Of a stretch of DNA of 64,000 nucleotides, positions 1 to 64,000 are shown piece by piece (within the stretch, counting starts at the first letter, position 1; every line of letters starts with the position of its first letter). Where the stretch lies: positions 24,366,001 through 24,430,000 of the forward strand of contig CM106586.1 in NCBI GenBank assembly GCA_048013815.1. The letters are read 5' to 3'. The translations under genes and the position numbers were made by a program. The notes beneath the pieces were generated by a model that had not been told where the DNA came from, searched no databases, and was given only the letters and a program-made list of their open reading frames with translations. The stretch comes from Setoptus koraiensis. Lineage: Eukaryota; Animalia; Arthropoda.

Positions 1-965
1 ACACAGCTGAGGCAGCGGCAACGGCAACGGTAGTAAAGTAATGTTAGTGGTGTCAATAGTGCGGAAGACAACATCATCATCCTCATCATCACCATCATCA
101 TCATCATCATCATCATAATTGACAACGACTGGATAAACAACAATAAGATATATCATTAATTGATTTTAATTTATATAAACATAAATCAACCAACACACAT
201 CTCTAGACATGCATAATTTTATAAAAATAATTATTTATAATATATAGATATGCTACACTGCACAGTATATAAATAATAATTATTATCAGCCATACAAGAG
301 TTTGCTTCTATCCAATTATAATAAGCGCTCTACAAACTAACTATACACAGCACGATAACATATCGTATTAAATCTGATATCTAAGCATATAAACGACAAA
401 TTGAGACATTTCAATTATCAGCGCCATACTGATATCATTGATTGGTTGGTATCCTTGCTACATTAGACGCTACTATGCCCATTAACTCTTCTTGCATCAG
501 AACTAAACATCTCACAATATATTCGATCAATCTTAACATATTGGTATTAGTCTCGTAGAATGTACATGTCTCAATAGTAACTTGACTGATCAACCCACAA
601 TCAATTCGTAAATCAAACATGACCAGAGAGAGATAGATAAGCAATCACGAAGTTTTCTATCATGATATATTTATGTTGACTAAGTTCTCACATACTGAAG
701 CAAACAAGTCAGATAAATATAGTGTAAGGCATACAAGAAGCGTTTCCCTTTTGGTTGGGCGCACAGAGCTAAACAATTTTCCCTGCCTATTAATTATTAT
801 CACTGAATTGACAAGATTTGGATCATTATTATTATAATAGGCTCTCCTTCAAAAAGAAGATATAAGTTTCTGATGTCAGTTGATCACACACACGCACATT
901 AAAATTTACACTAAATTTAATGTGTATATCATTGAAAATTACTCAACAACTCACATGCAAAACAC

Positions 966-3427
966 ATGGTGATGAAGTTTCTAAAACCAATCCCTCTAGT
1001 TATAGTAAGTATTTACTGCATCAGCTTATTCGCAGATTGTTCTAGGACCGATGAGCTAAATAACCGGAGCACTTCCAAGACTTACCTTAATCATTTTGCC
1101 GTCAAGCTAGCACCGAAAGCCGATCCAAATGACGTGGCCAATAGATCTGGTTATACCAATCTTGGTAAAATAGGTTCATTAGAAAATTACTATTTATTTG
1201 TCGGTCATCATGTGTCTAAAAGGTCTCTAGACTCTTATCATCCTCAAACTCTCGATGGACATGATCATGTTGAGTGGTTTGAGCAACAACATGTCAAAGT
1301 CAGACCTAAAAGAGACATGAGTATTCTCACCCTTCCTACCTCACCGGCCCTTACTCCAGCTAGAGTGCTCAATTATGTCAATTTTTCAGATCCTCTATAC
1401 AATAAACAATGGTACTTTCACGGGGGAGCTCGTGGAGGATTCGATATGAATATTGCTGCTGTTTGGAAAATGGGCTACACAGGAAAGAATGTTGTCCTTA
1501 CAATATTAGACGATGGAGTTCAAATAGACCATCCAGATCTCATTAGGAATTATGATCGTCGCGCTAGTTATGATATTAATGATCGTGACGACAATCCTAC
1601 GCCTCAAGACAATGCAGAGAATAAGCATGGCACTCGTTGTGCCGGAGAGATAGCAGCTGAGGCCGGAAACGAATATTGTGGTGTTGGTGTTGCATACAAT
1701 GCGAGCATCGGAGGGGTTAGAATGCTGGATGGAACGGTAACTGATGAAGTTGAAGCAACCGCTTTGAGCTTGAACCCAGACCACATCGATGTTTACAGTG
1801 CCTCATGGGGTCCTGATGATAATGGTAAAACCGTAGATGGACCGGGTCATTTAGCGGCCCAGGCTTTCATTAATGGTGTCAAGACTGGGAGAAAAGGTTA
1901 GTTCAATTTCTGTTTGGTTATCACCTATTATTTCTTCCTAATTTCTTATAATATATTATAATGCTCTAATTCTCATGTAAATTATCTACTTAGGTTTGGG
2001 AAGCATCTTTGTTTGGGCATCAGGTAATGGAGGTAGAAAGTCGGACAATTGTAATTGCGATGGATATACAAACTCAATCTACACCTTATCCATAAGTAGT
2101 GCCACGCAAAGAGGTGCAAAACCCTGGTACCTTGAAGAATGTTCCTCTACGCTTGCCACCACCTACAGCAGTGGGACACCCACTAAAGATGAGAACATAG
2201 TCACTGTTGATCAAAACACTGAGTTTCAAAAAGCTATCGATGAGAGAAAGCAGCCGGACCCTAGTAAGCTGTGCACCCAAGTGCACACCGGAACATCCGC
2301 TAGCGCACCTATCGCAGCTGGTATAGTCGCCCTGGCATTGGAAGCAAACCCCAATCTGACATGGAGAGATATGCAACATTTAGTTGTTAGAACTTCTAGA
2401 TATGATCCATTGAAGCAGGAAAGTGGTTGGGTGTCCAACGCCGTCGGTCGTAAAGTAAGCCATAAGTTTGGCTACGGGCTCATGGATGCAGAAGCTATGG
2501 TAAGTGATATTTACTACTATTCACTACGATATATATAATCGTGCTACTTTATTCGTGGATGCTATACTAATATGAGATATTCCACAATTACAGGTTAAAT
2601 TGGCTTTGAAATGGAAGACTTCACCTCCACAAACGATTTGTAAGACTTCCTCTGATAACAAAGAAAGATTGATCCAAGACAAATTGATTGTTACTATGAA
2701 TACTAATGGTTGCGCGGGTGCTGAGAATGCAATAAATTATTTGGAACATGTCCAGGCGAGAATAAGCCTGAAATATCATTTAAGAGGCAATCTGAAAATA
2801 ACTCTGATCTCACCATCGAATACACCATCTCACTTATTGTTACCTCGCCCACGCGACACTGATGAAGATACTTTTGACAAATGGCCATTCATGTCAGTCC
2901 ACTTTTGGGGAGAGAAACCTCAAGGCACTTGGAAACTGATCATCGAAAATGATAACAAAAGACGGGCTCTAGATCAGCAAGGCCACCTATTTTCATGGTC
3001 TCTCATCTTCTATGGTACGGCTGTCGCACCTCAAGATGATCACCACCGCGATAATATTACATCTATGCATTACAATCAATCTACACTGAGATTGAATAGT
3101 GGACACAACCTACCTCGACGAACTTATGATCAAGCAACTTTTCATCACGATTCGGACGATGTGACTATATTTAAACCCCATTTCCTACACCTTGACCGGT
3201 CATCTATTGCAAATTCTCAAACATGGATGGTGCCTATAGGCATTGTATTGTCAATATTTGTGATAACAATTTTAGTTCTGGCTACAATATTTAGTCTGTT
3301 CAAAGTAGGATCCAAGATAGTATCCAGCATTGATCAAAGGAGGCGACCAAGATCTAATAGCAGGCAGCATAACTCTAGTACAGCAAATTACTCACGACTA
3401 CTCAATGATACAACGTCAGAATGTTAA
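966..3427 (+). CDS. Fur2: Furin-like proprotein convertase, Fur2 type; join(966..1896,1994..2499,2594..3427), 756 aa
   Basis: Signal peptide, prodomain ending RPKR, catalytic motifs [17 protein letters not shown] and GTSASAP, Fur2-type [20 protein letters not shown]-domain with RGN, then TM and a YSRL tail. Two GT-AG introns (97 and 94 bp) join the three ORFs in frame. Confidence 0.93.
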
Positions 3428-3687
3428 TAGGTCTATTAATATGTTACAACTGTATTTGAATGATTTGTTCAGAGATAATTAACTTTGCCACGGTTTACGG
3501 TTTGATAAGAAATTTTTTTATGATCACATTAACAAAACGGATGTAAATGATACTAAACGAACTGTTGAAGTAATTATCGGTACACCCCAAATATGCGAGA
3601 GCGCTTTCAGTTTGATAACAAACAGCTGATCATTATAATGATTTAGTCGATTGATCTAGACAAAAATCCGAACAAATACGCGAACTA

Positions 3688-4212
3688 TTAATGATATTTC
3701 TCATGGTGAGAACAAGTACCAAATGGCGTCACTATCTCTAGGTTGAGGTTCATATTTTGCCATTTAATGAAATGCTTTAAGAATGTAGGATAAATTGTAT
3801 ATAATAACAATGTCGCAATTATCAGCCAATAAATCGTAGTTATATAAGCAATTGCTTTCAGAATACTGTCGAGGGTGTCGTGTAATAAGTTAATTGTAAC
3901 CAATGACAAGAATACGGAATATCCTACAAAAATAGCTAGGATCAAGGTGCGCACGATGGCTCGTCTGATTTCATCGTTTCTATAACCTGTATAAGTATTA
4001 TCAATGGAGAATATATTCTTCAGCCATGATGTCACTCGGGGCCGTTTTATACTCCACTTGTAATTCTTCGAACACTTACCGCAAAAGTTGCTGTTGACTG
4101 AATCGAGTAATAATTTCAGACAACTATTCTTGTCTGTCAAGGTGGCTCTTTCCAATTGGGTAAGTATTGTGTCTGCGTCATGTTTCTCTAGACCCAGATA
4201 TGTCAATGACAT
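3688..4212 (-). CDS. Two-TM protein resembling a MARCH (RING-CH) E3 ligase with only the C-terminal half of the RING
   Basis: ATG at 4212. SCLKLLLDSVNSNFCGKCSKNYKWSIKRPRVTSWLK parallels the MARCH2/3 pattern (SCLxxWL...CxxC...RPRxxxxWLK, from memory) and is followed by two hydrophobic helices. Confidence 0.45.
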   Translation of the reverse strand: MSLTYLGLEKHDADTILTQLERATLTDKNSCLKLLLDSVNSNFCGKCSKNYKWSIKRPRVTSWLKNIFSIDNTYTGYRNDEIRRAIVRTLILAIFVGYSVFLSLVTINLLHDTLDSILKAIAYITTIYWLIIATLLLYTIYPTFLKHFIKWQNMNLNLEIVTPFGTCSHHEKYH

Positions 4213-4743
4213 AAGTGGCAACAAACGATACAGCAAACCGATATTCGAGGGTCACCTTGTATTGCGGATTTATTTTGAAAATTTGTTTTTATTTGTCGTT
4301 GCTACATTAAATTGTCTTTCACACTTGAGAGGTTGATATTTACCTGTCACGTGAGCACAATCAATAGCAATAGAGCCAACATTATTGTTATTGCTTACAA
4401 GGTAGTTTCTGAGATCTATCTATCTATCTAACAAGCCGAATGAGGGTTAAGTATTCCATATTTTGTTTGCTTGTTTGTTTAGTGAGCACAATACGTATCA
4501 TGATGATGTGTTTGTTTTAGTAATTACGCTTAGTAACAATGCTTGAGAAAAGTTGAGATTAGAGTAGAGAAAAAATCACGATCATGAGGCTTGACGGCAG
4601 AATTCAGTGAGGAAACAAAAGTTTTGATATAGCTTTGAGCATCGAACAATATCATCGTTTACGATGTTATTGTTTGAGAAGATACTTTTATCTATCTTGT
4701 TTGAATGTACATATTTAAACTACTGTATTAAGCTTCTGAAGGC

Positions 4744-7155
4744 TCAAACTTGTGATTCTGATCTAGGAATTCCATCAGGCGGCGCAGATATCGCTGTTGT
4801 TGGCTGCTCGAGTCCACCTGCCTCACGCTCCAAAAGGGTGGCTCTATAGGCGCTGAGGTAGTCGTTTCTAGTGATCTTCAGATAAGATGTATTGGCAACA
4901 ACCTCAACGGTGTAATCGGGTATAAAATGTTGTTGAAGCGGCGCTTGAGAGCCATTCAATTTGTTGAGAGACAAATTAGAGGCACGTAACTCTTTCATTG
5001 GGATTGACCGATTTGGCGATGCCTGTTGCGCTTCGTTCTTGTCAGGTTGTGACACAACCAATTCCAATTTTTTCATAGATATAGAAATGGAGCCAGAGTT
5101 ACTGAGCAAACCCGGTTCAGGTGCTGCAATAGTTGGTTGCTCTAATTTCTCTAATGTCAATGCATTAACACCAAAACAGCTAAATGGTCCTCCATCAAAT
5201 ACTAGACTCTCTTTGCCGCAAACAACATGCACTCGACCCTCCAGTATCATAATGAAATAATCGGCGGGCTCGCCGGTTGTATATAAACGCTTGCTGGCCG
5301 CATTGGCAGCGTCTAATTTGCATTTGTAGTAAATTTTCTGTGATAGTAGCCGCTTTAAAATGGAATCGCTGATGTATTTATAAGTGAACGGTTCTACTGT
5401 AGTAGCTAAATATTGATAGGCAGCTAAACATAATTGCGGTGTAACAACATTGAAACCAGAATCACCTTGGCCCAAATTGGTGCTAAATTGTGAGAAATCT
5501 TTTCTTACTTGAGCTTCTTTGCGACGTCTCTTACGTCTATTATCACTCAATGTATCTGTTTCGTCATTAATTTCCATTTGCATGATCTCTTCAATAACAT
5601 CCTCTAATGTAACAACACCAATTATCTCATAATATGGATCATTTTCGCCATCGTCCAATATTCTTCTGACCATGGCCATATGAGATTTACCTGTTTTAAA
5701 TTCGTCCAATGCCAGGTCTAAGGTAGCATCTTCAAAAACGTACATGATGGGATGATTATAGAAGCTGATCATTGTGTGAACAGGCGTTTTATCATCCGGA
5801 TCTAACAATGCCAAATCTTTAGCGAACAACAATGCCACTATGTTTTTTCTATCTGATTCATACACAGGTATCCTAGAGTATCCACGTTCTATTATTTGTT
5901 GAATGGTGTCAAAGTCCAACACTGATGTCATATTTAACATGTAAACATCTTCTAATCTTGTCATAACTTCTGATACTTTGATACGTTTTAGTTTGAGCGC
6001 GCCAGATATTATGTTGACCTCGTCAGTTTCTAGATTATTGTATTCGCGTGTAACACGTATAAATTCCATTAGTCTCTCTCTATCATAAACGTGACCAATT
6101 TCCTCACCTAATGCAAGATCTAAACAAAAGCTCACCGGCCAGCTCAATGGCCAAGTGACTACCATGAAGAAATAGGTTAAGAATACAGTTTTTGCGCCCA
6201 CTGCCAATCCATGGCGAGAACAGAACGCTTGTGGTAATATCTCGCCAAACATTACAATAAATATAGTTGAAACGAAAACGGCCACTAAACCGCTTGTAAG
6301 ATCTTCCAATAATACGGCGATAGTTGAATTAACTAAAACGTTTGAGAATAGTAGCGAGCACAATAGATAATTGCCACGACGTCTAACTGGCTCGATGGCT
6401 CTAGCGTAGCGTTTCTCTGTTTCCGAACCGCATGATATTATAACTTGAAGCTCATTCTTGTCTAGAGCCATTAAACCCAAATTCAATCCAGAAAATAGAC
6501 CAGATAAGGCCAACAATAGTGCTATCAATATTATTTGCATATAGAGTGGCAAAAATTTGGCCTCAATGTATAACCGAAGCCACGCATGCGGTCCCTGGTG
6601 GCTCCAGCGAGATGTATCGGCAGATTCGCGCAAACAAAGATAGTACAATTGAGCTTTGGCTCCTGGAGATGGCATATCAACAATAATAGTGGCCACCGAG
6701 CTTGTATGTGGCTTGACAAATAATTGGAAAGATTTAACGCGATCATTATGAGTGCAATCATCTTGAGGTAGGCCAGCTTGCGGTGTTAGCGCAACGGATA
6801 AATTGCCAGTCAAATGTCTGCCAAATATAGTGACCTCAGTGGGATAGTTTGCTCTAATAACTAGCTCGCCCTCATCAGTTATATCTTTTGGCGTATCACA
6901 TCTGAAACCCAATATAACTGGCTTGGAGCCAGTTTCGCTAGTTACCACTTCGCTCTGGTTAGAGCCTTGGTCATCAATTAAGCCATCTTGGACATGACGC
7001 CTGACTCTTATTTTGGATATTACGTCATCATTTTGATTTTTCCAACTTTTAATTATTGTAAACAATATTAATGAAAATGCTAGAACTATGTATGATTTAA
7101 GTTTGAGGTTTTTCTTGCTAAACTTAGTTGAGAATATAGCATCGGATAACAACAT
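4744..7155 (-). CDS. CNNM: CNNM/Unextended metal (Mg2+) transporter, intronless, 803 aa
   Basis: N-terminal hydrophobic segment, extracellular domain, DUF21 ([21 protein letters not shown]), CBS pair (GYSRIPVYE, VTLEDVIEEI) and CNBH domain (YFIMILEGRV). Confidence 0.95.
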   Translation of the reverse strand: MLLSDAIFSTKFSKKNLKLKSYIVLAFSLILFTIIKSWKNQNDDVISKIRVRRHVQDGLIDDQGSNQSEVVTSETGSKPVILGFRCDTPKDITDEGELVIRANYPTEVTIFGRHLTGNLSVALTPQAGLPQDDCTHNDRVKSFQLFVKPHTSSVATIIVDMPSPGAKAQLYYLCLRESADTSRWSHQGPHAWLRLYIEAKFLPLYMQIILIALLLALSGLFSGLNLGLMALDKNELQVIISCGSETEKRYARAIEPVRRRGNYLLCSLLFSNVLVNSTIAVLLEDLTSGLVAVFVSTIFIVMFGEILPQAFCSRHGLAVGAKTVFLTYFFMVVTWPLSWPVSFCLDLALGEEIGHVYDRERLMEFIRVTREYNNLETDEVNIISGALKLKRIKVSEVMTRLEDVYMLNMTSVLDFDTIQQIIERGYSRIPVYESDRKNIVALLFAKDLALLDPDDKTPVHTMISFYNHPIMYVFEDATLDLALDEFKTGKSHMAMVRRILDDGENDPYYEIIGVVTLEDVIEEIMQMEINDETDTLSDNRRKRRRKEAQVRKDFSQFSTNLGQGDSGFNVVTPQLCLAAYQYLATTVEPFTYKYISDSILKRLLSQKIYYKCKLDAANAASKRLYTTGEPADYFIMILEGRVHVVCGKESLVFDGGPFSCFGVNALTLEKLEQPTIAAPEPGLLSNSGSISISMKKLELVVSQPDKNEAQQASPNRSIPMKELRASNLSLNKLNGSQAPLQQHFIPDYTVEVVANTSYLKITRNDYLSAYRATLLEREAGGLEQPTTAISAPPDGIPRSESQV

Positions 7156-7666
7156 ATTATATAAGCATATATGAATATAAATATTATGTTATATAATACG
7201 TATTTATATGTTTATAAATATATATCTATATCTATCTAGATATATGCGTATATATCTTTGGTAATAGAGATGATAATGATAATAACAACAATAATAAAAA
7301 CAACGATAATACTAATAATAGTGATAATAATGCTAAATTGGGTGGTGTATATAGAGTTGTTGTAAATGGGGACCTATAGCTATTATCAAGTCAACGGCTA
7401 GACAGCAGAAATCTCTATGTTAACCCAATCTAGGGGTGTTTGTATGTACTGTAATGCTGCAATAGGGGAAGCACTGGAGGTTGTTATGTAATGAAGTAAT
7501 GGTTGGTAGTAGTAGTAGTGGTAGAACATGTGTATGTCTCATAGCATTGTATACATACTAGGGACCGAATCTAGGTTACCAGAGCTACACACCATGAGTG
7601 ATATACGGTATAGTACAATACATAGTGGTGCACGAAATGAGCTTGCTCCGTAGGTTAATTCTCAAT

Positions 7667-7669
<3 letters not shown>

Positions 7670-7731
<62 letters not shown>
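7670..7731. repeat. (CT)n microsatellite, about 31 units
   Basis: Perfect dinucleotide run in the sequence. Confidence 0.97.
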
Positions 7732-7734
<3 letters not shown>

Positions 7735-8405
7735 CTCTACTATTTCCCTCTTCTTTCATCCTCTCGTAGTCACTAGCGACTATTACTAGCTCTAGCTGGA
7801 TAGTAGCCAGTATAGTTCAGCACCAGTGTTAGAAGTAGCAGTGGAGTTAGCCGTCAAGAGGATAGTGGGGAACTATAGCAGCCTACAGCTACTAGATACA
7901 AGCTAACATGAGAGAGAGAGAGAGAGCGAGCGAAAGAGCTATCTAGCCAATTGGCTTACTGCATGGCTCGATAGATAGATAGAGAGCTGTTAGCTCGCTG
8001 GTTTTTGTTTGCGAGGGAGGGGGGCGTGTAAGGGCATATAGGACGAATATAAATTCGAGTACCGCGTGCTTAGGCGACCAAATGTTGCTATTCGCCTTCA
8101 AGGCATGACTTATGTTACTTGAGAGATAGTCACTCCAAGTCCCGATTCCGTTATCATAGATGCATTTACACAAACACACATACACACATGCACATTGAAG
8201 AAACTAATAGACATTCATGGACTAGGGTTGTAGAGAGATAAATATATCTAATTGATAAGTGCTACAATTGTCCCCTCGATTCAGATTTATGAATACAAAC
8301 AGGAACAAAGGGAGAAAGAGAGAGAGAGCGGGAGAGACAGAGTCCATCGCAATGTTTCAGATTTGCGATGACAAGAATGAAAACAAATGTACATTTACTC
8401 CTAAT

Positions 8406-8437
<32 letters not shown>

Positions 8438-9827
8438 CTACACAAAACCTTACGGCGAGCCTGCTGGTTAGCTAGGGTACTATAGGGTGTCTAGATGAAA
8501 TGGACCAATTCATGCAGATTATGCTACGTTGCGTTCCACAATGCATTTTATTCAATTCACATTGACAGTTACACAAGCACAGCTCGTGCTCGTGCGCATC
8601 TCGAATAGCCTCGGCTGTACTAGTCCAACGCACGCTGTGCCGCATAGAACACACGAGGCTGACCTGCTATCAACAGCACACACCATAAAACTCTACATTT
8701 TGTGCTCTTGAGCGGCTCATAATGTTTTTGTGCTGGCCAACTTGATCAAGACACTCCTATAGGTGCCTTCGGATAGAGGTTCCTTTTCAATGTGTTTGTG
8801 AGTGTGACGCAAAGTTGTAGCTGGCGTAAAATTACAAGTGGATATTGTGTCTATCGCTATGTCAGCACAACTCTATTGTACCAGCTTGCATTGCCAGTCG
8901 ATTGCAATCGTTCGTCATAGTTCACAATACCAACTTGCTCTCTCTCTCACTCCCTCTCTTTCTGTTGGTCTGTATATATCGACGTCATCTTGCGTACAAC
9001 AATTGTGTCAATCCATACACACTGCCTAAATACGTCTAATTGTTGTTCAGATTGTGCAATTAAGACAGACTGATAAGAGGTGGAACATACACTAACGTAC
9101 TTGTGAGATTACACGGTAGAGTTCGCGTGGTTTATTTTGTCATCTTCCTTCGATCATCATCTCTCTAATGATTAATCGTGCGATATGTGGCAGTTGGTTT
9201 CTATCTCTTTCTATATCTCTCTATAGCCGACTTGTTGGCCAATCAATGGTAAAAGTTCTTTGAACTTGGCGCTATATCTAATCGGTCTGAGCAGGCGCGT
9301 CTTGATGATATTATAGTTATCGTTATCGAAGGTTTTATCATTGTCATAATGTGTAATGTGGCCACCTCTATCTCTATTTCTATATGTTTCTACGCTCCCT
9401 ACACCATTCACATTGACACTCACCTCTCTGCAGACTGCAGTGTAGAACACACATTACAGTATTGTTTTGCACAAATTAACGCTGATGTGCATGTGCACAA
9501 TCAGATAGCACATGTACACATGTATCTGCATGAGGCGGTCTTGTTAGAGTTGCACAATATGCGCAAATTGACTGCACATGGTCGACTAAACGAGGCACAT
9601 GTACACGACAGATTATTGAAACGATTACTATACTTGCATTGAAAAAGAATTCACAATCCGTTCACGCCCAGCAAGGTCAGGTCAACACGTTCAATTAGAA
9701 ATCATCATCAATTTATTAAAGTCAAATATATTTATGATTCTTTTGACATCTTATTCTCAGCTTATTTCCAAGAAATTTATATCTATCTAGCAAACATTTA
9801 CACTCATTAAGTTATATTATACAAGCC

Positions 9828-11093
9828 ATGTTGTCCTCAAGTCTTAAAGTTACCCAACTAAGACTATCTGTGTGCCCTTCACGTTCGGCATCATGGTGGT
9901 CGGGCGTAGAGATGGGTCCACCAGATCCGATATTGGGCGTCACAGAGGCATTCAAACGTGATACTAGTCCTAAAAAAATCAACTTAGGAGTGGGTGCCTA
10001 TCGTGATGACAACGGAAAACCATTTGTTTTGCCTAGTGTTAAAGAGGCTGAGAAACGTATCGCAGCAGCCAATTTTGACCATGAATATTTGCCGATCAGT
10101 GGAAACGCCGTATTTTGTCAAGAATCCGCTAAATTAGCCTTTGGTGATGATAGTATTGTTATTAAAGAAAATCTCAACGCTACAGTTCAAGGATTATCTG
10201 GAACAGGATCGCTCACAGTTGGTGCGGCATTCTTGAAAAACTTCTTCCCCGGAAGCCAAGATGTCTACATGCCAGCACCTACCTGGGGTAATCATATTCC
10301 TCTGTTCAAGCGACTTGGATTTAATGTCAAACAGTATCGTTATTTTGACAAGAATACAAGCGGCTTCGATTTTAAAGGGGCCCTCGATGATCTAGCTCAA
10401 CTACCCCCCAAAACAATCGTATTACTTCACGCGTGTGCTCACAATCCAAGTGGAGTTGATCCAAAACCAGAACAATGGAAAGAGATTTCAGGACTCATGA
10501 AGAAACGTCAGTTATTTCCTTTCTTTGATATGGCATACCAGGGCTTTGCCTCTGGAGATATTAATCGCGATGCTAGTGCTCTCCGGTTGTTTGTCCAGGA
10601 TGGACACCAAGTCGCCTTGGCCCAATCTTTTGCCAAAAACATGGGCCTCTATGGTCAAAGAGTTGGCGCGTTTACTTTAACTGGAATCGACAAAGACGAA
10701 ACTCAAAAGATCATGTCCCAATTGAAAATTATCATCAGACCAATGTACTCAAATCCTCCTTTACACGGTGCTCGTATCGTTGAGACAATTCTCTGTGACA
10801 CCTCTTTGCGTGCACAATGGCTGGCCGACGTTAAACTCATGGCTGATCGCATTATATCTATGAGGCATGCACTTAGAGATGGACTTAAAAAGGAGGGCTC
10901 ACAGAAAGATTGGAGTCATGTTACAGACACTATAGGTATGTTCTGTTACACCGGTATGAATGCCGATCAAGTGACTAGATTATGGAACGAATTTAGCGTT
11001 TATTTGACTAAGGACGGTCGTGTCAGTATTGCGGGTATCACATCAAAGAACGTTGGTCATTTGGCTCATTCAATTCATCAGGTCACAAAATAG
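9828..11093 (+). CDS. GOT2: Mitochondrial aspartate aminotransferase, intronless
   Basis: Presequence, then [29 protein letters not shown] and the PLP lysine motif [11 protein letters not shown]. Confidence 0.97.
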
Positions 11094-11309
11094 AATGTCT
11101 TAAAAACATTTTAAGCTTAAGGCTTTGCTTTGTCGATAATTGTTGAAATTAGATAAGATTAAAATCGAATGTTAATTTTTAAATGTCTGTTGATAAATAA
11201 TTTCGATCACATTCGGTAAATCATATTGATTTGATGAATTGTTTGATGTAAAAGGTTTTAATCAGTTCTGTACAAGTAACAAAATAAAGTGTCTAAAAAG
11301 CCGATAAGA

Positions 11310-14300
11310 TCACCTCGTGCGACTAGAGGACGCTGTCCTTCTGGACTCGCCGTCTCTGCGATTGTCATCTCTGCGCTTCTTAGAATGATCGTGCCTGGTG
11401 GGTGATAACTCGCTAACTCGTTTTCTCGCTATGGACGCCAAGTTTTTCTCTCTAGAGGAAATTTTATCATGTGACATTCTTGAAGGTGAAGATCTACTTT
11501 TCGATGACGACCTAGATGAGGAATTAACTCCAGAGTTGTTGGTTTTTGAGTGATCACTAGAGACCCGTGTATCATTTCTTGCAGATTTTGAAGATGGCTC
11601 TTTTGGATGTGGAAGAGGAGATTCTTTACGTTTATTTGTTCCGTTGTTCATGTGGTTGTCAGCACTATTTGTCGAATCTCTGGATTCCTTCTTACTCTGA
11701 CGATAGTCATTATTATCTGTATTGTTTTTTGAGGATTTATTCTGATCTGTGTTATTTTTTGATGCACTCGATCTTGTCTCATTGTTGTGGAATTCGCTTT
11801 CTACAATAAAACTTGATTTCTTTGATTCGAGGCGTCCCATGTAAGCCGTGGCTAATGCATACAAATCTTGTCTTTTGTCTTTTTCGTCAGTCTTAACAGA
11901 TTCTAAGCGTTTCTCTATGGCTTGACCGAAGCTAAACATCACAGGATAGTAGTCTATGATGCTAATTAATACAATCAACGCGTTCCTTATCTGGACGTAA
12001 TTATTTGACTCTAAAGATATGACGAACGCTTTTGTTAGTCTATAGTGCCACTTATGGCACAAGTGACGGTAATTTTCGTAACCTAAGTCTTTCTCGTCAG
12101 TTTGGCTTATTTGAAAACCTGGATACTTGGCGCATTCCTCATCATATATCTCCTTGCTTGAGTGCCAGTGCATGACAGTCTTCAAAATGTTTGATAAGAA
12201 GCGTCCATAGTGATTGACTTCATTTTCGGTACAAGCACCCATCATGTATGTTATATCACAAAGTAAACGATCATAACAGATAAGTGTTGAAAAATTCTCG
12301 ATCTTAAGTTCATGTAGATATACAATAAATCTTGCGCTGTAAATTGCGTCTGAAGCTGTGAGTATGGATCTTGAAAACAGGCAGTGCTGAATAAATAAGT
12401 GCATTAATTCATTGTTGTTTGCAGCACGTTCCAGGAAAAGATTATCCTTTTCTTTTTCTAGATAATTTAATATAAATTTACAATGATCCTGCTGTAAATC
12501 TTGCTCGTCTCTGAGCTTCTTCACCAAGTTATCAGACCTTTCTTTTTCCTTCTTTCGTTTATTAATATCCTTATCGTCGTCGCTTTGCGGATTGTTCTTT
12601 TTGTTGTTGAGGATTCTGTCTATTTCCCTTTCATAACTCTTCTGAGGAACTTCTAGATCGAACATGGATAGTGCCCAAAACAACACAAATATTTTGGGAC
12701 TTAGGTTTCCATATGTTGATGTAAAAGTTGGAGCTATGGAATCAACAATTGGATCTATCACTCCTTTAACTGCGTCGATGAAATCAACAATCAAAGCTTC
12801 AGAAATTGCAGCAGTATCGTTCTCATAAAGACTGAATGTTTTGGCTTTCAGTTCTTCGAATCTACCCTTTATACGTTCGTGTATCATTGGTCTCGCTAGA
12901 AAGAAAGCGGAGTCTGGCTTGAGTTTGTAGTCGGTCATTAATTTCTCTAGAGGTGGTAAAAAGTTGATATAATCTTCAATACTTAAATTGCATGCCAGGA
13001 AAGCACCATATTGAACGAATGTCTCCTGACATTGATCGTATAATTTACCGATAAGCTTTATATGTGTTTGCTCTTGCTGATTGAAGAAGATGCAATCCCT
13101 TAGTTGTGCCATCAAAACACATAGCGGCATAGCTAGTTCAGATTCTATAAGCGCGTCCTTTAGCCTAGCTGACGGCTTCCTCGTGTTTTTAACGGTATTG
13201 AAGTAAGCTCCTTCTATTCTAAGACTCACTCCTCCTGACAGGGCCTCTATCTTGTCGTCTGTCATCCCTTGAGTTGTTTCGATACCGGTCATCTTCTGTA
13301 TAAGCTCAGTCAGCATGAGTAAATCTAAGCTCTTCCCCGCCTTTAGTTGATTTGCAATAAAATGTAAAAAACCAGAAAATTCGACATTGTATTTTCTGAT
13401 GACAGAGGCACAAAATGTGGCCAGACTCAATAGCCATTGGGCGATTGCTGCGCCATCGTACGTGTGTTTGTCCTTCTTGGGATCAACTAACGCTTCGATA
13501 ATACAGTACAACAAAACGTCGTGGGCTAGTGGGGTCAGGAACTTCAGTGCATCTACAACTGGACCAATGAGGTTGTCATAAGATTGTATCTGTGTCAGTA
13601 TATATCCTAGAGTGAATGTTGGATTGGAATAGCATAGTTTGCCAATATGTCGCCCAGAGACTTTTATGGTATCTTTAGCCAATCTTTTCATGCAATATTT
13701 GGCTTTGATTAATGTATCTCCCCTAGACTTGAGAAGTATGGGATTGGTCGGCTCTTCGCGCCAGTTATAGTACAACTTGTAACGTATGGGATACTTGAAA
13801 AACTTCATAAGGGACCACAGCTCTCTCGATAGACAGCAATTGCCATCAGAAATCGAGACAGCGGGTAAAATAGCCTCGTCTAATACAACTAGAACTTCGA
13901 AGAACAATTCACTTCCTTCTGGTGCCATAGGTTCATTGTCCTCTTTCTTTGCTGTTATTATGTGCTTTAGTATTCGAATGAGCTTGGTTATGATGAGCTG
14001 ATCTGCACTGAGGAATGGCCCCACAGCTTTAATAATGGGAAAAGCATCTCTATTCAACTCCTCTATGGTATTTACTTGGTTGGGGAAATTTTCCTTCTTT
14101 CTGTAAGGCTTTATCCGAGAAGAGATGTAATCTGGCAAACCGCTTACTTTTCGGTAAATGGGGTCAATCAAGTAATTCACCAAATCACAAACATCATGGG
14201 ACACATGAGGGTCTGAGAAACAGTAATACTCTGGTAACTTCTTTGCAAGCTGGTGAGCAATACGCCAGTTGCCGATCCTTAATAAGTTGGAGCACAATCT

Positions 14301-15347
14301 GAGTTTAGAGTTGTCATATTCGAGAAAATGCCTATCCGTTTCAGTTAATACATCTTCTTGGGAGCTAGGTTTTTCATCACCGACTGATACCATATTAATT
14401 TTCCTAGCGATGGCCCTGGCAACCTCTAATTGATTTTTGTGATATTCAAGTATCTGCGAATCTTTTGGTGACAGATTGGGATATATGTCATCTAATTCTA
14501 CGAGTTCATGATTTAAAACTTGTGCTATAACTCTATATAGAGATGTGGGTGTTATTGGTCTTACTTCATCTCGATATCTCAAGTAGAAATTGAGCTTCAA
14601 TACCAGGAGTTTTGCCAGTGCGTCGGAATCATCTTTCAAGAAGTTCTTGAGGATTTCAATATGATAAGATACTTTCGTCGGATAGCATTCAAACGAGTAT
14701 AATATTATATCTATGACGCGATTGGGATCAAGACTGTATTTCCCAATGACCTTGATGATGGATTTAAAAGCTTCAGTTGATCCTTGTTCGTGATTTGCTA
14801 ATAAGGTGAGCAGACGAGCGTAGCCTTCGTTTTCTTTGTGTAACAGATTATATTTAGGTTGTGTAAAATATAGTTTAGTTCTTATGCGGGTAAACTTTTT
14901 AAGGCCACGAAGGATACCAACAGCCTCTGAAGTTTCATCATCGAGCCTTTCACGCATCAATGTCGCAGATACAATTCTCTTATCTAGGAGGCACTTTACA
15001 AGTTCAATGAAGGCTAGTCGGGGTCCAGTGTCTTTAAGATCTAAAGTTTCGATTGAGCATTGTGTCAGTACGTCAGCTATGGTGCTGATAAGCTCATTTT
15101 TCGCCTCTTGATCCTCTATTTCCTTTAATGTTTGCATAAGAACATTTGCGACTACATCTTTGTCTGATCTTTTACATAAGCCATATATGATCCCGTTTAA
15201 TTGAGTTAGATTCCTGGTATCTAACAGTTGCTTAATACAAGATTCCTCTGTCCAGTTATCGAACGCCATATTATAATATAGTGATTTTTGAATTATTAAT
15301 ATTGTCGGACCAAAATGCTTTAAGATAGACTGTTGGTGTGATTCCAA
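11310..15347 (-). CDS. THOC2: THO complex subunit 2, intronless (likely start at 15269, MAFDNW)
   Basis: QPKYNLLHKENEGYARL, YSLDPNRVIDIIL, QIQSYDNLIGPVV, YENYRHLCHKWH and an R/S/K-rich tail. Confidence 0.95.
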   Translation of the reverse strand: MESHQQSILKHFGPTILIIQKSLYYNMAFDNWTEESCIKQLLDTRNLTQLNGIIYGLCKRSDKDVVANVLMQTLKEIEDQEAKNELISTIADVLTQCSIETLDLKDTGPRLAFIELVKCLLDKRIVSATLMRERLDDETSEAVGILRGLKKFTRIRTKLYFTQPKYNLLHKENEGYARLLTLLANHEQGSTEAFKSIIKVIGKYSLDPNRVIDIILYSFECYPTKVSYHIEILKNFLKDDSDALAKLLVLKLNFYLRYRDEVRPITPTSLYRVIAQVLNHELVELDDIYPNLSPKDSQILEYHKNQLEVARAIARKINMVSVGDEKPSSQEDVLTETDRHFLEYDNSKLRLCSNLLRIGNWRIAHQLAKKLPEYYCFSDPHVSHDVCDLVNYLIDPIYRKVSGLPDYISSRIKPYRKKENFPNQVNTIEELNRDAFPIIKAVGPFLSADQLIITKLIRILKHIITAKKEDNEPMAPEGSELFFEVLVVLDEAILPAVSISDGNCCLSRELWSLMKFFKYPIRYKLYYNWREEPTNPILLKSRGDTLIKAKYCMKRLAKDTIKVSGRHIGKLCYSNPTFTLGYILTQIQSYDNLIGPVVDALKFLTPLAHDVLLYCIIEALVDPKKDKHTYDGAAIAQWLLSLATFCASVIRKYNVEFSGFLHFIANQLKAGKSLDLLMLTELIQKMTGIETTQGMTDDKIEALSGGVSLRIEGAYFNTVKNTRKPSARLKDALIESELAMPLCVLMAQLRDCIFFNQQEQTHIKLIGKLYDQCQETFVQYGAFLACNLSIEDYINFLPPLEKLMTDYKLKPDSAFFLARPMIHERIKGRFEELKAKTFSLYENDTAAISEALIVDFIDAVKGVIDPIVDSIAPTFTSTYGNLSPKIFVLFWALSMFDLEVPQKSYEREIDRILNNKKNNPQSDDDKDINKRKKEKERSDNLVKKLRDEQDLQQDHCKFILNYLEKEKDNLFLERAANNNELMHLFIQHCLFSRSILTASDAIYSARFIVYLHELKIENFSTLICYDRLLCDITYMMGACTENEVNHYGRFLSNILKTVMHWHSSKEIYDEECAKYPGFQISQTDEKDLGYENYRHLCHKWHYRLTKAFVISLESNNYVQIRNALIVLISIIDYYPVMFSFGQAIEKRLESVKTDEKDKRQDLYALATAYMGRLESKKSSFIVESEFHNNETRSSASKNNTDQNKSSKNNTDNNDYRQSKKESRDSTNSADNHMNNGTNKRKESPLPHPKEPSSKSARNDTRVSSDHSKTNNSGVNSSSRSSSKSRSSPSRMSHDKISSREKNLASIARKRVSELSPTRHDHSKKRRDDNRRDGESRRTASSSRTR

Positions 15348-16061
15348 TTAATCAACAATATATCATCTTCCATGAACAGTTGGACAAAGAGAATAAAACT
15401 TAATGCAGACTCTATGCGCATAGTCCAGCGCGAAGTTTGAATTATTCTGCGATGAAATTGATCGAGGGAGCTGTTCCTACCCCTCCCACCTATCGCCTGC
15501 AACGAAATCCCTCCAACTCCCACCTCCCAGCAACTCCTGCTCGACCTTCGAGAGTGCGGTTTCGGTCAAAGGGGCCATGTCTATACTTTTTGCCATTTTT
15601 TCTTGGTCAATACACGTATCTTGGCAAGACCTAGCCGTGTGCCGACGCAATTTATTGGGCGATCACAGGTTCGGGCCGAAAAGTTCAAAAAACCAGTCAA
15701 AATGACAAATATACCAGATTTCGCCAGAAATGGGTGTGGACCAGCAGAAATGCTCATAATGCCAGATGATCAACCATTGACAATCTACCCCAAGATACAA
15801 GAAAATCCCAACCTCAGATCAAAAATTTTGCAAAAATACCCTCTAGCTGCTACACATCCTTAACCGCTCACTCTCGTGCGTGCGCCGAGTCGAGCCGCTA
15901 AAAGTTCGCATCTCTACACAGACGCATGTCTGGCATCACAGTTGCGCGATGTTACGCGCTGCGTCCACCCTAGCTCACAACAGCATCTCTAGTTTCCATT
16001 CTCAACCCGTAATAGCGCAGCCAATTTAAATTAGAGTTAGTTTTATTGCATCTGGTCCATA

Positions 16062-17528
16062 ATGAACAGATCAATAATATGCTGTGGCATCTTTCGCCGC
16101 CTCGTTCATATGGGTAGAGTGGTACCCGATCTAGATGTGATAGTTAAAGAATCGATTGATTCTGGAGAAAATCCAAAGAGACTGCCTACTAGGCGAAACA
16201 TAACACGTGTGGACCTGCCGGTAGCGCTGGAATTTGCAGCCAAACGGGCATTAAAAAAGCACTCAAGCAAAAAATTCAGGAAAGATGTGCTTGAGGCGAA
16301 GTCGACTATTTATAAATACAAACTGCCGGATGACAAATATTTCTTATCTGAGAAGAAGGATAACATCAAAACTGAAATACATTTGCGTAACTTAAGAGAG
16401 AAACACGTCCATAATGCAGACAGTGAGTTTTTTGAGGATGGAATCATAGCAAGATCTCAAATGAATCAACTGATAGAGAATAAATTAGAAAGAACGCGTA
16501 GAGATTGGCATTACTTAGAATATGACGATTACGCTAGTGCGTTGTATATGGCCGCTAGACTAGCGCCTAATTACGCCGCGATCAAAACAGTTTTGGATGA
16601 AATAAAATCAGCAGATCCGCTATTCAAACCTATGACTGTACTCGACTTCGGTTCTGGGATGGGTACCACTATGTGGGCGGTCAACGAAACTTGGTTGAAC
16701 ACCACCAATGAGTTCTTGAATGTTGACATATCCCAGAGTCAACACGAATTGGCTGAATTTTTGCTCAGAGGCGGAAAGGAGACCGGAGACAATTTACCTG
16801 GCGTTTTCTTTAAAAACTATTTACCCACGTCACATTCAGTAAAGTATGATCTAGTTGTCTCAGCTTTCTCCTTATTGGACTTACCGACAGTTGAAAACCG
16901 TATCAGTGTGATAGAAAACCTTTGGCACAAAACTAACGATTTATTAGTTATTGTTGAGCGAGGTAACAAGGATGGATTCACAAGTGTTGCCGAGGCGCGA
17001 CATTTTATTTTAAACATATCTGGTCATAATGTCGCAAAGACACTTAATGCTGTAGGTGAGCTAGCTCCTAAACTGGGCTTCAACATGCCAAGCTGCCATA
17101 TAATTGCGCCATGTCCGCACGAGTTTGTTTGTCCGAGATTACAGATGCCAAGTAAAGGATCTCTCGACAGATGCAATTTCAATGTTCATTATGAACCCCT
17201 CGAAATAGGCATGAATAGAGGAACGGTAAATAAAGAAAATTTCTCTTATGTCGTCCTAAGAAAGGGATGCCATCCAAGCTATAATAACTATGATGAAACT
17301 AGGCCCCGCTGGCCTAGAATAGTCGAACCCCGAAAAAAAAGATCCAAGCACATGATTCACAAGTTATGTTGTCCTAACGGACATTTGGCCGAGACTATAA
17401 TTACCAAGAGAAGATACGGCTCTGCCATGTACAAGGTGGCCAAAAGTTGTGACTGGGGAGACATACTACCGGTGACTGTAGACGACTCTTATTGCAAGAA
17501 GTCTTGTAAATCAACAGAAGAAGATTAA
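16062..17528 (+). CDS. METTL17: Mitochondrial small-subunit assembly factor, methyltransferase-like 17 (Rsm22 family)
   Basis: YMAARLAPNYAA, VLDFGSGMG, APCPHEFVCP, FSYVVLRKG and WGDILP. Confidence 0.93.
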   Translation: MNRSIICCGIFRRLVHMGRVVPDLDVIVKESIDSGENPKRLPTRRNITRVDLPVALEFAAKRALKKHSSKKFRKDVLEAKSTIYKYKLPDDKYFLSEKKDNIKTEIHLRNLREKHVHNADSEFFEDGIIARSQMNQLIENKLERTRRDWHYLEYDDYASALYMAARLAPNYAAIKTVLDEIKSADPLFKPMTVLDFGSGMGTTMWAVNETWLNTTNEFLNVDISQSQHELAEFLLRGGKETGDNLPGVFFKNYLPTSHSVKYDLVVSAFSLLDLPTVENRISVIENLWHKTNDLLVIVERGNKDGFTSVAEARHFILNISGHNVAKTLNAVGELAPKLGFNMPSCHIIAPCPHEFVCPRLQMPSKGSLDRCNFNVHYEPLEIGMNRGTVNKENFSYVVLRKGCHPSYNNYDETRPRWPRIVEPRKKRSKHMIHKLCCPNGHLAETIITKRRYGSAMYKVAKSCDWGDILPVTVDDSYCKKSCKSTEED

Positions 17529-18956
17529 AGAGTGGGCTGTATTAACTATACGAAAATATTATTTATATATAGAAGCGTTTTCTCGATGTCTGCATCTCGT
17601 GCCTCTTGAGCATCCACTCATATTCGCCGTATTTAGGGTCAAACGTTCCTTTTTGTAAATACATCAGTTTCATTGCAAACTGGGGGCCGCATTCTTGCAG
17701 ATCCACCCTCGAGCGCTTCGCATCTACTTTATATCGGTGGTAACGGAAAAATATGTAGTCTCTTTGATTGTGAAACGTACAAACAGTGCTATATTGTATC
17801 CTGGGAAGAGTTGGAAACAAACAAGAAAACATTCTTCCGACACTATATCCAAGGCGCGTGTTGAAGTTATTGAGTATGACTTCGGGTCTATTAAAAGGGG
17901 GCGGTTTTACAGCGTTCGTCAATTGGTCGGTGAGTTTCACCGATGACAGTCGAAAGTTAGCGGTAGGTCCGTTGGGTAAATGAACTAGGAGCAAGCCATT
18001 TGGCTCCCGACGATTCTCGTTGATCACGATTAGATCTGTATAACCTCTCTCTATGCAACCGCGGATTATCTTCTGAATAGATGATCGGTTTCTAAACCTA
18101 AACTCTCCACGTGGGACAATCTGTTTGAACTCTCGTGCCAACTGAATGGTACGGGTATGAGGGTTATCGGAAGTGGTAATGAGAACTTTGGGATTGCGGT
18201 TCTTATCTAATTTGAAGTGATCAGCCATTTCATCATGATCTAGATCAAATTCCGTCTCTTTATCGTCATAAGCAACAATTGTTTCATCGTAGATACGTGT
18301 GTTCTCTATGGTGCGCGGTTGTTTCTTCTCTTTAGCTTCGTCATTTGTACTACGGGTAGAAGAGTAGACTCTTGATTCAACACTGGTATCTTGATCCGGG
18401 AAATTGTCTTCCGAAAGCTCAGCACTCGGTCGTCCATGCGTACCATCTGACGAAGTCAAGTCTATCACACGAGTCGTGTTCTTGTCTATGCCCAGAAGCT
18501 TCATAAGTTGTTTCAACTTTCCAATTTTTGTCTGTTCTTCTATCTTCCTCGATTCATTATTATGAGCTTTCTTGTTTTTGGTTACTGGTCTTGATTGGTT
18601 ACAATTTATACCTTGCAATCGATCTGGCAATTCATGTAGAAAAGTCAATGTGGCTGAGTACAAATAAACGCGGCATAACGGTAAGGACATCCTCGAACGT
18701 AATACACTAGCTTCCTTGATGATGTCAATGATTTTGGACATCTCCTCAAAATGGCCCTTCTGTGTCATCTTATCCGCCTCATCTATCACTAGACTATTCA
18801 CACTAGCGATACTGGCAAGATTAATATGTTCGCTGATATTTGATTGGATCATTTCGTATAGTCGACCAGGGGTGGCAACGATAATCTCAGGATGTTGTGT
18901 GTTTAACTGTCTGAGTTGTTTGTCTTGATTCATACCTCCAATGAGACAACATGATT
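16543..18956. repeat. Segment A (2,414 bp), inverted copy at 26378..28792
   Basis: Reverse complement of 26378..28792, with roughly 10 differences and one 1-bp indel seen by eye. Covers the METTL17 3' part, RPF1 and part of the DDX24-derived domain. Confidence 0.95.
17563..18933 (-). pseudogene. RPF1: 5'-truncated copy of the DDX24-RPF1 chimera (456-aa ORF from MNQDK)
   Basis: Matches residues 188-643 of the 25840..27771 chimera with 2 aa changes. Homology stops at 18956, so the Q motif, motif I and the promoter are absent. Confidence 0.8.
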
Positions 18957-18965
18957 CTATTATTA

Positions 18966-19310
18966 TCGATCGTGAATGTCAGACTGATTTTACTTTTAAC
19001 TGTATTTTAATCGCTGAGCTCTATTTTATTATTATTATTAATAGAACAACAACAACAACAACTTGCAATGGACAATGTTCTTGTGAACAAAAATACAAAT
19101 GACACAGGATGCTGGCCTATGACCCAGAGGAGAATTGCAAGGGTAACTTTATGGATTGGTTCCTGTTCCCCTCAAATTGTGTATGTAGGTGCATAGTAAA
19201 ATCCGCAGCCGCATTGATTGGTCAGCCCGCGTCGACGCCATTGCCCTCAAAAGCGGACGGTCGATCATTTGGAGTACTTGAAGATCATACCGGCCGCCAA
19301 TAGAAAGGCC
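18966..19310. repeat. Segment B' (345 bp), inverted copy of 28795..29142
   Basis: Reverse-complement match with about 18 substitutions and a 3-bp indel counted by eye. Contains the Spaetzle last intron/exon and the ABCH 3' end. Confidence 0.93.
19045..19303 (+). pseudogene. Orphan duplicated terminal exon of the Spaetzle gene, with a premature stop
   Basis: AG acceptor at 19043-44. Reads [25 protein letters not shown]; TGG>TGA at 19100-19102. No upstream Spaetzle exons on this strand. Confidence 0.88.
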
Positions 19311-21538
19311 ACCAGCCAGCCAATGGTGACCGCAAAGCCTGCCAAAACACCTGGTTCCGCTATGCCCCATCCTCTTGACAGAATGTGTCTCAGTGTTTCT
19401 GTTGGCAAGGTTTGTGGTTGCGCATAACTGAGCGGCCTGAGCCAATGTGGCATGGCCTCAATAGGCCAAATAATACCGGCTAAAATGAGATTTGTATAGA
19501 ATGTTCCCACTAGCATCATAACGGCGGTGTTTTCTTCTTCGCAAATAGCTGATACTAATAAACCAAATGCCATACCTGTGCAGCCCTGCAATAAAATCAA
19601 TAATACAACCCAAACAAATGGTCCCCTAGAGGGTATTTCAAATACAAAGAATGTACAAGCTAACACTAATACTATTTGTACTGTCATTACAACAATCTGA
19701 TTGATTGCATGGGCCAGTAGTATTTGGCTTGTTTGTACACCCGACACTAGACTGCGCTCTAATAATCCATCTCGTCGTTCTAAAATAAAAGCCAACGCTG
19801 TTAGTCCAGTCGCCATGACGTAACTAATACTTATGACCACACCGGGCGCCATGAATTCTAAATAACCATCCTTTTTCATTGTGCCATAAATTGGTTTAGC
19901 CACCTGTATGGGTAGATCGGCGAGTGAACCATCATAGCCGAGGTTCTCCAGAGAATCGCGAGCAAAACTTAAAAATGTTTTCCTGAGCGTTGTCTCCAAT
20001 GCGAGCGCCAAATGAAGATTTGTTAGATCGGGATACACTCGTATGGTGCCGTTAGAAATGGTCTCATTGGTGACCTCATCGCCCAATATTAGCCTAGATT
20101 GTAAATTTTGTGTATAGCCATCTGGTATGTGTATAACGCCCCACGCTTTTCCTCTTTGAACTGCCTCTATTGCATGAGATATATTGTTGTATTTCACTTG
20201 GCGCACAATTTTTTTGTCTAAGCCATTGAGAAATAATATACTGGATTGTGGTATCACTTCTTCATTGACAATGGCCACAGGAACATCAAATGGTTCGCCA
20301 CCAATGCACGAACAAAACAATATAACTTGTATGGCTGGCACTATAAATTGAAATATGAGAACTGGCGGATTTCTTTTTAATCTAACAAAATTTTTCCATG
20401 TTACTGCCATGAGCGTTTTGCACCATTGTGTCAATGGTTGTTGTTGTTTACTTTGTTTGAATGCTGGATCAGCGCGTCTGATGGCCCATTTAATTAGTTG
20501 TGTTTCTGTAGAATATTCATCAGCAATTAAATGATCCTCTGTTGTTGTCGATACAGTATTGTTGCGCATAGAATCTGTGACACACAATTTCAAGAAAACA
20601 TCCTCTAAACTATTCAATCGATAGGTGGCCATCAATTGTTGCGGGCTATTCTCGGCAAGTATTTTGCCGTGTCGCATTAGACCAACAACATTGGCTTGAC
20701 GAGCCTCCTCAATATAATGAGTGGTTATAATAACGCTAATCTTTTCTGTATGTGTCAATGTCACTAAATGTTCCCAGATGCTTTGTCTGAGAAGCGGATC
20801 AACACCAACGGTTGGCTCATCCAAAATGAGTAAAGGGGGCGAATGCACTAGGGCAGCCGCCAGAGATACTCGCCTTTTTTGTCCGCCACTTAAGTTGGCC
20901 ACTAAGCGCTTTTTAGTCGGTAATCCTAGAAGGCATAACAAAAACTCCACTCTTTTTTTGATCTCATCAATATTCATACGATTTATTTTTCCAAAATATT
21001 TCAGCGTTTCCTCTATTGTAAAATCTTCATAAATAGATATCTCTTGGGGCATGTAACCAACTGCCCTGCCTGGTATTTGACATTCTCTATCATTCGGTTT
21101 ATAACCAAACACCAACAAGGATCCTCGTTGTGGTTTCAATCGGCCAACAGTGCACCTGAGCATGGTAGTTTTGCCACATCCACTTGGTCCCAATAGACCG
21201 TAGCTGTTTATTGGACGTTTGTTCGATTATTAGTTTATTTACATTAATAAATTACAACTTTTTATATTAATAAATATTGCGTTTACTTACATGCAACCCT
21301 CAGGAACGGTGAGATTAATACTATCCAATATTGTCTTCTTGTATCTGCCTCTACCCACTTCATAATGCAGATCTCTAATTACCACAGAAGCATATTGACG
21401 TGTTGACGAGACATTGAGATTACGTTCGATCGTGGTCCCATTGCTAGGCACGAAGATGGTTGTTACTAGCTGACTATTATCATCTTGATTGATTTGTTTT
21501 CTATGAATTAGATCGTTTTGGCTGTATTTTATTGACAT
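19265..21538 (-). CDS. ABCH: ABC transporter subfamily H; join(21538..21291,21203..19265), 728 aa
   Basis: NBD-first half transporter with [28 protein letters not shown] and [17 protein letters not shown], then an ABC-2 type TMD. An 87-bp GT-AG intron restores [10 protein letters not shown]. Confidence 0.9.
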
Positions 21539-22363
21539 ATTCTTCTTTCTTCCCTCAAATATTATCAACTAATTACTTTAATACCTATGTATGTATGTAC
21601 CCAAAGTAACGCGAATTAGGAGTGAAAGTCTTGAACCTCATCTGATGCAAGTTTGTTTAAAAGTTACTATCGGTAGCTTTACAGCAGCACGAGTAACACA
21701 CTACACAATAGGGGTTTACTACACACAAAGTTCAACAGGTTGATCTGGTTCATTTCGAAACAACAGCCAGTACCGTAAAGCACCCTTACTTGTGTGCCAA
21801 GACAGTGTCTTTGTGTATTTTTTAGTGTTAGAGTGTGTGTGTGTGTGCTCGCTCGAGTGGAGACAAATTGTCATTCAGTTAAACCTTGGACAATAACCAT
21901 TCAAACAATCAACCAAATTATTTATACATTACTATAACAACATTGATAAGGGAATATTCTCGCCGCACTTGTTATTATCACATATCACCATTGTTTGTCA
22001 TATTCACACTATCATCTAGTGTATAATACTGTTGACAATACATAGTTTTTGCAGTACAAACACTAAATTGTACAACTAATCTACCTGTTGTCGTTGTTGT
22101 TTATCTAATTTTGGAACAACATTTGGTGTGAGTCACAGGCGATAAATGCAACACTGTATAGGAAGTGATAATAATTTGAATGGCAACAAGAATAACTAAT
22201 AATACATAAAACCCGCGGGTCAGCTTATGACCTTCGTTGATAGGAGTTAGTATCGCTTATGTGGGCAGACAAGTGGTTCAACCATTCAACGAATTTCAAG
22301 TTTATATTCTGGAAGCAATGTAACAAAATCGAGGAAAAGCATTACCAATATCCAGTGTTCCAC

Positions 22364-23580
22364 AGTTTATATTGGATTTCAGATGTGATACGCCAAAAGA
22401 TATAACTGATGAGGGCGAGCTAGTTATTAGAGCAAACTATCCCACTGAGGTCACTATATTTGGCAGACATTTGACTGGCAATTTATCCGTTGCGCTAACA
22501 CCGCAAGCTGGCCTACCTCAAGATGATTGCACTCATAATGATCGCGTTAAATCTTTCCAATTATTTGTCAAGCCACATACAAGCTCGGTGGCCACTATTA
22601 TTGTTGATATGCCATCTCCAGGAGCCAAAGCTCAATTGTACTATCTTTGTTTGCGCGAATCTGCCGATACATCTCGCTGGAGCCACCAGGGACCGCATGC
22701 GTGGCTTCGGTTATACATTGAGGCCAAATTTTTGCCACTCTATATGCAAATAATATTGATAGCACTATTGTTGGCCTTATCTGGTCTATTTTCTGGATTG
22801 AATTTGGGTTTAATGGCTCTAGACAAGAATGAGCTTCAAGTTATAATATCATGCGGTTCGGAAACAGAGAAACGCTACGCTAGAGCCATCGAGCCAGTTA
22901 GACGTCGTGGCAATTATCTATTGTGCTCGCTACTATTCTCAAACGTTTTAGTTAATTCAACTATCGCCGTATTATTAGAAGATCTTACAAGCGGTTTAGT
23001 GGCCGTTTTCGTTTCAACTATATTTATTGTAATGTTTGGCGAGATATTACCACAAGCGTTCTGTTCTCGCCATGGATTGGCAGTGGGCGCAAAAACTGTA
23101 TTCTTAACCTATTTCTTCATGGTAGTCACTTGGCCATTGAGCTGGCCGGTGAGCTTTTGTTTAGATCTTGCATTAGGTGAGGAAATTGGTCGCGTTTATG
23201 ATAGAGAGAGACTAATGGAATTTATACGTGTAACACGCGAATACAATAATCTAGAAACTGACGAGGTCAACATAATATCTGGCGCGCTCAAACTAAAACG
23301 TATCAAAGTATCACAGTATACATTGAGTGATAATAGACGTAAGAGACGTCGCAAAGAAGCTCAAGTAAGAAAAGATTTCTCACAATTTAGCACCAATTTG
23401 GGCCAAGGTGATTCTGGTTTCAATGTCGTTACACCGCAATTATGTTTAGCTGCCTATCAATATTTAGCTACTACAGTAGAACCGTTCACTTATAAATACA
23501 TCAGCGATTCCATTCTAAAGCGGCTACTATCACAGAAAACAGTGGTCCATGTGGGAAAATTTATCTTTCGCAATCACTGA
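22364..23580 (+). pseudogene. CNNM: Partial CNNM duplicate lacking the N-terminus, CBS pair and most of CNBH; in-frame ORF to 23580
   Basis: 22364..23313 matches parent 6919..5971 and 23314..23539 matches 5558..5334 (reverse complement). No in-frame ATG before the internal Met of DMPSPG; upstream stop at 22321. Confidence 0.85.
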
Positions 23581-23658
23581 TAAAGACCTTAGCACGTCGA
23601 TTGAATTATCTCGTGTGTGTTGATTTATTCAAGAATGAGGGAATGTTCGTGGTTCAAG

Positions 23659-25533
23659 TCATTTGGATGAGGTGATAAGTCTTTCAGCTCGTTCAATGAT
23701 CAATCCCTTCCTAGTCATGGCAGGTTGATTCAATAGAGATTTCAATTTAGATGATAGTTGAGACAATCGTCTTTGCTTATCCACTTCGTCGCGCTTGCTT
23801 TGCTCCAAATTTTTGCCCTTGCTGATTCGTCTAAGATCATCATCGTCCAATTCGATGTCGCATTCAGCAGCTGCCTTTAAAAACCAATTCTTCTCCGATT
23901 TATCTTCTCGTATTCTATGATCAAGCTTATCACATTCTTGAGCCAATCTTACACGCTCTCTTATGATGTTCTTCAATGCAGTCTTAATTTGATAGTCGGC
24001 CAAATCTTTACCACCGTTTATACTATTGCACAGCCTTTTGTAGAATGGAATTTCCTTAGGTTCGCATAGAGTTAAACTTAAGCCCTTCTTGTCTATCCTA
24101 GCAGTCCTTCCGCTGCGATGTATGTAGGATTCGCAAGTCCGAGGGACCTGATAATGAACAACAAAATCTAGATCTTTTATATCTAGGCCTCGTGCAGCGA
24201 CATCCGATGCTATCATCACGGCAGAGGGCCTACTTCGAAACTTATCTAAAGCACTCAATCGCTTCTTTTGATCCATATCAGCGTGCAATGTCATCGTTTC
24301 TATTTGTAACCATTTCAACACGTTACTCAGTCTTCTAAGACAATCCTTACTGTTACAGAATATAAGTGTTCGCCCATGTTCACGGTTGTGCAATAAGAAG
24401 TAGTAGAGATAGAAATCTTTGTCTTGAATGGAACAATTGACTTTCAATTCTGTCAACTGATCAGCACTCGGTCGTCCATGCATACCATCTGACGAAGTCA
24501 AGTCTATCACACGAGTCGTGTTCTTGTCTATGCCCAGAAGCTTCATAAGTTGTTTCAACTTTCCAATTTTTGTCTGTTCTTCTATCTTCCTCGATTCATT
24601 ATTATGAGCTTTCTTGTTTTTGGTTACTGGTCTTAATTGGTTACAATTTATACCTTGCAATCGATCTGGCAATTCATGTAGAAAAGTCAATGTGGCTGAG
24701 TACAAATAAACGCGGCATAACGGTAAGGACATCCTCGAACGTAATACACTAGCTTCCTTGATGATGTCAATGATTTTGGACATCTCCTCAAAATGGCCCT
24801 TCTGTGTCATCCTATCCGCCTCATCTATCACTAGACTATTCACACTAGCGATACTGGCAAGATTAATATGTTCGCTGATATTTGATTGGATCATTTCGTA
24901 TAGTCGACCAGGGGTGGCAACGATAATCTCAGGATGTTGTGTGTTTAACTGTCTGAGTTGTTTGTCTTGATTCATACCTCCAATGAGACAACATGATTGT
25001 ATATTCGTGAACATGGTAATCTTGTTGATCTCTTCTCTAACTTGAGAAGCCAACTCTCTTGTTGGAACTAATATTAGAGCCTCGAGACCAGAGTGTGCAT
25101 TGTCTACTTCTGTTTCATCAAAATCACTATCATCATTATCAGTCTCAGACTCATCAGAATTGTTCGGTTCGTTATCCATAGGAACATTCCCTAAGTCTAC
25201 TACATCTGTCTCATCGACAAGCTCAAGATGTTCACCTGTATAGTCGAAGTCATTTTTTTGGTTATTATATTCGTTTATTTTGCGCTTTATTTCGGCTGAC
25301 CGAGTGTGCTTTGAGTCCAAAATTTGATTAACAATTGGTATTGCATAGGCCAGAGTCTTCCCGGATCCTGTCTTGGCTGCACCGAGGACGTGCTTTTCAT
25401 CTATCAACGAGGCTCTCAGAGTCTTTGCTTGAATCGGCATAGGTTTCTTAAGATTGTGCTCGGCTAATGATTTACGAATAGGTTCGGCCAGAGGCAAATC
25501 CGACCAACCCTTTATCTTGATTTTCGTACTCAT
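23659..25533 (-). CDS. DDX24: DEAD-box RNA helicase DDX24/Mak5, intronless, 624 aa
   Basis: GAAKTGSGKT, PTRELA, TPGRL, DEAD, SAT, YLYYFL...GRTLIFCNS, DVAARGLDI and YIHRSGRTAR. Confidence 0.93.
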   Translation of the reverse strand: MSTKIKIKGWSDLPLAEPIRKSLAEHNLKKPMPIQAKTLRASLIDEKHVLGAAKTGSGKTLAYAIPIVNQILDSKHTRSAEIKRKINEYNNQKNDFDYTGEHLELVDETDVVDLGNVPMDNEPNNSDESETDNDDSDFDETEVDNAHSGLEALILVPTRELASQVREEINKITMFTNIQSCCLIGGMNQDKQLRQLNTQHPEIIVATPGRLYEMIQSNISEHINLASIASVNSLVIDEADRMTQKGHFEEMSKIIDIIKEASVLRSRMSLPLCRVYLYSATLTFLHELPDRLQGINCNQLRPVTKNKKAHNNESRKIEEQTKIGKLKQLMKLLGIDKNTTRVIDLTSSDGMHGRPSADQLTELKVNCSIQDKDFYLYYFLLHNREHGRTLIFCNSKDCLRRLSNVLKWLQIETMTLHADMDQKKRLSALDKFRSRPSAVMIASDVAARGLDIKDLDFVVHYQVPRTCESYIHRSGRTARIDKKGLSLTLCEPKEIPFYKRLCNSINGGKDLADYQIKTALKNIIRERVRLAQECDKLDHRIREDKSEKNWFLKAAAECDIELDDDDLRRISKGKNLEQSKRDEVDKQRRLSQLSSKLKSLLNQPAMTRKGLIIERAERLITSSK

Positions 25534-26915
25534 GTTGTGAAGGATTAGTGGAGAAAAATTCTGGAAACTCCTTAATTTAAATACAATTAATTTTATCGGT
25601 TTTTAATGATGATACTAGAAACAATGCGGAGTATCAGACACGTGTATTAATTTTGAATTTCCCTCTAAAGATACTCCTGGGGCGAGCACAGCAATGCTGC
25701 TCCGGTTTAGTCGAAAACGACAAGCAAGCACACGTTATTTTCAGCGTTGTGCCATCAACTCTGTATAATAAAATATATAATGTTATTTAAATCTTACTTA
25801 TCGTTACCATAAAACCCTTGTTATTCATCTAAACTTGGTATGGATCGCACTAAAGCAAAGATCAAGAGATGGTCGGATTTGCCCCTGGCCGAACCTATTC
25901 GTAAATCATTAGCCGAGCACAATCTTAAGAAACCTATGCCGATTCAAGCAAAGACTCTGAGAGCCTCGTTGATAGATGAAAAGCACGTCCTCGGTGCAGC
26001 CAAGACAGGATCCGGGAAAACTCTGGCCTATGCAATACCAATTGTTAATCAAATTTTGGACTCAAAGCACACTCGGTCAGCCGAAATAAAGCGCAAAATA
26101 AACGAATATAATAACCAAAAAAATGACTTCGACTATACAGGTGAACATCTTGAGCTTGTCGATGAGACAGATGTAGTAGACTTAAGGAATGTTCCTATGG
26201 ATAACGAACCGAACAATTCTGATGAGTCTGAGACTGATAATGATGATAGTGATTTTGATGAAACAGAAGTAGACAATGCACACTCTGGTCTCGAGGCTCT
26301 AATATTAGTTCCAACAAGAGAGTTGGCTTCTCAAGTTAGAGAAGAGATCAACAAGATTACCATGTTCACGAATATACAATCATGTTGTCTCATTGGAGGT
26401 ATGAATCAAGACAAACAACTCAGACAGTTAAACACACAACATCCTGAGATTATCGTTGCCACCCCTGGTCGACTATACGAAATGATCCAATCAAATATCA
26501 GCGAACATATTAATCTTGCCAGTATCGCTAGTGTGAATAGTCTAGTGATAGATGAGGCGGATAAGATGACACAGAAGGGCCATTTTGAGGAGATGTCCAA
26601 AATCATTGACATCATCAAGGAAGCTAGTGTATTACGTTCGAGGATGTCCTTACCGTTATGCCGCGTTTATTTGTACTCAGCCACATTGACTTTTCTACAT
26701 GAATTGCCAGATCGATTGCAAGGTATAAATTGTAACCAATCAAGACCAGTAACCAAAAACAAGAAAGCTCATAATAATGAATCGAGGAAGATAGAAGAAC
26801 AGACAAAAATTGGAAAGTTGAAACAACTTATGAAGCTTCTGGGCATAGACAAGAACACGACTCGTGTGATAGACTTGACTTCGTCAGATGGTACGCATGG
26901 ACGACCGAGTGCTGA
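24461..26915. repeat. Palindrome: 1,046-bp arms (24461..25506 and 25870..26915) with a 363-bp spacer
   Basis: Arms are colinear without indels; 6 substitutions seen. Confidence 0.93.
25534..25839. promoter_or_regulatory. Putative bidirectional promoter between DDX24 and the DDX24-RPF1 chimera
   Basis: 306-bp AT-rich interval between two divergent ATGs. Position only; no motif established. Confidence 0.5.
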
Positions 26916-27771
26916 GCTTTCGGAAGACAATTTCCCGGATCAAGATACCAGTGTTGAATCAAGAGTCTACTCTTCTACCCGTAGTACAAATGACGAAGCT
27001 AAAGAGAAGAAACAACCGCGCACCATAGAGAACACACGTATCTACGATGAAACAATTGTTGCTTATGACGATAAAGAGACGGAATTTGATCTAGATCATG
27101 ATGAAATGGCTGATCACTTCAAATTAGATAAGAACCGCAATCCCAAAGTTCTCATTACCACTTCCGATAACCCTCATAGCCGTACCATTCAGTTGGCACG
27201 AGAGTTCAAACAGATTGTCCCACGTGGAGAGTTTAGGTTTAGAAACCGATCATCCATTCAAAAGATAATCCGCGGTTGCATAGAGAGAGGTTATACAGAT
27301 CTAATCGTGATCAACGAGAATCGTCGGGAGCCAAATGGCTTGCTCCTAGTTCATTTACCCAACGGACCTACCGCTAACTTTCGACTGTCATCGGTGAAAC
27401 TCACCGACCAATTGACGAACGCTGTAAAACCGCCCCCTTTTAATAGACCCGAAGTCATACTCAATAACTTCAACACGCGCCTTGGATATAGTGTCGGAAG
27501 AATGTTTTCTTGTTTGTTTCCAACTCTTCCCAGGATACAATATAGCACTGTTTGTACGTTTCACAATCAGAGAGACTACATATTTTTCCGTTACCACCGA
27601 TATAAAGTAGATGCGAAGCGCTCGAGGGTGGATCTGCAAGAATGCGGCCCCCAGTTTGCCTTGAAACTGATGTATTTACAAAAAGGAACGTTTGACCCTA
27701 AATACGGCGAATATGAGTGGATGCTTAAGAGGCACGAGATGCAGACATCGAGAAAACGCTTCTATATATAA
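25840..27771 (+). CDS. RPF1: Chimeric ORF: DDX24 N-terminal DEAD domain (aa 1-358) fused in frame to RPF1 with its Brix domain (aa 359-643)
   Basis: DDX24 identity ends at GRPSA (26915). Downstream: PRTIENTRIYDETIV, PKVLITTS, HLPNGPTANF, ILNNFNTRLG, TFHNQRDYIFFRYHRY, LQKGTFDPKYGEYEW and QTSRKRFYI, which are RPF1-type motifs. Confidence 0.88.
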   Translation: MDRTKAKIKRWSDLPLAEPIRKSLAEHNLKKPMPIQAKTLRASLIDEKHVLGAAKTGSGKTLAYAIPIVNQILDSKHTRSAEIKRKINEYNNQKNDFDYTGEHLELVDETDVVDLRNVPMDNEPNNSDESETDNDDSDFDETEVDNAHSGLEALILVPTRELASQVREEINKITMFTNIQSCCLIGGMNQDKQLRQLNTQHPEIIVATPGRLYEMIQSNISEHINLASIASVNSLVIDEADKMTQKGHFEEMSKIIDIIKEASVLRSRMSLPLCRVYLYSATLTFLHELPDRLQGINCNQSRPVTKNKKAHNNESRKIEEQTKIGKLKQLMKLLGIDKNTTRVIDLTSSDGTHGRPSAELSEDNFPDQDTSVESRVYSSTRSTNDEAKEKKQPRTIENTRIYDETIVAYDDKETEFDLDHDEMADHFKLDKNRNPKVLITTSDNPHSRTIQLAREFKQIVPRGEFRFRNRSSIQKIIRGCIERGYTDLIVINENRREPNGLLLVHLPNGPTANFRLSSVKLTDQLTNAVKPPPFNRPEVILNNFNTRLGYSVGRMFSCLFPTLPRIQYSTVCTFHNQRDYIFFRYHRYKVDAKRSRVDLQECGPQFALKLMYLQKGTFDPKYGEYEWMLKRHEMQTSRKRFYI

Positions 27772-28792
27772 ATAATATTTTCGTATAGTTAATACAGCCC
27801 CAGTCTTTAATCTTCTTCTATTAATTTACAAGACTTCTTGCAATAAGAGTCGTCTACTTTCACCGGTAGTATGTCTCCCCAGTCACAACTTTTGGCCACC
27901 TTGTACATGGCAGAGCCGTATCTTCTCTTGGTAATTATAGTCTCGGCCAAATGTCCGTTAGGACAACATAACTTGTGAATCATGTGCTTGGATCTTTTTT
28001 TTCGGGGTTCGACTATTCTAGGCCAGCGGGGCCTAGTTTCATCATAGTTATTATAGCTTGGATGGCATCCCTTTCTTAGGACGACATAAGAGAAATTTTC
28101 TTTATTTACCGTTCCTCTATTCATGCCTATTTCGAGGGGTTCATAATGAACATTGAAATTGCATCTGTCGAGAGATCCTTTACTTGGCATCTGTAATCTC
28201 GGACAAACAAACTCGTGCGGACATGGCGCAATTATATGGCAGCTTGGCATGTTGAAGCCCAGTTTAGGAGCTAGCTCACCTACAGCATTAAGTGTCTTTG
28301 CGACATTATGACCAGATATGTTTAAAATAAAATGTCGCGCCTCGGCAACACTTGTGAATCCATCCTTGTTACCTCGCTCAACAATAACTAATAAATCGTT
28401 AGTTTTGTGCCAAAGGTTTTCTATCACACTGATACGGTTTTCAACTGTCGGTAAGTCCAATAAGGAGAAAGCTGAGACAACTAGATCATACTTTACTGAA
28501 TGTGACGTGGGTAAATAGTTTTTAAAGAAAACGCCAGGTAAATTGTCTCCGGTCTCCTTTCCGCCTCTGAGCAAAAATTCAGCCAATTCGTGTTGACTCT
28601 GGGATATGTCAACATTCAAGAACTCATTGGTGGTGTTCAACCAAGTTTCGTTGACCGCCCACATAGTGGTACCCATCCCAGAACCGAAGTCGAGTACAGT
28701 CATAGGTTTGAATAGCGGATCTGCTGATTTTATTTCATCCAAAACTGTTTTGATCGCGGCGTAATTAGGCGCTAGTCTAGCGGCCATATACA
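26378..28792. repeat. Segment A', inverted copy of 16543..18956
   Basis: Reverse-complement match; junction to segment B at 28793-28794. Confidence 0.95.
27807..28787 (-). pseudogene. METTL17: 5'-truncated METTL17 copy (326-aa ORF from the native internal Met, MAARL)
   Basis: Matches residues 163-488 of 16062..17528 except T>K and ST>LI near the C-terminus. Lacks the presequence. Confidence 0.82.
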
Positions 28793-28794
28793 GC

Positions 28795-28840
28795 GGCCTT
28801 TCTATTGGCGGCCGGTATGATCTTCAAATACTCCAAATGA
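28795..28840 (+). pseudogene. ABCH: Orphan ABCH 3' stub ([14 protein letters not shown])
   Basis: Same translation as the ABCH C-terminus at 19310..19265; antisense to the Spaetzle stop region. Confidence 0.85.
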
Positions 28841-31800
28841 TCGACCGTCCGCTTTTGAGGGCAATGGCGTCGACGCAGGCTGACCAATCAATGCGGCTGC
28901 CGATTCAACTATGCACCTACAAACACAATTTGAGGGGAACAGGAACCAATCCATAAAGATGCCCTTGCAATTCTCCTCTGGGTCATAGGCCAGCATCCTG
29001 TGCCATTTGTATTTTTGTTCACAAGAACATTCACCATTGCACCTTGTTGTTGTTGTTTTCCTATTAATAATAATAATAATAAAGTAGAGCTCAGCGATTA
29101 AAACACAGTTAAAAGTAAAATCAGTCTGACAGTCACGATCGAAGGCGTCTTCCGGCGTGATATTGCTGGCTCTATATTCATTGAATTATGTATCCACGTG
29201 ACCATGATGATGATCACTTTCATGAGCTAGGTCACGAGCCAAACGAATCAGTGCACGATATTAAACAGCGATAAACAGCACTTCTCGTGTGCGTTTCAGG
29301 TTGATGCTGCTAAGTGATGTTGCCGCCAATTTGCGCTAAATGCTAATTGCACTTGTTATTGTTCTCGCTGGTAGACATGACTTCCTCTCTCTAGATATAT
29401 ATAGATGAGTGTATGTGCGAGAGAAACAATCGTGCACACGACGGTACCAAGTATTGGTAGTTAACATTATGGTCAGTGGATATATTCAATGTCATGTTCG
29501 AGTGCAAATGGCCAAAGAATCACCATAAAAAGAGAGCTCCACTTGACCACTCGTTGGTAATTATACCAAATGCAACAGTTTCAACTCAAAACAGCGAACA
29601 CGCCATCACCACCATCATCATTTGGAGAGTTTGCTTAAAAAACGACTCGTCTGGCATGCTCTCTCCAGTGTTTGTCAGTGTGCGGGTTTTCTCTGACCTC
29701 ACTCATATACGCTGCTCATCATCTTTGATTTGTTGTTGGTCGACACAACAACACTAACACCACTAAAGGGCGGTATTTGTTTAAAAATACGCACAACACA
29801 ACCAGAGTAAGTCACAGTGCAATAGTCGCTTCTATCTATAAGTATTTTCTATTAGCAATTAACTCTCTCATGTCTCATATATCATCGTGGCATCTCAACT
29901 ATATTTGAAACACTAATCAAGCCCACAAGAGTGAAGAGTCAAAAATAATAAACTCGCAATCCACTTTCACATATTATTATTTGTGGGGTCAATCATTTAC
30001 TTACTTGCATATCTCTTGTTGTATTGCCTGTTGCATATGTTGACTGTTCACAATTGCTCTAACATGCCCATGAGAGTTTGTTGCCCAATACGGAGTCACA
30101 ACTTCCAGGTGACTTTCGCACGAATCCACCCTGAAATGAACAAAAAAAGAAGGATACAACACACACATAATAGGCATTATATAGGTGGATCAACAACTTG
30201 TATTGATTGTTGGTGTAAAGCACAAAATTCGTGCAACATGCTGATATAATTAGACATTGCACATCAACAAACACACACACACACACTCGGTGTATCCGTA
30301 TTGTCGGTTGTTGCTGATGATGTGAGTGCATGGACACTATGGGCTGTTTCTTTTTTGGTACTTACCTGTGTGCAAACAAGTCCCTGGCACTGTTACTTAC
30401 AGCAGCACCGTTTGTCCTTGAAGATCTTTTACTTCGAACTTGACCGGTGCCACTTGTGACGACATCGTGATCTTCAATTGTTGTTGCATTCTTTGCTTTT
30501 GTTGAGATTTCACTTGTCGTTAGTTGTTTGTGCTGTTGATTTTGAGAAGCACCATTATCGGCATCCAATGTGAACTTTCTACCATGTTTGCTGTTCATTT
30601 GTTGTTGACTGGCGCTTAAATTGGTGCCATTTGAGGTTGCTTGTGACGCCGACGTAACTATTCTCTTCCGAAATGGCTCCGATTTGCGCTTCCTTGCCAT
30701 TTGACCAGTTGACAACAATGATCCAGTTTCAGGCTCGTTTGATGCCAGGTTATTGTTGCTTTCGCTTTTTTGATTGTGTTGACCGCTATAATTATCTCTA
30801 TAATGATTGTTTGTATGGTCATGCTGTGATGCATCTGTGGTTTTGACAGAACCGGCAACGTGATGATCATGCAAGTCTATGGCATAAGCATAGTTGGACA
30901 TTGGATAAAGGGTATTCCTATTGAGCACTAAGTCATCGTCGATTGGTTGCGGTGCCTCATTGCCGAACATACGCTTCATGAGGGCCTTATTTTCCTCAAT
31001 GAAATCATGAATATCGTCTCTTTGTGTGTGTAGCGAACATGTGTGGTTATGGAATAACGAAATTGACAAAGAAAGAGAAAGTAAACAACAATTATCATCC
31101 AATTACTAAAAACTGACAATTGAGACCGTTTTTCGGCTCGCACACTTCAAAGCGACCAAATAATAGATCAAAATGCAGGACATGACCACGATGAGGCTAC
31201 TATAGGTCACAAGTGACATAGGATAAGAATTGAAAATTGCTCTGATAACTAAATTATGTTGTTGATGCATCGCCAAATTGAATCGAGAAAATATTTTCTT
31301 CAACGCAGTTGTTGTTTCCATTGTTGTTGTTGAGTTGTATACTATACTTGTTGCATTGGTGAAGCTACAACAACGACAACAACAACAACAACAGCGACAA
31401 CAACACGTACAGAGAAAAATGCCAACTCAGAGGATGTGGAGACGGCTGAACTGGTTGTTGCTGGACTCAGCACCACGACCACAACCGCGACACTTGATAT
31501 CGGCGAAGCTCAAAAGAATTGGAGTGGTCATTTCTTTTCGGTTGTTTGCAACCTGCCACAACAAGTATAGTGCAGCAGTAGAAGTAGAGGTAATGGTAGT
31601 GGTGGCAGCGGAGCATAAATTGTTGTTGAAACAAGTAATTGCTGTTTTGATGGCAGCACTCCGCTATCAATTATTATCACGGGTGGTGGCCTAACTCACC
31701 ACTAATGATGTTTTGAGTCGATCAAACTAAACCAAACCAAACTAAACTAAATCAGAATACAAACTCACCTTTTAACTCTGTGTACAACAGTGGCCTCGTG

Positions 31801-33397
31801 TAGTGTATCGTACTGTTGATGAAGTTTGCTGTGGTCAACATCAACTATGAGATGTTCGTGTGGGTCGTTTGGGTGTCCAGTGGCGCTAGTGTCGTGCGGC
31901 AGAAAAGCATAAAAACTGGGCGAATGTTGTTGACTTGTTGATTTCGTATATTTGTTTGTTGAGGATCTGTCACATTTGGAGCAGGGTTGTTGTTGGTGTT
32001 TGTCGTTGTTGTTACCACTTTTGATGCCTGATGATGATAATTGGTCAGTAATTGTTGTTGATGAACTATGATTGACTGACTGTTGTGCCGATTTTACTGC
32101 TCCATTGGCAGCCTGATACAAGGTTGATGACCTGAATAAAGTAAGAGAGAAACAAAGTTGAATTCTGTTAATGCTCTGTTCTAACTACATATCCCTATAT
32201 TCCTATATCCGTACTTAAGCGCGTAACTACAATTGCAACAAGACCATATTGATCACATGAGATGTTCAATTTAGTTCCCACGACACCTGTTTGTGGCACC
32301 AATTTGTGGACACGTGTGAACCACTTGTCTCCCTTGATTCTCGTGCTGGCTTTATGAATGAATCAGCTACGAGTGAATCTCATTATGTAATCGGGGTATG
32401 GTTAGTTTATCTGGGTGTCGATGGCGTGGAATAGTTAATTGTTTTTGCTGGTGCTGCTGGTGCTGTTGCTGCTGTTGTTGTTGAGTCTCTCGAGCAAGTC
32501 TCTCATCGTGGGACAAATTCTAATAGTATTTTAATTATGAATGTGTTATCTCACTGGCCAATTTAAGCGGCAACTTTCAGCACAGTGTCTCTAATTGCGC
32601 AACCAACTAATTCAAGATATTGCACCATTATTATTACTGCAACCACAACAGTGAGACAGTCTATTAACACCGCTCATCTCTTATATAATAACATCCCTGT
32701 CAGAGCACCAATTAATGGCTGTTGCATCATACAGCTATGCATCACGTAGCCTGAGGCTCTTGTTTTTCTCGTCCTCAATCTATTCGCAATCTATCCTCAA
32801 TCTATGCTCATTCTATGCCCATTCTATGGCCATGACATGTCAGTAGATGGCATGTGGTGGTTGAATGGTGCTTTACAAAGATTGTGCGATGCTGCTAGCG
32901 AAAGACAATTGTTGGTGCCAGCAAGTTGGTGCCATCAAGTTGCACCATAATTCATCACAGACCGGTACCAGTATCATCTATTGTGGGCCCAGTTTACATT
33001 TGGCAGTGAATTGCCTGAGGAGAGTTGTAGTTATATAACTATATACCTCAAGCATAAAAACTCACCTCGTTGGTCCGTGTATATTTGTTGGTGGCTTTGG
33101 ACAATACAATTGATGATTCCTTCTAACACATTTGTAGCCTAGTGAGGTCTTCGGTTGAACTGTTCTCGTCTGTGTTGTTACTGTTGCTGCCGTTGGGGCC
33201 ACAGACGATATCATAGACAATAAATGAAGTAGTGATATTGTGATTGAAATAACAACATAAAAATGGTTTTGCTTCACTGTCAATCGAAAGCGATTTGAAT
33301 TTGTTTTAATATGTTGATGCATTTTTGTAATGTCACAGGATGTTAATTTAAATTGAATTTGTCGTGATTTTGTTCGTTTGTTTCCGTTCGTTAGCAT
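28802..33397 (-). CDS. spz4: Spaetzle-family cystine-knot ligand (Spz4-like); join(33397..33066,32131..31769,31019..30366,30130..30005,29060..28802), 577 aa
   Basis: Phase-compatible GT-AG exons give [14 protein letters not shown] and [91 protein letters not shown]. The last three exons are secure; the 5' exons and the Spz4 versus Spz3 label are less certain. Confidence 0.8.
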
Positions 33398-34007
33398 AGT
33401 GAAAGTTTACCCAAGTTGCCGATATTTGAGCGTGAATCTGTTGTATGTCATAACTAAGCACTTATCTGCAAACTGTTGCTTCCAATGATGTTTTCTCTAA
33501 ACTTTAGAATATAAAGTGAAAGTGGCAAATCGAACAATCGACAATCGAATGACCAATGATCGAACCAGAAACGACTCGCTATCATTCTATACACGATGCG
33601 CAAACACTCACGCTCATACAACTTTTCCCAATACCGGGGGAAAGCATAGTGACCAGGGCAAGAGATGCGCTTGAACCTGTTGCTGCATCTGTTGATCCCC
33701 TCACCTTTCCCCCTCCCCTCCTCGACTGTGGCTATTGTACAACCTAGTACCAGTACACTATCAGGTATGCTCCATAATGCCATTCACTCTATGTATAGGG
33801 TATATTATAATAATAAAGTACAACAACAATAATGACAGTTGTGGTGAAAGATTGGCAAGTTTCGTCCGCAGAGCGGCGTTTTTATTTCAATAAAAACTTT
33901 TCAATGTTGTCCTGCACCGCTGCCTATATTTATCTAACATGATCAAATTGTGTGTTTCTTTTGAACATCTGATTTATTATCAGAGTTCACTGTACATGGG
34001 AATGCTA

Positions 34008-34601
34008 CTAGCGCGTATGGGTTTTTCTTCTTTTGTTAATCATATGATATAAAATTTCTAAACCCTCTTCTAGACCATCACCAATAACTGCGCATGTTGG
34101 CTGAACGTGCCACAACTGATTCGGATTAAGATCATTTAAACCTAAATAACTAGCTATATCTTTGGCCTCTTTTGCTCCTGGTAAATCCTGCTTGTTGGCC
34201 AAAACAAGTATTGGTACATTTTTGTTCTCAGGCATCTTGGCTGTTTTAAGTAACTCCATTTTAGCTTCTTCCATTCGTTCGTCGTCAACAGAATCCACTA
34301 CAAACACTATTCCATCGGTGCATCTTGTATATGACCTCCATAAAGGCCTTAATTTGTCTTGTCCTCCAATATCCCAAATAATAAAATTAACGGTTTTTGA
34401 TTTGCTTGTTTGAACTTTGACTTTTTCACAATTGAATCCAATTGTTGGTACTGTATTGAGATATTGACCAAATTTTAATCTGTACAAAACGGTCGTTTTC
34501 CCCGAACAATCCAATCCTAACATAACAATATGAGTATTAGATAAATTTGGCAATGAGTCTATTAATGAATTTGCTGCATTCTTTGCAACTGTACCTCCCA
34601 T
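34008..34601 (-). CDS. ARL4: ADP-ribosylation factor-like GTPase 4
   Basis: MG start, [42 protein letters not shown] and a basic C-terminus. Confidence 0.93.
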
Positions 34602-34778
34602 GGTTAATTAATTAATTATTTATTTATATTTGGGTTTGCCTCTACGACTCTACCTTTGTGCGAGTGCAGAAATCCAATTACACCCAGTGGTGAGAACGGC
34701 TGTAATGCGAAAATTCAGAAGGCGCGCGAAATCTGAATTTGTTGTTAGATTTTTTCAATGCATCATATATAGGATTAG

Positions 34779-36068
34779 TTATTTTGATACCAAGTCTTTT
34801 AGAGATCCTAGATCAATCTTTAGAGACTCAATGGACTTTTTCAGGTTATCATCTTCCTCAACACCTACAATAGATTCAAGCTGAGTTACTCTTTCATTTA
34901 GAGATTTCAATTTAGAATCTACCAGGTCACCAATCTCTGTTATATGGGTGCGTAAATCTTCAAAGTCCTCTGAGTTATTTCGTTGCCATAATTTTAGCGC
35001 AGCGTGATCCTTGGCCATCAGTATCTTATATTTAATCTTTAGGCTTCTCATGATCCTCGCTATTTCCAGGACCTCTTCCAGACACTTGTTGGTCTGCATC
35101 ATAGTATTTTTACTTTCCTCGGTTTGTTCATAAGTTAAAGTTTTGAATTTTCCTTTAACTAGCCACTCTTGATCATAAGCATATTTCAGTGATTCCCGGG
35201 CCAATCTCGGATTAGAGCAAGTGGAACATATATAGTTGTCCATCACATCTTCTGGTTTTTCAATTTGTAAACAATGACCATGTTGCCATGTTAAACAAAT
35301 CTCACATTGAACCATGAGACCACATTCCTCGGGCATCTCACATTGACAGTGGACAAGCTCTTTGACATTATCATCTTCCTGCATTTCTGCAGCCGTTCTG
35401 GCATCCCAAAATGGTAGAACAGTGTTTGGGACAACATCTATGAATATAGGAGGGGTGCGTGGCCTCGGGGGGCGTGTTTCCTTTACTATGGGCTTTGGTC
35501 TTTCGGGCGAAACTTTTGGCTTGGGTGCCTTATGTGGTTTGGGTGTTGTTTGGGTGTGTGGTGCTTTATGTTTAGGTTCAGATTTAGGTTTAGGGTCAGG
35601 TTTAGGGTCAGGTTTAGTGTCAAGTTTAGTGACAGGTTCATTGTCAGGTTTATCGTCAGACTGAGAGTTAGATGACGTTGACGATTTAGCTTCGGCAGGT
35701 GCTGGCGTAGCCGTGACTTGAGGAACAGGCGATGCCTTCGGGGGTTGTGGTGGTGGCGGCGCTGGCGGCGTCGGCTCAACCTTTTTCTCTGGTTGCGTGA
35801 CGGTGTGCTTAGATCCAGGCAATTTAACCCTTAGCTTGGTGGGTACTCTCTTTGGAGTGATATTAGACTCCCTCTTAGGAGTGATGGTGGGTTCCTTTTT
35901 GGGGGCTACGCTGGTATGCTCTGATGCGTTGGATGGGGTAGTAGTAGTTGTGGAAATAGACGCGGGAGATGGCATAGATCTAGCGCTAAGATTACTAGGC
36001 GATTGATAGTCTTCATCGTCGAATCTTATTCGCGCTTTTATTGTCCTCCTGGGTCGGCCGTCCTGCAT
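34779..36068 (-). CDS. PHF20: PHF20/MBD-R2-like PHD finger protein
   Basis: CQCEMPEECGLMVQCEICLTWQHGHC...YICSTC followed by the PHF20-type KYAYDQEWL; Pro/Lys-rich N-terminal part; C-terminal coiled coil. Confidence 0.75.
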   Translation of the reverse strand: MQDGRPRRTIKARIRFDDEDYQSPSNLSARSMPSPASISTTTTTPSNASEHTSVAPKKEPTITPKRESNITPKRVPTKLRVKLPGSKHTVTQPEKKVEPTPPAPPPPQPPKASPVPQVTATPAPAEAKSSTSSNSQSDDKPDNEPVTKLDTKPDPKPDPKPKSEPKHKAPHTQTTPKPHKAPKPKVSPERPKPIVKETRPPRPRTPPIFIDVVPNTVLPFWDARTAAEMQEDDNVKELVHCQCEMPEECGLMVQCEICLTWQHGHCLQIEKPEDVMDNYICSTCSNPRLARESLKYAYDQEWLVKGKFKTLTYEQTEESKNTMMQTNKCLEEVLEIARIMRSLKIKYKILMAKDHAALKLWQRNNSEDFEDLRTHITEIGDLVDSKLKSLNERVTQLESIVGVEEDDNLKKSIESLKIDLGSLKDLVSK

Positions 36069-39000
36069 GTTTATTTTTTATATTGTGATACAGTTTCTAA
36101 TTGATATCAATAGTAGGTTAGTTCAAGTGGCAATGAGTGGAAATGCGAAAAATGATCACATTTCTTCTATTTTTGCACGTTCAACGTGGAATCTGTTTGT
36201 GTTTCTGGGCGCACTATTCAAAAATGGTGAATATCAAAATAAAGTGAATATTCACAGAATATTCATCTAAATATTTACAAGTATAGTGCTAAACGATTAC
36301 GTAATGCCAATAATGGCGCTCTACATCTTAAAGGCCCAATCAGATTACCTGAGAGTAGTACCTGGTTATGCAGTCTCTTGCAATCAATAGCAATGAGTAC
36401 ACACAAACTGTTAAACTCACCCAAACGGACTGTGGAGTAAGCGATTTCTAATTGGAGCAATAGTTGATGTAACGGTATTATTGATAGATAACACTCTTAG
36501 TCTAACAAGTTGGATTAGTTCTAAAAGTTGAGTTTAGAAGAATTGATGCATGATGTAAGAGGAGTGGAGTGGGGTAATGTTGCAATTTTATTTTGATCAT
36601 TGTATCAGTGTTGATATGATGTGCATAATCAATCAACATAACTGACTACCATTACTTCCTACACTCTATCATAACTAATGAACAGTATTAGTAATGATAC
36701 CAAGTATACATATCTACAGTAACTGGATGGAAGTAAAAAACAACAACCAATAATAATTATAATAATAATAATATTAATACTCGTAGCAGCAATACTAATC
36801 ATTTACTCCACTACACCTACTGATATTCGGTCAATGATGCAACATTAGCTATGTGGTTTGTATTGATTGGAGCACAGAAATGGGTACAGCAACCGTAGTA
36901 AAGTTAATCGATCAATTTGAAAACATTCTGTATGAACGAATCTAGCTCTAGTTGGCTTGCTTTTTAGAAAAATTGAAGCACCACAGCAACAAGCCAAAAC
37001 AACACTTAGTTGCAGCTCACCTCATCAATATCATCACTAGATTCGTAAAACTATAACAACTACAAATAACTAACCACCGCTGCTACCTGCTTGTAAGAGT
37101 TGTGTTTCAATGGTACTTCATTATCAATATTTCTACAATGCAGACACTTGAGATAGTAAATGGTGGGAGATGCGGTTGTTATAATATCGACAAATAGATC
37201 AATATAAGTCCAACTCTCATAACTCTTGATTCAATTGAGTTGAGTTGAAATAGAGAAGCAGTGAATACGAGCAAATGATGAAAAGGAATATTAACAGCAA
37301 GAAGTTTTAGTCTGTCGTTGTGCTGTAAATGGTTGCAACCTGTTATTGTGAATTGTTTAGACAGTTCATCGATTCGGAACACAGCTAAAACTCGAATACA
37401 GAAAGGCACAAGCAAACAACAAAGCGGAAATTAACATGTCAACACTTGGCGGTTGTTTGTTGCATCGCTCTAGACACCCCACATTTGATCTATTTAGGTG
37501 AAAGAAAATCTCTCCATGACGCGACCACAGGTGGCGGTTTCAGTATTTTAAAACTGATGATACATTTGTGAGGTGTGAGATAATATATTTTCCTTCAAGT
37601 AGCCATTGGCTGACGCGGTAGAGATAAACAGGATGGAAAACCATCACGAATAGCTGCAGCATCCAATGCTCGGTATAGATTGCAAATGCCAGGATAAAGA
37701 TTGGATAGCACAGCTAAACTAGTACAAGTAGAACACAAAATGTACAAAATGTAAACATTGATAGAGTCTAGTTAATCTAACAGACAGAATGTTATATGTT
37801 GATCATCATCATTTCTAGTAAACCTTTCGAATGATGATAATCATCTGATCATCATCAGAGGGCGGTTAACGACCTGCAACCAATTATGAATTTATCTCTC
37901 AACTTGACGCATTCTGAGACCTTATAAGTTTTGAAGTTGAGGAAGCTTGTCAATCTGATGCTGTTGCAGCTCTGCTGGATTTTTCTCTAACTGCGGCGGG
38001 CATCAGTGATTCACCATGACCATCCTAACTATTATTACAGCATCCTGTGGCTATGTGTCCTTCATCAAATGTGTTGCCTTGTTGCACTGCTGTAAGATAT
38101 CAAAATATACAACAACATGGCTGTACTTATTTGGGAGGCGATTTTGATTAACAATTTCACATCTCTCAATATGATTAGGTCGCGTTTGATGATGATCTCT
38201 TACAGGCACCACACATAGGTAAATACACGAAGATGAGACTTAACTCACACACACACACTCAATTCAACGATCACGGCTAGTAGAGACATAGATATTATAT
38301 ATTATAAATTAAAAATAACTGACAAGTGCGAATGATGCAGTTATTCAGATGACAACAACAGGTGAGTTGGCTTAGTAGCAGTTAGCTGTATTTGCTATTG
38401 TGTGAGTGACCAACAGACCATCGTTTGTAACGAGCAGAGATAAAAGTCATAGGTGAAGAATATTAATTAACCAAGTTGCTAAGTAGATTATTTGTGGGCA
38501 TTGTGACTTTATTTATTGGGAGCAGCTTCAAACTGATCCTATGAAAAAAACAAGATCTTCCTGCATTGGCTATCTCAGATTGCAGGCAGCTCTTGGTAAA
38601 ATTAAAGATTGTGTATAGATACTGCTTTTAGATTGCGTGTTTGGTTGCTTGTTGAGGCTAATAATTAAGTTGTGTTTTGCGCGACATTTCATATATTACA
38701 CAAATATCCATATCTCAAAGCTCAATCTAGACTGCAGATCACAGCAGGAAACTTAGATCCCAGATCTAGATTAGTACCTTTGAACAGATAGGCATCTGAG
38801 AAGTTTAAACTTTGCACTATGCACAGGCTGCTTGTCTTGTGTTGGTATCTATAGCTGTTTGGATGATAGTGACAAGTAAATTACTCCGAAGGAAGAGGCT
38901 TAAAGATGATCAATTAGTGTGCAAATGAGTATGTACCATGATCAACTAGTGGCAGTTGTCGCTGCTGTCTGTTGCCTAACACTGTCGAATTACTGCCCGA

Positions 39001-39203
39001 CTATCCGTATTCAATTGTCTCGCATTGAGATCAAATGACAATCAGCCTCATTACCATCGACGAGATTATTAAGCGCATACGAGAGCTATTTTCATCGACC
39101 TGTTCATAATAAATTAAATAAGTTAAATAATAAATTAAAAGTTATTAGCCACAACATAATAGAGTGCATGCAATAGAACAGATAAACTAAAACAAACAAA
39201 ACA

Positions 39204-40134
39204 ATGTCTACAGGCCAAAATAGCGACCAGTCAGCGAAAGTGGCACTAGTTACTGGATCGAGTTCAGGAATTGGTGAGGCCATTGCCAAAGAATTTGCCA
39301 AGCTCAACTATAATGTTGTGATAACTGGTAGATCGGATGGTGAAATAAAACGCGTTGCACAAGAGTGCAAGGAATTGTCACCACAATCGTTGCAGGTAAC
39401 ACCACTGTTTTTATTCTTCAATAATATATCAATTTAACATAAAATGTTATAATATGACTCAATTACTGAACTATTAAACATTTGATTCAATTGTTATCCG
39501 TTTTATTGCAAAGCCGCTTACAATAAGAGCCGATTTAGGCAAAATGGATGAAGTAGATGAGCTGTTTCGCCAAGTAATGGAACACTTCTCAAACAGGTTG
39601 GATGTGTTAGTTAACAACGCCGCCTATGCCATGTCTGTGGATCATAGAAATATCGACGAATGTTTTCTAGATTACAAGAAAACAATGAGCTTAAATATGG
39701 ATGCAACAGTCAGATTAACATTGTTGTCGGCACCGTATCTCGAGGCCAGCTCCAATGGCAGCATAATTAATATATCAAGTATAGCCAGTTTTCAGCCGGG
39801 CCAAATTGGGGCCGCTTACAGCTCATCAAAAGCAGCCATGAATATGTATTCCAAGTCTATGGCAGTGGAATTGGCCCCAAATGTGCGTGTCAATTATATT
39901 TGTCCCGGGCCCATAAAAACAAAAATCATTGAACGATCTGGCTTGTCATTGGACGCATTTAAGCACGTTGCAGAAGAACAGTGTCTAGTGAGACGAATCG
40001 GACTTCCAGAGGAGGTGGCCCACGCTGTTGTCTTTTTGGCCTCTGATAAGGCCTCTTACATAACTGGCAGCAAGTTGGTAATCGATGGAGGAGTGACCCT
40101 GCGACCATTGACTTGGGACAAGTCAAAACAATAA
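39204..40134 (+). CDS. Classical short-chain dehydrogenase/reductase; join(39204..39395,39514..40134), 270 aa
   Basis: TGSSSGIG, LDVLVNNA, YSSSK and PGPIKT; a 118-bp GT-AG intron joins the two ORFs in phase 0. Confidence 0.92.
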
Positions 40135-41921
40135 TGAAACCATAACAGCAAGCACGCATTTCGTGTAAACTCTATTGTGGCCATCAATCGAACAGCATCA
40201 ATCGAGTCAACTAACCAATTAACATTGAACATAACGCGAGGCCTCACAATGGGGCCTTTCAAACAAAGACAGTCGAACAATTTTTGCTCGCGATTGGCTC
40301 GGCTCAAATCGGTGCCTCTCATATCTCAGCGTCAGAACAACAGTTGGCAACAATAAAATAGCCCCTTCTCTCAATGGATCAATTATTAATAGTTTCGTTG
40401 TCCATATCCATTGATCATTGTCATATGTGTATGGTTGCATTTTCTCTCACTGAACACAGGCAGCTATGGTTCGGTCACAGACAACAATCATTCGAATCGT
40501 TTCAATTTAGCATCAATCTCGAATGTCTTGATCAAATGATCTGACCAAAAAGTGCGTTGACACGTAAATTACGCGACGTAACAACAAGTTGCGTAGCAAA
40601 TGTTGCCACTTGTACCGTGAGCAAACGTAACTTTCATCATACGTAACACCATTGGCTTGTTTGGGCCAATCAGGCATCTCTGGTCGTGGTCAAAAAAAGA
40701 ACACAATCTTGTATGTACTCAGTGATAGTGAGAGGAGGCATTAATGAAGAGCAACAAAAGCATGATTATTATAAATATAGTCATGATGCAACAACAACGA
40801 GTTGGGTACGCTTGTTTTCATTCGTCGGTGTCGGCGTTGGTTCGGTTCGGTTCGGTTGAAAAGAATTGAAAATAATAGTAATAATAATAATAATGTAAGC
40901 GTGACTTACCGCACTTGATTGTTTTGGTTGAAATTGACCACAACTGGTTTTGAGCCGCACACTTTGGCCTTGTTTTTGTCTATTGTGAGCTGGTGTGTGT
41001 GACCATCACAGTGTCTAGCAACGGTCAAGCGCCTCGTTGCTGCTGCTGCCGCTGTTATGTCTATATATGCAAAAGAGAACGAAATGGAAATGTTTACCGG
41101 TTGCCAACAATTGCTTACGTAATGATGTGAATATTGAATCTGATTGTTTGTGTGTGTTTACTCTCGCTCTCGCTCTCACAGTGTCAGTGTATCTGTCTGT
41201 ATATTTGTATGTGTGTAAATGTGTCTTCTGTGGACGACGAGATGACACGACGATGTCTTTGTCTGCATCGAATCAGTCGTTTATGAGTAGTGCAGCCAAA
41301 GCATTGTCTCATCATCAAATTTCCATTTCATCAGCGGCAACAACAACAGCAACTACCGACTAGACAACTACCAGCAACAACACATCGGACATACGCACTT
41401 ATCGTATCATGTTGCATATCGGTGTGCGTTGTTGCTAATTTGCATGATCATCTATTGTGTTGTTTATAAGCATTTACTTTTAGCAATAACAACAACAACA
41501 ACAAACTGGAGTACCATTTCACTTTCGTCTTGGCGTACTTTTAATGACGTAACCCTACGAGATTATGGCGTTGTTGTTTTTGTTCGAGAACGCTTCGCTA
41601 GCTATCAACTGATGAGTATGTGGATGAGCATGTGGATGAGAGGCACACGCCGAGACAGAAAGCTCAGCAAGAGCAAAACAAGCCAGCGAAACTAATACAC
41701 CTAAACATATTATAATGAGCATATGTTGTATGTTATACAGTTATGTAGTTCATGCGTTGTGATGGACATGGCTTCGGACTTTGGCTATCGTATCGCATCA
41801 ATCATAATTGCAAGCTAAGAACTGTTGTGTTGTCCAGGTTTTCGCATTCGCTGTTGTGATGATGAGCTCCAACAGTTAGTTTGTTAGCTTGAGCGGATCA
41901 AGGCAAGAAATGGAAAAGAGC

Positions 41922-41953
<32 letters not shown>

Positions 41954-44900
41954 AGAGCCAAAAGAGTTGCAGCAACAACAGTAGTTGCCGTATCAACGAC
42001 AACAAGTGAACCAACGGCCCACACACAAACTAAAAACAATCATTTTTTATGCAAATTAAATTACAATTGGCCTCTTAGTATTCGATGCATTCATGATGAC
42101 GAACGAAACGTAACACAAGAACGTGAGCAATTGTAAACGAACAAGCTCCACTAACTGTAAAGACACAGCCAACTCAGCAAGACATGTGTGGTATTTAATT
42201 TGGCGTTCAATTCAACGAATTGAATGCCTCCATCTATTCGCATTGTAAGCAAAATTGTATATTATATAATATATGTTATATAACTAACCACAGGTATGAG
42301 TGTTGCACAATGTTGCGACAAATTAAGCCATTACCATTGAGTTCATTCAAATCTAAATGTTGCGTGCACAACAGCACTCAATAGATACACTGGCACAATG
42401 TTTGTTGTTACTACACAAAATCACAAATTCTAGTTATAGCGATAGTTATGTAATAGCAACATGATCTGCCATAGTGTATGGCGATGCTAGTGGCCAGCGC
42501 AGTCAATTGGTCAGTCGCTGGCACCGGTCAATGGCCACTAGTATCCGATACTTGAAATGCTTGCACTGAGACACACAAGTGGCTACAACTCTCGTTTTGT
42601 CGCACCTGTTGCTCTGCCGACACTAGCTACTAACTGCTAGTTACTGACCAGTAGTTAGGTGCTTGCAATAATTGATTGACGCAATAATGACGCAACAATA
42701 ATTATTACTAATTATCGCTAATGATGACTAGACCCCCGAGAGATAATTACACATGGCCCATGTTGTTTGCCCGTTTTGTCGTCTAACAAACAACAACGGC
42801 CAATGCCCACATAGATCGATTGTAACAGGACAGATCAACTGCGAATATGCTTATTAGAGAGATTGTTAGTGATTCACTTTGCAACGGCTATTATGCACAA
42901 GCCCAGAAACATACCCATCTATCATTGTCTTTGTTAGTTTGTTCGTTGTCGGTAAATCACTTTCACCAGTTGGCAACCAGTTGGCAACCAGTTCAACAGT
43001 GAGTTCAACAAACCTCATTAGGTGAATTTATGCAAGCAACAGCGAACTCGATACCAGGGAACCCAAGACTCTTGTGACAAGAGTAGCGTCGATATTCACT
43101 GGCAGCAAATAGGCTAATCAGGCGAAAGAAAGATGCGAGCTTTTATTTACTTTTATTTTATCTTGAATTTTAGTTTGACTGCCGGGGTGGGAACATGCTT
43201 GCATGAACTATAAGAACTATAAGAACTATAAGAATGCGGGCGACCGTTTAAAAGAACAACACACTGTTTTGGGAAGACTTTGTTCGATAGGCGCCATTGT
43301 TTGCTAGAAATGGGGCTATTCAGAAAAAAAAACTCCGGCAGATATCAGCAAAATAAATATTAGTTTGATCACAATCACATGATGACAATCATGCTTGCAC
43401 CAATAGACTGTGCCACTAGACTATTTGCAACTATCAAATTGATAGTTGCAAATGTTTGCATTGCGGATGCAGATTAAACTCATTGGCACGCTTGATTAGC
43501 TTGCGAACGCGCAAAGGTAAAAAGGGGGCGCCCGAGGACAGATCAAATCGATCAAAGTTGCCACTCCTGCTCACTAATACTAATGCTCACAGTAATTTAT
43601 GTATGTCCACAAAATATACCACACAATTTGCAATTACCTGAACAGTTACACAATTATTACAACAAACCACTATTTGCCCACTATTATTACATGTTATACA
43701 ACATGCAACATCGATCATTATTGTGTTTTCCTCGCCAGGCGATGTGTTTGCATCGCGTTGGCCAAAACATTTACGTATTGTACAAACGGACACAGCCGTT
43801 TGTTTGTTTTCTGGCCATGATAAGCTCATTAAGAATGATATTATATAACAATCTCATTTTATTGCTTTGAAGAATGTGAGCGCATCCTCTATTAGTATCC
43901 TCTTGTAATGAAAAACATACAAAACGAACGTACAAATAATAAACTGCTTGTGCCACTTCCTCAATTGTTGTTGCTAAATGTTGTTTTGCAGCACTTTCGC
44001 TGTGTAGCAAAACGAAAGCAACAATAAAATCCCAACAAAACCCCCATCAATTTTGCACTGCTGGCCTCGTTGGTCACGTATTTGTCGTACACTCGTTGCC
44101 AAAGCGATTGCACTGACAAGTGAGTTTATGCGTGTCACTACCGCGTTACCACTAATGTGTCCGATGCGCGTTATGTATCTTTGTATTTATGCGTTTGTGT
44201 AATTTTTAATCTAATTGGCAAACAAACACAGGCAAAAAGTCATAAATAACTATCATCATGCGACCACTATGCTCACCATTTGCTTGCAATCTGTATATAT
44301 AGGTGTAATATATTGAAACAACAACAATAAATAATAACCAAGCAGCTTGTAGTTTTATCATCAAGTGAGTAATTGAGCCATGATACACGTGCATAATTGC
44401 TTAGTAACTCTTTGACTCGATTCGATTCGCATGCGTTTAATATTAATATGATAATTTAAGAGTTAGTTTGTTGTCTGTGGCAGGCACAGTGTGGCGTGTT
44501 TATTGATGCCATCTAATTTTGTATCTAATTAGCACGCGTCATTAATTTAATCGTCGTTTTAACTTGTCCATTGTTTTCATTTGTGTGTGTGTTGATTTAC
44601 TTTCACTAACTAACCACTGACATGTTCGCACATCACATAAGCATTGCCCAATAATCATTGCGAGAACAAGAGAGACAAACAAACAAAACAGTTTCAACAT
44701 AAATCTCACGAGCAGCAGTGACTCTCGACACCCGACACAGTTTTTCGAGTTGCATCGCACTATATAACTATATGTTTTTGATCTAGACGTTTAATACTTA
44801 ATTACTATCGCTGGCTTTGTCTAGCCGTGTCAGTCAGTCTGTTTGCAGTTATCACAGACAGTATTTAAGAATGATATGAATCACACAGATTTAATTGAGA

Positions 44901-45043
44901 ATTTGGCAGACAGGTGCCGAGTGAGCGGGCACCAAAAGCCCAATTACAACCACACACAACTACAACTCGTAAATGCTCATAAATGAGTGATTTGCGAGTC
45001 ACTCTCTCTCTCAGTTGGACTATCGCTTGTCTCAGGTCTCTCA

Positions 45044-45100
45044 GGTCGCAGTTGGACAGTTGCACTGTCTCACTGCGAGTGCAATTGTCCAACTGCGACC
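45044..45100 (+). other. 57-nt stem-loop (23-bp stem, 11-nt loop), pre-miRNA-like
   Basis: ggtcgcagttggaca-g-ttgcact pairs with agtgcaa-t-tgtccaactgcgacc; the single non-Watson-Crick position is G:U on the + strand. Confidence 0.5.
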
Positions 45101-48100
45101 AGATAGTCCGAGATGTCGGATAATCTATTCGCACAACAACAGATAACGGCACCATACAAAACATATGGCGTCTATTCGTAGGAGTTTGCACTCTTAATGA
45201 TTCAACCAGCCATTATCATGTTGATTATCGTTCCGTTGCTTTATATTACACATTACATAATACATTGCATGAGATGATGTGTGTGTCATTGATAAAATGA
45301 GCAACTGTAAAACTAACTGGAGCCTTCGCGCCGCCGCCGCAACTCATTATCGCGTCGCACAATTGGCCTCTTCCTTTTACTGATTCAAGTCTCTTCACTT
45401 GATGTCAATGACCAACATGAAGAATATATAATACATAACATAAGAATGTAATATAACATGATATATGAATAACAATGATCCATTGTTGTACCCATTATAA
45501 TAATTAATTATTTTTATTATTATAAATTGTGTTGTAGCAACAGTAGTGAGAGAGATTGACTGTCGACTCGACAAACATCGCACAACTGGACATCGCACAC
45601 AATAACATAAAAAATACAACAACGCTCGACATGATGTAACATAATCGATTGGTGATGAGCACTGTGAGTGCTACCGGTCAATCGGATATTAACAATAAAT
45701 CAACTTTTGTCTCTCCCTCTCTGGCCTGCCGGCTGTCCAATTCTATCCATTCTAGCCATTTCCAATTTACACAAGGATAAAATAAAGAAAATAAAATAAA
45801 AGCGCAAACAGCTATGCAAAGTATGTATTGTTAGGTTACTTGGTGTAGCAGTGTTGTTTCATTGCACAATAAGCTCAATGCATTCTGATATAATGTCAAC
45901 TTTCATTTTTTGTTGTTATTGTTGCATTTGTGGCCACACATTTTGAGCATCACACAGTAATCGTGTGATTCCAGGCAAATCGATAGCCCCAATTTGGGCA
46001 CAATTTCAACTCAGTTTGTTGCAAAAAAACAGCCATTTTTCGTAACAAACTTCATGCTACTCGACTGTTGCATATAATCTGCTTAATCTTAATTATCTTG
46101 CTTCTCGCTTATTTTTCTTCTTTCGTTTTCGTTTTTGTTGTATTGAATAGATAAGCTTATAAAAGATAGATAACTAGACCGTAGGAGATGTACCAAAGGC
46201 AGGGACGCAGCGCATTTGTCATTGTCGAGATTTGCCAGCACAGACGGCTGCGCAATCATTAGGGTTGCATAATAATAACTAACTGGACCAATCACCACCG
46301 CATCAATTAAAGAGCCAACTAACGTCCTACACACACACACAGTCATTGTCAGTGAAAAATAACATGACAGAAACAACGGAAGCTTGACCATTTTTGCTTG
46401 TCTCAGTTGGTTTGTTCTGTGCGACTGAATTAGTGGCTAATTGTTGCAGCAATATGCATACTGGCATTGCCGGGTGCCGGGAGTGTACCCTGTTTTTTAA
46501 TTTGTATCTCGGCCACAGAAATTGATTATTATTATTGCTGATGCTGTTGCGAAAGATGAAGTCAGTATCAGTAACATAGAGCTGCCTGCCCTCAACTTGT
46601 TTGCTTCCAATCATTGCAATCCAATGTGACTCCCGAAAAATGCTGGCCTTACATTGTAACACAAATACACATTGTAATACAAATTGGATACAATTCATTA
46701 AGCAGACACTGAAAGTTTGCATGGAGTGATTAATGAAGGCAAACTCAGTTCACTTTATGTTCCGTTTGTCTTGTCTGTGTGATACACGTACTTGTAACTT
46801 TTTTCCTAGCTCCAGCTCAATCTCTGCTTGATAATTAATGTTGAATTTATATCCGACGCATTCCTCCAATTGCGCATTTCAGTACCTCTGGATGCTGTTA
46901 CAGCAGTACAATTGGCAAGCTCAAAAGTGAACTCTGATTCACTGGAGGAATCGAAAAACTATCAATTAATTTTCAATTTTGCTGGAGAAAAGACCATCTA
47001 GTCGAAAAGAAACGCTTATGGCGCCCCAGCAGGTAGAACGAATGCTGAAATAACGGTAGGTTTGCAGCAGACAAGCTAAATATTGGATAATATTCATAAG
47101 GGATATTCTCAGAAATGTTGAGATATTTCACCTGAAATATACATAAAGGTTGCACGAGCACAAGTGTGTACGCTGCGATCTCACTATTTTTTCTCTCATC
47201 GACTACAATTGGTCGGTTACAATAAATCATACAATGGTAAATGTTTAACAAGTAAGTTATTCTATCGTTACCATAGGGCGTTTTCGTTAGAACAGATCTT
47301 TTTTTCGAAAGCTCATATTCTGCAACTGCAAGTGTGTTGTTGACCGATGCACGGAATCGGAAAATCGCAGCATGTCAAGTATTTATAATGAATTATTTGT
47401 TTGGGGAAAACTCGTGCAATTCAACTGTTTTCCAACTCGGAAATTCCAAGCCCCAAGCAAATCTTTGCTCGCTTTGGTTTTCTCGGAGCCACGACAGTTG
47501 GTGAGTGAAGCACAAGTACTGAATGCACACTCATCAATGTGTAGCTAATAACTGAGGCGGGATAGTCTTCACTTTTCCACTGTTTTCAACTATTCTAATC
47601 GATTATTGAGCCCTTTTTCGAACCACAGTCAGTTTGCTTTTTTGTGTGTCTCTCGATTGCAAAAATTGCAAAAATCCGTTATCTATTAGACGTTGATAAT
47701 ATGCAAATGATGCCAAAACTATCTTGGCTCAATCGTTGTAACGAGAAAGAGAGTGAGACAGAGATGTGAATCCCATTGATTGTAGCAAACACAAATCGAC
47801 ATGAAATTGGTCGTGGTAAAGCAATGATTATCAGCATTGGCAACAGATTAGCGGTTAGTTGGCTGATTAGCCCACAGCTAACTGTTGTGGCTGCTGTTTG
47901 AGAGAGCGAGAGATTGATTCACTTGTCATGACTCTCGCTGCCAATGACAACCAATAGAAATGTTTGCTCGCCACGCTTTGTCCGTCTTGCTTTGGGTCAT
48001 CGTCAACCGCAGCTCACCTGTTGCCTAATGGGCCAACGCTGATTGTTGGTGTGTGTGGGTAGCACTGGGTAGTTTGTTGGGTATGAGTAGTAGCTAGATA

Positions 48101-50336
48101 AATGAAGCAGACATAATTTAATCATTGTAACATCGCGTTACAGCGACTTGAAGCAGCAGAAGTTGCCTACTGTTAGTTGGTTGAGTCATAAGCTGAGTCG
48201 CTTTCCGAGACTTTATTTAGGAAGTTTGGCTTCTTTTGAGCTATCTTATTTATCATTGGCTTAGCACACAATTTGTTGGTTGTCAGTTGTCTTTTGGCAA
48301 GGTGAGCAACAAGTGGCGCTGCTACAATGTGAGTCGCGCCGACTCAAATTCACTCTTCAGATTGTTGCGCTCAACTTATAAGCGCACACGTAAGAAAGAA
48401 GCCGGCATAAGAAGAGGCCAGAGACAAGTTGAGCCGACGAGCCGTTTATGTAAGTCACAAGATAAGTCAAAAGAACGGCGCGTTGGTCGGCCGTGTCGTC
48501 ATTCGACATTTAACACTTGACGCAAGTGCATCTATTTATTGCGTTCATTTCTCATCGCGCTACTGCACAGATTGCGCCTGCACTGCATATAGAATATAGG
48601 AAATATTGAATATTCCATTGCAACCAAATCTATTCCGTTTCCATTACGTCCGTTCAATCATATCAACTGTCATTTTGACACACACACACACATCAGATTG
48701 TCAAGACACAAACACACCAAATGAATGAAAGAATCAACATAAGAACTAAAGAAGAAGCAACAAGCAACCAGTTTTCTGTCAACTGAGCAAGCAATAACTA
48801 TCAGCAACTGTCAACAAGAATTCATATTAAATATTAGATCAAATTGGCAAATAATTGTTGCAAGTGTCATCATTGCTTCAAAACGGAAAAGAAAGCAACA
48901 ACGACAAGTACGCCGGCAATAGTCAGCACGTGATTCAATCTTGTCAAGGGTAAGTGCACTCGATGCTTGCAATCACTTGATTAACTCGATCATAATTAAT
49001 GCCATGATAAACAATACAATACAGCTGGTGTCAGTGTTGACTATCACATAAGGTAACAGTTAACAGTTACTGGCTTAGCCTGGTGATAGTGCAACAATAA
49101 ACAGTTACCTGTTGATCGAATCGATCTGAATTAATTTAAATTGAGTGCGATCTGATCCGGTTCGATTCGACTCGACTCTCAACTCGGCTTTGACTGTCCT
49201 CGGATCGAACTCGGATCGAACTCGGATCGAACTCGAATTGAATACAATGGCATTACAACAACTGAACGACCCTGATAATTGCATGATAGTTTTGCTCTCT
49301 CTCTAAATTCTCTCTCATCTGAGCTCCCCTTGGCTCAGATAGTGCAAACAGATAATAATCTATAAATGGATCTATTCGTCTATTGACTATTATTGGCAAT
49401 TTAATTCAATTTATTATCATTAGCATTAATGATCAACATCAATATAATACTGATTATGTTGTACAACAATAGCATTAACACTACTGACACCATTAAGGCT
49501 CAACCTTAACCCTTGCAACTTTTGCATCTTCCCTTTGCAAAAATCTCTTTGTGTTTTGTTTTAATGCCATTGTTGACTGTGATCATTTCGCTCAGCATGA
49601 ATAAATTTACTAATTTGTTAAGGGCCAAATGAGGGCGGTAACACAAACAAAACACCAGCGAACGGGCGAACGGCAAATAAATAATTGCAAACAAATTGAA
49701 CATTATACGTTATAGTCGTAATTACACTTTCAGCTGACTGGTGATCATTGGCTTGCGCTTAAATTGATGAGCATCTAGATGATTGCAACGACACAGAGCG
49801 AGAGAGTTTTACCACTTCCGACGTAATTGCGTTTGGCAATGGCATTGACAATCGCTTTATTCATAGCCTATGAATCATAGGTATTGCGACGCGCCAATAA
49901 CGCAATGGGCATAACATAAAGAGTCGACTGCCAGACACGGTATCTTGACATAGGCCGAGAGCGAGCGAGCGAGAGAAGTAAAAGGAAAATGGAGAGAAAA
50001 AACGACAAGATCGATGCAAGTTGCTTGAACAACGACGACAACTTGTTATTTGTTGCTGCCAAAATGAACCTGTTGGCGCGTCACCCTGCCAATGCAAGGG
50101 TAATCAGTTATCAGTTGCGAGCTACGAGCTGCGAGTCATAAGTCATAAACGAAGAGTTATCCGTCTTGAATATGAATATTCTAATCATTTGAGGATATAA
50201 AAGAGAGAAAGTGCAATATGGTGTTAAAGTAGTAAACTCATCGCCAGTCATTGTGGCGCCACTACAAACAACAAGACACAATTTTATTATCGAGTTGCGC
50301 TAATTTAGCTGTAAAAAATCAGTCGTCATCGTCATC

Positions 50337-50510
<174 letters not shown>

Positions 50511-53500
50511 GTTGATATAGATCGCAGTGATCACGTAAGTGGTAAGTGTTGTTGTTCGACAACAACTTCTCCATGTGACGACAAGTGCTAACAATTAACC
50601 GCCAAAACTCATTAATATCAGCGCCACGAACAACAGCAAAATCATATGAATATGAATATGGATTTGAATGTGAATGTGAATATGAATGCCGGCAACAGCA
50701 ATTAGCAGCAGGCAACTGTAATGGTAATTAGCAAGATTGACTGTTGTCAAGTTATTTCTCATGTGGCTCACCTGACGAAATGAACAATAAATAAACTCAT
50801 GTCGTTAAGCTGTCTCGTTGCATATTCTGGCACCGTTGAATCATCTGACAACTGTTGTTTGTGTGATTGGCACGACACTTACGACTACCAATTGGTCGAA
50901 ATTTGTCGCTCGGTAAACACTGTCCGACAGCAACAGCGACCACAATAAATAGCTAAATGAAGGAGAGAAAGTCACTGAGAGCCTGGCTTGTACACAACAC
51001 ACGATGGCATGAATCTGGGTAATTTTGGCTCATTTCATCATGTTGTTGTCGTGATACGAGTCGTAATTTGGGTATTTCTTGAGTGGGCCAAGTGAAAGTT
51101 ACCCAGATTGCTCATTGGTGGCCAATGAGTGAGTCAGCAAACCTGCAAGTTGTGATTGTTTCTTTTGTGCCACCAAATGATGCAATAGATGCACATCCTC
51201 TTGTTGTATTGTTAATTTGTGCGCTTAATTTGTTAGTTTGTCCATCCAATTGTTTGTGGCTTTTGACTATTTTTGTTGTTAGTGCACTATTCACTATTTG
51301 TTGCCTGAGATGCATCATAAATGTAATATGGATATTGTAATAACGGCAGCAACAGCTGGACACAATAGTTGTGAAAGCACTTTCTCCATATCAAGCTATT
51401 CGTGCTATTCACTTGTTGCGGCCAGTTATTGCTTTTGTGAGTTATGCAACAGCAACACGCAACAACTGGCCAATAGTGGACTCAAGCAAACAAACAAACT
51501 CATCTCGCTATTTCGAGAAGATGAAAGAAATATTTATGTTGTTATTATTATTATTATTATTGTTATAGCAATAATAGTCGCATTGTCTCATGCTGCACCT
51601 GTTGCATGCCACGCAGGACAATGGTCAGCATGGCAATTGAAATTATCTTGCCTTGCGCCATTATGGTCATAGCCTCATACTAGAGCCACCAGACTGTAGA
51701 CACGCACACGAAACGCTGACCAAGAGACAAATGTCCAAAGAAATATATTTATTTCTATATATAAAATGTTTATGCAAATGTTTTGCTAACACCACTTTTG
51801 CATATCTCGCCATATACAGAGAACGTATGAGGAGTGGATGCAAAAAATCATTGTGGCACAAAAGTGACATAGAGCTGCTTTTGTTCACTTTTAATTTCTT
51901 AAATTGGAAATTCTAAAATTCTTCAAAATTGACAATCAAACTCCGGCAGCTCGTCGGATAATTCAATCTGTGCTGCCATTATGGTTATGCCATTTTGGGG
52001 ACACCGCAGCATGATAATACAATGCACTAACACAGTGATACAGGTGTATGTAGGTGTATGTAGGTGTCCCCCCAACTTGCCATTAGGCAGCGGCAACAGA
52101 GCATTAGTGGGGCCGCATTGCGCAATCTCTTTGTTACAGACACTTCGTTTATGTCCGATTCTATCCGGCAAATATCCGGCCATTACTGTTATTAACTGGC
52201 GCTGCCGTCACTGATCAATATTTACAGGTTGACTCAATATTCACTGCTAGCAACAGTTTGTGCGACCACGACGACGACAACAACAGGCACAATCAATAAG
52301 AAGAAAGGAAACGACAACAGCATAGATAATGATTACATGCAAATGTGTTTGCACCTGCTGCTGCTGTTGTTGCTGTTGCTGTCGTTACTGTTGCTGTCGT
52401 CGGCGTTGTTGCCATTGGTCACCATTGATTGGTACCATTATCGTTGCGTCACTTCCTGTGTGATGGTCGCTTCTTCTTCTTCTTCGTCTGGAGTCGCCTG
52501 TATTATTGTATACAGGCACACTTACAATTTTGCAAACATTCTTCTTCCTATCCACACACACACACTCTTAGAAACACACTGGCAAGACGACAACAACAAT
52601 GGCACTCACTCTATCATCGCTAGTGTTTGCTGGACAAAATTACCTTTTCTCACTATTGTCCAATTATCGAGTTTTCTAATTGACTAATGACTCTGTTCAC
52701 CTTCAGGGCAGCAGCGCTATTACACAATCACTGTCGTGTGTTATTGTTATCGCTGGCTTGTGCTGGCCAATTACCAGTTGCCGCTCACAGATCAGCTGTT
52801 GTGTATATAATGCAAGTTGCATAATAAGTTGAATAAATCAAGTAGAGTGAGCTGTTTGAGTAAGTTACGTCATTCGCGCATACACACGCACAACAATCAG
52901 CAGCCAATAAAGCACGCAAAGCGACTTACTGACTGACTGACAGACAAACTAACACTGACTGCATACGTAACCAACATACAGGTATAATGTAAAGTTGCTG
53001 TTGTGTTGCAATGTCCGGTCCATCAGCTGATTTGGCACACACAATTTGTGACAAGTGTGAGTAAAGCGATTCGAGCGATCTGGGCAACTGCAATCAGCTG
53101 ACTAGCGGTCAGTCTAGCTAGCTGTCAGAGGTGGGTGTTGTTGGGTTCGGAAATGGAGCAACGGAAACAACCCATTAGTCGCCTATATTGATTGAGTTGT
53201 ATGTTAATGCTGTTGACCAATTGTCATCAGTATCGATGTCGACACACACACACACACACACGGACGACACAACTGACCGCCTGACGCTGGTTTTGCGAGC
53301 ATACGCAAGCGGTCACAAGCAGTCACAAACAGCGTCGTCACTTGCTGACTCATCGGCCATATCGGTCGGTCAGGTATCCAAGTTATTGTAAGCTTATTCT
53401 AAATTATTCCAAGAAAATAAATAATCCGAATAATTAATGAGTGCAAACAGATAATATCGAATGTTGGTTGGATTAATTATACACGCACACGGATAGTGAG

Positions 53501-56500
53501 AGTGATAAGTGGAACAGTGATGGCAACTCGTTTAGTTGTGTCAGCCACTACACAAGCAGACTGTTCGCCAAACTGACAGCCAACAAAAGTGACCGCCTGT
53601 TGATGGTTAGTCGATGTGTGATGTTGAGTAATTCTCTCGACAGGTGAACCAGTCGCAGCAAGTGACACAATCAATCAAACGCAACCAATCGTGTTGTTGT
53701 GTCTTGTCACTGCACATCAAACTACAGCCAACACCCAATTGTCTCTTGCAATTACTCACAAAACAAACTTAACTGTCTTGTTCATGTATCAACAAATAAA
53801 AATAACTTTCCAATGTCTCGACAAACGCAACAACTTTGCTATTTTCATCTGATCAATTGTGTGCAAACTGACAATTGTGACGACTGACACGACCAACAAA
53901 ACCAACCATGTGACCATGTGATTATGTGCCAATGTGCGTGCCCAATACCAATTCACCTGTTTGTTTGCCATCTGTCAATCTGTTGCAATCTTGTGCTATC
54001 ATCGTCACCAACAAGACAACACAACATGCCCAGTTAGTTGATTTCAGAAATATCAGAATCTGAACGAATCTGTAACTACAACTTGTCAACTATTGCCATT
54101 GCACAGCCACAGGGCTGTAATTCACTGTGTACATTAATCCGTCCATTTAATCACTTTTGATAATTTGTGCACTGTCACATTGTCGCATTGGCGATATTCG
54201 CACCAGTTAAAGGGTCAGCATTAAGTGCAAGTGAACGAATCAAGTTTGCATACATAATTTAAATGGCCAATCTGTTTTGGCCGTCCAATGATATAATCTA
54301 ATGTCAAGCATCAATGAAAGCAGATTGACTTTGCAAGAGCACAATTGTTTCAGTTGCACTTTTGTGGTCACTTTTACCATATAAATATAATAGACTCGCC
54401 TGAGAGTTTAATCGCACTTTCGTCCAACCAAGTGAGTTGGTCGTTGAGTCCACCTGCTACCATGAACAACTTGCCTAACTCACTTGCTAACTTGTTTATC
54501 GTGCCAACTTGTTGCTATTAATTCCTTCATTTGATGATCTTCTTCTCATAATTCAAATGAAGAGAGAGAGAGAGAGAGAAGAGTTGACTTTGATTATGTA
54601 ATAAAATAGATCAATTGATTGCAATTGATAGAGTTGATCGAGTAATAAAAGTTAGTTTGTTCATCGATTGTTCATTGATGGTTCATTGATTAATTATTGG
54701 GCGATTGAAATCGATTAACGTCAGTTGGAAAGAGTTAAACTTGATAATATAACATGCATGATACTAACTGTTATTCTGCTATCTGTCTTTTTGTTGTGTG
54801 CCACTGTGAATAAGGTTAGTAATGTTGTCGCTGTCAGCTGTTGATGGCTCTCACTTCGAATGCAACTGAATTTAATTGTGATTGTTGTTAGTATAGTTAA
54901 TAGAGGGCGATAATTAGATTAGATTGCCGATAAACGAGTACAAAAGGCGACTATCACAAACGCACAATCGGTAGCAGTCACGAGTAACCAACCGGTAATT
55001 AATAGATTGATTAAGCGGTAAAGAGCGCATAATAAAGTAACAATAAGAAGCGAGCAGCCCAACGGAAGAGCACATGCACAGACGCACAAATGTACAGGTG
55101 AGGCCAGTGGACAGGTGAGACAAGTGGACAGGTGAACGATTAAGTGAAGTGAAATAATAAAAAATAGGAAGTTGCATCATGTGTCGGCTGTGTTGTGTTG
55201 GCGTGTAGTGATTGAGTGAAGCGGTCGGTGAGTGTCGGATGGACACACACATATAATTAACATGTCAACAGTTGAATATTGTGTCTGGCCAACAGGCGGA
55301 TTGTGATTCTTTTGCGAGTGTCAGCCGTGATTTGATGTGCGCATCATTGGTGGCTTGAACTTGGTGGCCGCTATTATATAATTTAAAAGATAGCTAAATG
55401 AAAAGTTCAAGCTATGCACTCTTTCAATTATTCATGGCTGATTGTTTTCTTTTGCATCGATAATAATGATGTCGCCACTGTCAGCCGTCCGAAGCCAAGC
55501 GACACAACGATTTTATGGCCACTGCATTTTATATTTTATGCGCCAAGTTTATATGTTATTATAGCGACTAGTGGACAGATTGAGTTTTTTTGCGATTTGC
55601 AAGCGGGCAATCTCCGGCCAAGGCAACAAGTGGACAAGTTTTAGTTGTCAGCTGTATTGTGTTGGCATGTCATGTGAGCATACATTGCAATCATCATCAT
55701 ATTGCATTGGCCTTAACGTTCAACGACCCTCAGCAAGTTGTGCGCTTGTTGCCAGTGCCACCCACAAACTGACCGCTTACAAGTGCCAACATCATTTACA
55801 AGCTCATGCCTCAGATCATCATGTGTTAGATGATGGCAACACTGTGTGCTGCAAGATCAATATTTGCATACTCACAGACAGGCGCATCATCTACATAATA
55901 TAAACAATATTGCGTAATGTAGCGCCGGTTGCCAGCAAACATTGTGTGTCACTCACACAACCCACAACAACCCACAACAACCCACAACCATTATCAGCTG
56001 ACACTGAACAGCAGTCACCAGTCAGCTGTTTAATGTCAGTTTAATGTCAGTTGGCAACCGATGCAAACACATACACTAACGATGGTTATAGTTGCGTGTC
56101 AAGTGCAAGTTTGTTTGTTGCAGTGCCAAGCAACCAATTTGACACTCGTACAGCTGACTGTGCCGGTCAATCAGCTTTTACTTGTTGGCGTGCCCACAGT
56201 GACGACGACAACGAACTGAGAAAATTCCCATTCTCATTGTCAATAGATCTACATACTCTAGCTCACTTACCTACTAATCTTACGCAACATTGTGTTCACA
56301 TGTGATCGTCGGACAATAACAATTTACATACTCACATACTTTGTCAGTGGACTGTGTGTTGTTGGTGTGGCCAGTGTTGTGTTGTGTGTGCTGCTTAGGT
56401 TTGCACTTGTAAGCGCACTCATTTGGCATCAATATACGCACATACAGTCAGCAAGATAACGACCAAATGACCATTGAAAGCAACCAAAAATTCAGGGTCA

Positions 56501-59500
56501 CCTGTGCTGCAAAAGAAGCTGTTACTGTAGCTCATCTGAGGTGTGTGTGTCTCGGAGCAGCACAAGATTGCGCAACAGCAGCAGCGTTTATTAACACTCT
56601 CTTGGCTCAAGGTCACACTCACACACACCGCCAATGGAGCCGGCAATGGCCGCCACTTGAAGTGTTCGACAGTCTGTGCAAACTTGTCCACTGGACAGAT
56701 TCACCGGAATAAGCAGCAGCTTTCCTTTTTTTTCTGGCACTCGCCTCTCGTTGGCTAGTCGAGCAGACACTCACCTGGCGAACGCTGCCAACGTGTTGAG
56801 AGTCGCTCTCTGGGCAGCAGCTCGAGCGAAGCCACATGGACATCGTGCAATGGATTCTCTGTGCACTTGTTGCGCCCTCTCGACACGCTCAAGAATCGCA
56901 AATGATGCTTGAGCATGCTGCCATCGACTATCGCTGAACTGGCTTAAAAAATGGTCACAATCATTGATTTGTAAGATGCTGTTGCCAGGATAATTTGCGC
57001 AGACTTTGAGTGTCTTGCCTAACAAACATTCATTACACTTTATCTTTGTTGTTATTATATAACCAATATTAATATTTACTGATTACGTAACTATGCTAAC
57101 ATCATTGAACAGTGCAAATGATATGACGATTCACGATCTATACGCCAGTAACTAGTAGTTAATATCTGTTGTTGTTGTTGTTGTTGCTGTTGCTGCTGCA
57201 CTACCGATTGAATGCTAGAAATAGCTCGTTTTTAGCCTCAGCCGGAATCTACCTGGCGAAGAAAGATCAAAGCGAAAGGCCGATCATTCACCTGTTTGTG
57301 TGTGTCTTCGTGAAAAAAGATTACATAATCACGAGACGATTAAAATAGGTAGCAATCATCAGAAGGTGAAGTTGTCCGACGGCAGCAACAACAACAACAA
57401 CTAACTATGCATAGTTATCCATAGTTAGTCGATATATGGTAGTAGTATGGAGCGCAGAGTGGAGTTGGTTAGCTAGCCAGTTTTGAACACATTTCACTTG
57501 ATGATTACACAAGATTGCATCATTCATTTGCTTGTGTAGTGTTGTTGTTGTGTAAAAACGCACATTGTTGTTGTCCCTCTATCGTTCATTGTCGGCATTA
57601 ATAGATGCAGGCACACTTGCAAGCAACAACATTTATTGTAACAAATTTTTCTTGTATTGTATTTGTGTGTCTAACTAATAAACGTGGCTATACAACGACG
57701 ACCACGACGACCACTCAACAATAGCGAGAGAGTGAAAAAGAATTCAACTTTTCTCGCTCACTCATTTTGTTGTTTAATCTATTCGCACAGGTGAATCAGT
57801 TTCCCCTGCAATTGACTCGGCCTACTGACAATGTGCGAATGTGTTATTCCGCTTGCACCAACAACAACAGCGACAATCATGAGAACGCGGTGACTTTCAT
57901 ATCGTTTCGCATCAAGCCGAGATCGAAATCGATATCATACCGGTATGCGCACCGCAAATACGCATACTACAGACATCAACAATATAATATTTATTAGGCA
58001 ATATGCGTCCGCCTCGCAAAGCTTGTCAGATAAAGCGTTCATAAATTTTTTGATAATAATGATGATAATTCATCAATTTATTTCGACTCTTCTCAACTAA
58101 GCAGAGAGGGAGCGAGCAATGATTTGTGTTTAAAAGTAGTTATCAGTTAGAAAGTATCAGTCAATTGAATAGTGAGTTGCGTAATAAAGAAGCGTGATTT
58201 CGCCCAGATCTCGGCTGGGCCAAACGAAGCCAAACGGAGCCAAACGGAGCCAATGAAACATGCGTATGTGGCCTGCATCGATGTTGATCGCAGCGGTCGA
58301 CGATGGCCACGACCACGACGATTATCTTGATTCTTCCAAGCTGATGATGCTACCAGCAAGAGGGAGAGAGATTATCATCATCGTTAGATGTGTTAAAGAA
58401 TTAAAATAATTCCTTGCCTCGTTTCTTCGTTTCGGTTCGGCTCTTTTCGGCTCGTTTCGGCTCGTTTCGGTTCGGCTCGTCTCGTCTCATTTCGTTGCTT
58501 TTCTTTTCTTTTTCACTTTTTGTTTCCTCGGCTCACTTCATACGCCTCTTATTTGTGACTAATCACAATTTATCAAAACACGACGGATAGTGGCCATTCG
58601 TTTCATCTCTCTGTCCGCTGTGTACGAGTGTGTTATATCTGTCTATTGGCCGGTAGATGTGGTGGCTACAATCGACTGACCATTGGTCACTCCGATTGAG
58701 CGTAATGATGATTAATTTGACTCTTGTGATTGTGTTTTCATCCACTTTGCTTTGCCTCTTTAATCCATCTATTGAGTCTTGTGTATGTGCCTGTTACGCT
58801 CGAACTGATTGCGCAACAGCACACAACAACAGCAGCGACAACAACACTGCCAACAACACCGCCAACAACAGACAATAGATAAGACAAGCAACTGCGGCAT
58901 GCAATGTGAAAGTGGTAAAGGTGATAGACTGACCGTCACTGCTATTATCTCCGTATGCCGATCCGTATGGCTGCGTGTACGCAGTTGGTAGTTGTTGTTT
59001 GTGGTTGCCGGTTGCTGGTTGCTAGTTGCATCACAACAACAAGCTTGCAGGCAGTTAGTGGGAGTGTGAAAGAGCAAAATAGTTGCCAAGATAACAGTTG
59101 AAGAGGCAAACGAAGTGAGTGTGACAGGCGTGTTACCTATCGCTGGCATCTTATTAGTTGATGCGTTGGGTCGTGTCAAATGATGTAATACCAACCAATT
59201 TGATATAAACAACAACAACAACAACAACGGCAACAAGACAGCAACTGCTAGCTCAAATTGAACTCGCTAACAATCAATGGCGACAATTGATTACGTATGT
59301 ACCAATGACACCAGTTGAATCAACGCGGACCTTTCAATGAATATCCAAACGAGATAATAGATTTTTTAATACGGCACCCAGCAGCAATGGGGTGACAAGC
59401 TAACAACAAGCTATTATCTGTTTCAGTGATGCGCGCTCACTGTTAATCATCGTCATTACGGCTCACACATGCCCCTCGAAAATTGTCTAGCCACGCACTA

Positions 59501-61257
59501 ACGATTCCAATGACAAACAAGTCGCTTGCCAGCAGCCAACACAAACTATTATGGCTTCTATTTATCCATTTATTGTCGAGCCTCGTTCTGGCTATTTATT
59601 ACATTGGGCTGCCTAGTACGGCTAGCTTACTAGCAGCGGCTTGTTGCAGCCGGCTCTGGTTGCTTCGTTAATCACGTTACCATGACTACCACTTATTGAC
59701 TTGCGAACTTATCCACTTTTATTTCTTTATTTTATTTCGCTTCGTTTTATTTCTTGGTCTCTCTTTGTTTCGTCAGCCAGCACTCGTTACACGCAACTTT
59801 ATTGAGCTGTGTCTAGACACTGGCAATATAATGCAATAATGCGCATCACGTCTTTTCACCATAACCTGTTGTTAGTTAGTAGAATTCAGTGCTTGCAAAT
59901 GCAGATAATTTACACTCAATTTTTGAGTCAAGATCTCAATTGCAAACTCAAAAAAATGCCCAAGATTCGTTGCTCAGTGTAGATACGCTGACATTGTTGC
60001 TATCGGTCGTTTTGCCAGTCGGGCAAGCTTGTTATGTGTAGCTTGTTTGCAATTACAGCCTACACATAATTTTTCTCACTGCCGACTAACAAACTGTTTT
60101 CTTCGCTTCGATTTATATTGGATGGCCATATTGGAGACGCTTAATTCAATCTAAATCTAACACTGTGTTTGTTTGCCACTTGACCACTCGGCTAGCTGGT
60201 CATTATGGCGCTCGCCTGTGTAGTCTGTGAGCCACTGTATGATATTATCATCTTCGCTTGAACTACATTTGTAAAACTTGCTGATGGTCGATATATTCAA
60301 CATTATCGTCCATTTATGTGTCGGCTGGCTGCTAGAATCACAGCGAAAAACAGTGAAAAAACAGTGAAAAATCGTCGGACAGACAAAAATCCAAATAGGG
60401 CCACCAATAGCTTATTTTAGCTTTTATCACAGTGTGTGTGTGTGTGATAATGAGGCAGGTGCAAAAATGACTATATTGTTAAATGAGTGACCTCTCTCTA
60501 TTAGAGAGTCTCTAACAGAGAGAGAGAGGCCTCTATCGCTGCGTAATGTGTCTGCAGAATATAGTTTGCTGCCGTTTGCTATGATCCGTGACGCAATTCG
60601 TTGAAACGCAGCGCATCAGTGAGAGAGCTAGTTAACCACACGAACAATTCATAAAGATCTCGGATTATCGTCGTCTCAGGCACTTGTAATTATTATCATA
60701 ACAGTAGCAGTGGCAGACAAGAGCTGATTGTTTGTTTTTCCTATTTGCTCGTTTTGGTCTGTCTGTATATATATGTGTACGGCGACGACACACACACACA
60801 CACACACTGCAAATAGCCACTGCATGCATCGTATGCGGCGGCCATAAGTGGCTACTTAACTGTTAAATAAGAAGTTTTTTGTTCCGTCTCGAATTTGTTT
60901 TTTCTCTTCTCGAATTGTTGTTCGGATTCTTTTTGTCGACGAATCGCAAGACTGCCTGGTGTTTAAATAGACTCATTTAGCATTTAGCACTTGGCTTACG
61001 AGGCTTTGGCACATAATGCACACAACAGCACACTGCAGATGATTAGAGGCGATAAAAAACGAGACCCAGTCCACACTTATATGTAACGCTCAGCTATGAA
61101 GGTATCTGATGAATCTCTGAAACAAACAAACAGCCAGAAAACAGCCAACAAACAGCCAACAGCCGGCCTCGCTAGCAACGTCAATGACGTCAATAACAAC
61201 AGCATGCAACAATCAATTGTCTCATGGTCGTATTGTGTTTATCAATAGTGTTCACAG

Positions 61258-62250
61258 TTATTTTGTTTTGCCCAAACTGTCCGTGCCACTGGATTGCGTG
61301 GGCGAATTGAAATTAATAAAGGGGCTCTTAGGTGTTAATACTTTTGATTTTCTGCCCAATTCTAGCGATTCAAATGAGGCTATAGTGGACTTAGATGGCG
61401 CCAGTAGAGCAGGCCGTTTAGCTGCCAATTTGAGTGCTAATGATTCCATTAATGCGTTGCCTTTATTATTTGATTGGCCTTTTGCCGATTCGTCTGATTC
61501 GCTATCTGTTGGCGTGGACCTGACAGAGCTAGAATCGTCCGATTTCTGACTATCCAAAATGGACATTTTGTATGTTTGATTTGAGCTCTCTGCACTGAGT
61601 GTGCTGGCCAGTGGGGTATTTTTCACGCCTCGCGGATATAATTTTGATCTCACTGATAGTGGCAACGATTTTGCTGGTTGAAATTTAGTAGACGATGACG
61701 AATGAGACGAATAGTCGCTCAAGGTGTCAGCATTGGACGATACATTTGACAATGTTGATGGCAATTGTTTGTCTGATTTCAGGGTGGCGTGCTCTTGATT
61801 TTGTTGGCCTTCTGTGTCATCTAAATTACTCAACTCACTGATTGCATCATAGTTGTCAGTATCATTTGTTGTTAGTGACTTGCGGCCACAACAGCAGCAA
61901 CCGAAGCAGCAACACAAGTAGGCACAACAGCAACAATTACGACAACAGCAACGCTTTCTCCAGCAATGTCTGACAGCTTTTGGACAGTGGGCACGACAAA
62001 AATCATCACAACAATTGTCTGGAAAACATTCACAGATTGCACCAATAATAATTACAATTACAATTATAACGAGTAATAATATTAAACAAAAGACAATATA
62101 ACTGATGCCATACTTTGCGTCTGTGTCCTCGCTAACTGTGTTAAATAGAACATATTTCAGAATAATATCTCTGGTGTAGTGCACAACATCATGCCAAGTG
62201 GATTGATTTTGAGCGGGCGTTGTAGATTCATTATTCGAAGGTCGACTCAT
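61258..62250 (-). CDS. Hypothetical single-pass membrane protein with a juxtamembrane polycysteine cluster and Ser-rich tail
   Basis: About 330-aa uninterrupted ORF from ATG 62250, one long hydrophobic helix, then CECFPDNCCDDFC...CCCRNCCCCAYLCCCFGCCCCGRK. No family recognised. Confidence 0.65.
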   Translation of the reverse strand: MSRPSNNESTTPAQNQSTWHDVVHYTRDIILKYVLFNTVSEDTDAKYGISYIVFCLILLLVIIVIVIIIGAICECFPDNCCDDFCRAHCPKAVRHCWRKRCCCRNCCCCAYLCCCFGCCCCGRKSLTTNDTDNYDAISELSNLDDTEGQQNQEHATLKSDKQLPSTLSNVSSNADTLSDYSSHSSSSTKFQPAKSLPLSVRSKLYPRGVKNTPLASTLSAESSNQTYKMSILDSQKSDDSSSVRSTPTDSESDESAKGQSNNKGNALMESLALKLAAKRPALLAPSKSTIASFESLELGRKSKVLTPKSPFINFNSPTQSSGTDSLGKTK

Positions 62251-62403
62251 TTTGAGGCCGAGCGCGACGAGTGACAAAATGAGAAATTGCCAGAAATGTA
62301 ATGATATGCGCGCTCATATCAAGCAGCGATCGTTTGGCAGCATACAAATCTCGTGATTGGCATGCAAATTGAGATAGCATTTCACTGTCATATTGGCACA
62401 TTG

Positions 62404-63162
62404 GCCGTGAGCATGATTTATCCGTTGCAATAGCGTGCACAGCCGTGCATAAATGCTCTTACGCCGACTGTTTGCGGACATGAGATGTTGCGTTTAGTTT
62501 TGATTTCAGCCGATCGGCCGGCAGTCACACATTTTCGGTGCTCTTAGGGGTCGGTCTTAGCAGGCAACTTGTCGCCGCATAATTGAATTGGGCATGCGAT
62601 GTGCACATTTCAAGGTTGCTGTGCCTTGAAATGTGCACATCGTCGTGTCTCGTTTTTGTCTATGCACACTGAAATGGAAGTCGCCATCGCAGCAAGCGAT
62701 GCCAAAAACATTGAATTAACATTGTAAGTTCATCAAGTCGCAACTCTTACGCAACTCGCATGAACTATTAGCAATGAACTATGTGTGTGCGACGACCACA
62801 AGTTCGTGTCTATATAATCATATACTCATTAGCCGATTAGTTCATGTTGTGTAATGTTAATGCCGTGCTCATAATTGGCTATTGGCTCCTCATTGGCAGC
62901 ACCACAATTGCATAATGTATTAGCGTGATACACAACACAATGCGTGTGTCGTGCCATCATACAAACAACGCAACAAGTGGCAAACATTGTTCAGTTGTGC
63001 AGCTAGTTGCATAATAAAAGTATGCAAAACTAGAAATGGCCCAACATAGGCCAGTTATCAGACTGCAGTGTGCAGATAACTGGCGAGCTGTGAACTGTGA
63101 GCCGTGAGCATGATTTATCCGTTGCAATAGCGTGCACAGGCGTGCATACGCCGACTGTTTGC
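62404..63162. repeat. Direct repeat pair (62404..62475 and 63101..63162)
   Basis: gccgtgagcatgatttatccgttgcaatagcgtgcacag...acgccgactgtttgc occurs twice; the second copy has one substitution and lacks 10 nt. Confidence 0.9.
62597..62642. other. Perfect 19-bp inverted repeat with an 8-nt loop
   Basis: cgatgtgcacatttcaagg-ttgctgtg-ccttgaaatgtgcacatcg. Confidence 0.85.
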
Positions 63163-64000
63163 CAGTGCTAGATGTAGATGTGATTGAAACTGACCACTCA
63201 CAAGCAGCTTGTCAGGGTATGCCTAATGCACCTCATGTGGCATCCACAATCAACTCACACAAACTTATATAAACTCGTATCAACTTATATCAACTTATAA
63301 GCGCAACAACAATAACAGCGAGCAACAGGTTATTCAAATTGACTCTATGTCGTCACTAGCAATTATCGAAAACTGTTATTATCTATCTATTGCATTTCGC
63401 AACAAATACAACTTATACCAGTCAACTTGCCGTGCTGTTCTCTAGCTGTAGCTCATAACTAGTTAGAGGCGCATCACATGAGACCACAACAGGCGCTAAA
63501 TGCATTAAAATATGCAACAAATGTAGCGATAATTATTCTTGGAATCATCAAGCGTGCTGCTGGCAATTGGCTCAATTGGTAGGATAACTCAAACGACACA
63601 GGCCAATCCAATTGAATCAACGTTTGATTTTTTCATTCCATTGTTAGACACTTTTTGACAATTTAGATATTTGGTAATGTTTTTGATGATGCCAGCTAAC
63701 ACGATGCAAGATTGCATCATCTCGCATTGCAGTTGTGTGTCATGTTGCATCGTCAAGTAAACATTGCGCCACAGCTTTAATTAACGACTCACACAATTGT
63801 CAGGCTGACAATTGTGTGTGTGCAACAACGACAAGACGACAACTCACCAGTGCGATGATTGCGTAACTGGTCAAATGGTCGCATCTCATTAGTGAGCCAT
63901 CTTCGCTGACCACATGTTGTCTGACATGTTGTGAGGTTACTATTGTTATAATCATTGTTATATTATTAGCATAATTGAGCATGCCTCATACATGTGAGCG

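What the first reader, a model, noticed from the sequence alone, without database searches (positions are those of the whole stretch)
25840..27771. In-frame DDX24 (DEAD domain)-RPF1 (Brix) chimeric gene joining two pre-60S assembly factors
Seen: one uninterrupted 643-aa ORF. Residues 1-358 are the DDX24 Q motif through motif III (no RecA2, so no motifs IV-VI), joined at 26915/26916 (GRPSA|E) to an RPF1 with a complete Brix domain and C-terminus. The same junction recurs at 18419/18418. No unfused RPF1 is in the window, and intact DDX24 is retained 306 bp away. Known: Mak5/DDX24 and Rpf1 are both essential nucleolar factors of early 60S maturation in yeast, and a lone RecA1 cannot unwind RNA. 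I know of no described DDX24-RPF1 fusion. Inference: if this is the only RPF1 source, the chimera must supply an essential function and tethers a helicase half-domain to the pre-ribosome. Caveat: an internal Met (MADHF) just before the Brix domain could give a short RPF1.
Basis: partly seen in the sequence, partly recalled or inferred. Interest (0 to 1): 0.85.

Follow-up and report, generated by a model that had tools for sequence, protein, structure and literature searches.

The report
Half-helicase fused to ribosome factor RPF1
In a tiny plant-feeding (eriophyoid) mite, the first half of the RNA helicase DDX24 has been duplicated and joined in frame to the ribosome-assembly factor RPF1. The fusion gene is real in this DNA and has not been seen in any other organism, but whether it is expressed and whether it is the mite's only RPF1 remain untested.

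Summary
ORF 25840-27771(+) encodes 643 aa. Residues 1-358 are about 99% identical to the 5' half of the intact DDX24 gene 306 bp away and cover the whole RecA1 domain and none of RecA2. Residues 359-643 are a complete RPF1 lacking only its own start codon and basic head. The DNA joint is exact at 26915/26916. It recurs at 18418/18419 in a second, truncated copy.

The locus has the layout of a staggered-break inversion (16543-29142, order P-Q'-X'-P'-Q) that post-dates the fusion. Undoing it restores the Rsm22 - gene - DDX24 order and orientation seen in a related mite.

No protein among 1.84 billion representatives matches both halves, and about 25 eriophyoid RPF1s are unfused (258-316 aa).

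Between the two copies the RPF1 half differs by 5 synonymous and 2 non-synonymous changes (P=0.006 against neutrality). The helicase half looks relaxed, with Arg to Lys after DEAD where 18 relatives have Arg.

My reading: a lineage-specific chimeric gene that makes working RPF1, with the RecA1 domain mainly a donor of promoter and start codon. There is no whole-genome search, no read support and no RNA evidence.

The parts
25840..27771 (+). Chimeric ORF, 643 aa plus stop
25840..26915 (+). DDX24-derived part (residues 1-358): complete RecA1 with Q motif, motifs I, Ia, Ib, II (DEAD) and III (SAT), plus the whole inter-domain linker. From 25858 it is an inverted copy of 24461-25518.
26916..27771 (+). 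RPF1 part (residues 359-643): acidic N-tail, conserved KKQPRTIENTR motif (27007-27039) and Brix domain. It has no initiator Met of its own; the first in-frame ATG is at 27106 (M423).
25534..25839 (.). 306-bp spacer between the divergent start codons of DDX24 and the chimera. The window's only two TATTTAAAT 9-mers lie here in mirror positions: 25575-25583(-) and 25784-25792(+), 42 and 48 nt upstream of the two ATGs.
23659..25533 (-). Intact DDX24/Mak5 orthologue (624 aa; RecA1, RecA2 and C-terminal helices), the parent of the N-half
17563..18933 (-). Truncated second copy of the chimera (456-aa ORF: DDX24 residues 188-358 plus full RPF1). Same joint at 18418/18419.
16543..18964 (.). Repeat P, an inverted duplicate of P' (26371-28792). 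Identity 99.4%, with the differences clustered.
26371..28792 (.). Repeat P', carrying the 3' two-thirds of the chimera and a truncated Rsm22/METTL17 copy (27807-28787, minus strand)
18966..19310 (.). Repeat Q' (3' end and flank of the ABC transporter gene), an inverted duplicate of Q at 94% identity
28795..29142 (.). Repeat Q, the left-over copy of the ABC transporter 3' end and flank
16062..17528 (+). Intact Rsm22/METTL17-like gene, convergent with the RPF1 body (34-bp gap)

Best explanation
This is a real, lineage-specific chimeric gene of an eriophyoid mite. A local inverted duplication copied the 5' half of DDX24 head-to-head next to its parent and joined it in frame to the N-terminal tail of RPF1. 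The copy very likely included the DDX24 start codon and possibly its core promoter. The cut fell at the RecA1/RecA2 boundary. The predicted product is a folded stand-alone RecA1 domain, a flexible stretch of about 130-140 residues, and a complete RPF1 (conserved N-motif plus Brix domain). The RPF1 part does the ordinary RPF1 job in nucleolar pre-60S assembly and is what selection maintains. The RecA1 part supplies transcription and translation start signals and is otherwise mostly a tolerated passenger, since it cannot unwind RNA without RecA2. Later a staggered-break inversion (16543-29142) cut through the chimera and through three neighbouring genes. It duplicated the break intervals, which left one full chimera and one truncated copy. 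Shown here: the sequence anatomy, the joints, the repeat layout, uniqueness in the databases, the predicted folds and the substitution pattern. Inferred: expression, function, the passenger role and the order of events.
For: ORF and domains. Exact joint, present in two copies that differ at 15 positions, so it predates their divergence and is not a one-off read artefact. The second copy's DDX24 fragment is identical to that of the full chimera and shares its 3 differences from intact DDX24, so it derives from the chimera. The P-Q'-X'-P'-Q layout with clean end-joined junctions fits the staggered-break model of PMC1885836. Undoing the inversion gives Rsm22(+), chimera(-), a 306-bp spacer and DDX24(+). 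A relative has Rsm22(+), another gene(-), a 316-bp spacer and DDX24(+). The RPF1 half is an RPF1 orthologue: human RPF1 8FKP at E=1e-87 by sequence and as top Foldseek hit, and 77% identity to Fragariocoptes setiger RPF1. It lacks only the Met and basic head seen in relatives. RPF1 half: 5 synonymous to 2 non-synonymous differences, pS 0.027, pN 0.003, P=0.006. There is no in-frame ATG between the joint and the conserved motif. The cut lies one residue before the first RecA2 strand. The AF2 model has two confident domains joined by a low-confidence linker. Isolated DEAD domains are stable and bind nucleotide (2G9N, 2GXS among the hits). RecA1 half: 3 synonymous to 6 non-synonymous differences, and DEAD-K where 18 of 18 relatives and the parent have DEAD-R.
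Against: There is no transcript, protein or read-level evidence. Only 64 kb of the genome was searched, so a normal RPF1 may exist elsewhere. The substitution tests rest on 7 and 9 differences. The differences are clustered, which could reflect gene conversion, short-read polishing or pooled-population polymorphism rather than independent divergence. Homology of the two promoter-proximal regions is only suggestive (against 57, 65). No remnant of an ancestral RPF1 5' end was found in the spacer. RPF1 lies in a different neighbourhood in all relatives sampled, so how RPF1 reached this spot is not explained.
Confidence: 0.6

Rival explanations
1. A redundant young chimera. The RPF1 body here is a duplicated fragment whose intact parent survives elsewhere in the genome. 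The fusion ORF is open only because it is young or kept similar to its donors by gene conversion, and it is dispensable or on its way to decay.
For: New chimeric genes usually arise by duplication with the parents retained, as is true for DDX24 here. RPF1 sits in a different neighbourhood in every relative sampled, and the slot between Rsm22 and DDX24 holds another gene in a relative. So RPF1 came here secondarily. Identity of 99% to the parent shows recency or conversion.
Against: The RPF1 half shows a purifying-selection pattern between the two copies (5 synonymous to 2 non-synonymous, P=0.006), which is not expected for redundant, decaying copies. Both cut points respect domain boundaries. 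No other RPF1 lies in the window, and none is noted elsewhere in this genome's scan notes, which is weak evidence.
Confidence: 0.25
2. RPF1 is made without the RecA1 domain. Transcription or translation starts inside the DDX24-derived sequence (in-frame Mets at 188, 215, 243, 252, 269 and 331) or at M423, so the helicase part serves only as leader or promoter DNA.
For: The truncated second copy has an open frame only from Met188 onward, yet its RPF1 half also looks constrained. A test of one neutral copy against both constrained gives about P=0.04, my calculation from the counts. The RecA1 half appears relaxed.
Against: A start at M423 removes the conserved PRT(I/V)ENTR..DET motif kept in all relatives and in human RPF1. 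The full ORF has its own ATG in good context (G at -3, G at +4) with a TATA-like box 48 nt upstream. Nothing marks an internal start.
Confidence: 0.15
3. An assembly artefact. The inverted near-identical segments come from haplotype mixing, chimeric long reads or mis-joins, and no real chromosome carries the joint.
For: If the source is the pooled-mite PacBio CLR/Flye assembly described in PMC11920263 (more than 100,000 wild individuals, heterozygosity 1.13%), copy divergences of 0.5-0.9% resemble allelic divergence. Polishing could also produce the patchy differences.
Against: The same joint occurs in two places with different flanks and different substitutions. All repeats (0.35-2.4 kb) are far shorter than long reads. 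The novel junctions are clean and together fit a single known mechanism. The differences are biased toward synonymous sites, unlike sequencing error. The reconstructed ancestor matches a relative's synteny.
Confidence: 0.05

Closest known systems
RPF1 (ribosome production factor 1; Brix family, sigma-70-like motif), a nucleolar pre-60S assembly factor (yeast Rpf1, human RPF1 in PDB 8FKP)
   Same: Residues 377-643 align end to end with human RPF1 (E=1e-87). The model's best structural matches are RPF1 chains in human, yeast and S. pombe pre-60S particles. The conserved N-motif and the C-terminus are kept.
   Different: It has no initiator Met or basic head of its own. It carries 358 residues of DDX24 at the N-terminus. 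About 25 eriophyoid RPF1s, and all other hits, are unfused.
DDX24 / Mak5 DEAD-box helicase
   Same: Residues 1-358 are about 99% identical in DNA to the adjacent DDX24 orthologue and keep the Q motif and motifs I to III.
   Different: RecA2 (motifs IV-VI) and the C-terminal helical extension are absent. It therefore cannot be an RNA-dependent ATPase or unwinding enzyme. The Arg after DEAD, invariant in relatives, is Lys.
Inversion-associated inverted duplications from staggered breaks (Ranz et al. 2007, PMC1885836), and chimeric genes born from such duplications
   Same: The order is left-P-Q'-X'-P'-Q-right, with both break intervals duplicated in inverted orientation. The junctions are clean, and every cut gene survives in one intact copy.
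   Different: The 2.4-kb duplicated interval is longer than the roughly 1.9-kb maximum aligned length reported for D. yakuba in that paper. The inversion acted on a gene that was already chimeric. The fusion step itself is a head-to-head duplication whose exact mechanism is unresolved.
The yeast 'Mak5 cluster' (Mak5, Ebp2, Nop16, Rpf1; Pratte et al. 2013, PMC3846774)
   Same: The two fused parents are orthologues of two members of one genetically defined pre-60S module found on the same Nsa1 particle.
   Different: In yeast they are separate proteins. Mak5's crosslink site (25S H36-39) is reported as distant from its genetic partners (PMC6300602), so the fusion does not mirror a known physical contact.

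Membership tests
RPF1 orthologue (Brix family) | Brix domain | tested here: met
   Pfam PF04427 at E=4e-24, residues 443-611. AF2 pLDDT is about 85 over residues 430-615.
RPF1 orthologue (Brix family) | Closer to RPF1 than to the other Brix paralogues (IMP4, BRX1, RPF2, SSF1) | tested here: met
   Human RPF1 scores E=1e-87 against IMP4 at 2e-37. The top Foldseek hits are RPF1 chains. Named hits are RPF1.
RPF1 orthologue (Brix family) | Conserved N-terminal PRT(I/V)ENTR..DET motif before the Brix domain | tested here: met
   The motif occupies residues 390-405 and aligns with all relatives.
RPF1 orthologue (Brix family) | Own start codon and short basic N-terminal head, with a stand-alone protein of 258-350 aa | tested here: not met
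   There is no in-frame ATG between the joint and the motif. Relatives start with M followed by a basic head.
RPF1 orthologue (Brix family) | Association with pre-60S particles and requirement for 27S processing | not testable with these tools
   This needs biochemistry or genetics.
DEAD-box RNA helicase (DDX24/Mak5) | RecA1 with Q motif and motifs I, Ia, Ib, II and III | tested here: met
   AF2 pLDDT is about 90.
DEAD-box RNA helicase (DDX24/Mak5) | RecA2 with motifs IV-VI (Helicase_C) | tested here: not met
   The chimera has no PF00271 hit, while the neighbour does. The cut is one residue before the first RecA2 strand.
DEAD-box RNA helicase (DDX24/Mak5) | Orthology of the donor gene to DDX24/Mak5 | tested here: met
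   The best named hits of the intact neighbour are DDX24/MAK5.
Staggered-break inversion with inverted duplications | Both break intervals duplicated in inverted orientation in the order P-Q'-X'-P'-Q | tested here: met
Staggered-break inversion with inverted duplications | Outgroup carries the un-inverted order without the duplicates | tested here: inconclusive
   One distant relative keeps Rsm22(+), a gene(-) and DDX24(+) as in the reconstruction, but no close outgroup is available.
Duplication-born chimeric gene | Both parental genes retained intact | tested here: inconclusive
   The DDX24 parent is retained. The RPF1 parent is not in the window, and the rest of the genome was not searchable.

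The most novel reading that the evidence does not exclude
The chimera, together with its truncated copy, is the mite's only source of RPF1. On this reading the tethered RecA1 is not inert: held on pre-60S particles by RPF1, it binds nucleotide or a DDX24 docking site or cofactor, and so modulates or partly replaces a step of the Mak5/DDX24 module. That would be a natural 'half-helicase on a leash' joining two members of one genetic cluster.
Probability: 0.12. Interest if true: 0.75.

Novelty: new variant of a known kind. Interest (0 to 1): 0.45.

Why it matters
If it is expressed and is the sole RPF1, an essential and deeply conserved ribosome-assembly factor has tolerated a 358-residue half-helicase at its N-terminus. 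The donor of that half is a gene from its own genetic module (the Mak5 cluster). That would be a natural experiment on how much freedom the RPF1 N-tail has on the pre-60S particle. It would also be a dated example of gene birth by inversion-linked duplication in one of the most compact animal genomes. If a normal RPF1 exists elsewhere, it is simply a neat young chimeric gene. In either case the locus is a textbook-quality staggered-break inversion in which four genes are cut and one intact copy of each remains.

Tried and rejected
1. Exact-sequence look-up of the chimera in public assemblies found nothing on record. The species itself is absent from the protein databases: the best RPF1 hit is 77% identical and the best DDX24 hit 56%. 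No independent assembly or transcript could therefore be found.

2. Search for the fusion elsewhere: none was found among proteins of 354-1125 aa that carry an RPF1 part. No protein among 1.84 billion representatives matches both halves.

3. The scan's own notes mention no other RPF1 or Brix gene. This is uninformative.

4. I tested the idea that the ancestral RPF1 start is the ATG at 26989. It is out of frame, opens a 12-codon ORF, and one such ATG is expected by chance in that stretch. Rejected.

5. I tested the idea that a small promoter inversion swapped the two N-termini, or that the DDX24 piece was inserted into an RPF1 that kept its own start. No remnant of an RPF1 head lies in the spacer. 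The N-termini of relatives do not discriminate between the models. The residual similarity of the first ten codons and the mirrored TATTTAAAT boxes favour a duplication that included the DDX24 start. However, alignment of the upstream regions is not significant on its own.

6. Splicing-out of the helicase part: no credible splice sites by eye.

7. A MAFFT alignment of half-length helicases with RPF1s (A4) was misaligned and was discarded in favour of A3.

8. RPF1 synteny gives no ancestral anchor. The RPF1 neighbours in Eriophyidae (FOXO, CID, UQCC2, peroxiredoxin) are absent from the window and from the F. setiger contig.
Full report
**1. What is in the sequence**

The ORF 25840-27771(+) is uninterrupted and encodes 643 aa.
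- Pfam finds a DEAD domain (residues 34-284) and a Brix domain (443-611), and no Helicase_C domain.
- The neighbouring ORF 23659-25533(-), 624 aa, has both DEAD and Helicase_C. Its best named relatives are DDX24/MAK5.
- The chimera keeps the Q motif (PMPIQ 32-36), motif I (53-61), Ia (158-163), Ib (208-212), DEAD (238-241) and SAT (280-282).
- A three-way DNA alignment shows identity to DDX24 up to base 26915, unrelated sequence from 26916, and the same joint in a second copy at 18418/18419.

**2. The two halves**

The C-half (359-643) is an RPF1 orthologue.
- It is 77% identical to Fragariocoptes setiger RPF1 and about 70% to Aceria tosichella.
- It matches human RPF1 (PDB 8FKP) at E=1e-87, against 2e-37 for the paralogue IMP4.
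- RPF1 chains of human, yeast and S. pombe pre-60S particles are the best structural matches of the model.

About 25 eriophyoid RPF1s are stand-alone proteins of 258-316 aa. They are built as Met, a short basic head, an acidic tract and then KKxPRT(V/I)ENTR. The chimera has the acidic tract, the motif (390-400), the Brix domain and the C-terminus, but no Met or basic head. There is no in-frame ATG between the joint and the motif. The next in-frame ATG is M423, which would delete the motif.

The N-half ends exactly at a domain boundary. In an AF2 model of the intact DDX24 the last RecA1 strand is 339-343, a linker follows, and the first RecA2 strand is 359-365. The cut is after residue 357 in intact numbering.

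The AF2 model of the chimera has two confident modules: RecA1 (about 10-283, pLDDT near 90) and Brix (about 430-615, pLDDT near 85). They are separated by a mostly low-confidence stretch (284-416) containing one helix. Isolated DEAD domains that were crystallised alone, one of them with AMP bound, are among the structural hits. A stand-alone RecA1 is therefore plausibly folded, but it cannot be a helicase.

**3. The genomic context**

A self-comparison gives four inverted repeat pairs:

| Pair | Segment | Inverted copy of | Identity |
|---|---|---|---|
| D | 24461-25518 | 25858-26915 | 99.15% |
| P | 16543-18964 | 26371-28792 | 99.4% |
| Q | 18966-19310 | 28795-29142 | 94.3% |
| C | 5334-6920 | 22363-23539 | about 99% |

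Pair C is a partial copy of the CNNM gene.

P and Q lie in the order left-P-Q'-X'-P'-Q-right. This is the signature of an inversion made by staggered breaks with fill-in and end joining (PMC1885836). The junctions are clean, with 0-3 nt of overlap or a few filler bases.

The inversion cut four genes, and each survives in one intact copy:
- the chimera;
- the Rsm22/METTL17-like gene (intact at 16062-17528, truncated copy at 27807-28787);
- the ABC transporter;
- the flank in Q.

I re-derived it independently.

Undoing the inversion places Rsm22(+), the full chimera(-), a 306-bp spacer and DDX24(+) in a row. A related mite contig has Rsm22(+), an RCC1-like gene(-), a 316-bp spacer and DDX24(+). 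This supports the reconstruction. It also shows that RPF1 reached this slot secondarily.

The second copy's DDX24 fragment is identical to that of the full chimera and shares its three differences from intact DDX24. The fusion therefore came first and the inversion second.

**4. How the fusion arose**

The two DDX24 5' halves lie head to head.
- Four of the nine mismatches sit in the first 27 nt of the repeat, and the remaining 1031 nt are 99.5% identical.
- The first ten codons are still recognisably similar: MSTKIKIKGW against MDRTKAKIKRW.
- The only two TATTTAAAT 9-mers in the 64-kb window lie mirror-wise 42 and 48 nt upstream of the two start codons. Relatives' DDX24 and RPF1 promoters lack this box.

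This suggests that the duplication included the DDX24 start codon and core promoter, that it is older than 1% divergence implies, and that the coding body has been homogenised by gene conversion. The upstream alignment is not significant by itself, so this remains a suggestion.

The P/P' differences are also mosaic: 13 of 15 fall in 27179-27859, and none falls in the flanking 800 and 930 bp. This fits conversion. It could equally reflect short-read polishing or pooled polymorphism.

No remnant of an RPF1 5' end is left in the spacer.

**5. Evidence on function**

| Comparison | Synonymous | Non-synonymous | Result |
|---|---|---|---|
| RPF1 half, full chimera vs second copy | 5 | 2 | pS 0.027, pN 0.003; P=0.006 against neutrality |
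| DDX24-derived half, chimera vs parent | 3 | 6 | not different from neutral |

- Both amino-acid changes in the RPF1 half are conservative and occur in relatives.
- The synonymous and intergenic divergence inside the island of differences (about 4-6%) matches that of Q (5%).
- In the DDX24-derived half, the Arg after DEAD, invariant in 18 relatives and in the parent, is Lys in both chimera copies.
- All four differences in the tail of the truncated Rsm22 copy are non-synonymous.

The numbers are small. The picture is nonetheless coherent: the RPF1 part is translated and constrained, and the helicase part is relaxed. RPF1 has no start codon of its own, so a constrained RPF1 implies translation from within DDX24-derived sequence, that is, a fusion protein of some length. 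Both cut points respect domain boundaries, and the joint is in frame. This looks like survivorship of a workable product, although that argument is post hoc.

**6. Comparison with what is known**

- No DEAD+Brix protein appeared among proteins of 354-1125 aa that carry an RPF1 part.
- No protein among 1.84 billion representatives matches both halves.
- No paper in the library describes such a fusion.
- In yeast, Mak5, Ebp2, Nop16 and Rpf1 form a genetically defined 'Mak5 cluster' on Nsa1 particles (PMC3846774).
- Mak5 crosslinks to 25S H36-39, described as somewhat distant from those partners, and at the time of that 2018 paper Mak5 had not been seen in any cryo-EM structure (PMC6300602). My sequence search of the PDB also found no Mak5/DDX24 chain.

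The fusion therefore links two functionally related factors but does not mirror a known contact.

**7. Likely source and caveats**

The scan index says this genome has two pieces and about 775 windows, and the nearest relative belongs to the Phytoptidae. That fits the 47-Mb, two-chromosome assembly of Setoptus koraiensis. That assembly was made with PacBio CLR and Flye from more than 100,000 pooled wild mites, with heterozygosity of 1.13% and no RNA-seq (PMC11920263). I could not verify this identification.

If it is right, then:
- polymorphism and polishing may blur the copy differences;
- the fusion may be polymorphic in the population;
- all the repeats are much shorter than the reads, so a mis-assembly is unlikely.

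Whether another RPF1 exists elsewhere in the genome could not be tested with the tools available.

**8. Verdict**

This is a real and so far unique DDX24(RecA1)-RPF1 chimeric gene. It most probably makes functional RPF1 with a passenger half-helicase. It sits in a small rearrangement hot spot. The claim that it must supply an essential function is open. Interest is moderate.

Noticed in passing
window 16543-29142: Textbook staggered-break inversion. A 2.4-kb interval (P) and a 0.35-kb interval (Q) are duplicated in inverted orientation at the two ends. Four genes are cut, and one intact copy of each remains. P/P' are 99.4% identical but Q/Q' only 94%, and the P/P' differences cluster in 27179-27859. 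This suggests gene conversion between the long arms.
   Followed up: yes
window 22363-23539 (+) versus 5334-6920 (-): A third young inverted duplication: a partial copy of the CNNM metal-transporter gene (the intact gene is 4744-7155, 803 aa). The copy lacks 411 bp (5560-5970, probably the CBS pair) yet still forms an open 402-aa ORF (22372-23580) joining the CNNM transmembrane domain to the C-terminal CNBH domain.
   Followed up: partly
window 27807-28787 (-): Truncated Rsm22/METTL17-like copy with an open 326-aa ORF. It is identical to the intact gene over 933 bp and then has four non-synonymous nucleotide differences (three residues) in the last 17 codons.
   Followed up: partly
window 17563-18964 (-): The truncated chimera copy keeps a 456-aa ORF from Met188. 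An out-of-frame ATG lies 18 nt upstream, and AT-rich ABC-transporter 3' flank lies ahead of it. Its RPF1 half looks as constrained as that of the full copy, so it may also be expressed.
   Followed up: partly
L003 4458-9513 (Logan SRR33927357 contig): In another eriophyoid mite, Rsm22 and DDX24 flank an RCC1-repeat gene in the same orientations as the reconstructed pre-inversion order here. The RCC1-like gene is absent from this window.
   Followed up: partly
window 50337-50508: A (GTT)n microsatellite of about 57 copies at 95% purity.
   Followed up: no
L002 938-14181 (F. setiger JAIFTH010000851.1): The public 413-aa 'partial' RPF1 gene model spans 13 kb and has a spurious C-terminus. A plain 279-aa ORF at 947-1786 is the real RPF1.
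   Followed up: partly
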